A stretch of 64,000 nt of DNA, taken from Longimicrobiales bacterium (GTDB lineage Bacteria; Gemmatimonadota; Gemmatimonadetes; Longimicrobiales; Gaopeijiaceae). The stretch covers positions 3,072,001 through 3,136,000 of the forward strand of contig OZ241869.1 of NCBI GenBank assembly GCA_965202805.1. The letters run 5' to 3'. The number at the start of each line of letters is the position of its first letter. Positions within the stretch are counted from its first letter, which is position 1. A program made the position numbers and the translations under genes. Shown here piece by piece: positions 1 to 64,000 of this stretch. Below the pieces are notes generated by a model. That model worked only from the letters and a program-made list of their open reading frames with translations. It ran no database searches and was not told the origin of the DNA.

Positions 1-228
1 CCGTCCGCCGATCCACACCTCTCCCGAGGTGGCTGCTTCGAGCCCGGCGATGAGGCGCAGCAGGGTGCTCTTTCCGCATCCCGAGGGGCCCACCAGCACC
101 ATCAGTTCGCCGGGCTGCACCTCGAGGTCCAGCGGCCGCACCGCAACGATGTCGCCGTACCGCTTCTCCACGCCGCGCAGCACGACGCCCTGCCCGGCGG
201 TCCGAGGACCGGCGCGCCCCGGACTCAC
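1..228 (-). CDS. ABC transporter ATP-binding protein, MalK/UgpC-like (5' part only; runs off window)
   Basis: Manual translation from GTG at 228 (overlaps upstream TGA) gives ...[45 protein letters not shown]..., with Walker A GPSGCGKS. Confidence 0.88.
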
Positions 229-2618
229 GGAACCCACGGAACTCGCAGGGGCTCGCCGCGCGGCCCGTCGAACCGCTCGCCATCCACGGAGATGCTCACG
301 CGCCCAGGTTCCACCTCGACATGCAGCGTCCCTTCCCGCGCGACGACCGGCCCCAGCGACACGCGGGCGGGACCCTCCGGGAGCGGCCATACCTCGACGC
401 CCGACGCATCCACGTGGAGGCCGGCGAATCCGCGCGCCAGCAGATCCAGGATCCAGGAGTGCTGATAGTCGTCGATGCCCCGGAAGTGGCAGGCGCGGCC
501 CGTGTACGGGTTGTAGTGCTCGAAGCAGTTGGGCCGGGAGGGATCGCCATCCGTGAACATCATGCGCGCGTAGCGGCTGAGCATGTCGGCCGCGAGGCTG
601 CCGGCCCGCTCGCTTCCGCCGCGCCAGCAGCGCAGCAGCCCTTCGATCACGTGGCTCGTCGTCATCGGCCACGCTCGTCCGTTCCACGGGCAGTTGCGTC
701 GCTTGCCCCGCCAGATGCCCTCCGCGGAGAATCGCGGATCGTCCACGCTGGACGAAGGCAGCGGGAAGGGCGTGCCGAAGGTCCGGGGATCTTCGAGATG
801 GTCGAGCAGGGCGTCGAGGCGGGCGCCGCCCACCCGTCCCGTGAGCAGCGGGTAGAATCCCACCGCCGCCTTCACGCCGGTGCGCTCGCCGGTGCGCCCG
901 TCCACGTCGGTGAACAGCCGGGCCTCCGCCGACCACATGCGCCGGTCGATCGCCCTCCAGCAGCGGGCCGCCAGCCCCCGCCACCCGGCCTCGTCGCCCG
1001 GCCGCTCCAGCCGGCGCGCCACCGAGCCGAGGGCGCGGAACAACTGGTGCGCGTACACCGTGACGTCGATCCCCTTGAGGCGAAGCCGCGGACGCCACCC
1101 CGCCACGTCGGCCTCCTCGTCCACGGCCATGTAGCGCGACATGTACTCCTGTCCCGTCTCGAAATGGTTGGTGACGGTGAACATCCCGGACCCCTCCGGA
1201 TCGCGCGCCTCGGTCAGCCAGCGGGCGTAGCGCGACAGTCCCTCGTAGCAGCGGGCCAGCGCCCCGGCATCGGGGTGCAGGTCGTCGACCGCGAGCAGCG
1301 CGTCGCCCCAGTTGGCGTGGTAGAAGTCGGTTCGGTCGAGGCGCTCGGGATAGAGGCGCCCGTGAAAGGAGCCGTCGGGCTTCTGGTTGTCGACGAAGTT
1401 CAGGAGCGAGCCCCACGCCTCGCGCCCGCCCCTCCGCCAGCGCATCTCCATCATGTGGCACTGCGCGCTGTAGGCGATGGGCACGTGGAAATACTCCGGG
1501 CCCTCGGCGATGGCGGGGTGCCGGATCGGGCCCCATCGGCCCTCGATGCGGTTCAGGCCAAGGCCGTAGATGCGGTAGTCGAAATAGCGGTCCAGGTATG
1601 GATCGCCGCACCGGAAGTGGGGGAAGCCGCCGAAGAACGACTCCCACGCGGAGCATGGCGATGTCTGGCCGGCGGGCGTCCTGGAGGTGTCGCCCTCCAG
1701 ATGCCCGGAGGTCTCGCCGACCGCGGTCCCGGCGGTGTCGTGGACCGCGGTTCCGGAGGCGTCGTCGGCCGGGATCCTGGAGGCCTCGCCAGGCGGAGCC
1801 TCGCCGACCGGAAAGCTCGAGCGCGTTCGAGCCCGGTGCCCAGCTTCAGCGCGCCGAGGCCGGAGCGTCAGCCGGATGGCCGTCAGCTCGTCGTCGTCGA
1901 TCCCCGCCAGCGGAAGCGCGACTGCGATCCAGATCCACCCGGAGCTGTGCGCTTCGTCGGAGTCCGGGTCAGGCACGGCGCCGGACACCGGGGCGCCGCC
2001 CCCCTTTTCCGCAAAGGGCGAATGCCGCCACTCGGGTGTGTGGCTCCCCTCGGACGGCACGATGCTCCGCCATGCGGGCGAAACGGAGCCCGCGAGCTCC
2101 ATGCGCAGCGTCAATTCCTGCCCGCGCCGGTCCGACACCGCCCGTGTCCAGCCCACGCCCCCTTCCGTGGGTCGCGCCTGATCGGTCGCGTCTGCCGGCT
2201 GCGCGGTGAAGCCGACCAGGTAGCCCTCCAACTCGCGGGGCACCTGCCAGGATGATTCCAGGATTCCCCCCGGCAACACCCGGCGGCGCTCCTCGACGCC
2301 GACCCCTCGCTCATCCGACCACGTCGTGGCCAGCCGCCCCGGCCGCCACCTGTGCGGGGTCGACTCGCGACCGCCCGAGCCCCATGTCGCGCTGCGGAGG
2401 GGATGCTCCAGCCCGTCGGGGCGCACAAGCGCCACCGAGAACCCCGGGCCGACCTCGTGCTGCAGCACGTGCGCGGAATCCCAGAACCCCGGCCGGTGAA
2501 GCCAGCGCGGGAACGGCGGCGCCCACACCACGCCGTCCAGTCCTCCCAGGAACCACTTGTCCTCGCGCGCCAGCGCCGCGATGCGTGCCTTGGCGGGAAC
2601 GTCAGGCCGGGACCTCAC
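225..2618 (-). CDS. Glycoside hydrolase, GH63/MGH1-like (alpha/alpha)6 (trehalase/amylo-alpha-1,6-glucosidase-like)
   Basis: 797 aa ORF. C-terminal motifs ([41 protein letters not shown]) are typical of GH63-like catalytic domains. Coupled to the sugar ABC ATPase. Confidence 0.75.
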
Positions 2619-3856
2619 GATACGGAGGCCCTGACGACGTACGGGACCTCGAACTCATCGACAACCCAGCCGTAGATGCTGCCGCGCCTGACCCGGATCG
2701 GGCCTGCCGCCTCGAAGGCGAGGCGAACGGAGCCCAGGTAGTCGCCGTCCTGCGAGTACAGGTCGTAGAAACCGGGCGCGTCCCCGGGCGTGACTCTCTC
2801 GACCCAGAGCCGGCCCTGGTCGTCGACGAAGAGACCCTGGAGAACGGGCTTGACGTCCGGGATCAGGGCGGCAGCTTCTTCCGCCACCCGGCGCAGGTCG
2901 GGGCTGTCTTCGACGATGCTCTCGACGTAGGCCGACCGGTCTTCGTCCGTGACCCGTTGCGCGGCAACCGCCGCGTCGATGACGACCAGCGTGTCCCCGC
3001 CCTCGCCTGTCCGCGCGATGCGGTACGACGCGTTGTGCGCGAGCCAGAATCCCCCGGACGGGTCTACCGCAGCTATCGCGAATGCCTGGAACGGAATGTC
3101 GCGGACTCCCGAGCGGGTGCCCGCCGTGTAGGCGTAGAACCGCCTGTTGATCTCACCGAGGTAGACCGAGTCGATGGCCCCGCTGGACAGGTCGTAGGAC
3201 TTGTAGTAGCGCCGGTACGTTACCGAGACCACGCCCGTCGGGGGCAGGTGGCGCGGTTCGTCTTCCGAATGGAAGGTCTCCTTCCAGTAACGGCTCGTTT
3301 TGTCGAACGCTCCGCTCCAGAAATCGCCGTAGCCCGAGACCGGCTTGTTGAACCTGCGTATCTCCTCTCCGTGGGGGTCCACCCCGATGATCGTCCCCTG
3401 GCTGTGGTTGGGGATCCACAGGAGGGTGTCTCCCGACAGGAAGATGCCGTTGGCCTCTCCAATCTCGCCCGGTCCCTCGCCCCGCCGCACGATCGTCCGC
3501 AGATACCGGCCCGCGGAGTCGAAGACACGGACCTCCGCCGCCTGGTAATCCAGCACATGGATGTCCCCGTCGCTGGAAGCCTCGATGCCCCGGATGTCCG
3601 CGAAGGCGAAGGCGGGATCGTCCCCTTCAAGGCTTCCGAACCAAAGGTTCACCCGCGCTTCCGTGACCTCGGGGCCGACGGAGTCGATGGCGGGAAGACC
3701 CGGATAGAGGACGAGGACCGCACCGTTCGGAAGCGTCTCCCGCGTCGGCTCCGCCGCCGGCGATTCCGGCTCGCAGGAGTGGAGGGCGGCGGCCAGCGCG
3801 AGGACGACAAGGGATGGACGGCGGGGCCGCGTGGATGCGCGTTCCGGGCGGGGCAT
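2615..3856 (-). CDS. 6-bladed beta-propeller (NHL-like) lipoprotein
   Basis: AGGAGG precedes ATG 3856; hydrophobic leader ending in Cys (LAAALHSC); FADIRGI, RRGEGPGE and VDDQGRLWV blade motifs. Confidence 0.75.
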   Translation of the reverse strand: MPRPERASTRPRRPSLVVLALAAALHSCEPESPAAEPTRETLPNGAVLVLYPGLPAIDSVGPEVTEARVNLWFGSLEGDDPAFAFADIRGIEASSDGDIHVLDYQAAEVRVFDSAGRYLRTIVRRGEGPGEIGEANGIFLSGDTLLWIPNHSQGTIIGVDPHGEEIRRFNKPVSGYGDFWSGAFDKTSRYWKETFHSEDEPRHLPPTGVVSVTYRRYYKSYDLSSGAIDSVYLGEINRRFYAYTAGTRSGVRDIPFQAFAIAAVDPSGGFWLAHNASYRIARTGEGGDTLVVIDAAVAAQRVTDEDRSAYVESIVEDSPDLRRVAEEAAALIPDVKPVLQGLFVDDQGRLWVERVTPGDAPGFYDLYSQDGDYLGSVRLAFEAAGPIRVRRGSIYGWVVDEFEVPYVVRASVS

Positions 3857-4139
3857 GGCCCGATCCTCCTGACCCGAGATTGCAACGAAGGCGCGAATCG
3901 CCTCACGGGACAACACCGAAGGTACGGTTCTCGCCTCCGGGATGTCACGCTTTCCCACGGCGGGCCGGCGCGAGCCTGGCGACACGAGCCCCCTCCAGCC
4001 AGCGGCGCCTGACACCTCCGCCGCCGAGCACGCGTAGACGCGCACACGCCCCCGCGCCAATCACGTGGGTGGCCCGCAGGTACGGCGATTGGCAGCCGTG
4101 CCGCCTGTACAACCCTGCGTTCAGAGTCTGGAGGAAGAG

Positions 4140-4865
4140 ATGTCCTGGAACCGTCGAGCCCATGGCCGCCAGTCCCGGCCTTTCGCCCTCGCGGGCACCC
4201 TGATCGTTGCCCTGATATCAACCGGCTGCGTCTTCATCGATGAAGACGAGTCGCGGGTAGACGTCGAAATGGAGGAGGTGAGGGAGGGCATGCACGAGGT
4301 TGCGGATGACCTCGCCGATGGTCTTTCCGACGCGGTGGAGCAGTTGAGCGAAGCGCTGCACGACATCGACCTGGAGCTGTCGAGCGAGACGCTGGTCGAG
4401 AGGCCCTTGTCATTCCGCGCACTGCGCGATGTCCTGCCGGACGAGGCCGGCAGTCTTTCACTCTCGTCTCGTGAAGGGTCGACCGTTGGCGCGCTCGGGT
4501 TTCGCGTCTCGACGGTCGAAGCCGAGTATCGGAATCGCGACGGAGCGGACGTGGACGTTGCAATCGCCGATATCGGGGCTCTCCCGCTTGTCGGATCGGA
4601 GGATTTCCTCGACCGGCTGGACGTCGAGATCGACGAAGAAAGCGAGCGCGGCTGGAAGCGCACGGTGGAATATGAGGGGTACCCGGCCCTGGCCGAGTTT
4701 CGGCGTACGCGCGGAGACCGCGGCCGCGGGCAGCTAACCTGGTTGGTAGAGGGCCGCTTCGTGGTCTCCATGGAGGGACGGGGCGTGACGATGGACGAAC
4801 TCTACGACCTGCGGGACGCGATCGACACGGACGCGCTGGCCGACATGCGTGACCGGGAGGGCTGA
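4140..4865 (+). CDS. Hypothetical lipoprotein
   Basis: GGAGGA RBS before ATG 4140; lipobox ISTGC; coding-like codon usage. Confidence 0.7.
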   Translation: MSWNRRAHGRQSRPFALAGTLIVALISTGCVFIDEDESRVDVEMEEVREGMHEVADDLADGLSDAVEQLSEALHDIDLELSSETLVERPLSFRALRDVLPDEAGSLSLSSREGSTVGALGFRVSTVEAEYRNRDGADVDVAIADIGALPLVGSEDFLDRLDVEIDEESERGWKRTVEYEGYPALAEFRRTRGDRGRGQLTWLVEGRFVVSMEGRGVTMDELYDLRDAIDTDALADMRDREG

Positions 4866-5023
4866 GCGGACGGCCGCCGGTGCCATAGCCGTTCGCATGG
4901 CCCACAGTCTAGAGACACGGTCTCTCCCGCAGGGCCATCTGTAGAAGCTCCCCGTGAGAAGACCGCGGGTCCCCTGCGACTGCGGGGCAGCGTGCCGGCG
5001 CGTGCCGGTCATCGGGTCGCCAT

Positions 5024-5055
5024 GAATTACGTAAATTACGTATTTTATGTAATTC
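5024..5055. repeat. AT-rich 32-bp imperfect palindrome GAATTACGTAAAT-TACGTA-TTTTATGTAATTC
   Basis: 28 of 32 positions match the reverse complement; strongly AT-rich in a GC-rich background. Confidence 0.85.
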
Positions 5056-5094
5056 GCGCTGCGATTAGCGAAACCAGGTTGCCGCGAAAGCACG

Positions 5095-5123
5095 TTGCCG
5101 CTTGACCGGTGATACGTTACAGT
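5095..5123 (+). promoter_or_regulatory. Putative sigma-70 promoter of higBA (near-leaderless)
   Basis: TTGCCG-N17-TACAGT, ending 9 nt before ATG 5133, which has no SD. Confidence 0.4.
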
Positions 5124-5132
5124 TCTCATTCA

Positions 5133-5412
5133 ATGATTCCTGGCTTTTCGCCACCGAGGCCTCGAGCGTTTGTTCGAGAAGGGAGACCGGAGGCGGATTT
5201 CCCCGGACCTGATCGCCAAGGTCGAGCGGGTCCTCGCCCGCTTGGACGTAGCGGCCAAGCCGGAGGACATGAACCTGCCGGGCTTGGGGCTCCACCCGCT
5301 GAAAGGCGACCGCGCAGGTTATTGGGCAGTGAAGGTGTCCGCCAACTGGCGCGTAGTCTTCCGCTTCGACGGTCGCGATGTCAGGGATGTGGACTTGACC
5401 GATTACCATTAG
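5133..5412 (+). pseudogene. higB: HigB-family (RelE-like, plasmid maintenance killer) toxin with apparent +1 frameshift near its start
   Basis: The toxin frame reads [14 protein letters not shown]...[26 protein letters not shown]...DVDLTDYH. The natural ATG (5133) is 1 nt out of frame, and the toxin frame has TGA at 5134. Confidence 0.75.
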
Positions 5413-5429
5413 GAGGCCGCGACGTGCCG

Positions 5430-5714
5430 ATGAAGAACCCGCCGCATCCGGGCCTGTCCGTGCGCCATGACTGTCTGGAGCCGCTGGGGCTCACCGTGAC
5501 GGAGGCGGCGCGGAGGCTCGGGGTTAGCCGAAAGCAGCTTTCGGAACTTGTCAACTGCCGTTCGGGCATCTCTCCCGAAATGGCGATCCGCCTGGATAAG
5601 GCGTTTGGAGGCGGCGCTGAGACCTGGTATCGGCTTCAAGCGGCCTACGAGCTTGCGCAGGCCATGAAGAATGCCGGCCGGATCCACGTCGAGCGGATAC
5701 CGACCCCCGTTTGA
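5430..5714 (+). CDS. higA: HigA-family antitoxin (XRE HTH)
   Basis: [17 protein letters not shown]...[22 protein letters not shown]...ISPEMAIRL...[10 protein letters not shown]. Confidence 0.93.
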
Positions 5715-5914
5715 TGCCTGTTCCGGACGTGACGGCAACAGGGCCATGGTCCCGGCGATCCGGGTTCCGGCTCGTGAAGCCGCTGGCAGCGGAGCCCTGT
5801 CGGTAGCGAATCACGATGGCTTTTCCGTCGTCTAATCCCGTGCCATGGGCGGCACCCGGGTCGGGCATTGTCGGCGCAGATGTCAACCCGGCCGGCGTTC
5901 GGCAGCCGCAGGGC

Positions 5915-6110
5915 TCCCGCCGGTGCGCCACCCGGCATTGGCCGCCCACTTGTCGCGGGCATCTGCATACGCTTGATCGTCTGCCGGAGGGCGTACCGTA
6001 GCGCTGCGGTCGTCCCGGCGTTAAAGAGCGTGCCGGATGCTGCCAGTTGGGCACGCACCGAGTGGTCCAGCCGGGCCATCTCCAGGAGGTCGCGCCGCAG
6101 GAGCTGGAGC
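5915..6110 (-). pseudogene. Internally deleted relic of a DUF6624-like protein
   Basis: LRRDLLEMARLDHSVRAQLAASGTLFN (N-terminal-like) is joined directly, in another frame, to GRPQRYGT (C-terminal-like motif). Recognised from memory; boundaries approximate. Confidence 0.45.
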
Positions 6111-6149
6111 TGACGTGGCGTCCGCCGCCGCAGGAGTGGGCCGTTGTCG

Positions 6150-7748
6150 TCAGCTTGCGCAGGCGGATACCTCCGGATGGGCCGTCCAGGCGTCGAAAGG
6201 CTCGCCTTCCGTCGTCAACGTCACTTCCGTGGATTCGCCGGGAGCGAGGTCCGTTCGCGCGGTCGGCCCCAGTTCGGTTCCGGTGGACAGGTGAACCTCG
6301 ACGCGGACGGCGCAGAGCACCTCTTGGGTCACGTTCTCGACCGTGCCGATGAACGCCCCACGCGCGGCATCGAACGACAGGACCAGGCGGGCGCCCCTCC
6401 GGATCTCGTCCCAGGTTGCGTCGGAAGCGATGTATTCGCCCGATTCCTCGCCCTCTTCGTCGTGCTCGCCGTCCTCGCCGTGTTCGCCGCCTTCACCGTG
6501 TTCGCCGCCCTCGCCGTGTTCTTCTCCGCCCTCGCCGGCGCCATGCTCGCCCTCGTCTTCGCGCCCGCCGTGTTCGCCGTCACCCTCCCCCTCGTGCTCT
6601 TCCCCGCCCTCGCGGTCTCCCTCTGCTTCATCCTCCTCGCCTTCCATCGGGGGCAGCATTCCGTCGAGTTCCGCGTACACCTGCTGGACGGCACGGGCCG
6701 CCTGGCTCTCCGACAGCCACCAGTCCCCGAGCTCCCCGAAGTCGGCGCTCGCCCGCGCTTCCTCCAGGCTGAGACCCTCTCCGTGCAGCCGGCGGGCCTC
6801 GTCGATGACCTGCACCACGGCCTGGCGGAACACCTCCAGTTCCTCCCGCAGGATTTCGGGGGAATCGACGAAGCCGTGTCCGGGAACGTACGTCCCGGCG
6901 TCCATCGCCTGCGCCCGCTCGATCATCGCCACCCATTCGCTGGGATAGGCCGTGCGCATGGCGGGGAAGACGCGGTGCAGGTAGGCCTCGCTCATGAAGA
7001 GGACGCCGTCTTCGGGAAGGTGGACGACCAGGTCGCCGCCCGTGTGCGCGCGGCCCAGGAAGAGGATCTCGATGGTCCGGCCGCCCAGCTCCAGCACCTC
7101 ACGGTCGTCGACCAGGCGGGTGGGCAGCACCACACGGGGCGCGTCCTCGGGCCGAAAGGGATTGGCGGCCATGGCCTCCAGCACCCGCGCCGAGGCGGGA
7201 TGGGCGATGAACTCCGCGTCCGCGGGGAAGGCGGAGTTGCCGGCGGTATGGTCGCCGTGGTCGGAGCAGATCACCACATGGGTGATGGGCAGGTCGGTGA
7301 CCGAGGCGATGTGGTCGATGAGGCGCTGCGTCTCCGCCACGTTGCCCTGGCCGTCCGCCACCAGCACGCCCTCGTCGGTCACCACGAACATGCTCACGGT
7401 GGTGAAGCGCTGGTCCCCGGCCGAGCGCAGCGCCTCGTAGGAATAGACCCCGTCGGCCAGTTCGCGCAGCCGCGGGAAATCCTCCTCGCTGTAGCCGCGC
7501 GCGAAGGGGTTGGCGGTGCGGACCAGTTCGTCGGCCGGGATGGCGCCGCCGCCTGCATCCTTCCCGCTCCCGGCCGCGCCGCCTCCCCCGGCTTCATTCC
7601 CGGAGCCGCCGCATGCAAGACTGGCGAAAGCGAGTGCGAGGACGGGGAGAATGAGGGTGCGCCGCCACGATCGACGTGCGGGGCCGGCGTCGGCGTCGCG
7701 CCCGGGCGTCCGGCGGGGCTGGTGCTGGTTCGTCGGCCTGCTGGTCAT
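6150..7748 (-). CDS. MBL-fold metallo-hydrolase lipoprotein with His/Glu/Gly-rich linker and C-terminal beta-sandwich-like domain
   Basis: Lipobox SLAC; MBL motifs SDHGDH, AHTGGD, PGHG; GEHGEG repeats; GGGAG RBS. Confidence 0.8.
   Translation of the reverse strand: MTSRPTNQHQPRRTPGRDADAGPARRSWRRTLILPVLALAFASLACGGSGNEAGGGGAAGSGKDAGGGAIPADELVRTANPFARGYSEEDFPRLRELADGVYSYEALRSAGDQRFTTVSMFVVTDEGVLVADGQGNVAETQRLIDHIASVTDLPITHVVICSDHGDHTAGNSAFPADAEFIAHPASARVLEAMAANPFRPEDAPRVVLPTRLVDDREVLELGGRTIEILFLGRAHTGGDLVVHLPEDGVLFMSEAYLHRVFPAMRTAYPSEWVAMIERAQAMDAGTYVPGHGFVDSPEILREELEVFRQAVVQVIDEARRLHGEGLSLEEARASADFGELGDWWLSESQAARAVQQVYAELDGMLPPMEGEEDEAEGDREGGEEHEGEGDGEHGGREDEGEHGAGEGGEEHGEGGEHGEGGEHGEDGEHDEEGEESGEYIASDATWDEIRRGARLVLSFDAARGAFIGTVENVTQEVLCAVRVEVHLSTGTELGPTARTDLAPGESTEVTLTTEGEPFDAWTAHPEVSACAS
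6445..6645 (-). repeat. Degenerate 18-bp coding repeat (GEHGEG units)
   Basis: EEHEGEGDGEH...GEEHGEGGEHGEGGEHGEDGEHDEE, 7 His. Confidence 0.85.
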
Positions 7749-7793
7749 GGCGGGTGCTCCCTTGGACTACTCGGCCCGGAGTAGAAAACCTTC

Positions 7794-7822
7794 TGGACAT
7801 CATCCGCATCCCATTTTAGAAT
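7794..7822 (+). promoter_or_regulatory. Putative sigma-70 promoter for the ABC operon
   Basis: TGGACA-N17-TAGAAT in a divergent intergenic region; overlaps a TAAAAT on the minus strand (7813-7818). Confidence 0.5.
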
Positions 7823-7976
7823 CGTTCGCCCCTGCGGGAAAACGGGGGAGAACAGCGAGTTGCTCGCGCGCGGGACTGCACGGGCTGCCCGGGCCGCGCG
7901 ATGACGAGTATCTCGCGCGGCTCTTCTCGTGTATGGTCGATGGGGGCGCGGAGAGACAACGCGGAAGGAGGACGGA

Positions 7977-9044
7977 ATGATCGCCGTGCAGGGCGTGACC
8001 AAGCGCTTCGGCCCCCTCGTAGCCGTCAACGACGTGTCGTTCGAGGTGGACCGGGGCGAGGTGGTGGGTTTTCTGGGACCGAACGCGGCGGGGAAGACCA
8101 CCACGATGCGCATGCTGACCGGCACGCTGCAGCCCGATTCGGGCGTGGTGCAGTTCGACGGCGTGCCCATCGAGACCGACCTGAGGGAAGCCAAGCGGCG
8201 CGTGGGCTATCTGCCCGAGGCGAATCCGCTGTACGACGACATGCTGGTAGCGGAGTATCTCGAGTACGTGGCCGAGATCCGCAGGATTCGGGGCGCGGAT
8301 GCCCGGCGCGCCGTCCAGGACGCGGTGGAGGAGACCGCGCTGGAGGCGGTCTTCTTCCGTCCGATCGGGGAATGCTCCAAGGGATACCGGCAGCGCATCG
8401 GGCTCGCGGCGGCGATCCTGCACCGCCCCGAGATCCTGGTGCTGGACGAGCCCACCGAGGGCCTCGACCCCAACCAGCGGGTGGAGATCCGCAAGCTGAT
8501 CAACGCGCTGGGCGCCGAGCGCACGGTCCTCCTCAGCACCCACGTCATGCAGGAGGTCGAGGCCACCTGCCAGCGGCTGCTGATCATCTCGGGCGGGCGG
8601 CTGGTCGCCGACGGCACCGTGGCCGATCTGGCCGCCGACCGCACCGGCGGGGCGTACTACCTGGTCGAAGCCGAGGGGGAGGGCGTGTCGGAGGCGCTCG
8701 CCGCCCTGGAGGGCGTCTCTTCCGCCACAGCGGATGCGCGCGAAGGCCGCACCCGCGTGCGCCTGGAGGTGGCGTCCGGCGCCGAGCTGCGCCCGACCAT
8801 CTTCCAGCTCGCAACCCGCCGCGGGTGGGCGCTCTGGGAGCTGCACCGGGAGCGGGCCAACCTGGAGCGGGTCTTCCGGTCGCTGACCGCGAACGGCGAA
8901 GACGGCGGAAACGACTCCCTCGATGCGAACGGCGAGCCCGGCGAGGACCGCGCCGGGGATGCGATCGCCGCGGAGGCCGGCGAGACGGCTCCGCCGCCGG
9001 CTGATGACGCCTCCACAGCGATGGCGGAGGAGGTGGCGGAATGA
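7977..9044 (+). CDS. ABC transporter ATP-binding protein (GldA-like)
   Basis: AGGAGG RBS; GPNAAGKTT, SKGYRQR signature, LVLDEPT, LSTH. Confidence 0.92.
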   Translation: MIAVQGVTKRFGPLVAVNDVSFEVDRGEVVGFLGPNAAGKTTTMRMLTGTLQPDSGVVQFDGVPIETDLREAKRRVGYLPEANPLYDDMLVAEYLEYVAEIRRIRGADARRAVQDAVEETALEAVFFRPIGECSKGYRQRIGLAAAILHRPEILVLDEPTEGLDPNQRVEIRKLINALGAERTVLLSTHVMQEVEATCQRLLIISGGRLVADGTVADLAADRTGGAYYLVEAEGEGVSEALAALEGVSSATADAREGRTRVRLEVASGAELRPTIFQLATRRGWALWELHRERANLERVFRSLTANGEDGGNDSLDANGEPGEDRAGDAIAAEAGETAPPPADDASTAMAEEVAE

Positions 9045-11317
9045 ACCTCTCCCGCATCCTGGCCGGCGTCAGGGGCGTGCCCACCATCGCGCGCCGCGAA
9101 CTCGCAGGCTTCTTCGATCAGGCCACGGCATACATCCTGATCGTGGCCTTCCTGGCCCTCGGCATCTTCATCGAGTTCCGATCTCTCTACGCCTCCAACA
9201 TCGCCACCCTGCGGCCCCTGTTCGATCTGCTGCCCTGGCTGTTCGCGGTGCTGATTCCGGCCGCGACCATGCGCTCGCTCGCGGAGGAGCGCCGCAGCGG
9301 AACCCTGGAGTGGCTGCTGGCGCATCCCTTCAACGAGATCGAGACCGTGCTCGGCAAGTTCCTGGGGAACTGGGTCTTCGCCCTGGTCGCGCTGGCCGGC
9401 ACGCTGCCGATGTCGATCGGGGTGCTGATGGCGTCCGAAGCCGATCCCGGAATCATCACCGCGCAGTACGTGGGCGCGTCGCTGCTCGCCGCCCAGTTCG
9501 TGGCCATCGGCCTGTGGGCGTCGAGCATGACCCGCAACCAGATCACGTCGTTCATGCTGGCGATCGCCGTCAGCCTGGTGCTGGTGCTCATCGGTCTGCC
9601 CTTCGTGCAGATCGGCTTGACGCCCATGATCGGCGGCGCGGCGGCCCGGCTCTCCGTGATGGGGCACTTCGAGAACGTCGCCCGCGGCGTGATCGACCTG
9701 CGCGACGTCCTGTACTTCCTCTCCACCGCCGCCCTCTTCCTGGTGCTGGCGATCGGCATGGTGAGCCGGGAGCGGCTGAGTCATGGCCGCGGCGACTATC
9801 GGCGCCTGCGCGTGGGCACCATCGCGATCGCGGCTCTGGTGGTGGTGCTGAACCTGCTCGGCGGCTACATCCGCGGGCGCCTGGACCTGACCCGGGGCAA
9901 CCTCTACACCCTCGCCGAGGGAACCCGCGAAGTGCTCGGGAACCTGAACGACATCGTCACCTTCAAGCTGTTCGTGTCCGACGAACTTCCCCCGGAAGTG
10001 CAGCTCACGCGGCGCGACGTGGAGGATCTGCTGGCGGATTTCCGGCGCGCGGGCGGCGGGCAGCTGGTGGTGGAGAGGATCGACCCCGGCGACAGCGACG
10101 AAGCGCGCTCCGAAGCCAGCGGCGCGGGGATCCCGGAACTCGACTTCAACGTCCTGCGCGACGACGAGTTCGAGGTGCGCCGGGGATATTTCGGGCTGGC
10201 CATGCAGTACGCGGACCAGCGCGAGATCATCCCCATCATCGACCGCACCGACGACCTGGAGCTGCGCATGGCGACGGCGGTCGTCTCCATGACCACCGAT
10301 GCGCGCCCGCGCCTGCGCTTCGCCTCGGGGTTCGGCGCCAGGCAGGCCTTCGAGATGCCGGCGCTGCAGCAGGCGTTGAGCGATCGCTACTCGGTCGGGA
10401 GCGTCGCGCTCGACGGCGACACGGTGCCGCCGCTGAATCCGGATTCCATCGACGTGCTGGTGGTGGCTGGACCGACGGAGCCCATGTCGGCGCTCGCGCT
10501 GGAGCGGCTCGGGGAGTACGTGGACGGCGGCGGGGCCGCGATGCTCCTGGTGGAGGGGACGCAGATCGATCCGCAGTCGCCGATGGCTTCCCCGGTGACG
10601 TCGGGGCTCGAGACCTTCCTGGAGGAACGCGGGATCAGGTACGACGGGGGCATCGTCTACGACCTGGCCTCGGCTGAGCGGGTGCAGATGGGGCGGCAGG
10701 GGATCTTCGCGGTGGTGCGCTCCTACCCGCTCTGGCCCATCCTCTTCCGGGGCGCCGATCATCCGGTGACCCGCGATCTGAGCAACCTCTCCGTCGGATG
10801 GGCCAGCGCCCTGATCCTGACCGACTCGGCGCGGACGACGCCGCTCTGGACGACCACCGACGCGGGAGGGGTGCAGGCGCCGGGCAGCCCGATCGCGCCC
10901 GACATGCAGAGCTACCCCGACGAGGCTGGCCTCGGCGTCGAAGTCGTGGCGGCCGCCGTGGACTTCGCGCTTCCCGCTGAGGAGGGGGAAGAGGGCGACG
11001 GTCCCGAACCGGCCGGCCGCATGGTCGTGGTTGCCGACGTGGACTTCCTGGACGAGCAGTTCGTCCGGTCAAGCCGCCAGAACCTGCTCTTCGCCGCCAA
11101 CTCGGTCGACTGGCTGGCGCAGGACGAGGCACTCATCAGCATCCGCTCCAAGGACCGCACGCCGCCGCCGCTGGCGCTGGAGTCGGACTTCGCCAAGAAC
11201 GCGCTCAAGTGGGGCAACCTGGCGGGCATCCCCCTCTTCTTCTGCCTCGCCGGCGCCTTGCGGGTCACGGGCAGGCGGTCCCGTGCCGAGCGCCGCTGGA
11301 ACGAGATGGACGCATGA
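9041..11317 (+). CDS. ABC-2 permease fused to GldG-like periplasmic domain (GldF-GldG fusion)
   Basis: ARREL...TMRSLAEERRSGTLEWLL...ARGVIDLRDVLYF permease, followed by RLDLT..YTL and NSVDWLAQDEALISIRSK GldG-type motifs; ATGA overlap. Confidence 0.88.
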   Translation: MNLSRILAGVRGVPTIARRELAGFFDQATAYILIVAFLALGIFIEFRSLYASNIATLRPLFDLLPWLFAVLIPAATMRSLAEERRSGTLEWLLAHPFNEIETVLGKFLGNWVFALVALAGTLPMSIGVLMASEADPGIITAQYVGASLLAAQFVAIGLWASSMTRNQITSFMLAIAVSLVLVLIGLPFVQIGLTPMIGGAAARLSVMGHFENVARGVIDLRDVLYFLSTAALFLVLAIGMVSRERLSHGRGDYRRLRVGTIAIAALVVVLNLLGGYIRGRLDLTRGNLYTLAEGTREVLGNLNDIVTFKLFVSDELPPEVQLTRRDVEDLLADFRRAGGGQLVVERIDPGDSDEARSEASGAGIPELDFNVLRDDEFEVRRGYFGLAMQYADQREIIPIIDRTDDLELRMATAVVSMTTDARPRLRFASGFGARQAFEMPALQQALSDRYSVGSVALDGDTVPPLNPDSIDVLVVAGPTEPMSALALERLGEYVDGGGAAMLLVEGTQIDPQSPMASPVTSGLETFLEERGIRYDGGIVYDLASAERVQMGRQGIFAVVRSYPLWPILFRGADHPVTRDLSNLSVGWASALILTDSARTTPLWTTTDAGGVQAPGSPIAPDMQSYPDEAGLGVEVVAAAVDFALPAEEGEEGDGPEPAGRMVVVADVDFLDEQFVRSSRQNLLFAANSVDWLAQDEALISIRSKDRTPPPLALESDFAKNALKWGNLAGIPLFFCLAGALRVTGRRSRAERRWNEMDA

Positions 11318-12246
11318 GCAAGAACGCACTGCAAAGACTCGTCATCGCGCTCGCGGGGCTGCTGGTCCTGTACGGGGTCATCAGGCTGGTGGGTGGCCGG
11401 GGCCCCGAGCTTGCCCCCGGAGCACTCGAACTGGCGACGGAGCTGGAGGGCATCGAAGAGCGCACCCTGGAGAGCGCCACTTTCAGCGGATCCGACCGGG
11501 AGATCGAGGTGGCGCGGGTCGCCGGTGAATGGACGGTGAACGGGCACGAAGCCGACTCCGCCGCGGTGGCGCGCATGTTCACGGCGCTCTCGGAGGTGGA
11601 GGTGGGCGCCCTGGCCGCGGCGAACCCGGACAACCACGAGCGTCTGGGGGTGAGCGGGCGCGACGCCTGGATGCTGGAGTTCCGCCTCCTCGGCGGGGAG
11701 AGCCGCATCGTGGCGCTGGGCCGGGTGGGATCGGTCTTCCAGACCGCCTACGTGCGCCTGCCCGGATCGGACGAGGTCTACACCGTGCGCGGCGACCTGC
11801 GCGGCTCCTTCACCCGCACCCTCACCGACTGGCGCGACAAGCTCATCGCACGGGTGGACGTGGAGTCGATCGCGGCCATCGAGGTGGAGCGCGACGGCGA
11901 GGTGATCGTGGTCGAGCGCGAGGAGGCGGGGTGGACCGTCAGGGAGTCGGGTGCGGTGCCGGATTCGGCCTCGGTCGCGAACATGCTGGACGAGATCGAC
12001 GAGCTGCGGGCCATCGGCTTCGTGGAAGAGGAAGATCCGGAGTTCCCGACCGAGGACGTACGTCGCTTCGTGGCTCTGAATGAGAGCGGCGACACCCTCC
12101 TCGCTCTGGAAATGGCGCCGGTGGACGCCGAGTACTGGCTGCGCGCCGAGGGCAACGAGACCCTCTACCGCCTGGCGGCCTTCCGGGCCACCCGCATCGT
12201 GCCCGAGCCGGACCGGCTGCTGGGACGGGAAGGGGCGCCGAACTAG
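11314..12246 (+). CDS. DUF4340 domain membrane-anchored protein
   Basis: ATGA overlap; N-terminal TM; YVRLPGSDEVY...DWRDK motif; usual position after gldG-like genes. Confidence 0.78.
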   Translation: MSKNALQRLVIALAGLLVLYGVIRLVGGRGPELAPGALELATELEGIEERTLESATFSGSDREIEVARVAGEWTVNGHEADSAAVARMFTALSEVEVGALAAANPDNHERLGVSGRDAWMLEFRLLGGESRIVALGRVGSVFQTAYVRLPGSDEVYTVRGDLRGSFTRTLTDWRDKLIARVDVESIAAIEVERDGEVIVVEREEAGWTVRESGAVPDSASVANMLDEIDELRAIGFVEEEDPEFPTEDVRRFVALNESGDTLLALEMAPVDAEYWLRAEGNETLYRLAAFRATRIVPEPDRLLGREGAPN

Positions 12247-12310
12247 CCGCTCGCGGGCGGAGTCCCCCAGGCATCCGGGGGGCGACGCCGGTCTCGGCCG
12301 CCGGCGCGCG

Positions 12311-12802
12311 TCAGCCGCCTCGCTCGGGGCAGCCCTCGCGCACCATCGTGTGCGCGATCTGAACGATCTGCCATCCCTCGCCGCTCCTGCCCATCAGGAA
12401 GGCGTCCGCGCCGCAGTGGCTGAACTCGCCATCGGCGAAGAAGTCGTATTCCACCCACACGGTTCCCAGGTTGTTGTTGACCTGAACCACCGGGTCGTAG
12501 ATGCGCTCGTCGAGGTAGCTGGAGGACGCGAGCACCGAGGAGACGAACCGGGATATCGGGATCTCGGTGACCGCGGGGGCGCCGTCGGCGTCGGTGCCCG
12601 CCGTGATGAGGCGCGTGTCGGGATGGAAGATGCGCTCCAGCGTCTCCCCGTCCCTGGCGTGCATGGCGTCGAACAGATCCTCCACCACCTGCAGGATGGC
12701 TGCCGCGTCCGCCTCGGCGTCGGCATCGGATTGGGCAAGCATCGGAGACGGAGCCAGTCCGCAGACGGCTGCCGCGAGGATGATGAGGGGTTTTCCGGGC
12801 AT
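12311..12802 (-). CDS. Secreted NTF2/SnoaL-like protein
   Basis: AAGGAGG RBS; signal peptide; LFDAMHARD, VWVEYDFF..FSHCGADAF..WQI. Confidence 0.8.
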   Translation of the reverse strand: MPGKPLIILAAAVCGLAPSPMLAQSDADAEADAAAILQVVEDLFDAMHARDGETLERIFHPDTRLITAGTDADGAPAVTEIPISRFVSSVLASSSYLDERIYDPVVQVNNNLGTVWVEYDFFADGEFSHCGADAFLMGRSGEGWQIVQIAHTMVREGCPERGG

Positions 12803-12908
12803 GAGGTGCCTCCTTTGATGGGTTGACTCACCGGGACGGGAGTGATGAACGCGTGCGGGATCAGGTGTCCCGGCAGGCCCGCGCGGGGGCCGATAAGCGG
12901 ACAACGTT

Positions 12909-12962
12909 GGACCCTCTTTTGTGTGCCACTTAAGGTCGGAAGTGGCGAACAAAAGAGGGTCC
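12909..12962. repeat. Long intergenic inverted repeat / hairpin
   Basis: 14-bp perfect outer stem GGACCCTCTTTTGT/ACAAAAGAGGGTCC plus 7-bp inner stem GCCACTT/AAGTGGC and an 8-nt loop. Confidence 0.85.
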
Positions 12963-13100
12963 CGCACCAAAAGACCGAAATGATCTACGGTCTCGTCAAC
13001 TGGCCTGGACCATTCCGGCGCATGGAGTGCCTCCTTGCATGTGGTTTCACGGGTCCTGACCACGCCCATCCGGCGCCTGGCCGCGCGGGGGCGGCGGCTG

Positions 13101-13715
13101 TCACCCGGGCGCCGCCGGCTTCGATTTCCGTCGCCTCGCCCCTTTCGGCTTGAGACGCGCCGCCAGCAGGATCGCCAGCACCACCGCGGCCACCGCCGGC
13201 CAGAGGGTGTCCGCCTTCACCTTCCAGAAGTAGTGGAGCACGCCGAGCGCGGCGGCCACGTAAACGATCCGGTGGAGGCGCTGCCAGCGCCTGCCCAGGC
13301 GGCGGATCCAGCCCCGGGTGGAGGTGACCGCCAGGGGAACGAGCAGGACGAATGCCGCGAAGCCCACTGTGATGTAGGGCCGCTCGGCGATGTCTTCGAG
13401 GACGTACTCGAAGGCAAAGAACTGGTCGAGGGCGACGTACGTCATGAAGTGGGTCAGGGCGTAGAAGAACGCGGCCAGCCCGAGCCGTCGCCGGTAGCGC
13501 ACCAGGTTCCAGCCCCCCCAGCGGCGCAGCGGGGTCACCGACAGGGTAAGGAGGAGCAGGATCAGCGTGGACGTGCCGCCCCAGTGGGTGAACTCCTCGA
13601 TGGGGTTGGCGCCGAGCCCGTCCTCGCGGAAGCGCAGGACGAGCCAGAGCAGGGGCGCCAGGCAGACGGCCCAGATGAGCGCGCTGGTCGCCCTGGCGCG
13701 GGTCTTGGGGTGCAT
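13101..13715 (-). CDS. msrQ: Protein-methionine-sulfoxide reductase heme-binding subunit MsrQ
   Basis: GANPIE..H, RRRLGL.AFFY..LH, W.RLHR.VY, LHY.W; lies downstream of msrP. Confidence 0.95.
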   Translation of the reverse strand: MHPKTRARATSALIWAVCLAPLLWLVLRFREDGLGANPIEEFTHWGGTSTLILLLLTLSVTPLRRWGGWNLVRYRRRLGLAAFFYALTHFMTYVALDQFFAFEYVLEDIAERPYITVGFAAFVLLVPLAVTSTRGWIRRLGRRWQRLHRIVYVAAALGVLHYFWKVKADTLWPAVAAVVLAILLAARLKPKGARRRKSKPAAPG

Positions 13716-13790
13716 CGGGATTCCGTCGCTCGGCGCGTGGTCGTTCGCCTCAGCGCGCCCGGCGGATCGGGCGACGCCGCGTACGGGTGC

Positions 13791-14759
<969 letters not shown>

Positions 14760-14898
14760 GTTCTGACTTCCGATTGGTCGGTCCGTGGATTTGTGTTTTC
14801 CCGGCTCAGCCTGCCGGTCTCCGTTCGGAACCGTGCCGCAGAGTCGGTACCCTGCCGCTTGCTGCAAGTTTGGTTCCGGCTCGGCGTCACCGGGTTGC

Positions 14899-17800
14899 TC
14901 AGCCTCCGGGGGTGCGGGACAGCGAACGGTAATACTCTTCGATCAGCTGACGGAAGCCCTGCGGCACCTCGTCGGAGCCCGACAGGAGCAGCCGCTCGGG
15001 GTCGTCTTCCCCGGCCGCCCGGCGGAGTCCGAACTCGAAGCGCTTCACGCCCTCGAGAATCTGCGTCTGGAGCCGGAGGATCTCCTCCATGTCGTCATAG
15101 ACGCGGCGGTCGTCGAGCGCCCTCATCGAGCGGATGACGTCGTCGAGCTCCTCCACGCCGACTCCGGCGTCGGAAAGCTGCTCGCGCAGATCGGCCATCT
15201 CGCGGGCGCGCTCCCGGTACTCGCCCCGGAACTGGCGGATGTCCTCGGGGGTGAGTCCGCGCGCCCAGCCGCTGCCGCCCGGCCCGAACCCGGCGCCGGC
15301 CATGTCCCTCGGATCGCCGCCGGGGCCGCCGGCTCCACCGGTTTGGCCGCCCTGCTGGCCTTGCTGTCCGCCCTGTCCCTGCTGGCCACCCTGACCCTGC
15401 TGTCCGCCCTGGCCTTGCTGGCCTTGCTGACCACCCTCGCCCTGCTGTCCTTCACCCTGCTGGCCCTGTTGTCCTTCGCCCTGTTCACCCTGCTGGCCCT
15501 GGGCTTCCTGGCCCGGCCGCTGTCCCAGTCCCCGGCGCGCGTTTTCTTCGGCGCGCGCCTGCAGTCGCCGGTTGAGCGACTCCATGTTGCGCACCATGTC
15601 CCGCGCCTGGTCGAGTGACTCCATGGTGCGGTCGTCGACCGGCTCGCCGATCGCTTCCGAAGCCTGCCGCAACTGGTCCCGCAGCTCCATCAGGTGCTCG
15701 GTGGTCTGCTGCTCGAAGTCGCGCGTGAAGTCGGGGCTGCGCGCGCCCGGCAGTCCGCGCGAGTACTGGATCCGTTCCCGGATCTTGTTGTCGCGGATGT
15801 TGCGCAGGGCATCGTCGAACGACTCGGCGGCCTGCTGCTGCTCGGAGCCGGCGTCCGCCGACATCTCGTCGATCTGCCGCTCCAGGTCGGCCACCTCCTG
15901 GGTCATCTCGTTCTTGCGTTCGATGAGCCTGCGCACGCGCTCCGAGGTGACCTGGTCCGCGCCGGAAATGGCCACCGATTCCTCGGCGACGTCGAGCTGC
16001 TCCTCGATGAGCTCCTCGCTCCGCCGCAGCGCATCCTGCGCGTCCCGTTCGATGCGCCCGGACTGGTCGCGCTCCAGCAGCCGGCGCGCGGCCCGCAGCC
16101 GGTCCAGTGCTGAACGCGCGTCGGCGGCCGCCTCGCCGCCTCTCGCCGCAGCCGCCTCACGCATCGCGTTGGCGGCGTTCTGGAGCTGGCGCGCGGTCTC
16201 CGCCAGGCGCTGGTTGGACTGCATGCGCGAGAGCTCCTCCAGGCGCCTCGCCTCCTCCTCCACCTCATCGGCGAGCGAGCGCTGGTTCTGCGCGCCGCCC
16301 CCGGCCGATCCCTGCGAGCGGTTGGCGACGCGCTGCTGGCGTTCGGCCTCCTGTTCCTGGCGCCGGGCCAGCTCGCGCAGGCGCTCGAGCGTCTCGTCGA
16401 TCTGCTCATCGGCCTGCTGGCGTTCACCGCGCTGCACGCTCTCGTACTGATTCTTGAGCTTGTCGAGCTCCAGTTCGAAGAGATCGGCAAGGTCCTCGGC
16501 GTTGGGGCCGCGGCCGCCGCCCCCTCCTCCTCCACCGCCCTGCTGCTGACTCACCTGCACTTCGTCGTAGAGCGCTTCCGCGCGCAGCAGGTACTGGAGC
16601 GCCTGCTGCTCCTCGGCGAGCGCGCCCTGGGGATCGGCGGCGTCCAGCCGCTCCATGGCGGCTTCCATCTCCTCCATGGCCTGCGGCAGGAATTGGGCGA
16701 TCTGCTCGAACTCGGGATCCCGCACGACGCCCCGGTTGTTGAGGCGCGTCACCAGGGTCGCGACCTGGTCGCGGAGTCTCTCCTGCGACAGCCGCACCAC
16801 GACCAGTCCCTCGCTGAACCCCTCCGGCGAATAGCGATCCCGGTCGCGATTCAGGTTGAACGTCGCCGAGATGACCTGCCGCTGTTGTTCCGACAGCTCC
16901 TGCTCGCCGGCCCCCGGACCGCCGCCTCCGCCTCCGCCACCACCCGGCTGCTGCTCCGCCTGGCGGAATTCGGTCTCAAGGCGCCGGATCTGGAGGAAGT
17001 AGATGTCGCTGATGGCCTCCTGGCTGCCGGTGCCCGCGTTGTCGCGCGCCTTGGCGTAGTAGGAGATGATGTCGCCCGGGATGAGCTCGTACTCCTCCAG
17101 GAAGAACGTGTATCCCGCGCTCACCTCGCTCAGGGGCGCGGCCCCGGAGCCGAACAGTTCGACGGTCTGTTCCTCACCGCCGTTCACCGAGAACACCAGT
17201 TCGAGTTCCCGGATGCCGTAGTCGTCGTTTGCGCGTGCCTCGACGAAAAACTCCTCCAGCACGGTGGCGCGCTCGTCGCGGCCCGGGCGCGTGAAGGAAA
17301 GCGCCGGAGGCTGGTCGTTCAGCACGTCGATGGTGTACCGGGGTGACGCGGGCACCAGCCCGGCGCGCGCGCTCTCCATCTCGAGGTGGTAGAAGCCGTT
17401 CTGCTCCACCACGAAGGACCCGGTGAACGAGCCGTCCCCGGCGGGCGTCAGTTCGCTCGCCAGCGCGTCGTCGCGCCACAGGTTGGCGCGCGGAGCGGAG
17501 ATCGTGGGGAAGGCGCGCAGGTGGACGCGGGTTCCGCGCAGCACCGCGATGTCGCCGCCATCGTCGACCGTGCGGTCGGGAAGCCCGGTGTAGGCCGGGA
17601 AGTCGTACACCAGCTCGAGCCGGTCCACGTAGGGCAGGATCTCGACGTCGATGCGGTACAGGTCCGACTGCACGCCGGAGGAGCGCACGAAGTACTCGGT
17701 GACGTCCTCCACGCCGAAGAGCACGACCTCGAACTCGCCGGCATCCTCCTCTCCCGTGTCGCCCGCCAGGAGCATGGACAGGGGCCGGAATTCACCGTCC

Positions 17801-18516
17801 GAGCCGGTGCGCAGGAAGAGTTCCGCTTCCGCGGCCTCGAATCCCAGGTTGCGCGCCGCAATGCGCAGGTCCGAGCCGCGCGTGATGGTGGCGTCGCCCG
17901 GGGTCACCTCGATGGAGTAGGGGTTGACCTCCGCTGCGCTTGCCGTCGGCGAGAGCAGCACCGAGGCGCCGTGGCGCAGGAAAGCCGGCCCGGTCAGGAA
18001 GATGATGAGGATGGCGAGCGCGATCCCCGCGACCGCGGCCGTCCAGCGCAGCAGCCCCGCCCGCTCGATGCGGTGTCCGCCATCCACGGCGCGCGCCTTC
18101 CGGACCGCGGACTCCATGAGCCGCTGCACGAGCGCGGGGGAGTGGGCCGCATCCGCGGCCTCCGGGTCGGCCCCCGCGTCGATCGCGCTCAGGACCGAGG
18201 CCTTGAGGGATGGCTCGTGCTCCTCGAGGTAGAGCGCGACCTGTGCGTCGGAAGGTCGCCGCCAGAGCGGCCGAAGGAGGAACCAGAAGCCCACCGCGAG
18301 CAGCGAGAGCCAGGTGAAGATCCGGAAGCCGTTGACCACCGCGGGGCTGAAGCGGGTGCCCTCCATCCCCCAGGAGGAGACCAGGAAGGCCACCAGCCCG
18401 ATGCCGAGCAGCGCCGCAAGTCCGCGCAGCGCGATTCGCATGCGCCAGCGGTTGCGCACGTGCCTTATGGCGTCGAGCAACTCCAGTCTGGCACGCTGGT
18501 TGAGTCGTGTAGGCAC
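14899..18516 (-). CDS. Large membrane-anchored Ig-like/coiled-coil protein (DUF4175-like), MoxR operon
   Basis: N-terminal TMs; PAYTGLP and DDYGI motifs; long coiled coils; Q/G-rich tract; C-terminal [14 protein letters not shown]. Start GTG 18516 inferred. Confidence 0.78.
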
Positions 18517-18563
18517 CTCACTCCCCCCTGTCTCTCGTGCGACAACTGCCCGCCGGTTCCTTC

Positions 18564-20675
18564 CTAGGGCCGGCTCGCTGCCTTTCGTGACAAATAATTG
18601 GAGACAATGGTCTCCAGAGCCAGAAGCACGAAGGCCGCCACCAGGAGATACCACCAGATTCCCTGGCGCCGTTCCCTGTCCTCCGGCCCGAGTTCAGCGC
18701 CGATATCGCCCTCCGCGCCGACGCCCGGACTGGTGATGGATCCGGCGAATTCCTCGGGGTCCATCGCCTCGAGATCCGCTTCCTCGAGGTTGACGTTTAC
18801 GGCAACTGCGGGGGTGCCCGGTCCTCCGCCCCCGCCCGCGCCGCGCAGTTCGTAGAAGCCCTGCTCCGCGAGCGGAAGAAAGCCGGGCCGGGGTCCTCCG
18901 CCCACGTCAATGGAACGATTGGAGGGCGAAAGCGCGACCAGTCCGTCCCTGTCGCCCTGCGCGAGACCGCCGAGGAGCCGATCGGCTTCCCGTCCTTCGC
19001 CCTGCTCCGACAGGTTCAGCACGTCGTCCACGGTGTAGGAAGGCGTGGGGGGACGGAAACTGCCCGCGTGCTTGACCAGTTGGTGGGCGAAGGGCAGGAA
19101 GATGGGCTGCAAGACCATGTCGTTCCAGTAGTTGTCGAGCATCGACGTCCAGAGCAGCACCCGTCCCGCACCCACCTGCCGTTCCGCCAGCGCGACTGCT
19201 CCGTTGTCGAAGCGGGCCAGTACGCCCTCCGCGCCCGCCAGCTGCACGTTGCGGTAGCGGAAGAAGGTGGCGTCGGTGAGGTCGCCGCTGCGGGGAGCGG
19301 CGAAGAGGGCGAAGACGGGATGGGTGTAGTCGATGCGGCCGAGCGTCCCGCCGCGGCCCTCCCGCCACTCCGGCTCCATCACCGCTCCGAGCGGGCCCGG
19401 GAGCAGGTCGGGTGCGTCCACCGGCCAGCTGCTCCGTTCGCCCAGGATGACCACCAGGCCGCCGCCATCGTCCACGAACTCACGCAGGCGCGGCCCCACC
19501 GCCCCCCGCGGCGGACGCGACCCGTTGAGGATCACCACGGACCGGCCGTCCAGGTCGCCCGCGGTCATCGCGCCCACGGTGGTTACGTCGACATCGAAGG
19601 CGGGATCGGTGCCGATGTCCAGCGCCTGGGTGAGGTACAGGCTGGGGTCCCCGGGCTCGGATCCGTCCTCGACGACCAGCACCGAGAACCCCTCACCCGG
19701 CGACAGCACGAAGTGGGCGACGTCGTTGGCGGGCAGGGCGTCGCCCGGGACGCGCACCGACCCGCGCACGAACGGTTCGCTCAGGGTGAAGGGCGGCAGC
19801 GTCACCAGCGTGGTGGCGTTGGGGCCCAGCGTCGCCGCTGCCGTTCCGACCGGCCTGCCGTCCAGCTCCAGCACCACCTCCACGTCTGCGGCCTCCCGGT
19901 TGCCGGAGTTGACGAGCCGGGCCGTGGTCTCGACCCGCTCCAGCCCGTCGCGGTAGCTCCGCTGGAAGAGGAGCTGCCCGACCGCGAGGTCGCCCTCGTA
20001 GGGTCCGCTCACGACCACCGGGTCCACCGTGGTGCCCGGAGGCAGGCGCGCCCCTTCGTCGCCGTCCCAGCCCGCGCGCTGGAAGTCGGAGATCACCACG
20101 GCGTGCCGCGCCGGAAGGTTCGACTGCTCCAGCACCGTGCGCGCGAGGTCGAGCGCCGGCCCGAAGCGGGTGGCGGCGGTGCCGGGCGCGGCCGTGTCCA
20201 ATGCGGCGAAGAGCACCGTGCGGTCGGTGGTCGAGCGAACCGCAAGGGTGGCGCCGGCCGAGAAGAAGACCAGCGAGCCGCGGTCCTCCGGGCCCAGTTG
20301 GCGCACTGCCGCGCGGGCGCCCGCAAGCGCGTCCGCCCAGCGGTCGCCGTAGTCCATGCTGTACGAACGGTCCACGAGGATGACCACCTCGCGCGCCACC
20401 TGTGCTCCCGTGAGGGCGATGTCCTCGCGGTCCAGGAACGGGCGCGCGAAAGCGGGGATGAGGGCCGTCAGCGCCGCGATGCGCATCAGCAGCAACAGCC
20501 AGTGGCGAATCTTCTGCCGGCGGCTCGACTTGTACGGAACCCGCTCGAGGAACATGAGCGAGGGAAACTCGACCACCTCCTTGCGGTCCTTCTGCACCAG
20601 GTGCACGAGCACCGGCCAGACCAGGAAGCCGAGGCCCAGGAGGAACAGGGGCGCGAGGAAGGCGAGGGCGCTCAT
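18564..20675 (-). CDS. BatA-like N-terminal double-TM + VWA domain protein
   Basis: FLAPLFLLGL..PVLVHL..FPSLMFL..LLLLMR..FARP; MIDAS DRSYS; VISDFQ; ATGA overlap. Confidence 0.88.
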   Translation of the reverse strand: MSALAFLAPLFLLGLGFLVWPVLVHLVQKDRKEVVEFPSLMFLERVPYKSSRRQKIRHWLLLLMRIAALTALIPAFARPFLDREDIALTGAQVAREVVILVDRSYSMDYGDRWADALAGARAAVRQLGPEDRGSLVFFSAGATLAVRSTTDRTVLFAALDTAAPGTAATRFGPALDLARTVLEQSNLPARHAVVISDFQRAGWDGDEGARLPPGTTVDPVVVSGPYEGDLAVGQLLFQRSYRDGLERVETTARLVNSGNREAADVEVVLELDGRPVGTAAATLGPNATTLVTLPPFTLSEPFVRGSVRVPGDALPANDVAHFVLSPGEGFSVLVVEDGSEPGDPSLYLTQALDIGTDPAFDVDVTTVGAMTAGDLDGRSVVILNGSRPPRGAVGPRLREFVDDGGGLVVILGERSSWPVDAPDLLPGPLGAVMEPEWREGRGGTLGRIDYTHPVFALFAAPRSGDLTDATFFRYRNVQLAGAEGVLARFDNGAVALAERQVGAGRVLLWTSMLDNYWNDMVLQPIFLPFAHQLVKHAGSFRPPTPSYTVDDVLNLSEQGEGREADRLLGGLAQGDRDGLVALSPSNRSIDVGGGPRPGFLPLAEQGFYELRGAGGGGGPGTPAVAVNVNLEEADLEAMDPEEFAGSITSPGVGAEGDIGAELGPEDRERRQGIWWYLLVAAFVLLALETIVSNYLSRKAASRP

Positions 20676-21592
20676 CTGACCCTGGTAAGCCTCTGGCGTG
20701 CGGACAGATAGCTGAAGAGCGCGTAGTCGAGGGGCGTCCCCGTGTTGAAGAGCGCGTAGTCGATGCGGTGCTCGACGAAGCGTCGCGACAGCGTCTCGGT
20801 GTGGTCGCGGATGAGCTCGCGATACCCCTCCCGGAGGCGCCCGGGCACCACGGGGAGACGCGCCTCCGACTCCAGGTCCTGGAAGCTGGCCGGCTTCTCG
20901 AAGGGAAACTCGAGTTCGGCGGGATCCAGAAGATGGAAGACGATGACGTCGTGGCCGGCGTAGCGCAGGTCCTTGACGGCGTCCACCACCGCCCGGGGCT
21001 CCTCGTAGAAGTCCGAGATCACCACCATGATGCCCCGCCGCCCGATGCGGCCGGTGAGCTCGAAGAGCGGCTCGGCCAGGGTGCCGGCGCCGCCGGCTTC
21101 GATGCGGTCGATGGCGTGCAGCACGAGGTCCAGGTGGCCGGCCGCCGGCGGGATGTACTCCACGATCTCCCCGGCGATGGTGAGCAGTCCCACCCGGTCC
21201 CGCTGCTGCCTCGAGAAGTACGACAGGCACGCCGCCAGGTAGCGCCCGTAGTCCAGTTTCGAGATGCCGTCCTGCCGGAAGGTCATCGAGCGGGAGATGT
21301 CGAGGACGACCATGAAGTTGGCGTTCGAGTCCGCCTCGTAGTGCTTCAGGTAGAAGCGGTCGCTGCGCGCGTACAGGCGCCAGTCGATTCTGCGGATGTC
21401 GTCCCCGGGCATGTACTGCCGGTGCTCGGCGAAGTCGACCGAGAGCCCCAGGAAGGGCGCCCGGTGCAGCCCGCTGATGAAGCCGTCCACCACCGTGCGC
21501 GCCAGCAACTCGAGGTTGTGGATGCGCCCCAGGACCTTCGGGTCGATGAAGCCGGTCCCGGGACCGGACGGACGGACGGCGGTGCGCGCCAT
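20672..21592 (-). CDS. DUF58 (VWA-like) protein
   Basis: G.HR....G.SVDFAEHRQY.PGDDIRRIDWR..AR; DISRS; ISDF. Confidence 0.93.
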   Translation of the reverse strand: MARTAVRPSGPGTGFIDPKVLGRIHNLELLARTVVDGFISGLHRAPFLGLSVDFAEHRQYMPGDDIRRIDWRLYARSDRFYLKHYEADSNANFMVVLDISRSMTFRQDGISKLDYGRYLAACLSYFSRQQRDRVGLLTIAGEIVEYIPPAAGHLDLVLHAIDRIEAGGAGTLAEPLFELTGRIGRRGIMVVISDFYEEPRAVVDAVKDLRYAGHDVIVFHLLDPAELEFPFEKPASFQDLESEARLPVVPGRLREGYRELIRDHTETLSRRFVEHRIDYALFNTGTPLDYALFSYLSARQRLTRVR

Positions 21593-21593
21593 G

Positions 21594-22655
21594 CTACATC
21601 CCGGAGGAGGGCGTGGGGACCTGGGTGATCAGCTCCTCGATGATCTCGTCGGTGGTGATCCCTTCGGACTCCGCGTGGAAGTTGGTGAGCACGCGGTGCC
21701 GGAGCACCGGCTTCGAGAGGGCGCGGATGTCGTCGAAGCTGACGTGATAGCGTCCTCGCGTGAGCGCCCGCGCCTTGCCCGCCAGGATGAGGTTCTGGGC
21801 ACCCCGCACGCTCGCGCCGAAGGAGACCCACTTGCTGATCACTTCCGGGCTGGTGCCGTTCGGGCTGGGGCGGCTGGTCCGTCCGAGCTGCACGGCATAG
21901 CGCAGCACCGCTTCCGACACGGGAACCTTGCGCACCAGCTGCTGGAAGCGGATCAGATCCTCGCCGGTGACGGCGTGCGAGAACTCGATGTCCTGCAGCG
22001 ACGTCGTCTCGCGCACGACCTCCAGCTCATCGTCCTCCGGCAGGTGCTCCATGATGATGTGGAACATGAAGCGGTCGAGCTGGGCCTCCGGGAGCGGGTA
22101 GGTCCCCTCCAGCTCGATGGGGTTCTGGGTGGCGAAGACGAAGAAGGGCGGATCCAGGTCGTAGGTGCGCCCCTGAATGGTCACGCGGTGTTCCTGCATC
22201 GCCTCCAGCAGGGCCGACTGGGTCTTGGGAGGCGTCCGGTTGATCTCGTCCGCGAGCAGGATGTTGGTGAACACCGGGCCGGGGGCGAACACCATGGTGC
22301 GCCTCCCGGTCTTGGGGTCCTCCTGGATGATGTCGGTGCCGGTGATGTCCGAAGGCATCAGGTCGGGGGTGAACTGGATGCGCGCGAAGTTCAGGTCCAG
22401 CACCTGGGCCATGGTGTGCACAAGCAGCGTCTTCGCAAGCCCCGGCACCCCAACGATCAGGCTGTTGCCGCCCACGAACAGGGTGAGCAGGACCTGCTCG
22501 ATGACCTCGTCCTGGCCGATGATGACCTTGCGCAGTTCGCTGAGGATCTGGTCGCGGCCGGCGGTCATGCGCGCGGCCAGCGCCACGTCGTCGGCTTCCT
22601 GGAGGGAGGGAAGGGCGTCGGCGCCGCCCGCTGCGGGTCTGTTGATGAAGGCCAC
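21594..22655 (-). CDS. moxR: MoxR family AAA+ ATPase
   Basis: GVPGLAKT, RIQFTPDLMPSDITG, LLADEINRTPPKTQSALLEAM, ATQNPIE.EGTYPLPEAQLDRF. Confidence 0.96.
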   Translation of the reverse strand: MAFINRPAAGGADALPSLQEADDVALAARMTAGRDQILSELRKVIIGQDEVIEQVLLTLFVGGNSLIVGVPGLAKTLLVHTMAQVLDLNFARIQFTPDLMPSDITGTDIIQEDPKTGRRTMVFAPGPVFTNILLADEINRTPPKTQSALLEAMQEHRVTIQGRTYDLDPPFFVFATQNPIELEGTYPLPEAQLDRFMFHIIMEHLPEDDELEVVRETTSLQDIEFSHAVTGEDLIRFQQLVRKVPVSEAVLRYAVQLGRTSRPSPNGTSPEVISKWVSFGASVRGAQNLILAGKARALTRGRYHVSFDDIRALSKPVLRHRVLTNFHAESEGITTDEIIEELITQVPTPSSGM

Positions 22656-22709
22656 TCTGGTTTCTCCGGGAGTCCCCTTGACGGGGAAGGGATGGGGTGG
22701 GCGGGAGCT

Positions 22710-23627
22710 TCAGTGCGTCATCGCGTAGATGATGTAGTTGACACCGAACTTGTACGCTTCGTTGGTCAGGTCGATGGGGAGCCATCCGGAGTCGGAAAAC
22801 TCCCAGTAGTCCCCCAGGTCGTTGTTGAAGTTGGCGACCACCATCAGCCGCTTCGCGGGATCGTTGTCTTCGAAGATGCCCAGGTACCGCGGCCAGCCGC
22901 CCCTGTAGGGAGGTGCCAGGGCCAAGGGATCTGCGATTTCGAAGAACGAGTCGAAGACCGTCGGCAGGGGATCCAGGTCGGGGAGGTCGTAGAACATCCC
23001 CTCGGGAAGCACCCGCAGCATCTGAGCCTCGAAGTTGGCCCAGTCGCGCGGGCCGCCGAAGTCGTCGAAGATCACGAAGCCGCCCTTCAGCAGATAGTTC
23101 CTGAGCCCTTCCTCCTCGGCCTCGTCCATCCACCAGTAGCCGGGCTCGGACACGTAGGCCAGCGGGTAGCTGTGGAGCTCCGGGTCGTCGAAGGTGAGGA
23201 TGTTGCTGCCGCCCTCGTAGGTGTTCAGCAGGGTCGTGGCGGTCAGGATCCTGGCCAGGTTGCGCTCGGCCCTCGGATAGTCGTGCGCCCAGGGCGGCTG
23301 GCCCCACCGGCGGCCGCCCGGCAGGAAGCTGCGGGGGGTGCCCCGCCCGCCGGACACGTCGGTGCGGATGCGCACGAAGGTGAAGCGGCCGTCGTAGGGG
23401 ATGTTGGCTTCCTGGAGGGGGGCTGACGGCGCGCCCGTGGCGGCCCTGCGGGCGCCGGTCGACGTCAGCGCGTCTGCCGGCGCGGCCGGCGGGTCCACAC
23501 GCTCTGCGGGCGCATCAGGCCCCGCCCCTCTGGCGTTTGCGGCCCACCCCGCCGGCCCGGCAGCCGCGAGCATGCACAGGGCGGCGGCCGCAACCCCCGC
23601 GATGCCGGCGAGCGAGCGCGTCACCAT
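22710..23627 (-). CDS. DUF4159 domain secreted protein
   Basis: Signal peptide; W.HDYP, LRNYLLKGGF..FDDF, NNDLGDYWE, GVNYIIYAMTH. Confidence 0.88.
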   Translation of the reverse strand: MVTRSLAGIAGVAAAALCMLAAAGPAGWAANARGAGPDAPAERVDPPAAPADALTSTGARRAATGAPSAPLQEANIPYDGRFTFVRIRTDVSGGRGTPRSFLPGGRRWGQPPWAHDYPRAERNLARILTATTLLNTYEGGSNILTFDDPELHSYPLAYVSEPGYWWMDEAEEEGLRNYLLKGGFVIFDDFGGPRDWANFEAQMLRVLPEGMFYDLPDLDPLPTVFDSFFEIADPLALAPPYRGGWPRYLGIFEDNDPAKRLMVVANFNNDLGDYWEFSDSGWLPIDLTNEAYKFGVNYIIYAMTH

Positions 23628-26347
23628 GGCTGTGGCTCCGGACTCCCGCGCAGGGTCATCAGCAGGTCCTGGGCGGCCTCGAAGTTGGGTGCCCGCTCCA
23701 GCGCGCGCAGCACCGTGCGGCGGGCGCGGGCGGTGTCGCCGGCCCGGTGGTGTGCCAGGGCGAGCCGGTAGAGGGCGCCGGCCATGTCCACGGGATCCAG
23801 CGCCACCAGGGCTTCCCGGGCGCGCACGGCCACGGGGTGGAGAGCGCGGTCGGTGGCCAGTTCGGCCAGCCGCTGGTGGGTTTCCTCGTCGAAGGGGTAG
23901 ATGTGCACGGCCCGTTGCAGAGCCTCGATGGCTCCCGTCCCGTCCCCGGCCGCCTCCCTCAGGTGTGATTCCTCGAGATTCGCGTCAAGCAGGGATTCGT
24001 GGATGCCGGTGAGGGTCTCGATCTGGCGAAGGGCACGCGCGCTGTCCCCTCTCTGGAGGAAGATGCGCGCGAGCAGCCAGCCGGGGCTCGCCGGTCCCGC
24101 GTATTCCGGGAACAGGTCGCGTGCACGCTCCAGATACTCCTCGGCCTCGTCCAGCCTGTCCTCATCGAAGAGTTGAGCCCCCCGTGCCATCTGCGCCATG
24201 AAGTTGTCGGGATGGGCCTCCGCCAGCCGGGCCGTCCGATCGGGGGCGCGGGATCCTCGTTCGCCCAGCGCGGGCAGCGGCTCGGTGGCCGCAAGCGCGC
24301 CGGCGAAACGTTCTTCGAAGTAGTTCGTGAACGTCCGGTCGAAGCGCTGCACCTCCGTGCCGAGCACCCGTTCGAACACCTCCTCGGTGGTGGCGCCCGC
24401 CCCGTATTCGCGGAGCATCGCCACCAGCGCTTCCGGCCCGTGGTCGCGTGCGATCAGCTCGCACACGAGAGATGCCTGGTAGTAGGAGTGGACCACCTGG
24501 TCCCCATAGCTCGGGCGCACGAAGCCGTTGTTGAGTTGGCTGACCGGCAGGACGCGGTCCTGGTGCCAGGCGATGATGAACCCCGGGTTCATGTCGTGCC
24601 CCCAAGAGGGCGCGCCGCGCCGTTGCTCGTAGACCGCGAACCCCTCCGCGAACCAGCGCGGCACGCGGTGGTTGGAGAGCGCGAGATGGAAGACGTGGGC
24701 GATCTCGTGCCAGAGGGTCGAGGCCCAGTTGAACTCGCCCCGGTCGCGCGCGGAGGGGGAGTCCATCGCCACCACCGAGCCGAAGCTCACCCCCAGCGCC
24801 CCGAGTCCGGCGAGCCCGACCGTGCGCACCGAGAAGTCCGCATGGCTGGGGAAGAGCTCGAGCCGGATCGGGACGGGCGGTTCGTATTGGTAGCGCTCGG
24901 CCAGGGCCCGGTAGGTCTCCTCGGCCAACTCGGCCACTTCCGGGGCGAGCAGTTCCGCTTCCCGCCCATCGATGGCGATGAGGAAGTGCTCGGTCTCGGT
25001 GATGCGGTAGCGCTCGAAGGTGTCCAGCAGATCGAGGGTGTTCTTGTACCACGGGTTGAAGGGATCTCCCTCGAAGGCCCGCTCGAGTGCCGCCTGACCC
25101 TCTTCGATCGCGCCTACCCGCAGCTGGTTGATGCCCAGGATGCCGCGCGCCTTCCACGAATAGGGATCGAGTTCCACCGCCTCGGCGGCGAGTGCGACCG
25201 CGTCCGCGTAGCGGCGGGTCTGCACGGCCATGTCGGCCACGGTGGTCAGGAGACCCGGGTAGTTGGGGTTCAGCTCGCGCACCTGCTCCCGCACTGCGTC
25301 GAAGTCATCGTTCCGGTCGCGCAGGAACCAGGTCGCCGCCAGCACGGAGAGCGCCTCCAGCGACGAGGGGTTCACTTCGAGTGCGGCGCGCGCCTCCTCC
25401 TCGGCCGCCGGGTAGTCCTCCAGGCGCAGGTGCAGGCGCGCCAGCAGAGTTCGGGCCGGGACCAGGTTGGGGTTGATTTCGAGGGCGCTGCGCGCCGTTC
25501 CCATGGCCTCGGGCGAACCGTCGAATTCGAGCGCCAGCGCCATCCCCAGAATCGCCTGCGGATGCCGCGGGTTGCGGGCGAGCACCTGCTGGTACGATTC
25601 GCGCGCGTCGGGGCTCCGGTAGGCGTCGAGGAAGAGCTGCCCCGTGCGCAGATGCGGTTGGGGATTGGACGGGTCCGCGGCCACGGCCTCGTCGAAGGCT
25701 CGAAGCGCGTCCTGCAGCAGCTGCGACTCCTCCGCCCCCAGGTGGCGCACGGCGATGCCCACCGCGGTGAGCTCGGCCGACGACAGGGAGGTGGTCCGGT
25801 TGTAGAAGTCGATGAAGCCGTCGAAGGCGCGCATGGCCTCGTCCCGCCGGCCGGTAAGCAGCTGCAGCTCGGCGAGGCTCACGCGGGCGCTGACCTCGTC
25901 GTCGGCGCCCCCCGCCATCGCCGCGCGGAAACTCGCCTCCGCTTCCCGGTAGCGCCCCCGTGCCATCAGCACTTCGCCGAGCACGTTCTCGAGCGCGGCT
26001 CCGTGACGTTCGCGGCCGTCGCGGGCAGCTTCCTCGGCTTCCTGGTAGCGTCCCACCTCGGCGAGGCCGCGGGCCAGCGCGCGATGGACGGCCACGCTGG
26101 CGTCGCGGCCACGTGCGAGACGCCGCAACTGGCCGATGGCGTCGTCGTACTCTCCGCTTGCCAGGGCGGCCAGCGCGGCTTCCGCGGTCTGCGCGACCAG
26201 CGGCGCCGGCGCCGGAAAAGCGACGGAGGGCGCAAGCAGAACGGCGGCGCAAAGCGCGACGAACCCGCGGCCCCCGGCCCGCTGCACGCCTCTGACGGGG
26301 CGTCGACCGGCACTCGCCGCCGCCCGCGGGCGGAGCACAACCCTCAC
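23621..26347 (-). CDS. TPR-repeat protein with gluzincin (peptidase MA-like) domain
   Basis: Signal peptide; many TPR-like repeats; WHEIAH...VPRWFAEG zinc motif. Confidence 0.85.
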   Translation of the reverse strand: MRVVLRPRAAASAGRRPVRGVQRAGGRGFVALCAAVLLAPSVAFPAPAPLVAQTAEAALAALASGEYDDAIGQLRRLARGRDASVAVHRALARGLAEVGRYQEAEEAARDGRERHGAALENVLGEVLMARGRYREAEASFRAAMAGGADDEVSARVSLAELQLLTGRRDEAMRAFDGFIDFYNRTTSLSSAELTAVGIAVRHLGAEESQLLQDALRAFDEAVAADPSNPQPHLRTGQLFLDAYRSPDARESYQQVLARNPRHPQAILGMALALEFDGSPEAMGTARSALEINPNLVPARTLLARLHLRLEDYPAAEEEARAALEVNPSSLEALSVLAATWFLRDRNDDFDAVREQVRELNPNYPGLLTTVADMAVQTRRYADAVALAAEAVELDPYSWKARGILGINQLRVGAIEEGQAALERAFEGDPFNPWYKNTLDLLDTFERYRITETEHFLIAIDGREAELLAPEVAELAEETYRALAERYQYEPPVPIRLELFPSHADFSVRTVGLAGLGALGVSFGSVVAMDSPSARDRGEFNWASTLWHEIAHVFHLALSNHRVPRWFAEGFAVYEQRRGAPSWGHDMNPGFIIAWHQDRVLPVSQLNNGFVRPSYGDQVVHSYYQASLVCELIARDHGPEALVAMLREYGAGATTEEVFERVLGTEVQRFDRTFTNYFEERFAGALAATEPLPALGERGSRAPDRTARLAEAHPDNFMAQMARGAQLFDEDRLDEAEEYLERARDLFPEYAGPASPGWLLARIFLQRGDSARALRQIETLTGIHESLLDANLEESHLREAAGDGTGAIEALQRAVHIYPFDEETHQRLAELATDRALHPVAVRAREALVALDPVDMAGALYRLALAHHRAGDTARARRTVLRALERAPNFEAAQDLLMTLRGSPEPQPW

Positions 26348-27375
26348 CGTCCGCCTCCCCCTTCTCTCTCCCGGATCGCCCGCGTGGTCAGCGTCAACTC
26401 CACCAGCAGCCCCTCCAGTTCCGCCTCGTACTGCTCCGCATCCATGGTGTCCTTCAGCGCGGTGAGCGCGGCGATCTGCTCCTCGAGTTCCTGACGCTGC
26501 CGGTAGAGCGCTGCAAGCTCGGGGTCGGCCGCGATCTCCGCGTCCGTTACGCGCCCGCCACCCCGGGAGAGGAACACCGTGCGCGCCAGCGCACCGTCCA
26601 GATCGTCTTCCCCCTCGAAGTCACTGCCTTCACCGTCCCCGTTGTCGTCGAGCAGGGCGTGCTCGGTGGCGAGCAGTCCCTCTTCCTCGAAGCTGCGCTC
26701 GACCTCCCTGCGGGCGTAGGCGAAGGCCTCGAGCACCGACACCCGCTCGTCCTTGTCGGTATCGGCCACCTCGCCCGCGAAGGCGTCGGCGAAGAACCCG
26801 GCGAAGCGCGTGGCGTTGCCCTCCCGGGGAGAGCGGGTCGCCGTGATCACCGTCCGGTTCGGACCGGATATCTCCGCTATGAAGGCGCCCGACGCGCTGG
26901 CCGTGTTGACGAACACGACGTTTCGGGTCCCGAACCGCTCCACCAGAAAGGCGAAGTCGGTGGCGCTGAGATCCCTCCCGGGCACGTTGAAGCGAGAGTC
27001 GCCTCCGCGGGAAGTGCCGTGCCCGATCAGCACGATCATGACGGCGTCGTCCGGACCCGCCCGCTCGCTCAGCTCCCCGAGGGCGGCCTCGATGTTCTCC
27101 CGCCGTGACGGCCCGTCGATGAGCGGATCCATCTCGGGCCGCTCGGCCAGCCAGACCACGTCCGCCGGATCGAGCCCGTGCCTGTCGACCGCCGCCCGCA
27201 CCACCGTGAGCCCCCACTGGTGGAAGCGCTCCCGGTATTCCGCGGCCCCGCTCGCCCCGCTCACCACGACGAGGTGCGTCTGCTGGGCGGTCGTTTCCGC
27301 GGCCAAGGCCACCCACGCCAGCCCCACGGCGACACCGGCCCGCGCCCATCGCGCGCGCCCGGGCAGACCTCTCAC
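26344..27375 (-). CDS. Secreted caspase/C13-fold-like protein with C-terminal coiled coil
   Basis: GTGA overlap start; LIGHG; VNTASAS; ADTDKDERVS.LEAF; EHALLDDNGDG. Confidence 0.7.
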   Translation of the reverse strand: MRGLPGRARWARAGVAVGLAWVALAAETTAQQTHLVVVSGASGAAEYRERFHQWGLTVVRAAVDRHGLDPADVVWLAERPEMDPLIDGPSRRENIEAALGELSERAGPDDAVMIVLIGHGTSRGGDSRFNVPGRDLSATDFAFLVERFGTRNVVFVNTASASGAFIAEISGPNRTVITATRSPREGNATRFAGFFADAFAGEVADTDKDERVSVLEAFAYARREVERSFEEEGLLATEHALLDDNGDGEGSDFEGEDDLDGALARTVFLSRGGGRVTDAEIAADPELAALYRQRQELEEQIAALTALKDTMDAEQYEAELEGLLVELTLTTRAIREREGGGGR

Positions 27376-29657
27376 ACCAGCCCCCGCACCCGGCGATATC
27401 CCCATTCGCCCAGGATGAGCACGAGCAGGAGGAGCAGCAGGATCGGCATGTCCCACAGGTCCATCTCTTCCACCAGGGTGACGCCGGCGCCGGTCACGCG
27501 CATGTCCTCCGGGAGCGTCGCGACCGTTTCCGGTGTGTAGGAAATCCCCCCGGTCTCGTTGGCGATGCGCTCGAGCAGCGGGGCGCGCGCGCCCGCGTCG
27601 AAGTACTCGCTCCGCTGAGGCGCCACCTGGAAGTACGCTTCGTCGACGCCGATCAGATCGTCGCCGTCGTAGGCGCGCACGGTCAGCGTGTGCAGCCCTT
27701 CCTCGGAAGGGGTGAAGTCGGCTTCGTACTCCCCGGCGTTGCTGTCCACCGCCCAGTCCATCCCCAGCTCGACCTCCTCGCCCAGCGGGGTGGTCACCGT
27801 GGCCTCCACGACGCTGTTGCTCATGCCCAGGTAGCTGGAGTCGTTCACGATCGCCGTGAGCGCCACGCTCTCTCCCGGCTCCACCCGGTCCCGCGGCACC
27901 TGGCCCGTCACCTGGTCCGGCACTCCGTCCACCAGCCAGCGCAGCATCTGCCGCCAGAAGGTCTCGTGGGTGTCGTCCTCGAGCGGAAGCTGCATCTGCC
28001 AGATCCAGGTGTCCTGGACGGCCAGGCTCAGGCTCTTGCCCGCGCCGTACCGCTGGAAGGCGAGCGCGACATGCTCCTCCGGCAGATCCTCCGCGATGCC
28101 CCGGAGCAGAGGCGTGGCGCCCGGCTTCACGCGGTGCAGCGGATTGTAGGTCAGGAGGACGGGCAGCTCCGACCAGCGCGCCCCGGATTCCTCCTCGGTG
28201 CCGGCCAGCTGAAGCGCGGGGACGCCGAGCCCCGCCTGGGTGGGCTCGATCCGGACGCGCGCGTAGTAGCCGTCGGGACGCGCGTCCGCGTCGGAGAAGA
28301 CCACCGGCAGCACATCCGCGACCGGCGTGCCCGCGTAGCCGCCCCGGGCGAAGGAGTTGCGTCCGCCCAGCGCGAGCAGGCTGCCCCCGCGCTTGTCCAC
28401 GAAGTCGGCGATCATCTGCAATTGGTCGCCGGTGAAGAAGCTCGCCTCCACCGTCCCCAGCACCAGGCTCCGGTAGGCGTACAGCTCCGCCCGCGTGTCG
28501 GGGAACCCGCCCTGCAGCTCTTCCCCGTCGTCGACGTTCAGACGCAGGAACTTGTTCTCGGCGGTGCGCTGCAGCACCACCAGCTGCAGGTTGTCGTCGT
28601 CCGCCACGGCCCGCCCCAGGAACCCCACTTCGTAGCGCGGCTCCCCCTCGAAGTAGAGGATCTTCTCGCGCCGGTCCTCGACGCTCACCAGCGCGGTCTG
28701 GCTGTTGTTCTGCGTGACCTGCTCGTCCACCGCCACGGGAATGCGGAAGGTGTACGCGCGCGCGCCCGGCGTGGATGCCGTGAAGCGAACCGGTACCGTG
28801 ACCGGCTGCCCTTCATCGGGCAGCTCGACCTCCTCGGTGCTGACGATCTGCCCCTCGTCCTCCACGATCAGAGAGACGGTCTCACCCTCGTACCCCGTAT
28901 GGGTGACGACCACGTCGACCACCACCGACGATCCGGTGAGCACCGTTCTGGGCGGGTCGGCGCGGCTGACCTGGATGTCCCGCTCGAAGGTCTCTTCGCC
29001 CACGCCCACCGTGTATACCGGAATCCCCTGCGCCTGCAGAGGCATCAGCGCGTCGGTCAGTTCCTCGCCCGAGTTGTCGGCCCCGTCCGTGACCAGGACC
29101 AGGCCCGAGAGCGGCACCGAGGCCAGTTCGGAGCGGGCGCGCTCGAGCGCGGGTCCGAGGCGTGTGCGGCTTCCCATGAAGCTCATCTCGGAGAAGTCCT
29201 CGATCCGTTCCGTCCGCGAGGAGAAACGGAAGTAGCGCACCGCGAAGCGGTCGGACAGGGCCGCGAGCACCGGGGAATCCGGCGTGCCGAAGGTCTCCTG
29301 CAGGAAGGCGCCGCGGGACCGGTCCTCGTAGTCCTGGATCTCCATGCTGCGGGAGTCGTCCAGGAGCACGCCCACGAAGTTCTGCTGCGGCACCACGGTC
29401 GAGACCACTAGGGCCGGGCGCAGCAGGCAGAAGGCGAGCACCGCCAGCCCCGCGAATCGGAGCCCGCCCAGCACCAGCCGGTCCAGCGGCCGGGTCTTGC
29501 CGCGCACGCCCAGGTAGGTCAGGAGCGCGAACAGGCCGATGAGGCTTGCGACGACGGCGCCGGTTGCCACCGCGCCCGCCACGCCCAGGGAAAAGTCGCC
29601 CTCCTGGAAGACGACCGGGCGATACTTGAAGAGGAACTCGAAGAGGCTGGTAAGCAC
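27372..29657 (-). CDS. VWA + GATase1-like (DUF1355-like) membrane protein
   Basis: DDSRSM MIDAS; LVTDG; ILYFEGEPRYE; GGYAGTPVADVLPV; FWRQMLRWL; C-terminal TM EWGYRR. Confidence 0.85.
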   Translation of the reverse strand: MLTSLFEFLFKYRPVVFQEGDFSLGVAGAVATGAVVASLIGLFALLTYLGVRGKTRPLDRLVLGGLRFAGLAVLAFCLLRPALVVSTVVPQQNFVGVLLDDSRSMEIQDYEDRSRGAFLQETFGTPDSPVLAALSDRFAVRYFRFSSRTERIEDFSEMSFMGSRTRLGPALERARSELASVPLSGLVLVTDGADNSGEELTDALMPLQAQGIPVYTVGVGEETFERDIQVSRADPPRTVLTGSSVVVDVVVTHTGYEGETVSLIVEDEGQIVSTEEVELPDEGQPVTVPVRFTASTPGARAYTFRIPVAVDEQVTQNNSQTALVSVEDRREKILYFEGEPRYEVGFLGRAVADDDNLQLVVLQRTAENKFLRLNVDDGEELQGGFPDTRAELYAYRSLVLGTVEASFFTGDQLQMIADFVDKRGGSLLALGGRNSFARGGYAGTPVADVLPVVFSDADARPDGYYARVRIEPTQAGLGVPALQLAGTEEESGARWSELPVLLTYNPLHRVKPGATPLLRGIAEDLPEEHVALAFQRYGAGKSLSLAVQDTWIWQMQLPLEDDTHETFWRQMLRWLVDGVPDQVTGQVPRDRVEPGESVALTAIVNDSSYLGMSNSVVEATVTTPLGEEVELGMDWAVDSNAGEYEADFTPSEEGLHTLTVRAYDGDDLIGVDEAYFQVAPQRSEYFDAGARAPLLERIANETGGISYTPETVATLPEDMRVTGAGVTLVEEMDLWDMPILLLLLLVLILGEWGYRRVRGLV

Positions 29658-29670
29658 GTCCGGGGCCCGG

Positions 29671-30531
29671 TCAGTGGCTCATCGCGTAGATGATGAAGTT
29701 GACGCCCATCTGGATGGCGTAGGTCGAGTACCTGAGCGGATAGTAGGGGTCTTCCGCCCACTCCCAGGCATCCCCCAGATCGGTGTTCCAGTTGATGATC
29801 ACCATCAGCCGGCCCTCTTCGTCGAAGATGCCCTTCACGAAGGGTGTGTAACCGTCCCGCTCGTGGGTGGCCCAGCCCCTCCTGCCGTTGTTCACGTTCG
29901 GCACCTGGATGATCTCGTCGATGTCGTAGAATGTGTGGAAGATCTCGTGCTCGAGCGGGATGTCGACGATTGGGTATTCGGGAAGGACCTTCTGCATCTC
30001 GTACTCGAAGATCTCCCACTCGTACGTGCCCCAGAAGTCGTCCACCACCAGGAAGCCGCCCCGCAGGAGGTATTCCCGGAGGGCGGCGGCTTCCTCCGGG
30101 GTCATCGACATGCCCCCGACCTCCAGAGCGTACAGGAAGGGGAAGCGGTTGAGGTCCTCGTCGGTCAGGGTCCGGGGATGTTCCTCCATGAACATGTCCA
30201 GCCCGGTGAGTCGCTCCGCCACGATCAGGAACTGCCGGTCCGACTTGGGATAGTCCGTTGCCCAGGACTGCCGCCGCCAGCGCCGGAAGCCCCCGCCTCC
30301 GCTGCTGTACGCCGCGCGGGTGAAGTAGAACTCGTGCGCGGGCAGGGGTCGTCCCTGCTGCGTCTCGTCAATCCCCGCCCCGGCGGCGATTCCAGCCTCT
30401 CCGGCGATCGCGTCGGGCTGATGGCCGGCCGCGATCGCGGTGGCCGAAATGCCTGCCACGCCCAGCGCGACGCCGGCGATCCCCCGTCTCCACCCCCCTC
30501 CCGTCTGCTGCAAGCGTCGCTCCCGACTCAC
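29671..30531 (-). CDS. DUF4159 domain secreted protein (paralog)
   Basis: WATDYP, LREYLLRGGFL.VDDF, NTDLGDAWE, GVNFIIYAMSH. Confidence 0.88.
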   Translation of the reverse strand: MSRERRLQQTGGGWRRGIAGVALGVAGISATAIAAGHQPDAIAGEAGIAAGAGIDETQQGRPLPAHEFYFTRAAYSSGGGGFRRWRRQSWATDYPKSDRQFLIVAERLTGLDMFMEEHPRTLTDEDLNRFPFLYALEVGGMSMTPEEAAALREYLLRGGFLVVDDFWGTYEWEIFEYEMQKVLPEYPIVDIPLEHEIFHTFYDIDEIIQVPNVNNGRRGWATHERDGYTPFVKGIFDEEGRLMVIINWNTDLGDAWEWAEDPYYPLRYSTYAIQMGVNFIIYAMSH

Positions 30532-30646
30532 GTGACACCCCAGGTTTGAGAGCTGCCGTCACACCCTGCGGCGGCGCATGCGCGGAACGCTCGTATCGCT
30601 CCATGCGGCGAAAGGTTCCTGAATGCGACCCGCCGCGACGGGTCGC

Positions 30647-30676
30647 TTGATCGAGATGGCCGGAGTCGCCTAGAAT
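30647..30676 (+). promoter_or_regulatory. Putative sigma-70 promoter
   Basis: TTGATC-N18-TAGAAT in a divergent intergenic region. Confidence 0.4.
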
Positions 30677-30754
30677 GCTGCTCCCGGGCCTGGTCCGGGC
30701 CACCGTCGAACATCGCGCCGCCGTTTAGCGCATTCTGCGTGCAGGAGGGGGGTC

Positions 30755-32692
30755 TTGCAACCATCCGGCTACGTGCGGGCGTCCGCGAGATGGGTCGGGA
30801 TCCTGGCGCTTCTGCTCTCCGCGAGCTGCCGCGCGCCGCTGGAACTCGCCCCCAGCGACGCCGAGGAAGTCCTCTCGCGCCAGCTTCTGGAAGCGCCCGA
30901 TCCCGGTCGGCGCGGCCCTCATGAGGTGCGCACGCTCTACTACGGCAGCGGCACCGACAGGAACCGGGCCGAGTACCGGGACTCGGTCACCTACCTGACC
31001 GAGCCGGTGGACGCCTCGAAGCTGGTCGACCTCGGTTCATCGGCGGAGAGCCGCAACAGCTACTGGGGCTTCGAGCCCGATCGGTTCCCGCTCAACGCGC
31101 GCGTCTGGTATCCGGTCGGCGGCGGGCCCTTCCCGCTGGTCCTGGTGGTGCACGGCAACCACAACATGCGCGACTTCTCGGATCCCGGGTACGACTACCT
31201 GGGCGAGCTGCTGGCCAGCCGGGGGTACATCCTGGCGTCCGTGGACATGAACTTCATCAACGGCGGCATCCGGGGCGAGAACGACGCCCGGGGCTGGTTC
31301 CTGCTGCAGCACGTCGGAGTCTGGCAGCGGTTCAACGAGGACGAGGACAACCTCTTCCACGGGCGCGTGGACATGGAGCGCATCGCGCTCATCGGGCATT
31401 CGCGGGGAGGAGAGGCGGTGGGCCATGCCGCGGCGTTCAATCGCCTCGAGCGCTACCCCGACGACGCGTCCCTCGAGTTCGACTTCGACTACGACATCCG
31501 CGCGATCATCGCCATCGCCCCGGTGGACGGGCAGTACCTGCCCTCCAACCGTTTCGTGCCGGTGGAGAACGTCAACTACATGGTCTTCCACGGGTCGCAC
31601 GACGGCGACGTGACCAGCTTTCACGGCCTGCGCCTGTACAAGCGCGTGGAGTTCACCGACGGTCAGCCGCGCCTGAAGACCGCCATCTGGGTCTACCGGG
31701 CCAACCACGGACAGTGGAATACGGTCTGGGGCGCGCACGACAACGGCCCCCGCAGCGGGCGCATCCTGGACCTGCGCGCGCTCATGCCCGGCGAGGACCA
31801 GCGGCGCTTCGCGGAGATCTACATCTCGGCCTTCCTGGAGACCACGCTGCGGGACGACAGTCGCTATCTGCCGATGTTCCGGGATCACCGGGTGATCGGC
31901 GGGTGGCTGCCGAAGACCATGTACGTGACCCGCTTCCAGACCGGGAGCTTCCGCGCGCTGGCCGATTTCGAGGAGGACATCGACGTCACCTCGGGAACCC
32001 ATCCCGGGGTTCGCATGCGCGGCGACAGCCTGTCGACCTGGCGGGAGGCCCGGATCGGCCTGCGGTCGAGCAACCGGCCGGAAACCTCGGCGTCTCAGGA
32101 CAACCAGGCCGTGTGGCTGGGCTGGAACAACCGCATCGCGGGGGCGGACACGCTGGGGCCGGCCGCGGCGTACACCATCGAGCTCCCCGCAACGCTCGCC
32201 TCCGAGTGGGAGCTCGGGCCCGACGCTTCCCTGGAGTTGTCGCTGTCGGTCACCCGGGCGACGCCCGGGCCGCGCAGCGCCGGGGACGATGCGGACGAGG
32301 CCGGGGACAGGGAGGAGGGCGGCGAAGCCGGCGACGAAGAAGATGATGAGGACGACGCGCCGCCCGACCTGAGCATCGTGGCGCGGGATGGCAGCGGAGC
32401 GGTTGCCTCCGTGCCGCTCAGCCGCTACGGGCCGGTGCGCAAGCCGCTGGAGATGCGGGTGCTCCGCCGCCGCGACCTCGAGGACGACCGCTTCGCCAAT
32501 CTCTTCGAGCTGCTCCTGCAGAGCTACTCGATTCCGCTGGCGGACTTCGTGGAGGCGGCTCCCGGGCTGCGGCTGGACCAACTCACGGAGGTGGGGCTGG
32601 TCTTCGACCGGACGGTCGCGGGCGAGGTCGTGCTGGACGACGTGGGGTTCGCGCGCATGGATCCGGCCTACACGGCGGTGCGGGTGCCCTGA
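30755..32692 (+). CDS. Alpha/beta-hydrolase lipoprotein
   Basis: Lipobox-like LSASC; VVHGNH; GHSRGG nucleophile elbow; DGDV; ANHGQWNT. Start uncertain. Confidence 0.85.
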   Translation: MQPSGYVRASARWVGILALLLSASCRAPLELAPSDAEEVLSRQLLEAPDPGRRGPHEVRTLYYGSGTDRNRAEYRDSVTYLTEPVDASKLVDLGSSAESRNSYWGFEPDRFPLNARVWYPVGGGPFPLVLVVHGNHNMRDFSDPGYDYLGELLASRGYILASVDMNFINGGIRGENDARGWFLLQHVGVWQRFNEDEDNLFHGRVDMERIALIGHSRGGEAVGHAAAFNRLERYPDDASLEFDFDYDIRAIIAIAPVDGQYLPSNRFVPVENVNYMVFHGSHDGDVTSFHGLRLYKRVEFTDGQPRLKTAIWVYRANHGQWNTVWGAHDNGPRSGRILDLRALMPGEDQRRFAEIYISAFLETTLRDDSRYLPMFRDHRVIGGWLPKTMYVTRFQTGSFRALADFEEDIDVTSGTHPGVRMRGDSLSTWREARIGLRSSNRPETSASQDNQAVWLGWNNRIAGADTLGPAAAYTIELPATLASEWELGPDASLELSLSVTRATPGPRSAGDDADEAGDREEGGEAGDEEDDEDDAPPDLSIVARDGSGAVASVPLSRYGPVRKPLEMRVLRRRDLEDDRFANLFELLLQSYSIPLADFVEAAPGLRLDQLTEVGLVFDRTVAGEVVLDDVGFARMDPAYTAVRVP

Positions 32693-32701
32693 GCCGCCAG
32701 C

Positions 32702-33649
32702 CTATCGCCAGCTCAAGCCGAAGCGGTGGGCCGCCTCGCCGCCGTCGTAGCGCTGCCAGGCGTAGTCGATGGCGAGCCGGTCGCCGTTGAACGCCCCCCC
32801 GAACGTGACCGGGTGACCGAAGCCGTCCGGGGGTCGTCTCACCCCCACCCGGGCCGTGAAGGTGCGCCCGCGCACGGGCCAGTAGGCGACCTCCATCCCC
32901 GCCCCCGGGACGACCGTGCCATCGGCCTCGCGGGAGACGGCGGCGCTCCAGCCCAGGTCGAGCGGTCCCACCGGGATGGCCGGGGTGGAGCCGCCCGCGG
33001 TGACCCGAACGGGGAGCGGGACTTCGACATCGCCCAGGGTGAGCCCCGGTCCGAGGTTTTGCACGGCGAGCCCCAGCCGCGCGCGCCCGGCCCCGACGGC
33101 CACACCCAGGTCGACGGCTCCCGTGGCGTCGTGATGGCCACCCAGGCGCTGGTCCACCAGCTTGCCGGTGATGCCGGCCCGCACGCCCCCCACTTCCCGC
33201 GCGTATCCCACCGAAACAGCGACTTCCGCCGCTGCCGTCTTCCCGTTGGTGAAGAGCGACTGTGCGTCGTGCGCCAGGACGCCGGCACCGCGGTCCGGCA
33301 TCCCGTACCCGAGGGTCTGAACCCCGACGGCCACGCTGGCCGAGGACCAGTCTCCGGCGCCCGACACCGTGCTCAGCAGGCTCGCGGTCCCGAAGCGCTG
33401 CATCGCCCCGCCGATCACTCCGTTGCCTCCGATCAGGGCCGGGTTGTGGAAGACGGCATCGCTGTCGTCGCCCACCATGTGGAAGGCGCCCCCCAGCGCC
33501 AGCCCGCGGGTGCTGGCGGGCATCTCGAGCACGAGGGGCCCGTGTTTGGTGGACTGGGCTCGCCCGTCAGCGGGGGCTGTAGCCCACGCGGCCAACAGGG
33601 CCAGCGCGCCCAGCACCGCGGCGGCGATCCGCCCGGAGCGCGCTGGCAT
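32702..33649 (-). CDS. PorV/FadL-like outer-membrane beta-barrel
   Basis: Signal peptide; STRGLALGGAF..AVFHNPAL; alternating beta strands; ends HRFGLSWR. Start uncertain (33649/33718/33742). Confidence 0.65.
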   Translation of the reverse strand: MPARSGRIAAAVLGALALLAAWATAPADGRAQSTKHGPLVLEMPASTRGLALGGAFHMVGDDSDAVFHNPALIGGNGVIGGAMQRFGTASLLSTVSGAGDWSSASVAVGVQTLGYGMPDRGAGVLAHDAQSLFTNGKTAAAEVAVSVGYAREVGGVRAGITGKLVDQRLGGHHDATGAVDLGVAVGAGRARLGLAVQNLGPGLTLGDVEVPLPVRVTAGGSTPAIPVGPLDLGWSAAVSREADGTVVPGAGMEVAYWPVRGRTFTARVGVRRPPDGFGHPVTFGGAFNGDRLAIDYAWQRYDGGEAAHRFGLSWR

Positions 33650-33704
33650 GCCGAGGACGGCCGACGTGCGTCTCAAGAGAAGTTTCCGGGTCGGTGGGGC
33701 AAAG

Positions 33705-35132
33705 TCAGACGGGGCCATCCTCCCAGGGTCCCCACATCGCATAGGTGCCGCTCGCTAGGGTTCCGCCCGCCTGCCGGTCGCCCTGCTGGTTGAAGAAGAG
33801 CACCCGGCCGTCGGGACTGAAGCACGACCCCGCGAACTCGCCGGCCAACTGCCTCCCCGGATCCAGCGGTGCGCGCGCCAGGTTGACGATCCTGCCTTCG
33901 CGGTCGAGGGCGCGCACGTACTGGTCGCCGGTCCCGTCCTCGCACATGACCAGCCCGCCGCGCGGGCTCACCACCAGGTTGTCCGGGCTGTCCAGGACAT
34001 CCGGACCCGGAGACTCGAACACCAGGGTCAGTTCGCCCTCCTCGGCGGAGGTCGGCCGGTAGTGGAAGACCTGCCCGGAAGTCTCGTCTCCCCCGCTGGT
34101 GGAGACCACATAGATGCCCCCATCGCCGTAAAACGCACCCTCCAGGCGGGCGAAGCGCGCGGCACCCCGGTCGAGACCCTGCCTGAAGACCGCCAACTGA
34201 TCGTCCTCGGCCTCCTCCGGATCGGGATCGTCGATGTCCACCCAGTGAGCGGGGAGGACCACTCCCGGCGTCTGGTTACGGGCAGTCAGGTAGCCGGGCT
34301 CGCCGGTCACGGCCATCATCTGCAGCCTTCCGCCGGCCGCCAGCACCCCCGGCTCATCGGGAATGAAGCGGTAGAGGCCCGCGCCGGGCCGGATTCCCGG
34401 GACGTACCACGTGTCCTCCGTCTCATACACGATCCCGGTCTCGGGATCGACCGCCACCGCCTCGTGCACGAAGCGCCCCATGGCCTTGAGCGGCACCGCA
34501 TCCACCGGCCCCGTGGCAGCCGCGGGCACCTCGTAGATGTACCCGTGCGGCCTGTCGAAACCGTCGCCCGGTCCCTCGGTGGTCTCTTCGCACGACAGCC
34601 AGCTTCCCCACGGGGTCGGGCCGCCCGCACAGTTGATGCGCGTGCCCGCGAGGGAAGCAAACTCGTCAACCAGCTCCACGCGCAGTCCATCGCCCTCACC
34701 CGAAATGCGCACTTCGAGCGAGGTCGTTCCCCCGCTTCCGGTACGATCGTAGTACGGGGTGCCGATCGGCCGTGCGGAGTCCGCCGGGTCGATCATCTCG
34801 TGATTGCGAATCAGGCGAACGTTGCCGTTGGGAAGCGGAAACGCGGCCATGCCGTCAAACGCGTTGGGGACCAGGAATCCATCCCGCACGGTCGAAGGCA
34901 CTCCCCCCGAACTCAAACGCACGCACCGGAGCCGCTCCGGGATCTCGATCTCGGGGCAGTCGGGCGAGCGCACCAGCGGGCCGTACGGTTCGATGGTGAC
35001 CGGTCTGCGGGCTTCGTCCGAGCTTCGGCCTCCGCCACCGCACGCCACCAGCCCGGCCAGCGACGGCGTGAGGGCGGCGAATCCCCCGGCGGAGAACATC
35101 CGTGAGAGAAACTTTCTGCGTCCCAGGGTCAT
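33705..35132 (-). CDS. PhoX-like (DUF839) Tat-exported alkaline phosphatase
   Basis: RRKFL Tat motif; DGMAAF, IRNHE, NCAGGPTPWGSWLSCEE, GRFVHEA, PDNL, MCEDG, EFAG. Confidence 0.9.
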   Translation of the reverse strand: MTLGRRKFLSRMFSAGGFAALTPSLAGLVACGGGGRSSDEARRPVTIEPYGPLVRSPDCPEIEIPERLRCVRLSSGGVPSTVRDGFLVPNAFDGMAAFPLPNGNVRLIRNHEMIDPADSARPIGTPYYDRTGSGGTTSLEVRISGEGDGLRVELVDEFASLAGTRINCAGGPTPWGSWLSCEETTEGPGDGFDRPHGYIYEVPAAATGPVDAVPLKAMGRFVHEAVAVDPETGIVYETEDTWYVPGIRPGAGLYRFIPDEPGVLAAGGRLQMMAVTGEPGYLTARNQTPGVVLPAHWVDIDDPDPEEAEDDQLAVFRQGLDRGAARFARLEGAFYGDGGIYVVSTSGGDETSGQVFHYRPTSAEEGELTLVFESPGPDVLDSPDNLVVSPRGGLVMCEDGTGDQYVRALDREGRIVNLARAPLDPGRQLAGEFAGSCFSPDGRVLFFNQQGDRQAGGTLASGTYAMWGPWEDGPV

Positions 35133-35336
35133 GTCAGGATTTCCCGAAAGGAGGAGTTGGGTGCTTGAGAGCGCCCGGCAGTCCATCGATCACTCGATGA
35201 ACCCATCGACGACGCAACGAATGAAGTATGGTGTGAAACGGCCGGCCGTGCCCATGCGGGCGCCGTAACGATCCTGTACCACCGCGCACCCCTGGTCGTG
35301 CCCGCGCCCCCCCCATCGGGTCCCGCGCGCCCCCGA

Positions 35337-36026
35337 TCAAATCAGCCGCAGCTGCTCTCCCACCGGGCGCAGGATGTCGGCGTCGTCGTTCCGCACGCTG
35401 TTCACCCGACTGCTGACGGCCCGCCGTTCATACGGTCCGGGATGGGGAGCGCACAGCCTCTCGAACAGCTCACGCGCCGCCGTGGAAGGGTCGAGCCACT
35501 CCGCGAACCACTCCGGGTCCACGATGGCGGGCTGGCGATGGTGGATGTCGGCGAGCTCGGCCGAGGCCGGCGTGGTGAGAATCGCGAAGGACTCGATCAC
35601 GTCGCGTCTCGTTTCCCAGCGCTCCCAGACCCCGGCGAAGGAGACGGGCGCCCCGGCGGCGAAGGTGAGATGGAACGGCTGCGGCGCCCGGGAGGGACCC
35701 TGCCACTCGAACCAGCCGTCGGCGGGGACGAGGCAGCGCCGCTCGCGAAAGGCGTCCGCGAATGCGCGCTTCTCGTGAACCGTTTCCGCGCGCGCGTTGA
35801 TGAGCGGCGGCCCCGTTCCCGCATCCCTCCACCACGAGGGCACCAGGCCCCAGCGGAGCTCCGCGATGCGCCGGCTGCCGCCGCCATCGATGCGGCAGAC
35901 CGCGAAGTCCTGCGTCGGAGCGCCGTTGTAGCGGGGCTCCCGCGCAAACGATGGCGGAGCCTGCGTCACACCGTACAGGTCGCAGACTTCCTGCGGCGTC
36001 AACTTCTGGGTGAAGCGGCCACACAT
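35337..36026 (-). CDS. SOS response-associated peptidase (SRAP; YedK/HMCES family, abasic-site crosslinking)
   Basis: MCGRF N-terminus, RWGLVPSW, INARAET, RRCLVPADGWFEW, IHHRQP. Confidence 0.95.
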   Translation of the reverse strand: MCGRFTQKLTPQEVCDLYGVTQAPPSFAREPRYNGAPTQDFAVCRIDGGGSRRIAELRWGLVPSWWRDAGTGPPLINARAETVHEKRAFADAFRERRCLVPADGWFEWQGPSRAPQPFHLTFAAGAPVSFAGVWERWETRRDVIESFAILTTPASAELADIHHRQPAIVDPEWFAEWLDPSTAARELFERLCAPHPGPYERRAVSSRVNSVRNDDADILRPVGEQLRLI

Positions 36027-36262
36027 GAACGGATGTTCCTGGTCTTGCGGGTCGGGAACGGACCTGTGGCAAGCTCCCTCGATTTCACCGACGGTGCAAG
36101 GGAATCGCGCCACGCTCCCTTCTTCCGGAGGCCGCCGCTGCCCGCCGCCGCGCCTGCAAGCGGGCCCCGTCCATGGACGCCGCCTTCGGATTGGCGCGAC
36201 GCGGGCGCCCGGAACATCTTTGGAGGAACCTGTTGCCACGCCTGCAAACCGACGTGAACGGC

Positions 36263-37345
36263 ATGTTCAAGACGGGCTACATCCTGAATCGCCGGGCGGA
36301 CATCGTCTGGTTCCTCGGGCTGCCCTTCTTCGCCGTCGCGATGGCGCTGGGCTTCCAGGCGTGGCTTCCCTATGTGGCGGTGGCGTCGATCAACCTGTGG
36401 ATCACGATCCCCCACCACTACGCAGGATGGGTGCGCTCCTACGGCATGCCCGACATCTGGGAGCGCTTCAGGAACCGCCTCATCGCGGGCCCGCTGGTGA
36501 TCGTCGGCTTCACCATCCTGGGGCTCCAGTTCGCGCCCATCACCCTGCTGCTGCTGGTCACCGCCTGGGACCATCAGCACAGCCTCATGCAGCAGCACGG
36601 ACTCGCGCGCATCTACGACTTCAAGGCCGGCGCCGGGCTCCCCTCGACGCGCCGCTTCGACCTCGGCCTGCACTGCGTGCTGTACGGCTACATGTTCGTG
36701 AGCGCGCCCATGTTCCGCTTCCTCTGGATCCGCGAGCTGCACCGGATGCACGTGCCGGTGTCGGCGGGCTTCGTGGACGGGCTGCTCACGGTCAGCCAGA
36801 TCGTGCTGGTCGGATACCTGGTCGTCTACGCCCTGCATCTCCGCCGGATCCTGGCCGAGGGCGGCACCATCAACCCCATCAAGTACCTCTTCATCGGGGC
36901 CAGCTACTTCCTCTGGTACTTCGTGGCCTGGCAGACCACGTCGATCCTGCTCTACGCGGTCGCGCACCGCCTCATGCACGGCGTCCAGTACATCGTCATG
37001 GTGTATTCCTACATGCGCCGCACCGCGAGCAAGGGGACCTCGCGACCCGGTTTCTGGTCCCGGGTGACCGGCAGGGGCAGGCTTCGCTGGTTCCTGGTGG
37101 GCGGGGCGGCCTACGCCGTGCTCTTCCAGCTCCTCATCAACCGTCCGCTGGACGAGTTCGGGTTCGGAGTGGTGAACTTCGCCCCCTATCCCGCGCTGCC
37201 CGAGTTCGGGATCCCGGCGCTCGACTACTCCAGCGGATACGCGCTCTTTTCGCAGATGATGGTCTACGCCTACGGGCTCATGCACTACTACCTCGACTCG
37301 TTCATCTGGAAGGTGCGCGACAAGCAGACGCAGCGGGGGCTTTAG
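36263..37345 (+). CDS. Polytopic membrane protein with conserved His clusters
   Basis: Many TM segments; PHHY, WDHQH, HRLMHGVQY, MHYYLDSFIWK. Confidence 0.75.
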   Translation: MFKTGYILNRRADIVWFLGLPFFAVAMALGFQAWLPYVAVASINLWITIPHHYAGWVRSYGMPDIWERFRNRLIAGPLVIVGFTILGLQFAPITLLLLVTAWDHQHSLMQQHGLARIYDFKAGAGLPSTRRFDLGLHCVLYGYMFVSAPMFRFLWIRELHRMHVPVSAGFVDGLLTVSQIVLVGYLVVYALHLRRILAEGGTINPIKYLFIGASYFLWYFVAWQTTSILLYAVAHRLMHGVQYIVMVYSYMRRTASKGTSRPGFWSRVTGRGRLRWFLVGGAAYAVLFQLLINRPLDEFGFGVVNFAPYPALPEFGIPALDYSSGYALFSQMMVYAYGLMHYYLDSFIWKVRDKQTQRGL

Positions 37346-37386
37346 CTGAAGCTGATGGAGGGCTCGCTGATGGAGGACACGCAGGC

Positions 37387-38058
37387 GTGATCTCGGACTG
37401 GTATCGGCGCTACCGCATGCTGATCGGCATCTACACGATCGCCGTCGTCGTGGGAGCCCGGGAGTATCTGGTGTCGCGCGGGCAGGACCCGGTCGACTTC
37501 CTGAACGAGAAGTGGGGGGACATGACCGACGTGGTGTCGGCCATCAACCCCGGAGACCCGGACACGGAGTTCCTGGAGGCGGTGCAGGCGCTGCAGCAGG
37601 GCGACGAGGAGACCTTCCTGGAGCACATGGAGGAGGCGCTCACATCCGACGTGAAGCACAACGACCTGCTGCTCCAGTCGTACGCGCAGCATCTCCTCAA
37701 CAGCGGGGCGGACCACGAGCAGGTGAACGCGGCCCTCAACCGCTGGCGCGAGAACCATCCGTTCTCGGTGGATACGGTGTGGCTGCCGCTCGCGACCGGG
37801 CCGCGGGGCGCCACCGACCTGAACGACCTGAACCGCGCCTTCGCCGAGGTGCCCTGGGTGACCGAGACCAGGATCGAGTCCTACGACGACGGCGGCGCCC
37901 AGCGCTGGCGCGCCACCATCACCTTCCGGCCGGGGCAGCCGGTGGACATCAGGGACGCGGTCGCGGCGGCGAGCGTGCTGGCCCTGCCCCCCGGCCAGCG
38001 GCATCTGTACGAAGTGACCTGCGTGAACCTGATCGACTGCAGCGCCTCGCGGCGGTAG
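37387..38058 (+). CDS. Hypothetical membrane-anchored protein
   Basis: GGAGG RBS, GTG start, N-terminal TM, helical repeat-like region. Confidence 0.7.
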   Translation: MISDWYRRYRMLIGIYTIAVVVGAREYLVSRGQDPVDFLNEKWGDMTDVVSAINPGDPDTEFLEAVQALQQGDEETFLEHMEEALTSDVKHNDLLLQSYAQHLLNSGADHEQVNAALNRWRENHPFSVDTVWLPLATGPRGATDLNDLNRAFAEVPWVTETRIESYDDGGAQRWRATITFRPGQPVDIRDAVAAASVLALPPGQRHLYEVTCVNLIDCSASRR

Positions 38059-38084
38059 CGGGCGCTCGCAGACGACGGGTTAGT

Positions 38085-38142
38085 CCCCGAAGTCTGCCAT
38101 TTTGGCAGACGGATTGCCCCGGAGTCTGCCATTTTGGCAGAC
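38085..38142. repeat. REP-like doublet: two copies of palindrome GTCTGCCA-TTT-TGGCAGAC
   Basis: 26-nt direct repeats at 38085-38110 and 38117-38142 (1 mismatch, 32-bp period) between convergent genes. Confidence 0.88.
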
Positions 38143-38151
38143 TTTTCGTCC

Positions 38152-38643
38152 CTAACCTCCTACGGGAACGGAAATCAGCGGCACCATCAGGTCCGGGTCC
38201 GGCTCCGGAGGCAGGGGCTCGCCCTCGGACTCCAGAATGAAGCTGAGGATTGCCGCCACCCCGCCCGCAACGACCCCGACGAAGGCCGAGGTGGCGAGCC
38301 CGTTGAGCGATCGCCGCTCCGTGGCCAGGATCCCGGCTTCGGGGATGCGCAGCGTCTGTTCCAGGCCGACCGCCTGGAAGCCCACCTGCCTTTGCGCGAC
38401 TTCCACCAGCAGCAACAGATCGCCGGCATCCCGTCCGACGACCGTCCCGCGCACGCGAGGCACCGCCGAGTCCACTTCGTGGACCTCGCGGAACCCGTCG
38501 GCCGCATCCTCGGTGATGTAGACCCTCACGGGCTCCCCCGCCGACGCCGCGGCCGTCTCGATCGGTACGTAGCGATAACACGCCGAGGACGGGAGAAGGA
38601 TCGCGACAGTGCAGATGGTGAGCCCCACGGTCGTCCCTCGCAT
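38152..38643 (-). CDS. Hypothetical lipoprotein with C-terminal TM
   Basis: GGAGG RBS; SSAC-YRYVP lipobox; C-terminal hydrophobic helix. Confidence 0.72.
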   Translation of the reverse strand: MRGTTVGLTICTVAILLPSSACYRYVPIETAAASAGEPVRVYITEDAADGFREVHEVDSAVPRVRGTVVGRDAGDLLLLVEVAQRQVGFQAVGLEQTLRIPEAGILATERRSLNGLATSAFVGVVAGGVAAILSFILESEGEPLPPEPDPDLMVPLISVPVGG

Positions 38644-39010
38644 GTCACCTCCCGGACCGGGCGACGGCAACTCGAATACGCTTCCGTCTCTCCCTGGATC
38701 AATGGCGTACCGAGTTGACGATTATCGTCCGGTCGCGCACCCGCGCAAGCCCGGGACTGCCCGACGCCTGCCCGGTTGCGCACGCGTACCGATGCAGACG
38801 CTGCTGCAGGCTGCTTGCGTGACCCCCACTCGCGGTCCATTCTGGAGGTTTGCGGTCAACCCCTCTATTCACCAGCACCAGCGTCAGTTGAGGCGGGCAG
38901 TTCAGTCAACACGCGGTCTGGGAGCTTGTCCCAGGGGCATTTGGTTGGAGTCTGTTTTTTCGGCGCACGGGCGCAACATTCGGTGACCTGTGTCGCCGAA
39001 GGAGGGCTCC

Positions 39011-42000
39011 ATGTCCCGATTGTCCCCGCAGTCTCCGCGCACTTTCCGCGCACCCGGCCGATCCGGCAAGGGAGGGTTGGCCGTTCTGATTGTCCTGGGC
39101 CTGTCGGTCCTCGCCGCCGTGCCCGCGCACGCCCAGAACGGCCGTCTCACGGGCATAGTGACCGATGCGCAGTCGGGTGCACCCATCGGCGAAGTCCAGG
39201 TCTACATCGCCGGCTCCACGCTGGGGACACTGACCCGGTCGAACGGGCGCTACCTCATCCTCAACGTGCCCCCGGGTTCCTACGAGTTGCGGGCGGAGCG
39301 CATCGGCTTCCAGACCGTGACCGAGTCCGTGGACGTGCCTGCCGACGGAACGATGACGAGGGACTTCGCCATGACCACGGAGGCCCTCGGCCTCGATGAG
39401 ATCGTGGTAACGGGCGCGGCGGGCGCCGCGCGCCGGCGCGAGATCGGCAACGCCATCGCCCAGATCAACCTCACCGACATCCCCGAACGCGAGGCCAACG
39501 TGTCCGACCTGCTGCAGGCGGCCGCGCCCGGCATTCAGGTGATCGGCGGCAGCAGCGAGCCCGCGCAGGGCAAGCAGATCCGTCTGCGCGGCAACTCCAG
39601 CGTGGCGATGTCGAACCAGCCGATCATCTACGTGGACGGCGTCCGGATCATGGACGACGCCTTCCCGGTGGTCGCGACGCCGGGGACCGGGCTGGGGCGT
39701 CCATCCCTCATCACGGTGACCCCGCTCGACATGATCAACCCCAACGACATCGAGCGCATCGAGGTCATCAAGGGGTCCGCGGCGACCACCCTGTATGGGA
39801 CGGAGGCCTCGGCCGGCGTGATCCAGGTCTTCACCAAGCGCGGCTCTGCCGGTGCGCCGGTGTGGACCGCGGAGATCCAGCAGGGGACGGGATGGATGCA
39901 GCCGTTCGGCGCGCCCGGCGGCGACTTCATCCAGATGGAACACTACATGCGCGATGCCTGGTGGGGCGGCGGGTACGAGGGCGGCCAGTATTCCACGGAC
40001 TGCGTCACCGACGACGACCGCTGGAAAGGTGTGAACTCGAGCGCCAGTGGCCCGTGCAGCTTCCCCGGGTCGGTGTGGTTCCAGAACTACCTCCTCTCGG
40101 TCCGAGGTGGTGGCCAGGCGCTGCAGTACTTCATCTCGGGGCAGTATCAGGACGACAGCTACGTGCTCGCCAACGACGAGCTGGAGAAGTACAACTTCCG
40201 CGGCAACTTCACGATGACGCCGGTCGAGGATCTCCAGATCCAGTGGAACACGGGGTATACCAGCCAGTGGCTGAGCGGGACTCCGTCGGGCAACAACGCC
40301 GAGGGCATCCAGCTGAACGCCTTCCGCCAGGAGCGCAACTACGTGGGTTCGGCCGATCCGCGGGAGATCGGCAAGCTTCTGGAATACGAGTTCGACCAGC
40401 GCAACGAGCGCCTCAACTCCGGAATCACGCTGACCTACACGCCTCAGGCGCGGCTCACCAACCGCTTCACCTTCGGCTACGACTACTCGAACCAGGAGGG
40501 TGAGAACCAGCGCAACTTCGGCTTCTTCCTCAAGCCGCTGGGTTCACGCACCAACGATACCTTCCAGAGACGGGTGCTCACCTTCGACTACGTGGGGACG
40601 TACAACCTGCCGGTCACGTCCACCATCAACTCCAACTTCTCGTGGGGCGGCCAGGCGATCGGCGACTCGCAGGTGCGACTACGCCTGTTGGGCGAGGACT
40701 TCCCCGGCGCAGCCGAGCCCACGGTGAGTTCCGCGGCCATCAAGGTGGCCGAGGAGGATCGCGAGAAGGTCTGGAACGCGGGCTTCTTCGTCCAGAACGT
40801 CTTCGACATCAGCAACAAGTACTTCGTGACCGGCGGGATCCGGGTCGACGGCAACAGCGCCTTCGGTTCCGGGTTCGGTCTCCAGGTCTACCCCAAGGTG
40901 AGCGGCACCTGGGTGATCAGCGACGAGGACTTCTGGGATGCCGGCCTCGGCTCCATCAAGCTGCGCGCGGCCTATGGCCAGTCCGGCCGGGCTCCGGGAG
41001 CGTTCGACGCGGTCAGGACCTGGGATCCAGCGGGCTACGCGGGTACGCCCGCCTTCACGCCTGCCAACCTGGGGAATCCCGATCTGGGACCGGAGGTGTC
41101 CAGAGAGTGGGAGTTCGGCTTCGACGCCTCGTGGCTCGACGACCGGCTGACGGCCACCTTCACCTACTTCGACCAGCAAACCACCGACGCACTCATGTTC
41201 GTCAGCGCTGTTCCCTCGCAGGGGTTCACGCGGAGCCAGCTCCAGAACGTGGGGACGGTCGGCGCCGACGGGATCGAACTGCAGCTCGACGCGAGGCTGT
41301 TCCAGAGTACCAGTTTCAGCGTAGACGCCGGGCTGGGGGTCAGCACCTACAATTCGGAGGTGATGAGCCTGTGCAAGGGCGAAACCGAGCCGAGCGAAGT
41401 CGTGCTCGCGCGCGATCCCGACGCACAGTGCATCCCTCCGTTCTGGGACCTGAACGGACGGATCATCGAGGGAGAGGCGCTGCCCGTGGAGGTGGGACGC
41501 CGGGTCATCAATCGGGACGAGATCGCCGACCCGCAGTTTGCCGACAATCCGGACACTCCGGCGGCGCCCGGCAGGACCGGGGAGAACGTGATCATCGGGC
41601 CCCAGCTGCCCACCCACACCATCACGCCGTCCCTCGCCGTGCGCCTGCCGGGCAACGTCCTGCTCTCCGCGCGCGGAGAGTACATGGGCGGACATGTGGC
41701 GTACATCAACGAGATCTCCATCAGCCGTTCCGTGCGCTCCCCGCTCTGCTTCCCCTGGTACGTCACTCCCAAGACGTCCATCGAGCTGAAGCCCGAGACG
41801 CCCGCCATATGGCGCGAGCGCTGCACCCCGGGGTTCGCGCGCGACTACTGGTTCGATTCGACCTACTTCAAGCTTCGCAACGTCAGTCTGACCGTGCCCG
41901 TGGACGCCGTGTTCCCGGAAACGGTCTCGAACGCCACGTTCACCGCCACCCTCAGCAACTTCTACGACTGGTACCGCGAGATCCCCTGGTACGACCCGGA

Positions 42001-42103
42001 GTCGCTCGGCAACACGCCGGCTCTCGATGACGGAATCGGAAACCAGACCGAGCGGGTGCCGTCCCCGGTCACGTTCCGCATGTCCATGCGGGTCACCTTC
42101 TAG
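39011..42103 (+). CDS. SusC/RagA-like TonB-dependent receptor
   Basis: Signal peptide; carboxypeptidase-regulatory-like N-domain; LDEIVVTG; IRLRG; INPNDIERIEVIKGSAATTLYG; NPDLGPE; ends in F. Confidence 0.95.
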   Translation: MSRLSPQSPRTFRAPGRSGKGGLAVLIVLGLSVLAAVPAHAQNGRLTGIVTDAQSGAPIGEVQVYIAGSTLGTLTRSNGRYLILNVPPGSYELRAERIGFQTVTESVDVPADGTMTRDFAMTTEALGLDEIVVTGAAGAARRREIGNAIAQINLTDIPEREANVSDLLQAAAPGIQVIGGSSEPAQGKQIRLRGNSSVAMSNQPIIYVDGVRIMDDAFPVVATPGTGLGRPSLITVTPLDMINPNDIERIEVIKGSAATTLYGTEASAGVIQVFTKRGSAGAPVWTAEIQQGTGWMQPFGAPGGDFIQMEHYMRDAWWGGGYEGGQYSTDCVTDDDRWKGVNSSASGPCSFPGSVWFQNYLLSVRGGGQALQYFISGQYQDDSYVLANDELEKYNFRGNFTMTPVEDLQIQWNTGYTSQWLSGTPSGNNAEGIQLNAFRQERNYVGSADPREIGKLLEYEFDQRNERLNSGITLTYTPQARLTNRFTFGYDYSNQEGENQRNFGFFLKPLGSRTNDTFQRRVLTFDYVGTYNLPVTSTINSNFSWGGQAIGDSQVRLRLLGEDFPGAAEPTVSSAAIKVAEEDREKVWNAGFFVQNVFDISNKYFVTGGIRVDGNSAFGSGFGLQVYPKVSGTWVISDEDFWDAGLGSIKLRAAYGQSGRAPGAFDAVRTWDPAGYAGTPAFTPANLGNPDLGPEVSREWEFGFDASWLDDRLTATFTYFDQQTTDALMFVSAVPSQGFTRSQLQNVGTVGADGIELQLDARLFQSTSFSVDAGLGVSTYNSEVMSLCKGETEPSEVVLARDPDAQCIPPFWDLNGRIIEGEALPVEVGRRVINRDEIADPQFADNPDTPAAPGRTGENVIIGPQLPTHTITPSLAVRLPGNVLLSARGEYMGGHVAYINEISISRSVRSPLCFPWYVTPKTSIELKPETPAIWRERCTPGFARDYWFDSTYFKLRNVSLTVPVDAVFPETVSNATFTATLSNFYDWYREIPWYDPESLGNTPALDDGIGNQTERVPSPVTFRMSMRVTF

Positions 42104-42117
42104 GGGAGGGCTGAGAG

Positions 42118-43464
42118 ATGACAGAGAACAGAGGAAGCTACATCGGAATCCGATTCACCCGGACCCTTCTCGTCGCCGCAACCGCGGCAATCGCGGCCTC
42201 GGGTTGCGAGGTCACCAACCCCGGACCCATCCAGGACGAGTTCCTGGCGCAGCCCGCGTCCCAGCAGGGGCTCGTCAACGGCGGCGTGCGCCGTCTGGCT
42301 GAGCTGTTGACCTACGGCAGCTACACCCACGCCATCCTCGCGCGCGAGCTCTTCCCGGGCGGCCAGACCGGGTTCATGGGCCACGACCCGATCACCCAGT
42401 CCGGACACATCCTGCCCGGAAGTTTTTCCAATCGCTGGAACGACGGAGTGCAGGCCCGCTTCATCACGGAGACGGCGATCAAGCGCTTTACCGAGGTGGA
42501 CGCGCCCAGCAACATGCTGTACCAGGCGTACCTGTGGAACGCCTTCGCCTATCGCACCATGGGCGAGTGGTGGTGTGACGCCGTGCTCGGTCCCATCGAT
42601 CCGGACGACACGACGCCAGGCTCCTACGAGCAGGGATCGACCGGGAACTTCAACCGCGCCATCGACAGCTTCACGGCAGCCCTGGGGTTTGCCTCGACCC
42701 CGGAGGAAACCCACGCGGCGCGGGGCGGCCGAGCAGCCGCGCACGCCTGGCTGGGGGACTGGAGCGCGGCCGCGGCCGACGCCGCGACGATCCCGGACGA
42801 CTTCGTCTTCTGGATCAACTACGACGACGAGCTCCAGCCCTACTACAACACCATCTTCGAGGCCAACGCGCGCCAGCCGGCGGGATCCTACTCGGTGATC
42901 TACACCTTCGTCGAGAACTACTACACGGAGACGGGCGACCCCAGAACCCCCTGGTTCGAGGACGCGAACATTCCCTACGCCACGGCGAGCCTCGACACCT
43001 ACGGCCAGGTGGAGTGGAAGAACCAGGCCAAGTACAACAGCCGCAACGACGACCAGCGCATCGTCAGCGGCTGGGAGATGCGGCTCCTGGAAGCGGAGGC
43101 GGCACTGAACTCCGGGAACTGGCAGGCCGCCATGACCCTCATCAACAGGGTGCGCACCCGTAACATCAGCGACACCACCGGAGAACCGCTCGACCCCTGG
43201 AATGCGATGAGCATGGGGGAGGCGTGGACCTTCCTCAAGCGCGAGCGCTACATCGAGCTCTGGCTCGAGGGACGCCGGCTGGGCGACGAGCGCCGCTGGG
43301 CGGCGACCGGCACGCCGGGAGATCTCGACACGCCGGATTGGGAGAGCACAGCCTTCGCGCCGGGCTCCCGCACCAACATGTTCACGCGCAACCCGAGGTC
43401 CTATTGCTTCGACATCCCCGAGTCGGAGCGCGACCGCAACCCCAACGTCCCGCCGATAAGCTGA
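42118..43464 (+). CDS. RagB/SusD family nutrient-binding lipoprotein
   Basis: Lipobox ASGC; EMRLLEAEA, INRVR, ERYIELWLEGRRLGD, E.DRNPN. Confidence 0.92.
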   Translation: MTENRGSYIGIRFTRTLLVAATAAIAASGCEVTNPGPIQDEFLAQPASQQGLVNGGVRRLAELLTYGSYTHAILARELFPGGQTGFMGHDPITQSGHILPGSFSNRWNDGVQARFITETAIKRFTEVDAPSNMLYQAYLWNAFAYRTMGEWWCDAVLGPIDPDDTTPGSYEQGSTGNFNRAIDSFTAALGFASTPEETHAARGGRAAAHAWLGDWSAAAADAATIPDDFVFWINYDDELQPYYNTIFEANARQPAGSYSVIYTFVENYYTETGDPRTPWFEDANIPYATASLDTYGQVEWKNQAKYNSRNDDQRIVSGWEMRLLEAEAALNSGNWQAAMTLINRVRTRNISDTTGEPLDPWNAMSMGEAWTFLKRERYIELWLEGRRLGDERRWAATGTPGDLDTPDWESTAFAPGSRTNMFTRNPRSYCFDIPESERDRNPNVPPIS

Positions 43465-43485
43465 CTCGGGGGGCGTAAGGCAAGA

Positions 43486-43526
43486 GCCGGGTCGCGGGGG
43501 TGATCGCCCTCGCGGCCCGGTTTTTT
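43486..43526 (+). terminator. Rho-independent terminator after susD-like gene
   Basis: GC stem gccgggtcgcggggg/ccctcgcggcccggt followed by a T run. Confidence 0.75.
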
Positions 43527-43612
43527 CGTGGTCGAGCTTCGAGGGGTTGCTGCCGGGTCAGGCTCCGGTGAGCGGCACGCGGGACCAGGCGGGAGGCCGT
43601 GCCAACCCGGGC

Positions 43613-43673
43613 TGCTAAGTCTGTAGTTGACAAGCCGGAACCTGATCGCCACCATGCTACTATATCATTAGTA
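43613..43673 (+). promoter_or_regulatory. Promoter and putative BlaI-type operators
   Basis: TTGACA(43627)-N17-CACCAT; palindrome TACTA-N6-TAGTA (43658-43673); degenerate copy TGCTA-N6-TAGTT (43613-43628). Confidence 0.65.
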
Positions 43674-43766
43674 TTTTCCTGCCGGAAGAAGAAGTGCCTG
43701 TGGAACCGGAGGAGTGGCCACCCGCAGTACCCGGCGAGCCCAGCCCTGGCCCCTGAGGAGGAACCC

Positions 43767-44141
43767 GTGACAACGCTCACCGCCCGCGAAATGGACGTCA
43801 TGTCGGTTCTGTGGGACCTTGGATCCGCCACCGTCGCGGAGGTCAGCGACCGGCTGGAGGATGATCTGGCCTACACCACGGTGCTCACCGTCCTGCGCAT
43901 CCTGGAATCGAAGGGGCTCGTCGGCCACGAGAGGGAGGGGCGCGCGCACCGCTACCATCCCCTGCTCGCGCGGCGAGAGGCCGGCCGGTCGGTTCTCGAC
44001 CGGCTCCGGAAGAAGGTCTACTCGGGATCCACGGAGATGCTCGTGGCCAACCTGGTCTCCGACGAACGCCTTTCCGCGCAGACCATCAGGCGCCTGCGCA
44101 AGCTGCTTGACGAGCGACTCGAGAAGGAGGAGCAACGATGA
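43767..44141 (+). CDS. BlaI/MecI/CopY family repressor
   Basis: GAGGAGG RBS; LTAREMDVMSVLW...ATVAEV...LAYTTVLTVLRILESKG. Confidence 0.95.
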   Translation: MTTLTAREMDVMSVLWDLGSATVAEVSDRLEDDLAYTTVLTVLRILESKGLVGHEREGRAHRYHPLLARREAGRSVLDRLRKKVYSGSTEMLVANLVSDERLSAQTIRRLRKLLDERLEKEEQR

Positions 44142-45952
44142 TTGCCGCATGGATGCTCTGGTCGGCCGGCGTCGGAGTGCTGTTCCTGGTCGCGGGCCTG
44201 GCGGCCGAGAGGCTCCTCACCGTCTACGGCCGTCCGACGCGATGGGTGTGGATCGTCGCCGGAGCAGCGACGACGGCATTGTCGGTGCTGCGGATTCCGG
44301 GCGGCGCCCCGGAACAGGCGGCTCCCCCACCGGGCTACGCGCCCCCTCTGCTCGAGCCGTTGGCGGTGACGGTCGCCCGCGATTCGATGCTCCGCTCCTT
44401 CGACGATCTCCTCGTGCTGGGCTGGGTGGTGCTCTCCTCGCTGCTCGTGGTGACGGTGCTGTTCGCCTTCGCGCGCCTGGTGCGGGAGGGAAGATCGTGG
44501 CAGCCCGGTTCCCTGGGCCATCGCACCGTGCTCTGGTCCCGGGATACCGGCCCGACCATCGTCGGCCTCCTGCGGCCCCGCGTCGTCCTGCCCGCGTGGG
44601 TCCGCGCCATAGACTCCAAAGAGCAGAGGCTGATTCTCGCGCACGAAGAGGAGCACATCCGCGCCGGCGACGCCCGGCTCCGCTTCCTGATGACGCTGCC
44701 CCTGTTCGTCTTCCCCTGGAATCCCGCTCTCTGGCTCCAGCGCCACCGTCTGAATCTCGCCGTCGAACTGGACTGCGACCGGAGGGTGATACGCCGGATG
44801 CCCGGACACCGCCACGCCTACGGGAACCTGCTCCTGCGGGTCGGCGCCGGACGCAACGGGCTGCATCGTCTGGCGCTCGTGTCGCTGTCCGAAGGGCGGT
44901 CGCAGCTCGAGCGTCGCATCCGCAGGCTGGTGGAGAAGATGCCGCGCGCGCGACGCATCCAGGCGGCACTTCTCCTGCTGGGCGCCGCGGCCGTCGTGAC
45001 GCTGGCGGTCCTGTTCCCCCGGATTCGCGGAGAGGATGCACCGGTGCCGGACGAGTTGGCCGACCTCATGGCGGAACCGACCTTCACGCCCTACACGGTG
45101 CGTCCCGACCTCGTGAACGAGGCCGAAGCCCAGCGGGCCCTGGAGGAAGAATACCCTGCGTCGCTGAGGGACGCGGGCATTGGGGGGAGGGCCATCGTCC
45201 ACTTCTTCATCGACACCGAGGGCGTCGTGCAGAGGGTTCTCGTACCCCAGACGTCCGGCCACGAAGAACTCGACTCGGCGGCCCTGCGGGTTGCCCGAGT
45301 ATTCCGGTTCACCCCCGCGCTCAACCTGGATGAGGTCGTGCCCGTGTGGGTCGCCATCCCGATCACGTTCGGCACGGTTGAGGAAGCCGCCGACAGCTCC
45401 CGGGCGGAGGCAGCGAGGGAGTTCTTCGAAGAGGTGCGCCGCCTTCGAGACGAGTTACGGGCGGATACCACCCCTGCTCCGGATTCCAGCGCCTTTCTGG
45501 AAGCAGTGAACCGACTTCGCGAAGAGATGGAACGTGCTGTCGAAGAGTTGGAACGTGCTGCCGACCAGGTCGCCGCAGGCGAATCCGGCAACCCGACCGA
45601 GGCATCCCTGGCGGACGCGCAACAGGAGGCGTCGCTGATGGACGCTCCGACCTTCACCCCCTACACGGTGCGTCCCGACCTGGTGAACGAGCGGGAGGTG
45701 CAGCGCGCGCTGGCGAGAGAATACCCCCCGATAGTGAGGGACGCGGGAATCGGAGGGACGACTAACGTGCACTTCTTCATCGACACCGAGGGCGTAGTGC
45801 AACGGGTCCTCGTCGCCCAGACCTCCGGCCACGAGGCGCTCGACGAGGCTGCCCTGCGGGTTGCTCGCATCTTCCGGTTCACTCCGGCGCTCAACGAGGA
45901 TGAGGTGGTGCCCGTATGGATCGCCATCCCGATCACGTTCCAGACCAGGTGA
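44138..45952 (+). CDS. BlaR1-like M56 peptidase fused to two TonB C-terminal domains
   Basis: P.IVG..RP.VVLP, AHEEEH, PWNP, ELDCD, LERRI; two copies of YP...RDAGIGG...SGHE.LD.AALRVA..FRFTPA...IPITF. Confidence 0.92.
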   Translation: MIAAWMLWSAGVGVLFLVAGLAAERLLTVYGRPTRWVWIVAGAATTALSVLRIPGGAPEQAAPPPGYAPPLLEPLAVTVARDSMLRSFDDLLVLGWVVLSSLLVVTVLFAFARLVREGRSWQPGSLGHRTVLWSRDTGPTIVGLLRPRVVLPAWVRAIDSKEQRLILAHEEEHIRAGDARLRFLMTLPLFVFPWNPALWLQRHRLNLAVELDCDRRVIRRMPGHRHAYGNLLLRVGAGRNGLHRLALVSLSEGRSQLERRIRRLVEKMPRARRIQAALLLLGAAAVVTLAVLFPRIRGEDAPVPDELADLMAEPTFTPYTVRPDLVNEAEAQRALEEEYPASLRDAGIGGRAIVHFFIDTEGVVQRVLVPQTSGHEELDSAALRVARVFRFTPALNLDEVVPVWVAIPITFGTVEEAADSSRAEAAREFFEEVRRLRDELRADTTPAPDSSAFLEAVNRLREEMERAVEELERAADQVAAGESGNPTEASLADAQQEASLMDAPTFTPYTVRPDLVNEREVQRALAREYPPIVRDAGIGGTTNVHFFIDTEGVVQRVLVAQTSGHEALDEAALRVARIFRFTPALNEDEVVPVWIAIPITFQTR

Positions 45953-46086
45953 TGAACCCGGACCTGGAGGAAGGGAACGAAGTATCTGCGTGAGATGGGC
46001 GGCTGCCCTTCCGTCGCGCGGACAGGGCCGCGCGCATGCCTGCCAAAAGGCTCACTTCGCCGGTTAGGCCGGAGTCGTCGCGACCA

Positions 46087-46159
46087 CTGGGGCGGGAGGG
46101 CTCGAACCTCCAACCTCCTGGTTAACAGCCAGGCGCTCTGCCGGTTGAGCTACACCCCA
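46087..46159 (-). tRNA. trnN: tRNA-Asn (GTT)
   Basis: Cloverleaf TGGGGTG...TAGCTCAA..GG..CTGTTAA..GGTTCGAG..CGCCCCA-G; 73 nt; CCA not encoded. Confidence 0.96.
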
Positions 46160-46380
46160 TCACGGTCGGCTTGCGACGTTCGCGCCCGCCCCGGACGGGG
46201 ATAGGCGCGACTCCGGAATCAAGCTACACCGGTGCCCGCGTGTCAACACTGCTTTCCGGCTGCGTGTCCTGAGAGTTAGGTTACCCGGCTTGCGCGCGCA
46301 CGTGGGCTGCCGTCTCGAGGTGGGCCTTCGCCGCGCGGCCGCCACAAAGCCAAGCCGTTTCCGACAAGGGCACATCCCGA

Positions 46381-48810
46381 ATGATCCTCAAGCTGCTCGC
46401 CGTACAGGCCATCCTGGTGCCTGCTCAGGGTGACGTGCCCGAGCGTCCGCCCGCAGTCGCGGAATACGACGGCGCAGCAGGGCAGCTCGAGGTCGTGACC
46501 CCGCGGCTCGAGGACCCGGACATCAGCATCGACGGACGCCTTGACGACGCAGCCTGGGAAGGCGCGGCCCTGCTGCGCAATTTCAGCCAGTACGATCCGG
46601 TCGAGGGCATTCCGGCCGTGCAGCCGACCGAAGCGCTGGTCCTGGTCAGCGACGACGCCATCTATTTCGGGGTTCGCGCCTGGGACAGCGACCCGGGCGG
46701 GGTGCGCGCCTCTCTCAGCGAGCGCGACAGCTGGGGCCGGGCCGACGACTATATCCGCGTCGTGCTGGACACCTTCAACGACCGGCGGCGGGCCTACAAC
46801 TTCATGGTCAACGCCTACGGGGTGCAGCAGGACGGCATCTGGGTCGAGGGGGGGCAGGGTGGTGGCGGCGGCGGCCGGGGACGCCGGGGCGGCGGAGGAG
46901 GCGGAGGTGGACGCCGCGGCGGCGGGTTCGGTCCCCCACCGGTGGACTACAACCCCGACTTCATCTGGGAGTCGGATGGGCGCCTGGACGACCAGGGGTA
47001 CACCGTCGAAATCCGCATCCCGTTCAAGAGCATCCGCTTCCAGAACGTCCCCACGCAGTCCTGGGGCATCAACATCATGCGCCGGGTTCAGCGCACCGGC
47101 TACCAGCAGTCGTGGGCGCCGCTCTCCCGCGACCTCGCCAACCAGCTCGAACAGTCGGGAACGCTGGACGACCTCCAGGATCTCGATCCCGGCCTGTTCC
47201 TCGAGATGAACCCGGTCGTGACCGGGAAGCGCCTGGGCGCATACGACGCCGACGCCGACGCCTTCCAGCACGACGATCCCGCCGGCGACTTCGGCTTCTA
47301 CACGACCTACGGGCTTACGTCCAACCTGACCCTCGACGGCACCTACAACCCCGACTTCAGCCAGGTGGAAGCCGACGCGGGCCAGATCGCGGTCAACGAG
47401 CGCTTCGCCCTCTTCTTCCCCGAGAAGCGTCCGTTCTTCCTCGAGGGGATGGACATCTTCCAGTTGCCCAAGCAGTTGGTGTACACCCGCTCGGTCGTGG
47501 ATCCGATCGCGGGCGCGAAGATCACCGGCAAGGTGGGGAACTTCAACGTCGGCTACATGGGAGCGGTCGACCAGGTTGAGTCGAGCAGTTCCGCCAACGA
47601 CGCCGTCGTGAATCTGGTGCGTCTGCGCCGCGACCTGGGAACCAGCTCGACCTTCGGGCTGACCTACACCGACCGCACCCGTTCCACCGACGTCTTCAAC
47701 CGCGTCATGAGCGCCGATACGCGCCTGGTGATGGGAGGCCGCTACACCTTGCAGTTCATTGGGGCGGGCAGTGTCCGGGGTCTGAGCGAGGGCGGCTCGG
47801 AATGGGGCACGCTGACGTCCGCCAGCTTCGCGCGCACCGGACGGACCTTCTCGTTCAACGGCGAGTTCGAGAACCTCGAACCCGCGTTCGAAGCCGCCAG
47901 CGGCTTCATCCGGCGCGTCGGGCTGACACAGATGCAGGGGAATGTCTCGCTCAACAGCATCGGGCGTCCGGGCGATCTGATCGAGCGCTGGGGGCCGTCG
48001 CTCTCCGTGCGCACGCTCTGGGACCACGACACCTTCTGGGACGGCGGCAAGACCGAGGAGAGCGAAATCCGGCTCACGGGCACGGCCTCGTTCCGCAACA
48101 ACATCACCCTCTTCCTGACCGGCACGCGCACCGACTTCTTCTTCCCCGCGAGCGACTACGGCGGGCTCTTCACGCGCGAGCCATCCGACATGCTGGCCCC
48201 GCTCTCCGTGAGCCAGTCGCATTTCCAGGGCCTGTACGGAGCCAGCTTGTTCCTGATGGCCAGCTCCTGGAGCAAGGTGCGCGGCAACATCCGCTTCAGC
48301 TGGGGGGAGACGCCCCTGTTCTATCGGACCCTTGACGTGCCCATCGAAACCGCGGAGCAATACTCCGGCAGTGTGAGCCTGAACCTCTATCCCTTCACCT
48401 CCCTGCAGGCCGAGGTCGGGGTCAACCACGAGACGCTCATCCGCAAGCGCGGCGGAAGCCGTTATTCGTCGGCCACGATTCCGCGCATCAGGGCCCAGTA
48501 TCAGTTCACCAAGGCGCTCTTCCTGCGGAGCATCGTCGAGTACGCCCACCGCGACCAGGAGCCGCTGCTGAACCCGGTGAGCGGACTTCCGCTCGAATAC
48601 TGTCCCGCCGACGCATGCAGCGCGCTGTCGACGTCCATCGGACACGACGTCCACGTCGAGGTGCTGCTCAGCTACGAGCCTTCACCGGGCACAGTGATGT
48701 ACGTCGGCTACTCGCGGGAGATGGAGGACACGGGCGCCTTCCGATTCCAGCGGATGAGGCCCCAGGCGGACGGACTGTTTGCGAAGGTGAGCTACCGATT
48801 CCGGCTATAA
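46381..48810 (+). CDS. CBM9-like + DUF5916 outer-membrane protein
   Basis: IDGRLDD.AW, F.VNAYGVQ.D, EIRIPFKSIRF, NPDFSQVEAD, FPEKRPFFLEG; ends KVSYRFRL; G/R-rich insert. Confidence 0.88.
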   Translation: MILKLLAVQAILVPAQGDVPERPPAVAEYDGAAGQLEVVTPRLEDPDISIDGRLDDAAWEGAALLRNFSQYDPVEGIPAVQPTEALVLVSDDAIYFGVRAWDSDPGGVRASLSERDSWGRADDYIRVVLDTFNDRRRAYNFMVNAYGVQQDGIWVEGGQGGGGGGRGRRGGGGGGGGRRGGGFGPPPVDYNPDFIWESDGRLDDQGYTVEIRIPFKSIRFQNVPTQSWGINIMRRVQRTGYQQSWAPLSRDLANQLEQSGTLDDLQDLDPGLFLEMNPVVTGKRLGAYDADADAFQHDDPAGDFGFYTTYGLTSNLTLDGTYNPDFSQVEADAGQIAVNERFALFFPEKRPFFLEGMDIFQLPKQLVYTRSVVDPIAGAKITGKVGNFNVGYMGAVDQVESSSSANDAVVNLVRLRRDLGTSSTFGLTYTDRTRSTDVFNRVMSADTRLVMGGRYTLQFIGAGSVRGLSEGGSEWGTLTSASFARTGRTFSFNGEFENLEPAFEAASGFIRRVGLTQMQGNVSLNSIGRPGDLIERWGPSLSVRTLWDHDTFWDGGKTEESEIRLTGTASFRNNITLFLTGTRTDFFFPASDYGGLFTREPSDMLAPLSVSQSHFQGLYGASLFLMASSWSKVRGNIRFSWGETPLFYRTLDVPIETAEQYSGSVSLNLYPFTSLQAEVGVNHETLIRKRGGSRYSSATIPRIRAQYQFTKALFLRSIVEYAHRDQEPLLNPVSGLPLEYCPADACSALSTSIGHDVHVEVLLSYEPSPGTVMYVGYSREMEDTGAFRFQRMRPQADGLFAKVSYRFRL

Positions 48811-48892
48811 CGTTGTCGTTGTTGCCCGCACGGGACTGGAGCCTGAACGCCATCGGGTTCGGGACCGCAGGCGAAGCGGGGAGCGGGAGCCG

Positions 48893-49087
48893 TTATTTTC
48901 GTTCCAGCACCGCGGTGCGCCGGCATCGCTCGCACATCAACCAGACGCGGTCGCGCACGTACGAGACATCGGAGCGCGGACGAACATCGCGCCGAACCAT
49001 CGCTGATCGGCACCTGGGGCAGAGAAGCGGCTCGCCGCCGTCCAGCCGCTCCTTGAGGAGACGCTCCTCCCCGGGTGTGAAATTCAT
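48893..49087 (-). CDS. Small zinc-ribbon protein (64 aa)
   Basis: CPRC...CERC; divergent from infA. Confidence 0.6.
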   Translation of the reverse strand: MNFTPGEERLLKERLDGGEPLLCPRCRSAMVRRDVRPRSDVSYVRDRVWLMCERCRRTAVLERK

Positions 49088-49174
49088 GGCCGCCAGGCCC
49101 CCTTTCGCGGCAAGAATCGCGTCACGGGGTCTGGCTGAAGCGCCGTCCCCCATGCCACGATAAGAGGCCCGCTT

Positions 49175-49390
49175 TTGGCAAAACAGGCAATCGAAATCGA
49201 AGGAACCGTAGTCGAAGTTCTCCCCAACGCGACCTTCCGTGTCCGCCTCGAGAACGGACACCAGATCCACGCATACCTCTCCGGCAAGATGCGCCAGCAC
49301 TACATCCGCGTGCTGGAAGGCGACCGGGTCAAGTGCGAGATGTCTCCCTACGACCTGTCGAAGGGACGCATCACCTACAGGTACAAGTAG
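49175..49390 (+). CDS. infA: Translation initiation factor IF-1
   Basis: [29 protein letters not shown]...SGKMR...[20 protein letters not shown]. Confidence 0.98.
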
Positions 49391-49633
49391 TTCCCGGGCC
49401 GGTACGAGCGGCCACCGACGCCTTCCTCGTGCCTGTCGTCGCCTCCGGAGTCGAGCCGGTCGCGATGCCCCCACCCCGGCGCGCTCCCTTTCGCCCGGTC
49501 CATCGTGGGCCGCCGGGTCGCCAGGGTCGCGACCCTCCGGTCATCCCCGACTGCCATCCCAGCGCCCGCCCGGATGAGCGAGCTTTGTGGCGGAAGATGG
49601 CGACGTGCAACGCGTGTGGCGCCCGGGAGGACG

Positions 49634-50449
49634 ATGCTCAGCACCGCGCAAAGTATCCGGCGGGAGCTGCTGGGTGAGAGCCCGCAGATGGAGCATGTCC
49701 GTCGCCTGATCGCCCGCGCGGCGGGCGTGGACGCGCCGGTGCTGATCACGGGCGAGACCGGGACCGGAAAGAGCCTGACCGCGCGCCTCATCCACGCGCA
49801 CGGCACGCGGCGCGGCGCCCCTCTGGTTCCCGTCAATTGCTCCGGCATCCCCGAGGGTCTGTTCGAGAGCGAGTTCTTCGGCCATCGCCGCGGCGCGTTC
49901 ACGGGTGCGGTCGAGAGCCGGCGCGGGCTCTTCGAGGCCGCGGATGGCGGCACCCTGTTTCTGGACGAGGTCGCGGAACTCCCGGAGCGGCAGCAGGCGA
50001 AACTGCTGACGGTGCTGGAGGACCGCGAGGTGCGCAGGGTGGGGGACGAGCGACTCCGCCCGCTGGACGTGCGGGTGCTTTCCGCGACCTCGCGCGACCT
50101 TTCGAAGGCGGTCCCCGCGGGCCGCTTCCGCGCCGATCTGTTCCATCGGATCGCCGTGCTGCGCATCGCTCTCGCACCGTTGCGGGAGCGAGCGGAGGAT
50201 ATTCCGGTTCTGGCGCACGCGCTCCTCGAGAGACTCGTCGCCAGGTACGGGGTTCGCACGACAAGGCTGCCGATCCGCGTCGAGGAGATCCTGATGCAGC
50301 ACGACTGGCCCGGCAACGTCCGCGAGTTGGCGCATGTGCTGGAGGCGGCCGCCATCTGCAACCCCCGGAAGCGAATCTCCGCGAGCGGCGTCGAGGAGGT
50401 GATCAGGTCGCAGCCCGGGCGTGCGCAATCTGCCGCCGCAACGTCATAG
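49634..50449 (+). CDS. Sigma-54 activator AAA+ domain without regulatory domain or intact HTH (possibly truncated)
   Basis: GETGTGKS, ESEFFGH..GAFTGA, GGTLFLDEV, FRADLFHR, WPGNVREL; GGAGG RBS; TAG comes before the HTH. Confidence 0.85.
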   Translation: MLSTAQSIRRELLGESPQMEHVRRLIARAAGVDAPVLITGETGTGKSLTARLIHAHGTRRGAPLVPVNCSGIPEGLFESEFFGHRRGAFTGAVESRRGLFEAADGGTLFLDEVAELPERQQAKLLTVLEDREVRRVGDERLRPLDVRVLSATSRDLSKAVPAGRFRADLFHRIAVLRIALAPLRERAEDIPVLAHALLERLVARYGVRTTRLPIRVEEILMQHDWPGNVRELAHVLEAAAICNPRKRISASGVEEVIRSQPGRAQSAAATS

Positions 50450-50511
50450 CCTGGCCATCGTACGCAGGCGGCCGGGCTCCTCGGCCGGGAGGGCGCCGTC
50501 GATGGGCTGCC

Positions 50512-50559
50512 CGCATACGACTGCCCTCACACTCGCATACGACTCCACTCGCATACGAC
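50512..50559. repeat. Three direct repeats of CGCATACGAC
   Basis: Copies at 50512, 50534 and 50550; the last two extend to CACTCGCATACGAC. Confidence 0.8.
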
Positions 50560-50738
50560 GGCACCCGCCGGCTGCCGGCATGAGTTCCGCGCCGTCCGGA
50601 AACCCTGCGTGGTTCGCGCCCGAGGTTGCGTTGCCGGGTGTTGCAATGGCCACAGCGCGGATCTACCGTATCCGCTGCCGGTCTGCCAGTTCAGCGCCGG
50701 TTGGCGTGAAGTCGTCCGGTCAGCCCGCGGAGGTCTCG

Positions 50739-52028
50739 ATGCGCAGGGGAGTTTCAGCAGTCGCCGTCCCGGTCCTCTGGTTGTTCGCCACGGAGCTCGG
50801 TGCCGGCGTGGGCGTCGCGCCGGACGAAGCTCAACAACGGGACGGACAGGAAGCGGACGATCCCGTTGGCGAACTGGTCTCACGCCTCACTCTGGACGAG
50901 TACAAGGCCACGCTCAAGGGCCTTACCCGATTCGGCGACCGCCGCCAGGGCACGCAGCGCAATCGCGACGCCGTCGACTGGATCGAGGCCACCCTGCAGG
51001 ACTTCGGCTGCACCACCACCGAGCGCATCCACTACCAGTACCCGCCCGCGGGCGCGCAGCCGCGACGCTCCTTCGCCGACCCCTTGCCCCGGCCGCCTCC
51101 ACCGCCGCCCAACGAGAATACAGCCACCCCGACCGGAGGCGACGTCGGCCGGCGCGGCCCCGGTTCCGGGGGCAGCGTGATCTTCGGCTACCGGGCCCGC
51201 ACGGGCGTGAACCGCGACCCGATGGCGCAGCCCGACGAGCGCATCCGCGAGCTGAACCGCGAGGAGCCGGTGGACGGGGACCGGTCGCAGGTCTACTGCA
51301 CCAAGGTCGGCGCGACACGTCCCGACGAGATGTACATCCTCGGAGCGCACATGGATGGGCACGGAGTCAACGAGGCCGTGGACGACGACGGTTCCGGCAC
51401 CGCGCTGGTGATGGAACTCGCACGCGTCTTCAGCTCCCCGGACGTCGAGACCGAGCGCTCGATTCGCTTCGTGCTATGGAACAACGAGGAGACCGGGCTG
51501 AACGGCGCGCGCGCATACGTGGAGCAGCGCGAGGCGCTGCAGGGCGTGGAGGATCCCCCCGGGTCCGGCAGGTATCCCGAGCCGCGCTGGCTTGGGATGA
51601 TCCAGCACGACATGATGCTCTGGGACCACGGCGCGCCCGGCCCCGACGGACGGGTCAGCCGGGATCAGCGCCCCGAGGCCGACGTCAACATCGAGTTCCA
51701 GTCCAACGCCGAGCTGGCGACCGAGGCCATGGAGCTGGCGTTTTTCTTCAAGGCCGCCAACGAGCGGTACGCGACCGACTATCCCGCTACGGTCGGTCCG
51801 CACATGACCAATACCGACTCGACCCCCTTCATGCACCTCGTTCCCGCGATCAGCCTGCGCGAGAACGAGAGGGGGGCGCAGGTGGGCGCCGGATGGAATC
51901 CGAACTGGCACCAGCCGACGGACGTGTGGACCACCTACACCGACGACGACTTCCGCCTCGGCCTGAACGCCGCCCAGACCACGCTCGCGGCGATCGCGCA
52001 GCTGGTCGGCGCGACGGTCGAACGGTGA
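50739..52028 (+). CDS. Secreted M28 family metallopeptidase
   Basis: GGAGG RBS; signal peptide; GAHMD, DDDGSG, NEETG, QHDM, NWHQ. Confidence 0.88.
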   Translation: MRRGVSAVAVPVLWLFATELGAGVGVAPDEAQQRDGQEADDPVGELVSRLTLDEYKATLKGLTRFGDRRQGTQRNRDAVDWIEATLQDFGCTTTERIHYQYPPAGAQPRRSFADPLPRPPPPPPNENTATPTGGDVGRRGPGSGGSVIFGYRARTGVNRDPMAQPDERIRELNREEPVDGDRSQVYCTKVGATRPDEMYILGAHMDGHGVNEAVDDDGSGTALVMELARVFSSPDVETERSIRFVLWNNEETGLNGARAYVEQREALQGVEDPPGSGRYPEPRWLGMIQHDMMLWDHGAPGPDGRVSRDQRPEADVNIEFQSNAELATEAMELAFFFKAANERYATDYPATVGPHMTNTDSTPFMHLVPAISLRENERGAQVGAGWNPNWHQPTDVWTTYTDDDFRLGLNAAQTTLAAIAQLVGATVER

Positions 52029-52041
52029 GAAAGGAGCGGCC

Positions 52042-53685
52042 GTGACGATTGGAAATCGGACGATCCCGGGTCAGGAACTCGAGAGCGGCATCGCGGCGCT
52101 GCCTGGGCGGGTTGCAACCGGCGTGGGGTTGTGGCGCGCAAGGGTCGCCGCGGCAATCAGTGCGACGCTGACCGGCCTGGCCTCCGGAATCGTCGTGGCG
52201 CTGCTCGCGGCGTCGGGACTGGCGGCGCAGGGGCCTTCGTTGGCTTCGGCCGGACCGGTGCCGGAGGACGTCACCTTCAGCCGGGACATCGCGCCCATCC
52301 TGCAGCGGGCATGCATCCGCTGCCACCGGGACAACGGCGTGGCCCCCATGTCGCTCGTCAGCTACCGCGATGCGCGCCGCTACGCGCGCCGAATCGCCGA
52401 GCGAACCCGGATCCGCGATCGGGCGGGCGCCATGCCCCCCTGGTACGTCGAGAAGGACATCGGCATCCAGCACTTCAAGGACGACATGTCCCTCGACGAC
52501 CGGGAGATCGCCGCGATCGACGCGTGGCACCGCGCCGGGGCGCCGGAGGGTGATCCGGCAGACATGCCTCCACCGCTGGAGTTCGACGACGACATCGTAT
52601 GGACGGCGGGCGAACCCGACCTCATCGTTCTCCTGCCCGAGGTGCTCGTGAAGGGGGATGCGCCCGACTGGTGGGGCGAGATCGAGAGCGTTCCGACCGG
52701 CCTCACCGAAGACCGGTACGTCAAGTCCGTCGAGATCCGCGAGGTCAACGACGTGCCGTCGACGCGGACGGGTACCGAGCACGAGGGACGTCACACGGTC
52801 GGCGGGCGGTTCGTGGTGCACCACATGATCTGGAGCACGCGCGTGCTCGAGGGCAGGGAATCGGGGGTCGGCGCCGAGCGGGCTTCCACGGATGTCGGCT
52901 GGCCGGTGCACGAGGTCGGACGAGAACCCGACATTTTCGACGCGGACGCCGGCCGGCTTCTTCGTGCCGGGTCGTCGATTGTGTCCAACTCGGTGCATCT
53001 TCACTCCAACGGCCGCGACACCCGCGCCCACCTGGAGATCGGTTTCCGCTTCCATCCTCCGGACTATGAGCCCCGGTACAGGCGGGCCAGCTTCGGGCTG
53101 GGCAACGGCAGCGACATCGATATCCGCGCCGGCGAGTCGGGACAGGAGCTGCACGCGTACCGCGTCCTGAACCAGCACACCAAGATCGTCACCTTCGAAC
53201 CCCACCTGCACGCCCCCGGCATGCGCATGTGCCTGGAGGCGATCTGGGGATTCAACGTCGAGACCATCAACTGCGTCGGCTACGATCACAACTGGGTGCG
53301 CGGCTACACCTACGCCCAGGATCACCAGCCGCTGCTGCCCAAAGGGACCATTCTCCACATCATCGGCTACATGGACACCTCCGAGGAGAACCGGAACGTG
53401 CCCGACACCCGCAACTGGCAGGGCTCGGGCAACCGCTCGGTGGCGAACATGTTCATCGACCTGGGGATGCGGGTGGAGCTCACCGACGAGCAGTTCGTGG
53501 AGGAGATGGCGAGGCGGAGGGAGCGGCTGGGGCTGGGTCCCAACGACCACGTGATCGGCTGCCCGCTTTGCATGGTCGTTCCCGAAAACGGGAACCCGCG
53601 CTACTACGCGGATGCGGACGCGGCGGCGGGCGGCGAACGAGCCGGATCGACCGGCAATCCGCCGCCGGGCTCGCGCAACCGATAA
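52042..53685 (+). CDS. Secreted heme c (CxxCH) + copper type II monooxygenase-like protein
   Basis: TF.RDIAPILQRACIRCH, MPPW, VVHHM, SVHLH, PHLH, ANMF. Confidence 0.7.
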   Translation: MTIGNRTIPGQELESGIAALPGRVATGVGLWRARVAAAISATLTGLASGIVVALLAASGLAAQGPSLASAGPVPEDVTFSRDIAPILQRACIRCHRDNGVAPMSLVSYRDARRYARRIAERTRIRDRAGAMPPWYVEKDIGIQHFKDDMSLDDREIAAIDAWHRAGAPEGDPADMPPPLEFDDDIVWTAGEPDLIVLLPEVLVKGDAPDWWGEIESVPTGLTEDRYVKSVEIREVNDVPSTRTGTEHEGRHTVGGRFVVHHMIWSTRVLEGRESGVGAERASTDVGWPVHEVGREPDIFDADAGRLLRAGSSIVSNSVHLHSNGRDTRAHLEIGFRFHPPDYEPRYRRASFGLGNGSDIDIRAGESGQELHAYRVLNQHTKIVTFEPHLHAPGMRMCLEAIWGFNVETINCVGYDHNWVRGYTYAQDHQPLLPKGTILHIIGYMDTSEENRNVPDTRNWQGSGNRSVANMFIDLGMRVELTDEQFVEEMARRRERLGLGPNDHVIGCPLCMVVPENGNPRYYADADAAAGGERAGSTGNPPPGSRNR

Positions 53686-53820
53686 GGGCGTGACCTCGCG
53701 AGGAGTGGTCTCCGAGGGCTGGGCGGCCACCGAAACGCCGCGCGCCGTCACCAGAAGCTCTCGACTCGCGGCGCGGTTCTCTTCGCCCGGAGACCTTCCG
53801 CGCTCGGAGCGCCACCATCG

Positions 53821-54855
53821 ATGATCCTTCCAGTCTCCAGACTCCCCTGGGTAGTCTCCAGGCTCCCCTGGGTGCTGCGTGCCGTTGGCCGGGTCTGCCC
53901 GCCTGCGGTCCTGCTTCTGGCCCTGGGTGCGTGGACGCAGGGAGCTCTCGCCCAGACCTATTCCCGCGGCCAGAACGTGGCTCCGGCCTTCGAGGGCTGG
54001 GAAAGGAACGAGGACGGCTCCTTCAACTTCCTGTTCGGCTACATGAACCGGAACTGGCTCGAGGAAGTCGATGTGCCGATCGGCGAAGACAACGCGTTCT
54101 CGCCCGGCCCGGCCGACCGCGGCCAGCCCACCCACTTCCTCCCCCGCCGCAACCGTTTCGTGTTCAAGGTGCGCGTGCCCCCCGACTGGGGCGACCGTGA
54201 ACTCGTGTGGACCTTGACCAGCAACGCGGTGACCGAGCGAGCCTACGCGACCCTGCGACCGGACTACATCGTGGACAACACGGTCGTCATGTCCGAGACC
54301 GGCGCTTTGGGGGCCGGATCGAGCAGCCCGGAGATGCGTGCGAACCAGCCGCCGGCGATCACCCTTGAGGGTCCGGCGGAGCGCGAGACCTCGGTTGGGC
54401 GACCGGTCACCATCACCGTGCTCGTAGAGGACGACGGCCTGTTGCGGCCTCGCCGCCGCCGTACGTCCCCACCCCCTGAGACGGCCGAGGATTCCGCGCG
54501 CGCCGACTCGATCTGGAACGCCCCCCCGACCTTCGGCCGCCGGCAGCTTGCGCCCCCGTCCCGCGTTACGGTCCAGAAGGTGAACGGCCTTTTCATGTCG
54601 TGGTTTCTCTACCGCGGCGAGGGCGAAGTCTCCTTCGACCCGCCCCAGGTGAAGGTGTGGGAGGACACCCGCACCGGCGCCAACTCCCCGTGGGCCCCGC
54701 TGTGGTTCCCACCCGACCCGCCGGAAGACGGCCGCTGGACGGTGAACATGACCTTCGACCAGCCCGGCACATACCTCCTGCGTGGCCGGGCCGACGACGG
54801 CGGCCTGTTCGCGGACGTGGAGTTGACGGTGGTGGTGCGGCCGGCGGCGAGCTGA
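53821..54855 (+). CDS. Secreted hypothetical protein with C-terminal Ig/PKD-like domain
   Basis: Signal peptide; PAFEGW..N.DG.F..LFGYMNRN; QPTHFLPRR; F..PGTYLLR..ADDG. Confidence 0.75.
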   Translation: MILPVSRLPWVVSRLPWVLRAVGRVCPPAVLLLALGAWTQGALAQTYSRGQNVAPAFEGWERNEDGSFNFLFGYMNRNWLEEVDVPIGEDNAFSPGPADRGQPTHFLPRRNRFVFKVRVPPDWGDRELVWTLTSNAVTERAYATLRPDYIVDNTVVMSETGALGAGSSSPEMRANQPPAITLEGPAERETSVGRPVTITVLVEDDGLLRPRRRRTSPPPETAEDSARADSIWNAPPTFGRRQLAPPSRVTVQKVNGLFMSWFLYRGEGEVSFDPPQVKVWEDTRTGANSPWAPLWFPPDPPEDGRWTVNMTFDQPGTYLLRGRADDGGLFADVELTVVVRPAAS

Positions 54856-54928
54856 GTTCGCCTTCGGCCAAACCAGGTCTCCGCGCGTCTGCCTGGTGGG
54901 TCGGCCACCGATGCCGGATGCCGCGTAT

Positions 54929-55678
54929 TCAGGATTGCTCCGCGTTCGGCAACCTGCCCTTGTTGACCGTGTACCAGACGCCCAGCGCTCCCAGCGCCGT
55001 CCACCCGATACTGTACGCGAGAATCTGCGCGAGCGGGATCCAGAAGGCATCGGACACGCCGACAAGGAAGGCACGGAATTCTCGAATGGCGGGAATCGGA
55101 ACGAGTATCGCCTCGAAGAGCCAATTCCACGGTCGACCGAGTAGATCGGGCAACGCCATTTGGGTGGCCACGGCTCCCACTGACAGAAAGCCGATCGCAA
55201 CCAGAGTCGACCCTCGCGAGATCCAGGAGGAGAAGCCAAACGTGAGACATGCCAGGACGAGCACATATGGGAGGGGGGCGAGTAGCGATCCGACCTCGCC
55301 GGATTCACCAAGCGCCGCTGTCCCCAGTCGAATCGCACCAAGAGCGAGCAGTGCGCATGCCAGCGCAACCAGGAGCCGCTCGCAAAACCCGCACAGATAG
55401 AAACGTACCGGATCGACTGGCTTTTGTAACCATAGTCGCGCCACACCAGTCCTGAAGTCTCCGGAAACAACGCCGGCGACGAAGATGAACGGAAGAGCAA
55501 GACAAAGCAGCGCATAGGTGTCGATCCAGCTCTCCAGCATGGCCGAGATATCGCCGCTGGTCAGGCTGCGAAACTCGGTAACCTGAATTGCCAGGACGGT
55601 CAGGATGAGCGCGTTGAAGCGGGATCGGATCAATAGGACGGTTCGTCTGGCGAAGGGAATATACATGTTAATGGTCAT
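54929..55678 (-). CDS. ABC-2 type transporter permease
   Basis: About 6 TMs; VSGDFRTG..RLWLQKPV motif; 1 nt downstream of the ABC ATPase. Confidence 0.75.
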   Translation of the reverse strand: MTINMYIPFARRTVLLIRSRFNALILTVLAIQVTEFRSLTSGDISAMLESWIDTYALLCLALPFIFVAGVVSGDFRTGVARLWLQKPVDPVRFYLCGFCERLLVALACALLALGAIRLGTAALGESGEVGSLLAPLPYVLVLACLTFGFSSWISRGSTLVAIGFLSVGAVATQMALPDLLGRPWNWLFEAILVPIPAIREFRAFLVGVSDAFWIPLAQILAYSIGWTALGALGVWYTVNKGRLPNAEQS

Positions 55679-55679
55679 C

Positions 55680-56405
55680 TCAGGTGAATTCAGACTCCAA
55701 TGCGGTCGCGACCGGTGCGTCAGCAGGCGTTAGGTTCGGGCCCGGACGAATCTTCCCGTTCTCCAGAATGAACGCCCGGTTGGCCAGTCGTTCGACTTCG
55801 GCAAGTTCGTGGCTGGCCAGCACCACTGTGGCGCCTCGTTGTCGGGCGTCGATGATTTCCTTTCGAAGGGCATGCCGAGAGGGCGGATCGAGCCCCGCGA
55901 ACGGTTCATCGAGCAACACGACTGCGGGCTCGCCAATCAGTGCGTAAGCCAAGGACAACCTCCGCTTCATCCCTCCTGAGTATCGTCGAGCGGCTCTCGC
56001 CAGGGCGGTGGAATCGAAGCGACTTCGAGCAACGGCTCTGCGATAGGCCTCGCGCCGCTCATTCGGCGGCAGGCGGCTAAGATCGACCCCACGACCGAGC
56101 AGATCGCGCGCGTTCCACAGGCGTGGAAACTGAATCGATTCGGGCTGGTATGCGATTCCGAACTGCTCCCGATAGTCCCCCGCCGGAATGCCACCGATGA
56201 GACACTGCCCGGCATCCGGCGTGAGGAATCCCAGGAGAGTTCTGAACAAGGTCGTCTTCCCTGCGCCGTTGGGTCCAACGATCGTAGTGACTTCACCGGG
56301 TCGGGCAGTAAGACTGATGTCTGATAGTACTCGGCGCGGGCGAAGCAGCTTCCTGTAAGAAACGCTAGCACCCTGGACGAGTATGTCTGCGGGGGGGTTG
56401 GCCAT
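55680..56405 (-). CDS. ABC transporter ATP-binding protein (exporter type)
   Basis: GPNGAGKTT, YSGGMKRR, LLDEP, ASH; ATG 1 nt after the upstream TAG. Confidence 0.92.
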   Translation of the reverse strand: MANPPADILVQGASVSYRKLLRPRRVLSDISLTARPGEVTTIVGPNGAGKTTLFRTLLGFLTPDAGQCLIGGIPAGDYREQFGIAYQPESIQFPRLWNARDLLGRGVDLSRLPPNERREAYRRAVARSRFDSTALARAARRYSGGMKRRLSLAYALIGEPAVVLLDEPFAGLDPPSRHALRKEIIDARQRGATVVLASHELAEVERLANRAFILENGKIRPGPNLTPADAPVATALESEFT

Positions 56406-56406
56406 C

Positions 56407-57516
56407 CTAGCGATTCTCCCGGGGATAGATGGCAATTCGGGTGCCTTCGATGTCTTCCCAACCTGCCAGCAGCGATTCGTCGTGTGCGAAGACGTATCTT
56501 GCGCGCGGGAGGGATTGCGTACGCCCACCCGCATAGGGCATGACCAGTTCATAGCTCTCCGGATCATCAGACACGAGCACTCGGTAAATCCAATCTTCGT
56601 CTGACGTTACGAAGACCGATACGAAGGGAAAGAACCGATCGGGAAGGACCCATTCAACATCGAGTCGACCCCGCAGCGCAGCTTCCATCTCGTTCACGGC
56701 CGCTCGCGGAGGGGTCATCGGTGTCAGCCAGTCGTGACAAACCGACTCAAGCACCTCGCCTCCTGTATGGTAGACACTCAGACATTCCTCTCGAGCACTG
56801 CCAAACACGAATCCGTCCGGGTGCGCGCTCAGCAGGGGTGGGGTGAAGGCGTCGACGACAACGGGTCCGTCGCGCGCGGGGAGCCGCGTGGCGACGGTCC
56901 TGATGAATCCATCCGTTGTTTCGAGAAGCACCCGGGATTCAACTCGCATGTCCGCTTGCGTGCAGGTCACCAGGAAAAACAGGCCCACGGATGCCGAGGC
57001 GACATCAAGGATCTGCGGCACCAGGCACGCATCGAGGCGGAGCAGGCGCTCCTCGATGGGAGCCCCCTCAAGGGAGTACAAGTGAAAATAGTTCACGCCG
57101 TGTTCCGTCACTACGATGGTATCCCCATGCAAACCGATGGCAGTTGGTAGCCCTCTGAATTCTCCGGGTCCACCGCCTTCTCTGCCGAAACTCCCCAACA
57201 ACGTTCCGTCGGAAGCGATTCGATGAACCTGGCTTCCGATGATGTCCAGCACGAACCAGATGCCGTTGTGGAACACCGCATCTTCCACCGACAGCACATT
57301 CTGAAAGAGAGGAGTCCCCGGAGGCGCTTCAAGGGGTTGTCGCGCTTGCAAGACCTCGCTCGAGTTGCCATTGGGATCTTCGTTCGTGCGAGTATCAGTC
57401 CGACCCCGCCAGACATCTATTACGCTCCACAATAGAGCGAGTGCAGCGGTCGCGAGCGCAACCCACACCAACCATGGGGCAAGCGGTCCACGGACCCTTT
57501 CTGTCGTGACGCTCAT
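56407..57516 (-). CDS. Membrane-anchored 6-bladed beta-propeller protein
   Basis: AGGAG RBS; N-terminal TM; FGREGGGPGEF motif; 4 Cys. Confidence 0.75.
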   Translation of the reverse strand: MSVTTERVRGPLAPWLVWVALATAALALLWSVIDVWRGRTDTRTNEDPNGNSSEVLQARQPLEAPPGTPLFQNVLSVEDAVFHNGIWFVLDIIGSQVHRIASDGTLLGSFGREGGGPGEFRGLPTAIGLHGDTIVVTEHGVNYFHLYSLEGAPIEERLLRLDACLVPQILDVASASVGLFFLVTCTQADMRVESRVLLETTDGFIRTVATRLPARDGPVVVDAFTPPLLSAHPDGFVFGSAREECLSVYHTGGEVLESVCHDWLTPMTPPRAAVNEMEAALRGRLDVEWVLPDRFFPFVSVFVTSDEDWIYRVLVSDDPESYELVMPYAGGRTQSLPRARYVFAHDESLLAGWEDIEGTRIAIYPRENR

Positions 57517-57805
57517 GAATGTCAGCTCCTATTCGCGAGAGTTATGGATTGCGTCAGGGAAGCCAAGGCGTCGACAGTCCTCACGATCCATGGCATCCCA
57601 GCGTCATCGGCTCTCTACCATGATCGCCCAATCCTTGCGTGTTGACCATGCCTGGATGAGAACCCGAGGGTGGCAATTGTAACGAATGTGGTGGCCGGAG
57701 ATCGCATGAAGGTCATCTGGGCCTGGTCGGGCGCTCCAGGTCCGGAACTCCCACCGGACCTGGAGCAACCCCGCCAACCGCAATGCTGACTCGCCACCCC
57801 ATACT

Positions 57806-58099
57806 CTAGTTGAAGAGAATGGCCTTGTAGAGTGTGGCGCTGCAACCTGCGGCGTCAAAGCCCCAGAAGAGTCGGCAACCTATCCGACCCCTGGTGTTCT
57901 GTCCTGCGCTACACTGTGCCAAAGCGTCATCGGCAGCGTCCATGCACTTATAGTACTTTTCGCTGGGGGTGCAGTCACGGGACGTGCCATCTCGGTTTGT
58001 GCACTCCGCGAGCAGCGGTCCAGCTCCAAGAGCCAGAGCCGTTACGAGGGCGAGACCGAGTCCCGTGGTTCGCATTAGAAGATTTCTTGCGCGCATCAT
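57806..58099 (-). CDS. Secreted Cys-rich peptide A (twin CX10C, 6 Cys)
   Basis: GGGAGA RBS; Sec signal ending PLLA; paralogous to the 58228 ORF. Confidence 0.75.
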   Translation of the reverse strand: MMRARNLLMRTTGLGLALVTALALGAGPLLAECTNRDGTSRDCTPSEKYYKCMDAADDALAQCSAGQNTRGRIGCRLFWGFDAAGCSATLYKAILFN

Positions 58100-58227
58100 G
58101 GATATTCTCCCGTGGGTCTAGGTGGATGATCAGATGGAGGCCGTAGCATCTGTTGCTCAGGCCAGATCGATGCCGCCGTCCGCGCTGGTCGGAAACACGG
58201 CCGGGACGATCAGAAAGAGATCAGTGG

Positions 58228-58455
58228 TTAGGTGACGCAATCTGCCGCGTCGAAGATCAGAATAGCCGTGCAGGTGATACGGTCCCAGAAGCTGTTTGCC
58301 TCCCCGAGGCATTCGCCGTAGTCCTCTACCGCTTCGCCCAGGCACCCCTTGAAGACTTTCTCCTGTGCGCCCAACGGCGGTCCGGCGGCCAGTGCGGCCG
58401 CCAGAGCGAGCCCCGCTCCGGTCAAGCGTACGAATCGTTTCGTTGTTCCGATCAT
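58228..58455 (-). CDS. Secreted Cys-rich peptide B (twin CX10C, 4 Cys)
   Basis: AGGAG RBS; Sec signal ending PLGA; shares FDAAxC with peptide A. Confidence 0.75.
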   Translation of the reverse strand: MIGTTKRFVRLTGAGLALAAALAAGPPLGAQEKVFKGCLGEAVEDYGECLGEANSFWDRITCTAILIFDAADCVT

Positions 58456-58910
58456 GGCTCTCTCCTGCTATGGTTGTGACTGTGCCGGCCGTCCTGTCGG
58501 CCTGCGTGAGCGGAACAGCCGATTCGCGCGAGCCCTTGGATCGCACCGCGACGGCATCTCGGGAGCTGTATCACGTCGGGTTCGGGCTTGGTGTTGTCGA
58601 CATGGTATGCTCGGTGGGGTGGCGGTCAGCGCGGCTCCTCCTCGTGCTCTTCGCGAGCGAACCCGGAGCCCGGCATCCGCGAATCGGTGGCTGTTCGCGG
58701 GTCACCCATCCACAGCCCGTACCGAAGTACGAATCACGGGCGACTCAATGGCTGGATGCGCCGACATCGACGCGTCGGGCGGGTGTAGACCCATCGCACC
58801 GGTGTCCACTCAGCAGAGAGGCGTTAACTTGACACCCCGGCCAGGCCCGGAAACTTCGGCGAGGGACGGACGTACGGCGGCGGACACGAACCGGACGAAC
58901 GGAGAGGGAA

Positions 58911-59117
58911 ATGAAGAGGTTTGCTCAGTTGTCCGTGGCGGGAATCGCCGCGGTTCTGCTTCTGAAGCTGCTGGGGGTGATCGTCGTCCCCCTGCTCGGG
59001 CTCCTGGCGACGGCCTTCGCCTTTGGATTCAAGCTGCTGCTGATCGCCGGAGCCGTCTGGCTTGTCTGGACGCTGCTCCGGAAGAGCGGCTGTTGCGGAA
59101 CCCGCGACGAGGAGTAG
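58911..59117 (+). CDS. Small membrane protein (68 aa)
   Basis: GGAGAGGG RBS; long hydrophobic stretch; charged tail with CC. Confidence 0.7.
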   Translation: MKRFAQLSVAGIAAVLLLKLLGVIVVPLLGLLATAFAFGFKLLLIAGAVWLVWTLLRKSGCCGTRDEE

Positions 59118-59120
59118 TCC

Positions 59121-60137
59121 CTACGTCCACCGCCCCAGTTGCTGCAGCTGCCGGGGCGTTCCCATGACCACCAGTTCGTCGCCGACCTCGAGCGTGGTGC
59201 TCCCCTTCGGATTGAACGTGATCTCCTTCTGATCCGCTCCACGCAGGAGCGCGACGACGACCATCGACTCGCGAATGTGCGTGGCGTCGAGCGTCTTGCC
59301 CACCGCCGCCGCCCGCGCACTCAGGGCGACTTGGTCGGTACGCAGATTCAGTTCCTGCAGGCGGTTGCCGATCTCCAGCAGCGTGGTCGCCGACGGGCGG
59401 ACCAGCATCGCGGCCATGGTGACGCCGCCGCTGACGGTGGGGCTGACGACATGGTTTGCGCCCGCCCGGTACATCTTGGCGGTGGTCTCGGGGTCGTCGG
59501 CCCGCGCGACCACCGTCAGCTCGGCGTTCAGTACGCGCGCGGAGAGACACACGAACAGGTTGTCGGCGTCCTCGCTCAGGCAGGTGATGAGACCGCGGGC
59601 GTGCCGGATGCCGGCGCTTTCGAGGATCTTGTCCCGGGCGGCGTCGCCCTCCATCACCCGAACTCCGGGATGTCTGTTGCGGATCGAGCGCACCCGGTCG
59701 GGGTCGACTTCGAGTACGACGAAATCGAGCTCCGACTGCTCCAGTTCGAACAGGACCTGCCGTCCCGTCCGACCGCATCCGCACACGATCACGTGGTTTC
59801 TCAGCTTGGCGATGGTTTTCATGGTGCGCCGTCGTTGAAGCGTGCCCGCCAGATCCATTTCGATGAAGAACGCCGTGATCAGGGCGAACCAGAGGCCGAG
59901 TCCGGTCAGTCCCAGGGCGAGCAGGCCCATGGTGAAATTGCGCCCGGCCGCGGAGAGCGGGGCGACCTCGTGGTAGCCCACCGCGGTGAGCGTGATGACG
60001 GTCATGTAGAGGGCGTCGTGGAACGCCCAGCCCTCGAAGTACATGTATCCCGAAACGCCGATCGCATTCACGATCACGAAATACACGGCCATGCGCGCCA
60101 TCCACCTCGAGAACGAACCGCTCATGGAGACGCTCAC
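59121..60137 (-). CDS. Potassium channel family protein (2TM pore + TrkA-N/TrkA-C RCK)
   Basis: DALYMTVITLTAVGY pore; HVIVCGCGRTG; GDA; ADNLF; AGANHVVSP; GDELVVMG. Confidence 0.92.
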   Translation of the reverse strand: MSVSMSGSFSRWMARMAVYFVIVNAIGVSGYMYFEGWAFHDALYMTVITLTAVGYHEVAPLSAAGRNFTMGLLALGLTGLGLWFALITAFFIEMDLAGTLQRRRTMKTIAKLRNHVIVCGCGRTGRQVLFELEQSELDFVVLEVDPDRVRSIRNRHPGVRVMEGDAARDKILESAGIRHARGLITCLSEDADNLFVCLSARVLNAELTVVARADDPETTAKMYRAGANHVVSPTVSGGVTMAAMLVRPSATTLLEIGNRLQELNLRTDQVALSARAAAVGKTLDATHIRESMVVVALLRGADQKEITFNPKGSTTLEVGDELVVMGTPRQLQQLGRWT

Positions 60138-60176
60138 GTCATGCGGCCCGGATGGCGCGGGTTCCCGTATCCCGGC

Positions 60177-61802
60177 TCACGACCGGGGCCTGATGCGGCG
60201 GCGGCCCGAGCCAGCCCTGGGCTGGGAAGGGCCGCGCGCGTGCTCTCGGTGATAGTCCACGCGCACGCTGCGGCCACCCAGAGTGATTCCGTTGAGGGCC
60301 CGCACCACCTTCTCCGCCACCTCCTGGCGGATCTCGACGCGCGTGAAGGTCTCCTGGATCTCGATCCTGCCCACCTGGCCGCGCTCGATTCCGGCCTGGT
60401 CCACGGCGGCCGCCAACAGGTCGCCCGGTCCGATGCCGTCGCGCGAGCCCACGCTCATGAACAGGCGCACCCAGGCCTTGGCCCGAACCGGAAGCTCGAC
60501 TGCGGCCGGGGACGCCGCGGGTCTGGTGGCATCCCGGCCGGCCTCCCCTTCGGCTCGCTTGCGATGCGCTGCAGGGTCTTTCGCCGCCCGCCCCGCCAGG
60601 CGGCTCGCGGCCGCCGCCACCTCCACCGGGTCGTAGCGCTCCAGCAGCGGGTCCAGAAGCAGCATTTCGGAGGCGAGGTCCTCTTCCTCGAGAATGCGCA
60701 GCAACTCCGAGCGCCGGCGTTCGAGTCCGGAATGGGCGCCGGCGTGAGGAGGCATCGGAAGCGGTCGCAGGCTGCAGCCCGCCTCGGTCGCGACCGCCTT
60801 CAGGTGAGCCAGTTCCCGACCCAGCACCAGCACCGCGGCGGCGCCTCCGGGACCGTGTCGACGAAGCAGCGCGGCGGCTCCGGCCGGCACGTCGACGCTC
60901 AACGTCGCCACGCTGGCCGCGCCGTCCATCCCCTCGAGGATGGAGGACCCGGTGCCGTCTCCCTCCGCCGAGAGCCAGATCGGCGCGTCCGGATCGCCGG
61001 GAGCGCCTGCCTGGAAACCGTGCAGCGACAGCAGGTCGCCCACATCCACGGCATGATCGTCGGAGGCGCAGAAGACCAGCAGGTGGCGCGCGCCCTCCTC
61101 CAGGATCTCGGACGCGGTTCGAACGATATCGACATCATCCTTGCGGCAGATGCGATAGAGGATGACGCCGCGAACTGGCCCGGTCTCCCCTTCCGGCCGA
61201 GGGCCGGAGCCCGCAACATGCCCCGCCTTCCTGGCATGTGCGCGCGCAAACGATTCCACCTCCGGTGTGACCGGCAGCGAAACAACGACCCGCTGCGCCG
61301 TCGCGGGCACGAAGGCAATCAACGTCTCGAGATCATCGAGGCCGTCCGACCGCTGGATGGTCGCGGCGCCGTCCACCACCAGCGCCCGAAGGCCCTCCAG
61401 GCGCAGCCGCGAATTCCGCACCGCCGCCAGCAGGTCGGAAGGGGTGGCAAAGAGGATGTCGGAACGCTCCGGGGAAGCCCAGGGCGACCCCAGGGCAGCG
61501 ACCGCGTGCCCGGTCGCGATCGCAAGCCGCCCGAGGGAGGTGGCCAGCGCCGCCGCCGCCGCCGCCGAAGCCGTGAGCACGACCGTCCTGGGCGTCGTCC
61601 TCTCCGCGTCGACCCGCTCGAGCAGGGGCGCACCGTACGCCACCAGCGTTCCGCTGCCCGGCCCCGCCCGCACGAGCGCGTTGTTGCCGCGCCGCAGAAG
61701 CGGGACCACGTTCCGCTGCAGCGGAGTGGGGCGCTCCATGCCCTCGGCGGCGAGGGCTTCCACCAGTTCCGGCGGGAGCCCGAGTTCCTCGAAGGAGTCC
61801 AC
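60177..61802 (-). CDS. Degenerate DEAD-box helicase-like protein with DbpA RNA-binding domain
   Basis: FEELGL..PTPLQ Q-motif; GSGT replaces GxGKT; VVDGA replaces DEAD; C-terminal RLFMSVGSRDGIGPGDL..IEIQETFT. Confidence 0.82.
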   Translation of the reverse strand: MDSFEELGLPPELVEALAAEGMERPTPLQRNVVPLLRRGNNALVRAGPGSGTLVAYGAPLLERVDAERTTPRTVVLTASAAAAAALATSLGRLAIATGHAVAALGSPWASPERSDILFATPSDLLAAVRNSRLRLEGLRALVVDGAATIQRSDGLDDLETLIAFVPATAQRVVVSLPVTPEVESFARAHARKAGHVAGSGPRPEGETGPVRGVILYRICRKDDVDIVRTASEILEEGARHLLVFCASDDHAVDVGDLLSLHGFQAGAPGDPDAPIWLSAEGDGTGSSILEGMDGAASVATLSVDVPAGAAALLRRHGPGGAAAVLVLGRELAHLKAVATEAGCSLRPLPMPPHAGAHSGLERRRSELLRILEEEDLASEMLLLDPLLERYDPVEVAAAASRLAGRAAKDPAAHRKRAEGEAGRDATRPAASPAAVELPVRAKAWVRLFMSVGSRDGIGPGDLLAAAVDQAGIERGQVGRIEIQETFTRVEIRQEVAEKVVRALNGITLGGRSVRVDYHREHARGPSQPRAGSGRRRIRPRS

Positions 61803-61804
61803 GA

Positions 61805-62107
61805 TCAGGACGGATCCCCGGATCCCGGCCCGCCCCGGTCACCCGGCTCGTAGGGCAGGTTGTTGAGGAACTTCTGGATCTCGTAGTCGATGCGGGACGT
61901 GCGCAGCCGGTCCGTCGAGGCGGTCACCGACGTATACATCCCGTGCCGGTGGACCGAGAGCGTGAGGGTTCCCTCCTCGCCCGTGTAGGTCGCCTCGTGC
62001 GACGAACCGCGGGAGCGGGCCAGCCCGACACGGTCCGGGAGGATCTCTTCGGCCCGCGCCATCACTCCGGCCGGCGAAAGCGCCGTCTTCCTCTGATATC
62101 CGGCCAT
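61805..62107 (-). CDS. Hypothetical protein
   Basis: 100 aa ORF with GAGG RBS, 2 nt upstream of the helicase-like gene. Confidence 0.7.
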   Translation of the reverse strand: MAGYQRKTALSPAGVMARAEEILPDRVGLARSRGSSHEATYTGEEGTLTLSVHRHGMYTSVTASTDRLRTSRIDYEIQKFLNNLPYEPGDRGGPGSGDPS

Positions 62108-62229
62108 CTGCGCCTCTTGCTCTCTGGTTGTTGTTGGACCCGGGAGGTCCCGCAGGCCTCCTCATCGACGACCGCCGGCCCGCGGACGCCCGCCCCGCGG
62201 CATTCGCGCGGTGATGCATCCGCCGGGTG

Positions 62230-62814
62230 CTACCCCGAAGCGGCCGCCCGGAGAAAGCGAAGCAGCTCCTGCCGGCCGGGCAGCCCTTCGAGTCTGCGCC
62301 CGCCCGCCTCGACCGTGGGCGGTCCCCGAACTCCGCCCCGCAGCGCGGCCTCGCGCATCTCCTCGATTTCCGGCGCGTAGCGGTCCACGTCGAGCACCGC
62401 TCTCGCCTCGGTGGCGTCCAGCCCCGCCTCTTGCGCCAGCGCGATCAGCACGTCGATGCGGCCGATGTCCGTCCTCCCTTCAAAGAACGACCGGAACAGT
62501 GCCGCATGCATCGCTTCGCAGCAACCCTTCGCGCGCGCATGCAGGAACAGTTCGTGCGCCTTGCGGCTCCAGGGCATCCCGTGTGGAATCGGGATCTCCA
62601 GCCCGTAGTCCGCGGCCCCCTTCTGCACGGCGTGGCACCGGGACTTCCACGCTTCGGATTCGGGGTCGATCGGCGGCAACGGGGGGCGCCGGAGTTCGAA
62701 TGGGCGGCGGGCCAGCGTCACCCCGTCCGGTACCAGGGCGTGGAGCACCTGGTCCAGCAGGTAGCACGCGGGATCGACATAGTCGAAGTAGAAGATGACC
62801 TCGGCTTCGTCCAT
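62230..62814 (-). CDS. DsbA/FrnE-like thioredoxin-fold protein
   Basis: FYFDYVDPACY, PFELR, SRKAHEL, DIGRIDVL, GVRGPPT. Confidence 0.82.
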   Translation of the reverse strand: MDEAEVIFYFDYVDPACYLLDQVLHALVPDGVTLARRPFELRRPPLPPIDPESEAWKSRCHAVQKGAADYGLEIPIPHGMPWSRKAHELFLHARAKGCCEAMHAALFRSFFEGRTDIGRIDVLIALAQEAGLDATEARAVLDVDRYAPEIEEMREAALRGGVRGPPTVEAGGRRLEGLPGRQELLRFLRAAASG

Positions 62815-63055
62815 GGGGCGGAATCTCGCGGGCCGCCGGGCACCCTGCAATACGAAGATGACCTCCGTGGCCCGCCCGCCGGAGGCCGGGGTCCGTTGAC
62901 CCGCGCACGGGGACAGCCTCGATCCGCGTCCACCGGCGCGCGTCGGGGACGGAGCTTGATCCCGCGCTTCCGCCGGGGCAACTTGGTGGCGCGTCCGCCC
63001 GCGATGTTTCGGGCGGTGCTCCAGCCACGATCCCCCTGCTCCCGGTTCGCCGCCC

Positions 63056-64000
63056 ATGACATTCAGCGAGAACGTCGCCCGACTCCAGCCGTCCGCCACC
63101 ATGGCCGTCAGCTCGCTGGCCAAGCGCCTGCGCGCGGAGGGGCGGGACATCATCGACCTGAGCGCCGGCGAGCCGGACTTCGATACCCCGTCCTGGCTGG
63201 TGGACGCGGCCGTGGAGGGGGTGCGCGCGGGAGCCACCCGCTACACCCCCGCCGCCGGAATGCCGGACCTGCGCGCTGCCATCGCCGATTCGCTCGTCGC
63301 CCGCGGCGCCGATGCGGCATGGAACGACGTCGTGGTCACCGCAGGAGCCAAGCAGGCGCTCTTCAACGCCTGCTTCACCTTCTTCGGCCCGGGCGACGAG
63401 GTGATGATCGCCTCGCCCTACTGGACCAGCTATCCGGAGATGGTCACGCTCTCTCGCGCCGAGCCGGTCTTCGTCCAGGGGCCCGCGGAGAAGAACTTCG
63501 TGCTTCGTCCCGAGGACCTGGAGGCCGCCCGCACCGAGCGCACCCGCGGGCTCATCATGTGCTCGCCCAGCAACCCCACCGGAGCCGTCTACACGCGCGA
63601 CGAACTCGCCGCGGTGGCGCGCTGGGCGAGGGACAACGACGTTCGGCTCATCAACGACGAGATCTATCGCCACATCCACTTCGACGGCCACGGGACGGCG
63701 CCCGGGCTCCTGGAGCTGGACCCGGGGGACGTCGGTCCCTTCGTGCTCATCGACGGCGTCTCGAAGGCCTTCGCAATGACCGGATGGCGCATCGGCTTCT
63801 CCTACTGCGAGGGAGCCGGCGCGAAGAAGATGGCCGCCTTCCAGAGCCACACCACCTCCAACCCCGCCACCCCCTCCCAGCTCGCCGCGCTCGCAGCCTA
63901 CAGCGACGTGGAGCGCTCGCTCGGGGACATCGCGCAGATGGCGGAAGCGTACGAACGGCGTCAGCGCCTCGTGGTCTCGCTCATGCGCGAGCTCCTGCCC
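63056..64000 (+). CDS. PLP-dependent class I aminotransferase, aspartate aminotransferase-like (runs off window)
   Basis: Manual translation MTFSENVARLQPSATMA..AGEPDFDTP..GAKQALFN..PSNPTG..DEIY..SKAFAMTGWRIG. Confidence 0.93.
   Translation, partial: MTFSENVARLQPSATMAVSSLAKRLRAEGRDIIDLSAGEPDFDTPSWLVDAAVEGVRAGATRYTPAAGMPDLRAAIADSLVARGADAAWNDVVVTAGAKQALFNACFTFFGPGDEVMIASPYWTSYPEMVTLSRAEPVFVQGPAEKNFVLRPEDLEAARTERTRGLIMCSPSNPTGAVYTRDELAAVARWARDNDVRLINDEIYRHIHFDGHGTAPGLLELDPGDVGPFVLIDGVSKAFAMTGWRIGFSYCEGAGAKKMAAFQSHTTSNPATPSQLAALAAYSDVERSLGDIAQMAEAYERRQRLVVSLMRELLP

Follow-up and report, generated by a model that had tools for sequence, protein, structure and literature searches.

The window, that is, the whole stretch of 64,000 nucleotides that was analysed and within which all coordinates are given here, carries on its minus strand a cassette of five genes in the order peptide B, peptide A, a transmembrane (TM)-anchored propeller, an ABC ATPase and an ABC-2-type permease. 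These genes and the features around them are listed below.

58228..58455, minus strand: peptide B gene, 75-aa precursor of the four-cysteine type, an ORF with a ribosome-binding site (RBS)
57806..58099, minus strand: peptide A gene, 97-aa precursor of the six-cysteine type, an ORF with an RBS
57733..57766, minus strand: GC-rich hairpin with a perfect 13-bp stem and an 8-nt loop, 39 nt past the stop codon of A, without a U-tract
57517..57805, minus strand: 289-nt spacer that separates A from the propeller gene, unusually conserved, with columns averaging 89% identity across four genomes (taken over 57500-57830)
56407..57516, minus strand: propeller gene, 369 aa, a six-bladed beta-propeller of NHL/DUF5128-like type behind an N-terminal TM anchor
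55680..56405, minus strand: ABC ATPase gene of the DrrA/NodI type, Pfam ABC_tran match with E 2.7e-26
54929..55678, minus strand: ABC-2-type permease gene, 249 aa, weak ABC2_membrane_3 match with E 0.024
54900..58500, no strand: low-GC island spanning all five genes, GC 0.58-0.63

The GC content of the cassette was about 59%, that of the flanks 0.65-0.73 and that of the genome 0.684. The first-pass annotation of the DNA, which had described the two peptide genes, did not mention the conserved low-GC cassette around them or its six-bladed propeller and ABC-2 pump, a setting that is decisive for how the peptides are understood.

What that annotation had read from the peptide genes themselves, namely two minus-strand ORFs with an RBS, similar signal peptides, a common cysteine spacing and a closing FDAAxC, was confirmed. 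The RBS, as read from the sequence, were purine-rich (GGGAGAA for A and AGGAGAG for B) and lay 7-9 nt 5' of the ATG. The signal peptides of A and B were near-identical, each with a basic n-region in front of a hydrophobic core and an LxA context for cleavage. Signal peptides were assigned by eye and by hydrophobicity, and cleavage was predicted between LLA and EC in A and between LGA and QE in B, giving a 31-aa predicted signal peptide and a 66-aa mature part for A, and a predicted signal peptide of about 30 aa and an acidic 45-aa mature part for B; the mature lengths proposed earlier (66 and 45 aa) agree with these LxA sites. The cysteines of A were located at residues 33, 43, 52, 63, 75, and 86 (spacings X9, X8, X10, X11, and X10), the extra CX9C pair reported before being C33 and C43, and those of B at residues 38, 49, 62, and 73 (X10, X12, and X10), with FDAAxC closing the motif in both. 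We rejected the reading of A as a lipoprotein, with its cysteine just past the signal, since most members have E, Q, N, or D at position -1. The motif C-X10-C-X9-16-C-X10-C occurred in 15 of the 21,128 six-frame ORFs of 40-200 aa in this 4.02-Mb genome, and a hydrophobic N-terminus was found only in the adjacent A and B, the remaining 13 being off-frame and rich in Arg, Ser, and Pro; therefore, the cysteine pattern goes beyond chance. The signal motif LAL..ALALGAGP.LA was likewise carried by A and B only. No sigma-70-like promoter was found in the promoter/terminator scan, and no RNA runs containing the stretch were listed; the two runs that contain it are contigs from one study.

The propeller gene is single-copy. 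Four cysteines together with His232 and His261 were invariant in its alignment columns. Its match to Pfam DUF5128 (PF17170) was below the cut-off (E 0.013, 15.1 bits vs 22.9), and PF17170 had been precomputed for 6 of the 64 matches listed, among which is the window's propeller itself; its nearest Atlas clusters were DUF5128/NHL, with DUF5128 in 21-100% of their members. The likely start of the ATPase is the ATG at 56405, 1 nt past the TAG of the propeller gene; in the long ORF, alignments with orthologues start near residue 33-55. This 1-nt gap suggests translational coupling, and in a 608-aa gene call (P0195) propeller and ATPase are fused. All NCBIfam matches of the ATPase were under their cut-offs. 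The ATG of the permease in turn lies 1 nt past the ATPase stop codon, and the permease adjoins the ATPase in relatives too. PADLOC gave generic P-loop matches to the ATPase and nothing else on the cassette.

The 289-nt spacer may be a regulatory or 5'-UTR element. Its RNA fold z-score as a whole was only -1.63, and Rfam gave no match on it at E<=1, with one chance-level match elsewhere. The GC-rich hairpin within it was kept in four genomes of the genus and is possibly a terminator, an attenuator, or a transcript stabiliser; a consensus terminator scan listed no minus-strand terminator, this hairpin included. The gap and the strong hairpin together would allow A and the propeller gene to be transcribed separately.

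A family of twin-CX10C peptides and its predicted fold

Peptides A and B are real, paralogous genes. We found 13 orthologues of A (49-91% identity) and 14 of B (64-88% identity, all four cysteines invariant), and profile-profile alignment of A with B by hhalign gave 98.8% over the full length and 96.7% (E 3.9e-10) with the mature cores alone, the four cysteines being in register, in line with the paralogy claimed at first. When the core profile was searched against 1.84 billion proteins, 113 cluster representatives were obtained at E<=1e-3. CX10C on both helices was kept in 111 of the 112 representatives examined, so that homologues keeping the cysteine spacing do exist, and the loop between the cysteine pairs had 11-13 residues in all 112 and exactly 12 in 85. 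In the alignment of the six-cysteine type (53 sequences), R10, C12, E16, C21, C32, C44, and C55 were invariant. The profile search also matched two long proteins, P0057 (1775 aa) and P0093 (410 aa, eukaryotic Alg14-like), which were treated as spurious. As far as seen, the family is confined to Longimicrobiales-like genomes.

No curated family matched the peptides. No Pfam or NCBIfam model matched A or B at the thresholds used, Pfam at E<=1 on 22 core sequences gave nothing but one chance-level DUF1482 row, and the PDB sequence search with the core profile returned chance GPCR rows only. A Yeast-kill-tox match for A (E 0.072, 14.2 bits vs a cut-off of 23) was treated as chance. The expectation that standard annotation would miss such genes did not hold, as gene callers do call them: relatives of A and B are present in public protein collections, and their names, where given, are "hypothetical protein."

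The first-pass annotation had further seen a diversifying family of secreted effectors, antimicrobials among them. Pairwise dN/dS for the A and B orthologues was 0.18-0.72, which indicates purifying selection, and the net charge of the domain was positive in only 6 of 112 members, with medians of -4 in the four-cysteine type and -7 in the six-cysteine type and a value of -6 for peptide B. Thus, mostly acidic domains under purifying selection do not support diversifying antimicrobial effectors, and the charge itself disfavours an antimicrobial role. The part of the claim that stands is that these are small proteins with Sec-type signals, predicted to be exported. In a diderm phylum such a signal provides for delivery to the periplasm only, so that a secreted effector acting beyond it is unproven.

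AlphaFold2 predicted a helix-turn-helix for both peptides, as proposed from the cysteine spacing. The model of the B core (pLDDT 84.7) has helices at 2-21 and 25-43 joined by a turn, and that of A (pLDDT 95.6, pTM 0.76) has strands at 2-3 and 9-10 and helices at 14-33 and 38-64; A is accordingly modelled as an N-terminal CX9C beta-hairpin followed by a C-X10-C-X11-C-X10-C helical hairpin. The cysteine positions sum to 49 in B (7+42 and 18+31) and to 76 in A (21+55 and 32+44), and sums that are equal within each peptide mean that the pairs are symmetric around the turn. From this geometry we infer a nested C1-C4 and C2-C3 pairing in the predicted structures. One family member (G034) has lost both C2 and C3 and retained C1 and C4. 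As for oxidation capacity, four DsbA-like genes above the Pfam cut-off are encoded in the genome. Foldseek found nothing in the PDB at E<=1e-3 with either model (its lowest E was 2.2), a wide VIA-align search returned generic helical hairpins only, with Z of 6.3-6.9, which is below the meaningful level for helical folds, and the ESM Atlas search with A (best score 0.85, unnamed clusters) was uninformative.

Mitochondrial CHCH proteins (COA6, Cox17, Mia40) shuttle electrons or metal to their clients. The likeness to this group (COA6, Cox17, Mia40 substrates) that the first-pass annotation pointed out holds for the predicted fold, a helix-turn-helix with two cysteines per helix positioned for nested disulfides; in COA6, likewise, disulfides stabilise a CHCH fold (PMC6946597). 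Membership, on the other hand, does not hold. A, B, and 111 of 112 members have CX10C instead of CX9C on each helix, no CHCH-type model (Pfam CHCH, Cox17, Cmc1, etc.) matched A or B at E<=0.1 or the 22 cores at E<=1, and no solved CHCH chain was matched at E<=10 in the PDB sequence search. Moreover, the hairpins here are bacterial and follow Sec-type export rather than Mia40 import, and they are encoded beside a propeller and an ABC-2 pump. The resemblance is most likely convergence, a fold analogy rather than membership.

A periplasmic redox or metal-handling role, in which the twin-cysteine hairpin would pass electrons or metal (e.g., copper) to a client, might be read from the paired cysteines on facing helices of the models and from the invariant Cys and His of the propeller; CHCH domains function as thiol-disulfide oxidoreductases, COA6 being an example (PMC6946597). 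However, besides the CX10C spacing and the want of any CHCH-type Pfam match in 22 members, the peptides have no extra CxxC or CPC active-site motif, Pfam and NCBIfam found no copper, cytochrome, or redox partner genes in the cassette, and a patchy accessory spread within a low-GC island suits a core redox role poorly. We give this explanation very little probability.

Distribution of the cassette and replacement at its slot

Within the genus, peptide A was detected at E<1e-30 in 11 of 19 genomes and the propeller in exactly those 11; the remaining 8, including two of 100% completeness, yielded neither. Related genomes are non-independent samples, and this co-occurrence overstates the support. 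In the phylum sample, 20 of 401 genomes had the trait. The order peptide(s)-propeller-ATPase-permease was kept in the five genus loci examined, and in other genera a propeller or pump was located <=1.5 kb from the peptide in G021, G034, G036, G022, G185, G272, and G171, and further in G274, G338, G377, G425, G122, and G235. Some genomes deviated: G009 and G016 have one peptide only, G008 and G011 have their A-B pair in a second, decayed cassette that lacks a propeller of its own, G035 has its two peptides and propeller on separate contigs, and G054 has two tandem four-cysteine members with no propeller match at E<=1e-10.

Could the adjacency be mere inherited gene order, the hairpins being independent periplasmic proteins such as structural ones or inhibitors? 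The peptides of G035 and G054 without an adjacent propeller fit such an explanation, as does the separation of A from the propeller gene by the spacer and its hairpin, and a K+ channel and a DEAD-box helicase that neighbour the cassette are also syntenic across genera, so some of the synteny is simply inherited. But the low-GC island is common to all five genes and not to the flanks, and the five genes are present or absent together while the flanks stay. The cassette genes also co-diverge much faster than the flanks; in G016, A and the propeller were both 48% identical, compared with 80-96% for four flanking genes. In addition, two of the four peptide-less genomes checked (G018 and G002, from sister species) carried a different cassette in the same slot with the flanks kept, consisting of other small Cys-rich exported ORFs and an NHL/PQQ_2-like propeller lipoprotein, so that the replacement likewise pairs Cys-rich peptides with a propeller. 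Inherited order as the whole explanation is improbable on this evidence. Six-bladed propeller genes of this type number about 26 in the genome, and a genome-wide screen for signal-plus-Cys-rich ORFs beside propellers gave one candidate and much noise.

LanFEG-type pumps protect lantibiotic producers or serve in export; here, tandem small peptide genes precede an ABC-2 ATPase/permease pair, whose ATPase partially resembles the lantibiotic-protection ATPase model below its cut-off (101.7 bits vs 309.75). A bacteriocin-like system, with the hairpins as toxins against relatives, the propeller and pump for self-protection or export, and A and B perhaps as a two-peptide pair, would also suit the patchy accessory distribution (11/19 and 20/401), the low-GC island with its polymorphic slot, the divergence of the cassette far faster than its flanks, and the strong hairpin 3' of the peptide genes. 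Gallocin A (GllA1/GllA2, class IIb) is a precedent in which an ABC transporter accompanies two adjacent genes for small exported peptides, which are modelled as alpha-helical hairpins stabilised by disulfides (10.1101/2022.12.05.519244). The gallocin peptides have one disulfide and few charged residues, their double-glycine leader is cleaved by a BlpAB-type transporter, and a small hairpin immunity peptide goes with them (10.1101/2022.12.05.519244). In contrast, two or three disulfides are predicted here, along with a Sec-type signal, acidic domains, a propeller partner, and a diderm host. Of the class IIb hallmarks, no GG leader, C39 domain, or small immunity ORF was identified at the cassette, and some genomes (G009 and G016) have a single peptide, unlike two-peptide class IIb systems.

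Other disulfide-bonded hairpins bear comparison as well. Glycocins (sublancin, glycocin F) and plant alpha-hairpinins are helical hairpins with nested C1-C4/C2-C3 disulfides, spaced CX6C in the former and CX3C in the latter, whereas the spacing here is CX10C and there is no Pfam match. Glycocin loci require a glycosyltransferase and a C39 ABC exporter; Pfam found neither a glycosyltransferase nor a C39 domain in the cassette proteins, and the leaders are Sec-like, not double-glycine. E. coli STb, a Sec-exported, DsbA-oxidised 48-aa peptide of two helices with nested C10-C48 and C21-C36 disulfides (i.e., C-X10-C-X14-C-X11-C), is expelled from the periplasm by the ABC-type pump MacAB-TolC and thus sets a precedent for periplasmic disulfide mini-proteins being dealt with by an ABC pump. 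It differs in that the pump here is of the small ABC-2 type, that the cassette has no MacB-like periplasmic domain or TolC partner, and that the hairpin family is acidic and belongs, as far as seen, to Longimicrobiales-like genomes; at E<=0.1 to 1, nothing in Pfam matched, its enterotoxin models included.

Several of these results speak against competition by bacteriocins. The domains are acidic (net-positive in 6 of 112, with B at -6), a Sec signal takes the place of the double-glycine leader, the ATPase has no C39 peptidase domain, and Sec would bring the products of a diderm to the periplasm only, with no outer-membrane export component in the cassette. Immunity-only orphans were absent, the propeller occurring in 0 of the 8 peptide-less genus genomes, and dN/dS was below 1. 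We consider a bacteriocin-like function unlikely, though worth keeping in view. Released signals or effectors, as the first-pass annotation saw the peptides, directed at a host or neighbour organism, with the propeller as receptor or processing partner, would be in keeping with small, exported products whose predicted disulfides probably make them protease-resistant, with a lineage-restricted accessory distribution, and with the expanded propeller family of the genome. Against them stand the purifying selection and the cassette itself, in which Pfam and NCBIfam revealed neither a sensor kinase nor a regulator, nor any gene for outer-membrane secretion. This possibility appears quite improbable to us.

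Proposed role of the hairpin proteins

We propose, with a probability of roughly one half, that the hairpin proteins are dedicated binding partners, in the cell envelope, of the TM-anchored propeller and the ABC-2 pump. According to this proposal, Sec would export the precursors of A and B, cleavage would follow the LxA, and oxidation in the periplasm would form C1-C4 and C2-C3 disulfides and, in the six-cysteine type, another one closing the N-terminal beta-hairpin. The propeller ectodomain would then bind the hairpins. The coupled ABC-2 pump would act on the same pathway and might move or expel the hairpin or a co-substrate, which is the least certain step. The cassette as a whole would be an accessory, horizontally exchanged module that serves interaction with cells or the environment and not core physiology.

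Bacteroidales offer a parallel, as in their NVEALA/DUF5128 neighbourhoods a small exported Cys-rich protein lies directly ahead of a DUF5128/NHL-type propeller. A Cys-rich exported protein ahead of a six-bladed propeller was found here and in G018 and G002 alike. Our cassette differs from the NVEALA/DUF5128 type in that the peptide is a helical twin-CX10C hairpin, that the propeller is TM-anchored and not a lipoprotein, and that no thioredoxin/DsbA gene is present, an ABC-2 pump being coupled instead. PF14055 (NVEALA) did not match A, B, or the 22 core sequences. The literature searched made no mention of NVEALA, DUF5128, or PF17170, the search for Gemmatimonadota cysteine-rich proteins with an ABC transporter gave nothing relevant, and no paper on the family came up in these searches on the cassette.

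More tentatively, and with considerable doubt, the stapled hairpins can be seen as a bacterial reinvention of the CHCH-type hairpin that serves as exchangeable propeller ligands. Together with the slot-swapping cassettes, they would then represent undescribed polymorphic envelope systems of Gemmatimonadota for recognition or competition between cells, coupled here to an ABC-2 pump.

The analysis defines an unannotated family of about 110 sequence clusters that is strict in its C-X10-C-X11-13-C-X10-C signature and modelled with confidence as a hairpin, and it ties this family to a set of partners, a TM-anchored NHL-like propeller and an ABC-2 pump, in a probably horizontally exchanged cassette. 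The hairpins, as modelled, are small and probably very stable scaffolds, and may be of practical interest for peptide engineering. If the pairing of hairpin and propeller is true, it would provide a handle on the greatly expanded, functionally blank propeller families of Gemmatimonadota and would be relevant to the use of disulfide-rich mini-proteins by these mostly uncultured bacteria.

Two putatively exported cysteine-patterned proteins and their family

The first-pass annotation had proposed, from sequence alone, two paralogous secreted peptides, and both open reading frames (ORFs) lie exactly where it placed them, each with a purine-rich ribosome-binding site 7–9 nt upstream of its ATG.

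Coding features of the pair
57806..58099, minus strand: gene A, ORF of 97 aa
58228..58455, minus strand: gene B, ORF of 75 aa

The cysteines of A occupy positions 33, 43, 52, 63, 75, and 86 (spacings X9, X8, X10, X11, and X10) and those of B positions 38, 49, 62, and 73 (X10, X12, and X10), with FDAAxC closing the motif in both; the reported spacing and the extra CX9C pair of A were confirmed. Each N-terminus resembles a Sec signal: a basic n-region leads into a hydrophobic core and then a predicted cleavage site, LLA/EC in A and LGA/QE in B. Assessed by eye and by hydrophobicity, the signals were similar, as claimed, and would leave mature proteins of 66 aa (A) and 45 aa (B). The cysteine pattern was matched by 15 of 21,128 six-frame ORFs of 40–200 aa in this 4.02-Mb genome (68.4% GC). 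A chance origin is excluded, because only the adjacent A and B among these 15 have a hydrophobic N-terminus, and they share a signal motif (LAL..ALALGAGP.LA) found only there in the genome.

BLASTP between A and B was insignificant (E 9.4), and in single-sequence searches of the genome neither retrieved the other. In profile–profile comparison, the full-length profiles aligned at 98.8% (E 1.2e-16) and the mature cores, without the shared signal, at 96.7% (E 3.9e-10) with four cysteines in register. A and B are true paralogues, as first suggested. All cysteines were invariant in 13 relatives of A (identity 49–91%) and 14 relatives of B (64–88%). Since pairwise dN/dS among genus members was 0.18–0.72, the relatives are coding and under purifying selection, so that the idea of a diversifying family did not hold.

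A profile of a 22-sequence core alignment was searched against 1.84 billion representative proteins and gave 113 matches at E<=1e-3, of which 3 reached E<=1e-10; two long matches were spurious. The spacing was kept, as C-X10-C-X9-16-C-X10-C, in 111 of the 112 matches examined, nearly all of which were 45–217 aa long with a hydrophobic N-terminus. The extra N-terminal pair of A (6-Cys type) occurred in 46 of them, and the remainder were of the 4-Cys type of B. All 112 domains measured had a loop of 11–13 residues, and in 85 of them it was exactly 12 residues long. In a 53-sequence 6-Cys alignment, the first helix comes after a motif R-x-C-T-x-x-E, in which R10, C12, and E16 are invariant and T13 is kept in at least 90%. 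Seven loci of another genus of the same family (L042, L043, L045, L051, L059–L061) carry a 40–60-aa Ala/Pro-rich linker with an extra cysteine between signal peptide and 6-Cys domain.

No Pfam or NCBIfam model matched, and the only name attached to members was "hypothetical protein". Close relatives fall in the order Longimicrobiales of Gemmatimonadota. In a sample of the phylum, 20 of 401 genomes had a match: the window's own, 18 of the 69 other genomes of its family, and 1 in another family.

Predicted fold and disulfide pairing

AlphaFold2 predicted the helical hairpin that had been expected. The B core (pLDDT 84.7) was modeled as helix 2–21, a turn, and helix 25–43, and mature A (pLDDT 95.6, pTM 0.76) as helices 14–33 and 38–64 after an N-terminal beta-hairpin (strands 2–3 and 9–10) bracketed by C2 and C12. 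In both models the cysteine positions mirror each other across the turn (7+42 = 18+31 = 49 in B; 21+55 = 32+44 = 76 in A), which is what nested C1–C4 and C2–C3 disulfides require, and we infer such staples from the models. A natural variant (G034, locus L018, ~1870–2130), in which C2 and C3 are replaced together while C1, C4, and the N-terminal pair are kept, reads as a double mutant consistent with C2–C3 pairing. Four DsbA-like genes exceeded the cut-off in the genome; VKOR was not found in the genome search. The putatively exported twin-CX10C proteins form an unannotated family with a confidently predicted stapled hairpin.

Structure searches with the peptide models returned generic helical hairpins only. 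The proposed CHCH-likeness stood as regards fold class, in which the predicted hairpins resemble CHCH proteins such as COA6 (PMC6946597), but membership failed on spacing (CX10C) and on sequence match; a CHCH-like redox or metal role is highly improbable.

Nested-disulfide helical hairpins also include glycocins, plant alpha-hairpinins, and enterotoxin STb. No model matched the family to any of these three, and the cassette does not have what their loci require.

A five-gene cassette in a polymorphic slot

The genomic context had been missed by the first-pass annotation. B and A are the first genes of a minus-strand cassette. A spacer separates them from the gene for a 369-aa propeller protein, after which come the genes for an ABC ATPase and a 249-aa ABC-2 permease; gaps of 1 nt lie between the propeller stop and the ATPase start and between the ATPase stop and the permease start. 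The 369-aa protein has, by its sequence, an N-terminal TM anchor and a putative six-bladed NHL/DUF5128-like propeller; it scored below the Pfam DUF5128 cut-off, its nearest Atlas clusters agreed with this identity, and PF17170 was carried by 6 of the 64 matches listed. GC content across the five genes is low, an island of 0.58–0.63 between flanks at 0.65–0.73.

Features of the spacer between A and the propeller gene
57517–57805, minus strand: spacer of 289 nt, 89% identical in four genomes (aligned over window 57500–57830)
57733–57766, minus strand: perfect 13-bp hairpin at the start of the spacer, 39 nt past the stop codon of A

Conservation of the spacer equals or exceeds that of the A coding sequence, and Rfam gave no match to it. 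A perfect 16-nt inverted repeat (54453–54468 and 58868–58883, 4399 nt between arms) flanks the cassette, with one arm within the flanking 344-aa gene, and may be due to chance. A 68-aa two-TM protein (58911–59117, plus strand; C-terminus SGCCGTRDEE) probably does not belong to the cassette: every genus member examined, whether it has the cassette or not, keeps the gene for this protein beside that of a K+ channel. The genome encodes ~26 DUF5128/NHL-like six-bladed propellers (14 individually above the Pfam cut-off), including five in tandem at C1 3905087–3910386 and another in the window at ~3380–3604. Between propeller genes near 3607479 and 3613146, a 70-aa ORF (C1:3610119–3610331, minus strand) with a signal peptide and 6 cysteines in an acidic tail may represent another peptide–propeller pair. 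A 608-aa metagenome protein, P0195, joins a DUF5128 propeller and an ABC ATPase in one gene call, either a true fusion or read-through across the 1-nt junction.

The order peptide(s), propeller, ATPase, permease was kept in 5 of 5 genus loci examined, and in thirteen genomes of other genera (G021, G034, G036, G022, G185, G272, G171, G274, G338, G377, G425, G122, and G235) a propeller or pump lay within 1.5 kb of a peptide gene. In one genus a second peptide gene lies after the permease, and in the genus of the seven linker-bearing loci peptide genes stand on both sides of the propeller–pump unit. Of the 19 genus genomes, which are kin rather than independent samples, the same 11 had A (matched at E<1e-30) and a single-copy propeller gene; in the remaining 8, two of them 100% complete and on a single contig, neither turned up. 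As exceptions, peptides and propeller were on separate contigs in G035, and in G054, which has two 4-Cys members, the propeller search gave no match at E<=1e-10. The cassette links a TM-anchored propeller and an ABC-2 pump with the hairpin family; that this is mere synteny is quite unlikely.

The cassette changes much more rapidly than the genes around it: between G016 and the window, A and the propeller were 48% identical and the ATPase and permease 68%, against 80–96% for four flanking genes. Both flanks were kept in 4 of 4 cassette-less genomes examined. In at least G018 and G002 the slot holds another set: two small Cys-rich signal-peptide ORFs, a membrane protein of ~175 aa that by eye alone suggests a thioredoxin fold, and a lipoprotein of 346 aa whose NHL/PQQ_2-like propeller shares the G.GPGE motif. 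G008 and G011 each have two cassettes side by side. One is complete and starts with a third paralogue, of the 4-Cys type and 84 aa long; in the other, which is decayed, the A–B pair is bordered by fragments of the 68-aa gene, the 344-aa neighbor, and the ABC-2 permease (C-terminal part), which points to duplication and deletion at the slot. The cassette is probably exchanged horizontally.

Alternative contents of the slot in related genomes
L069 (G018), 3656–6072: replacement set, Cys-rich ORFs of 150 and 103 aa
L071 (G002), 4408–6811: replacement set
L017 (G011), 7060–8947: decayed second cassette
L016 (G008), 4191–5717: decayed second cassette

Possible role of the hairpins

Tandem peptide genes upstream of an ABC-2 pair, patchy distribution, and a low-GC island in a polymorphic slot would suit a bacteriocin-plus-immunity system, for which gallocin A is a precedent (10.1101/2022.12.05.519244). 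However, the domains are acidic (6 of 112 carry a net positive charge; medians -4 and -7), dN/dS is below 1, no immunity-only genomes were seen, and the cassette lacks an outer-membrane export gene. Gemmatimonadota are Gram-negative (diderm), and a Sec leader in such a phylum also argues against this reading, which we consider unlikely. The first-pass observations stood, and their interpretation only in part. Release of the hairpins as signals or effectors is quite unlikely.

We favor, at roughly even odds (about 0.5) for the reading as a whole, hairpins that are partners of the propeller in the envelope, with the pump in the same pathway. The A and B precursors would be exported by Sec and then oxidized in the periplasm, the propeller would bind the hairpins, and, as the least certain part of this reading, the ABC-2 pump might act in that pathway too. 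The cassette may be accessory and help the cell to interact with its neighbors or its environment.

In the literature searched, largely outside subscription journals, we found no mention of NVEALA, DUF5128, or PF17170, and no bacterial CX10C family among the papers listed. A and B belong to the already known class of disulfide-stapled helical-hairpin exported mini-proteins, of which their family is an undescribed variant, and a propeller and ABC-2 cassette carrying such hairpins is itself undescribed.
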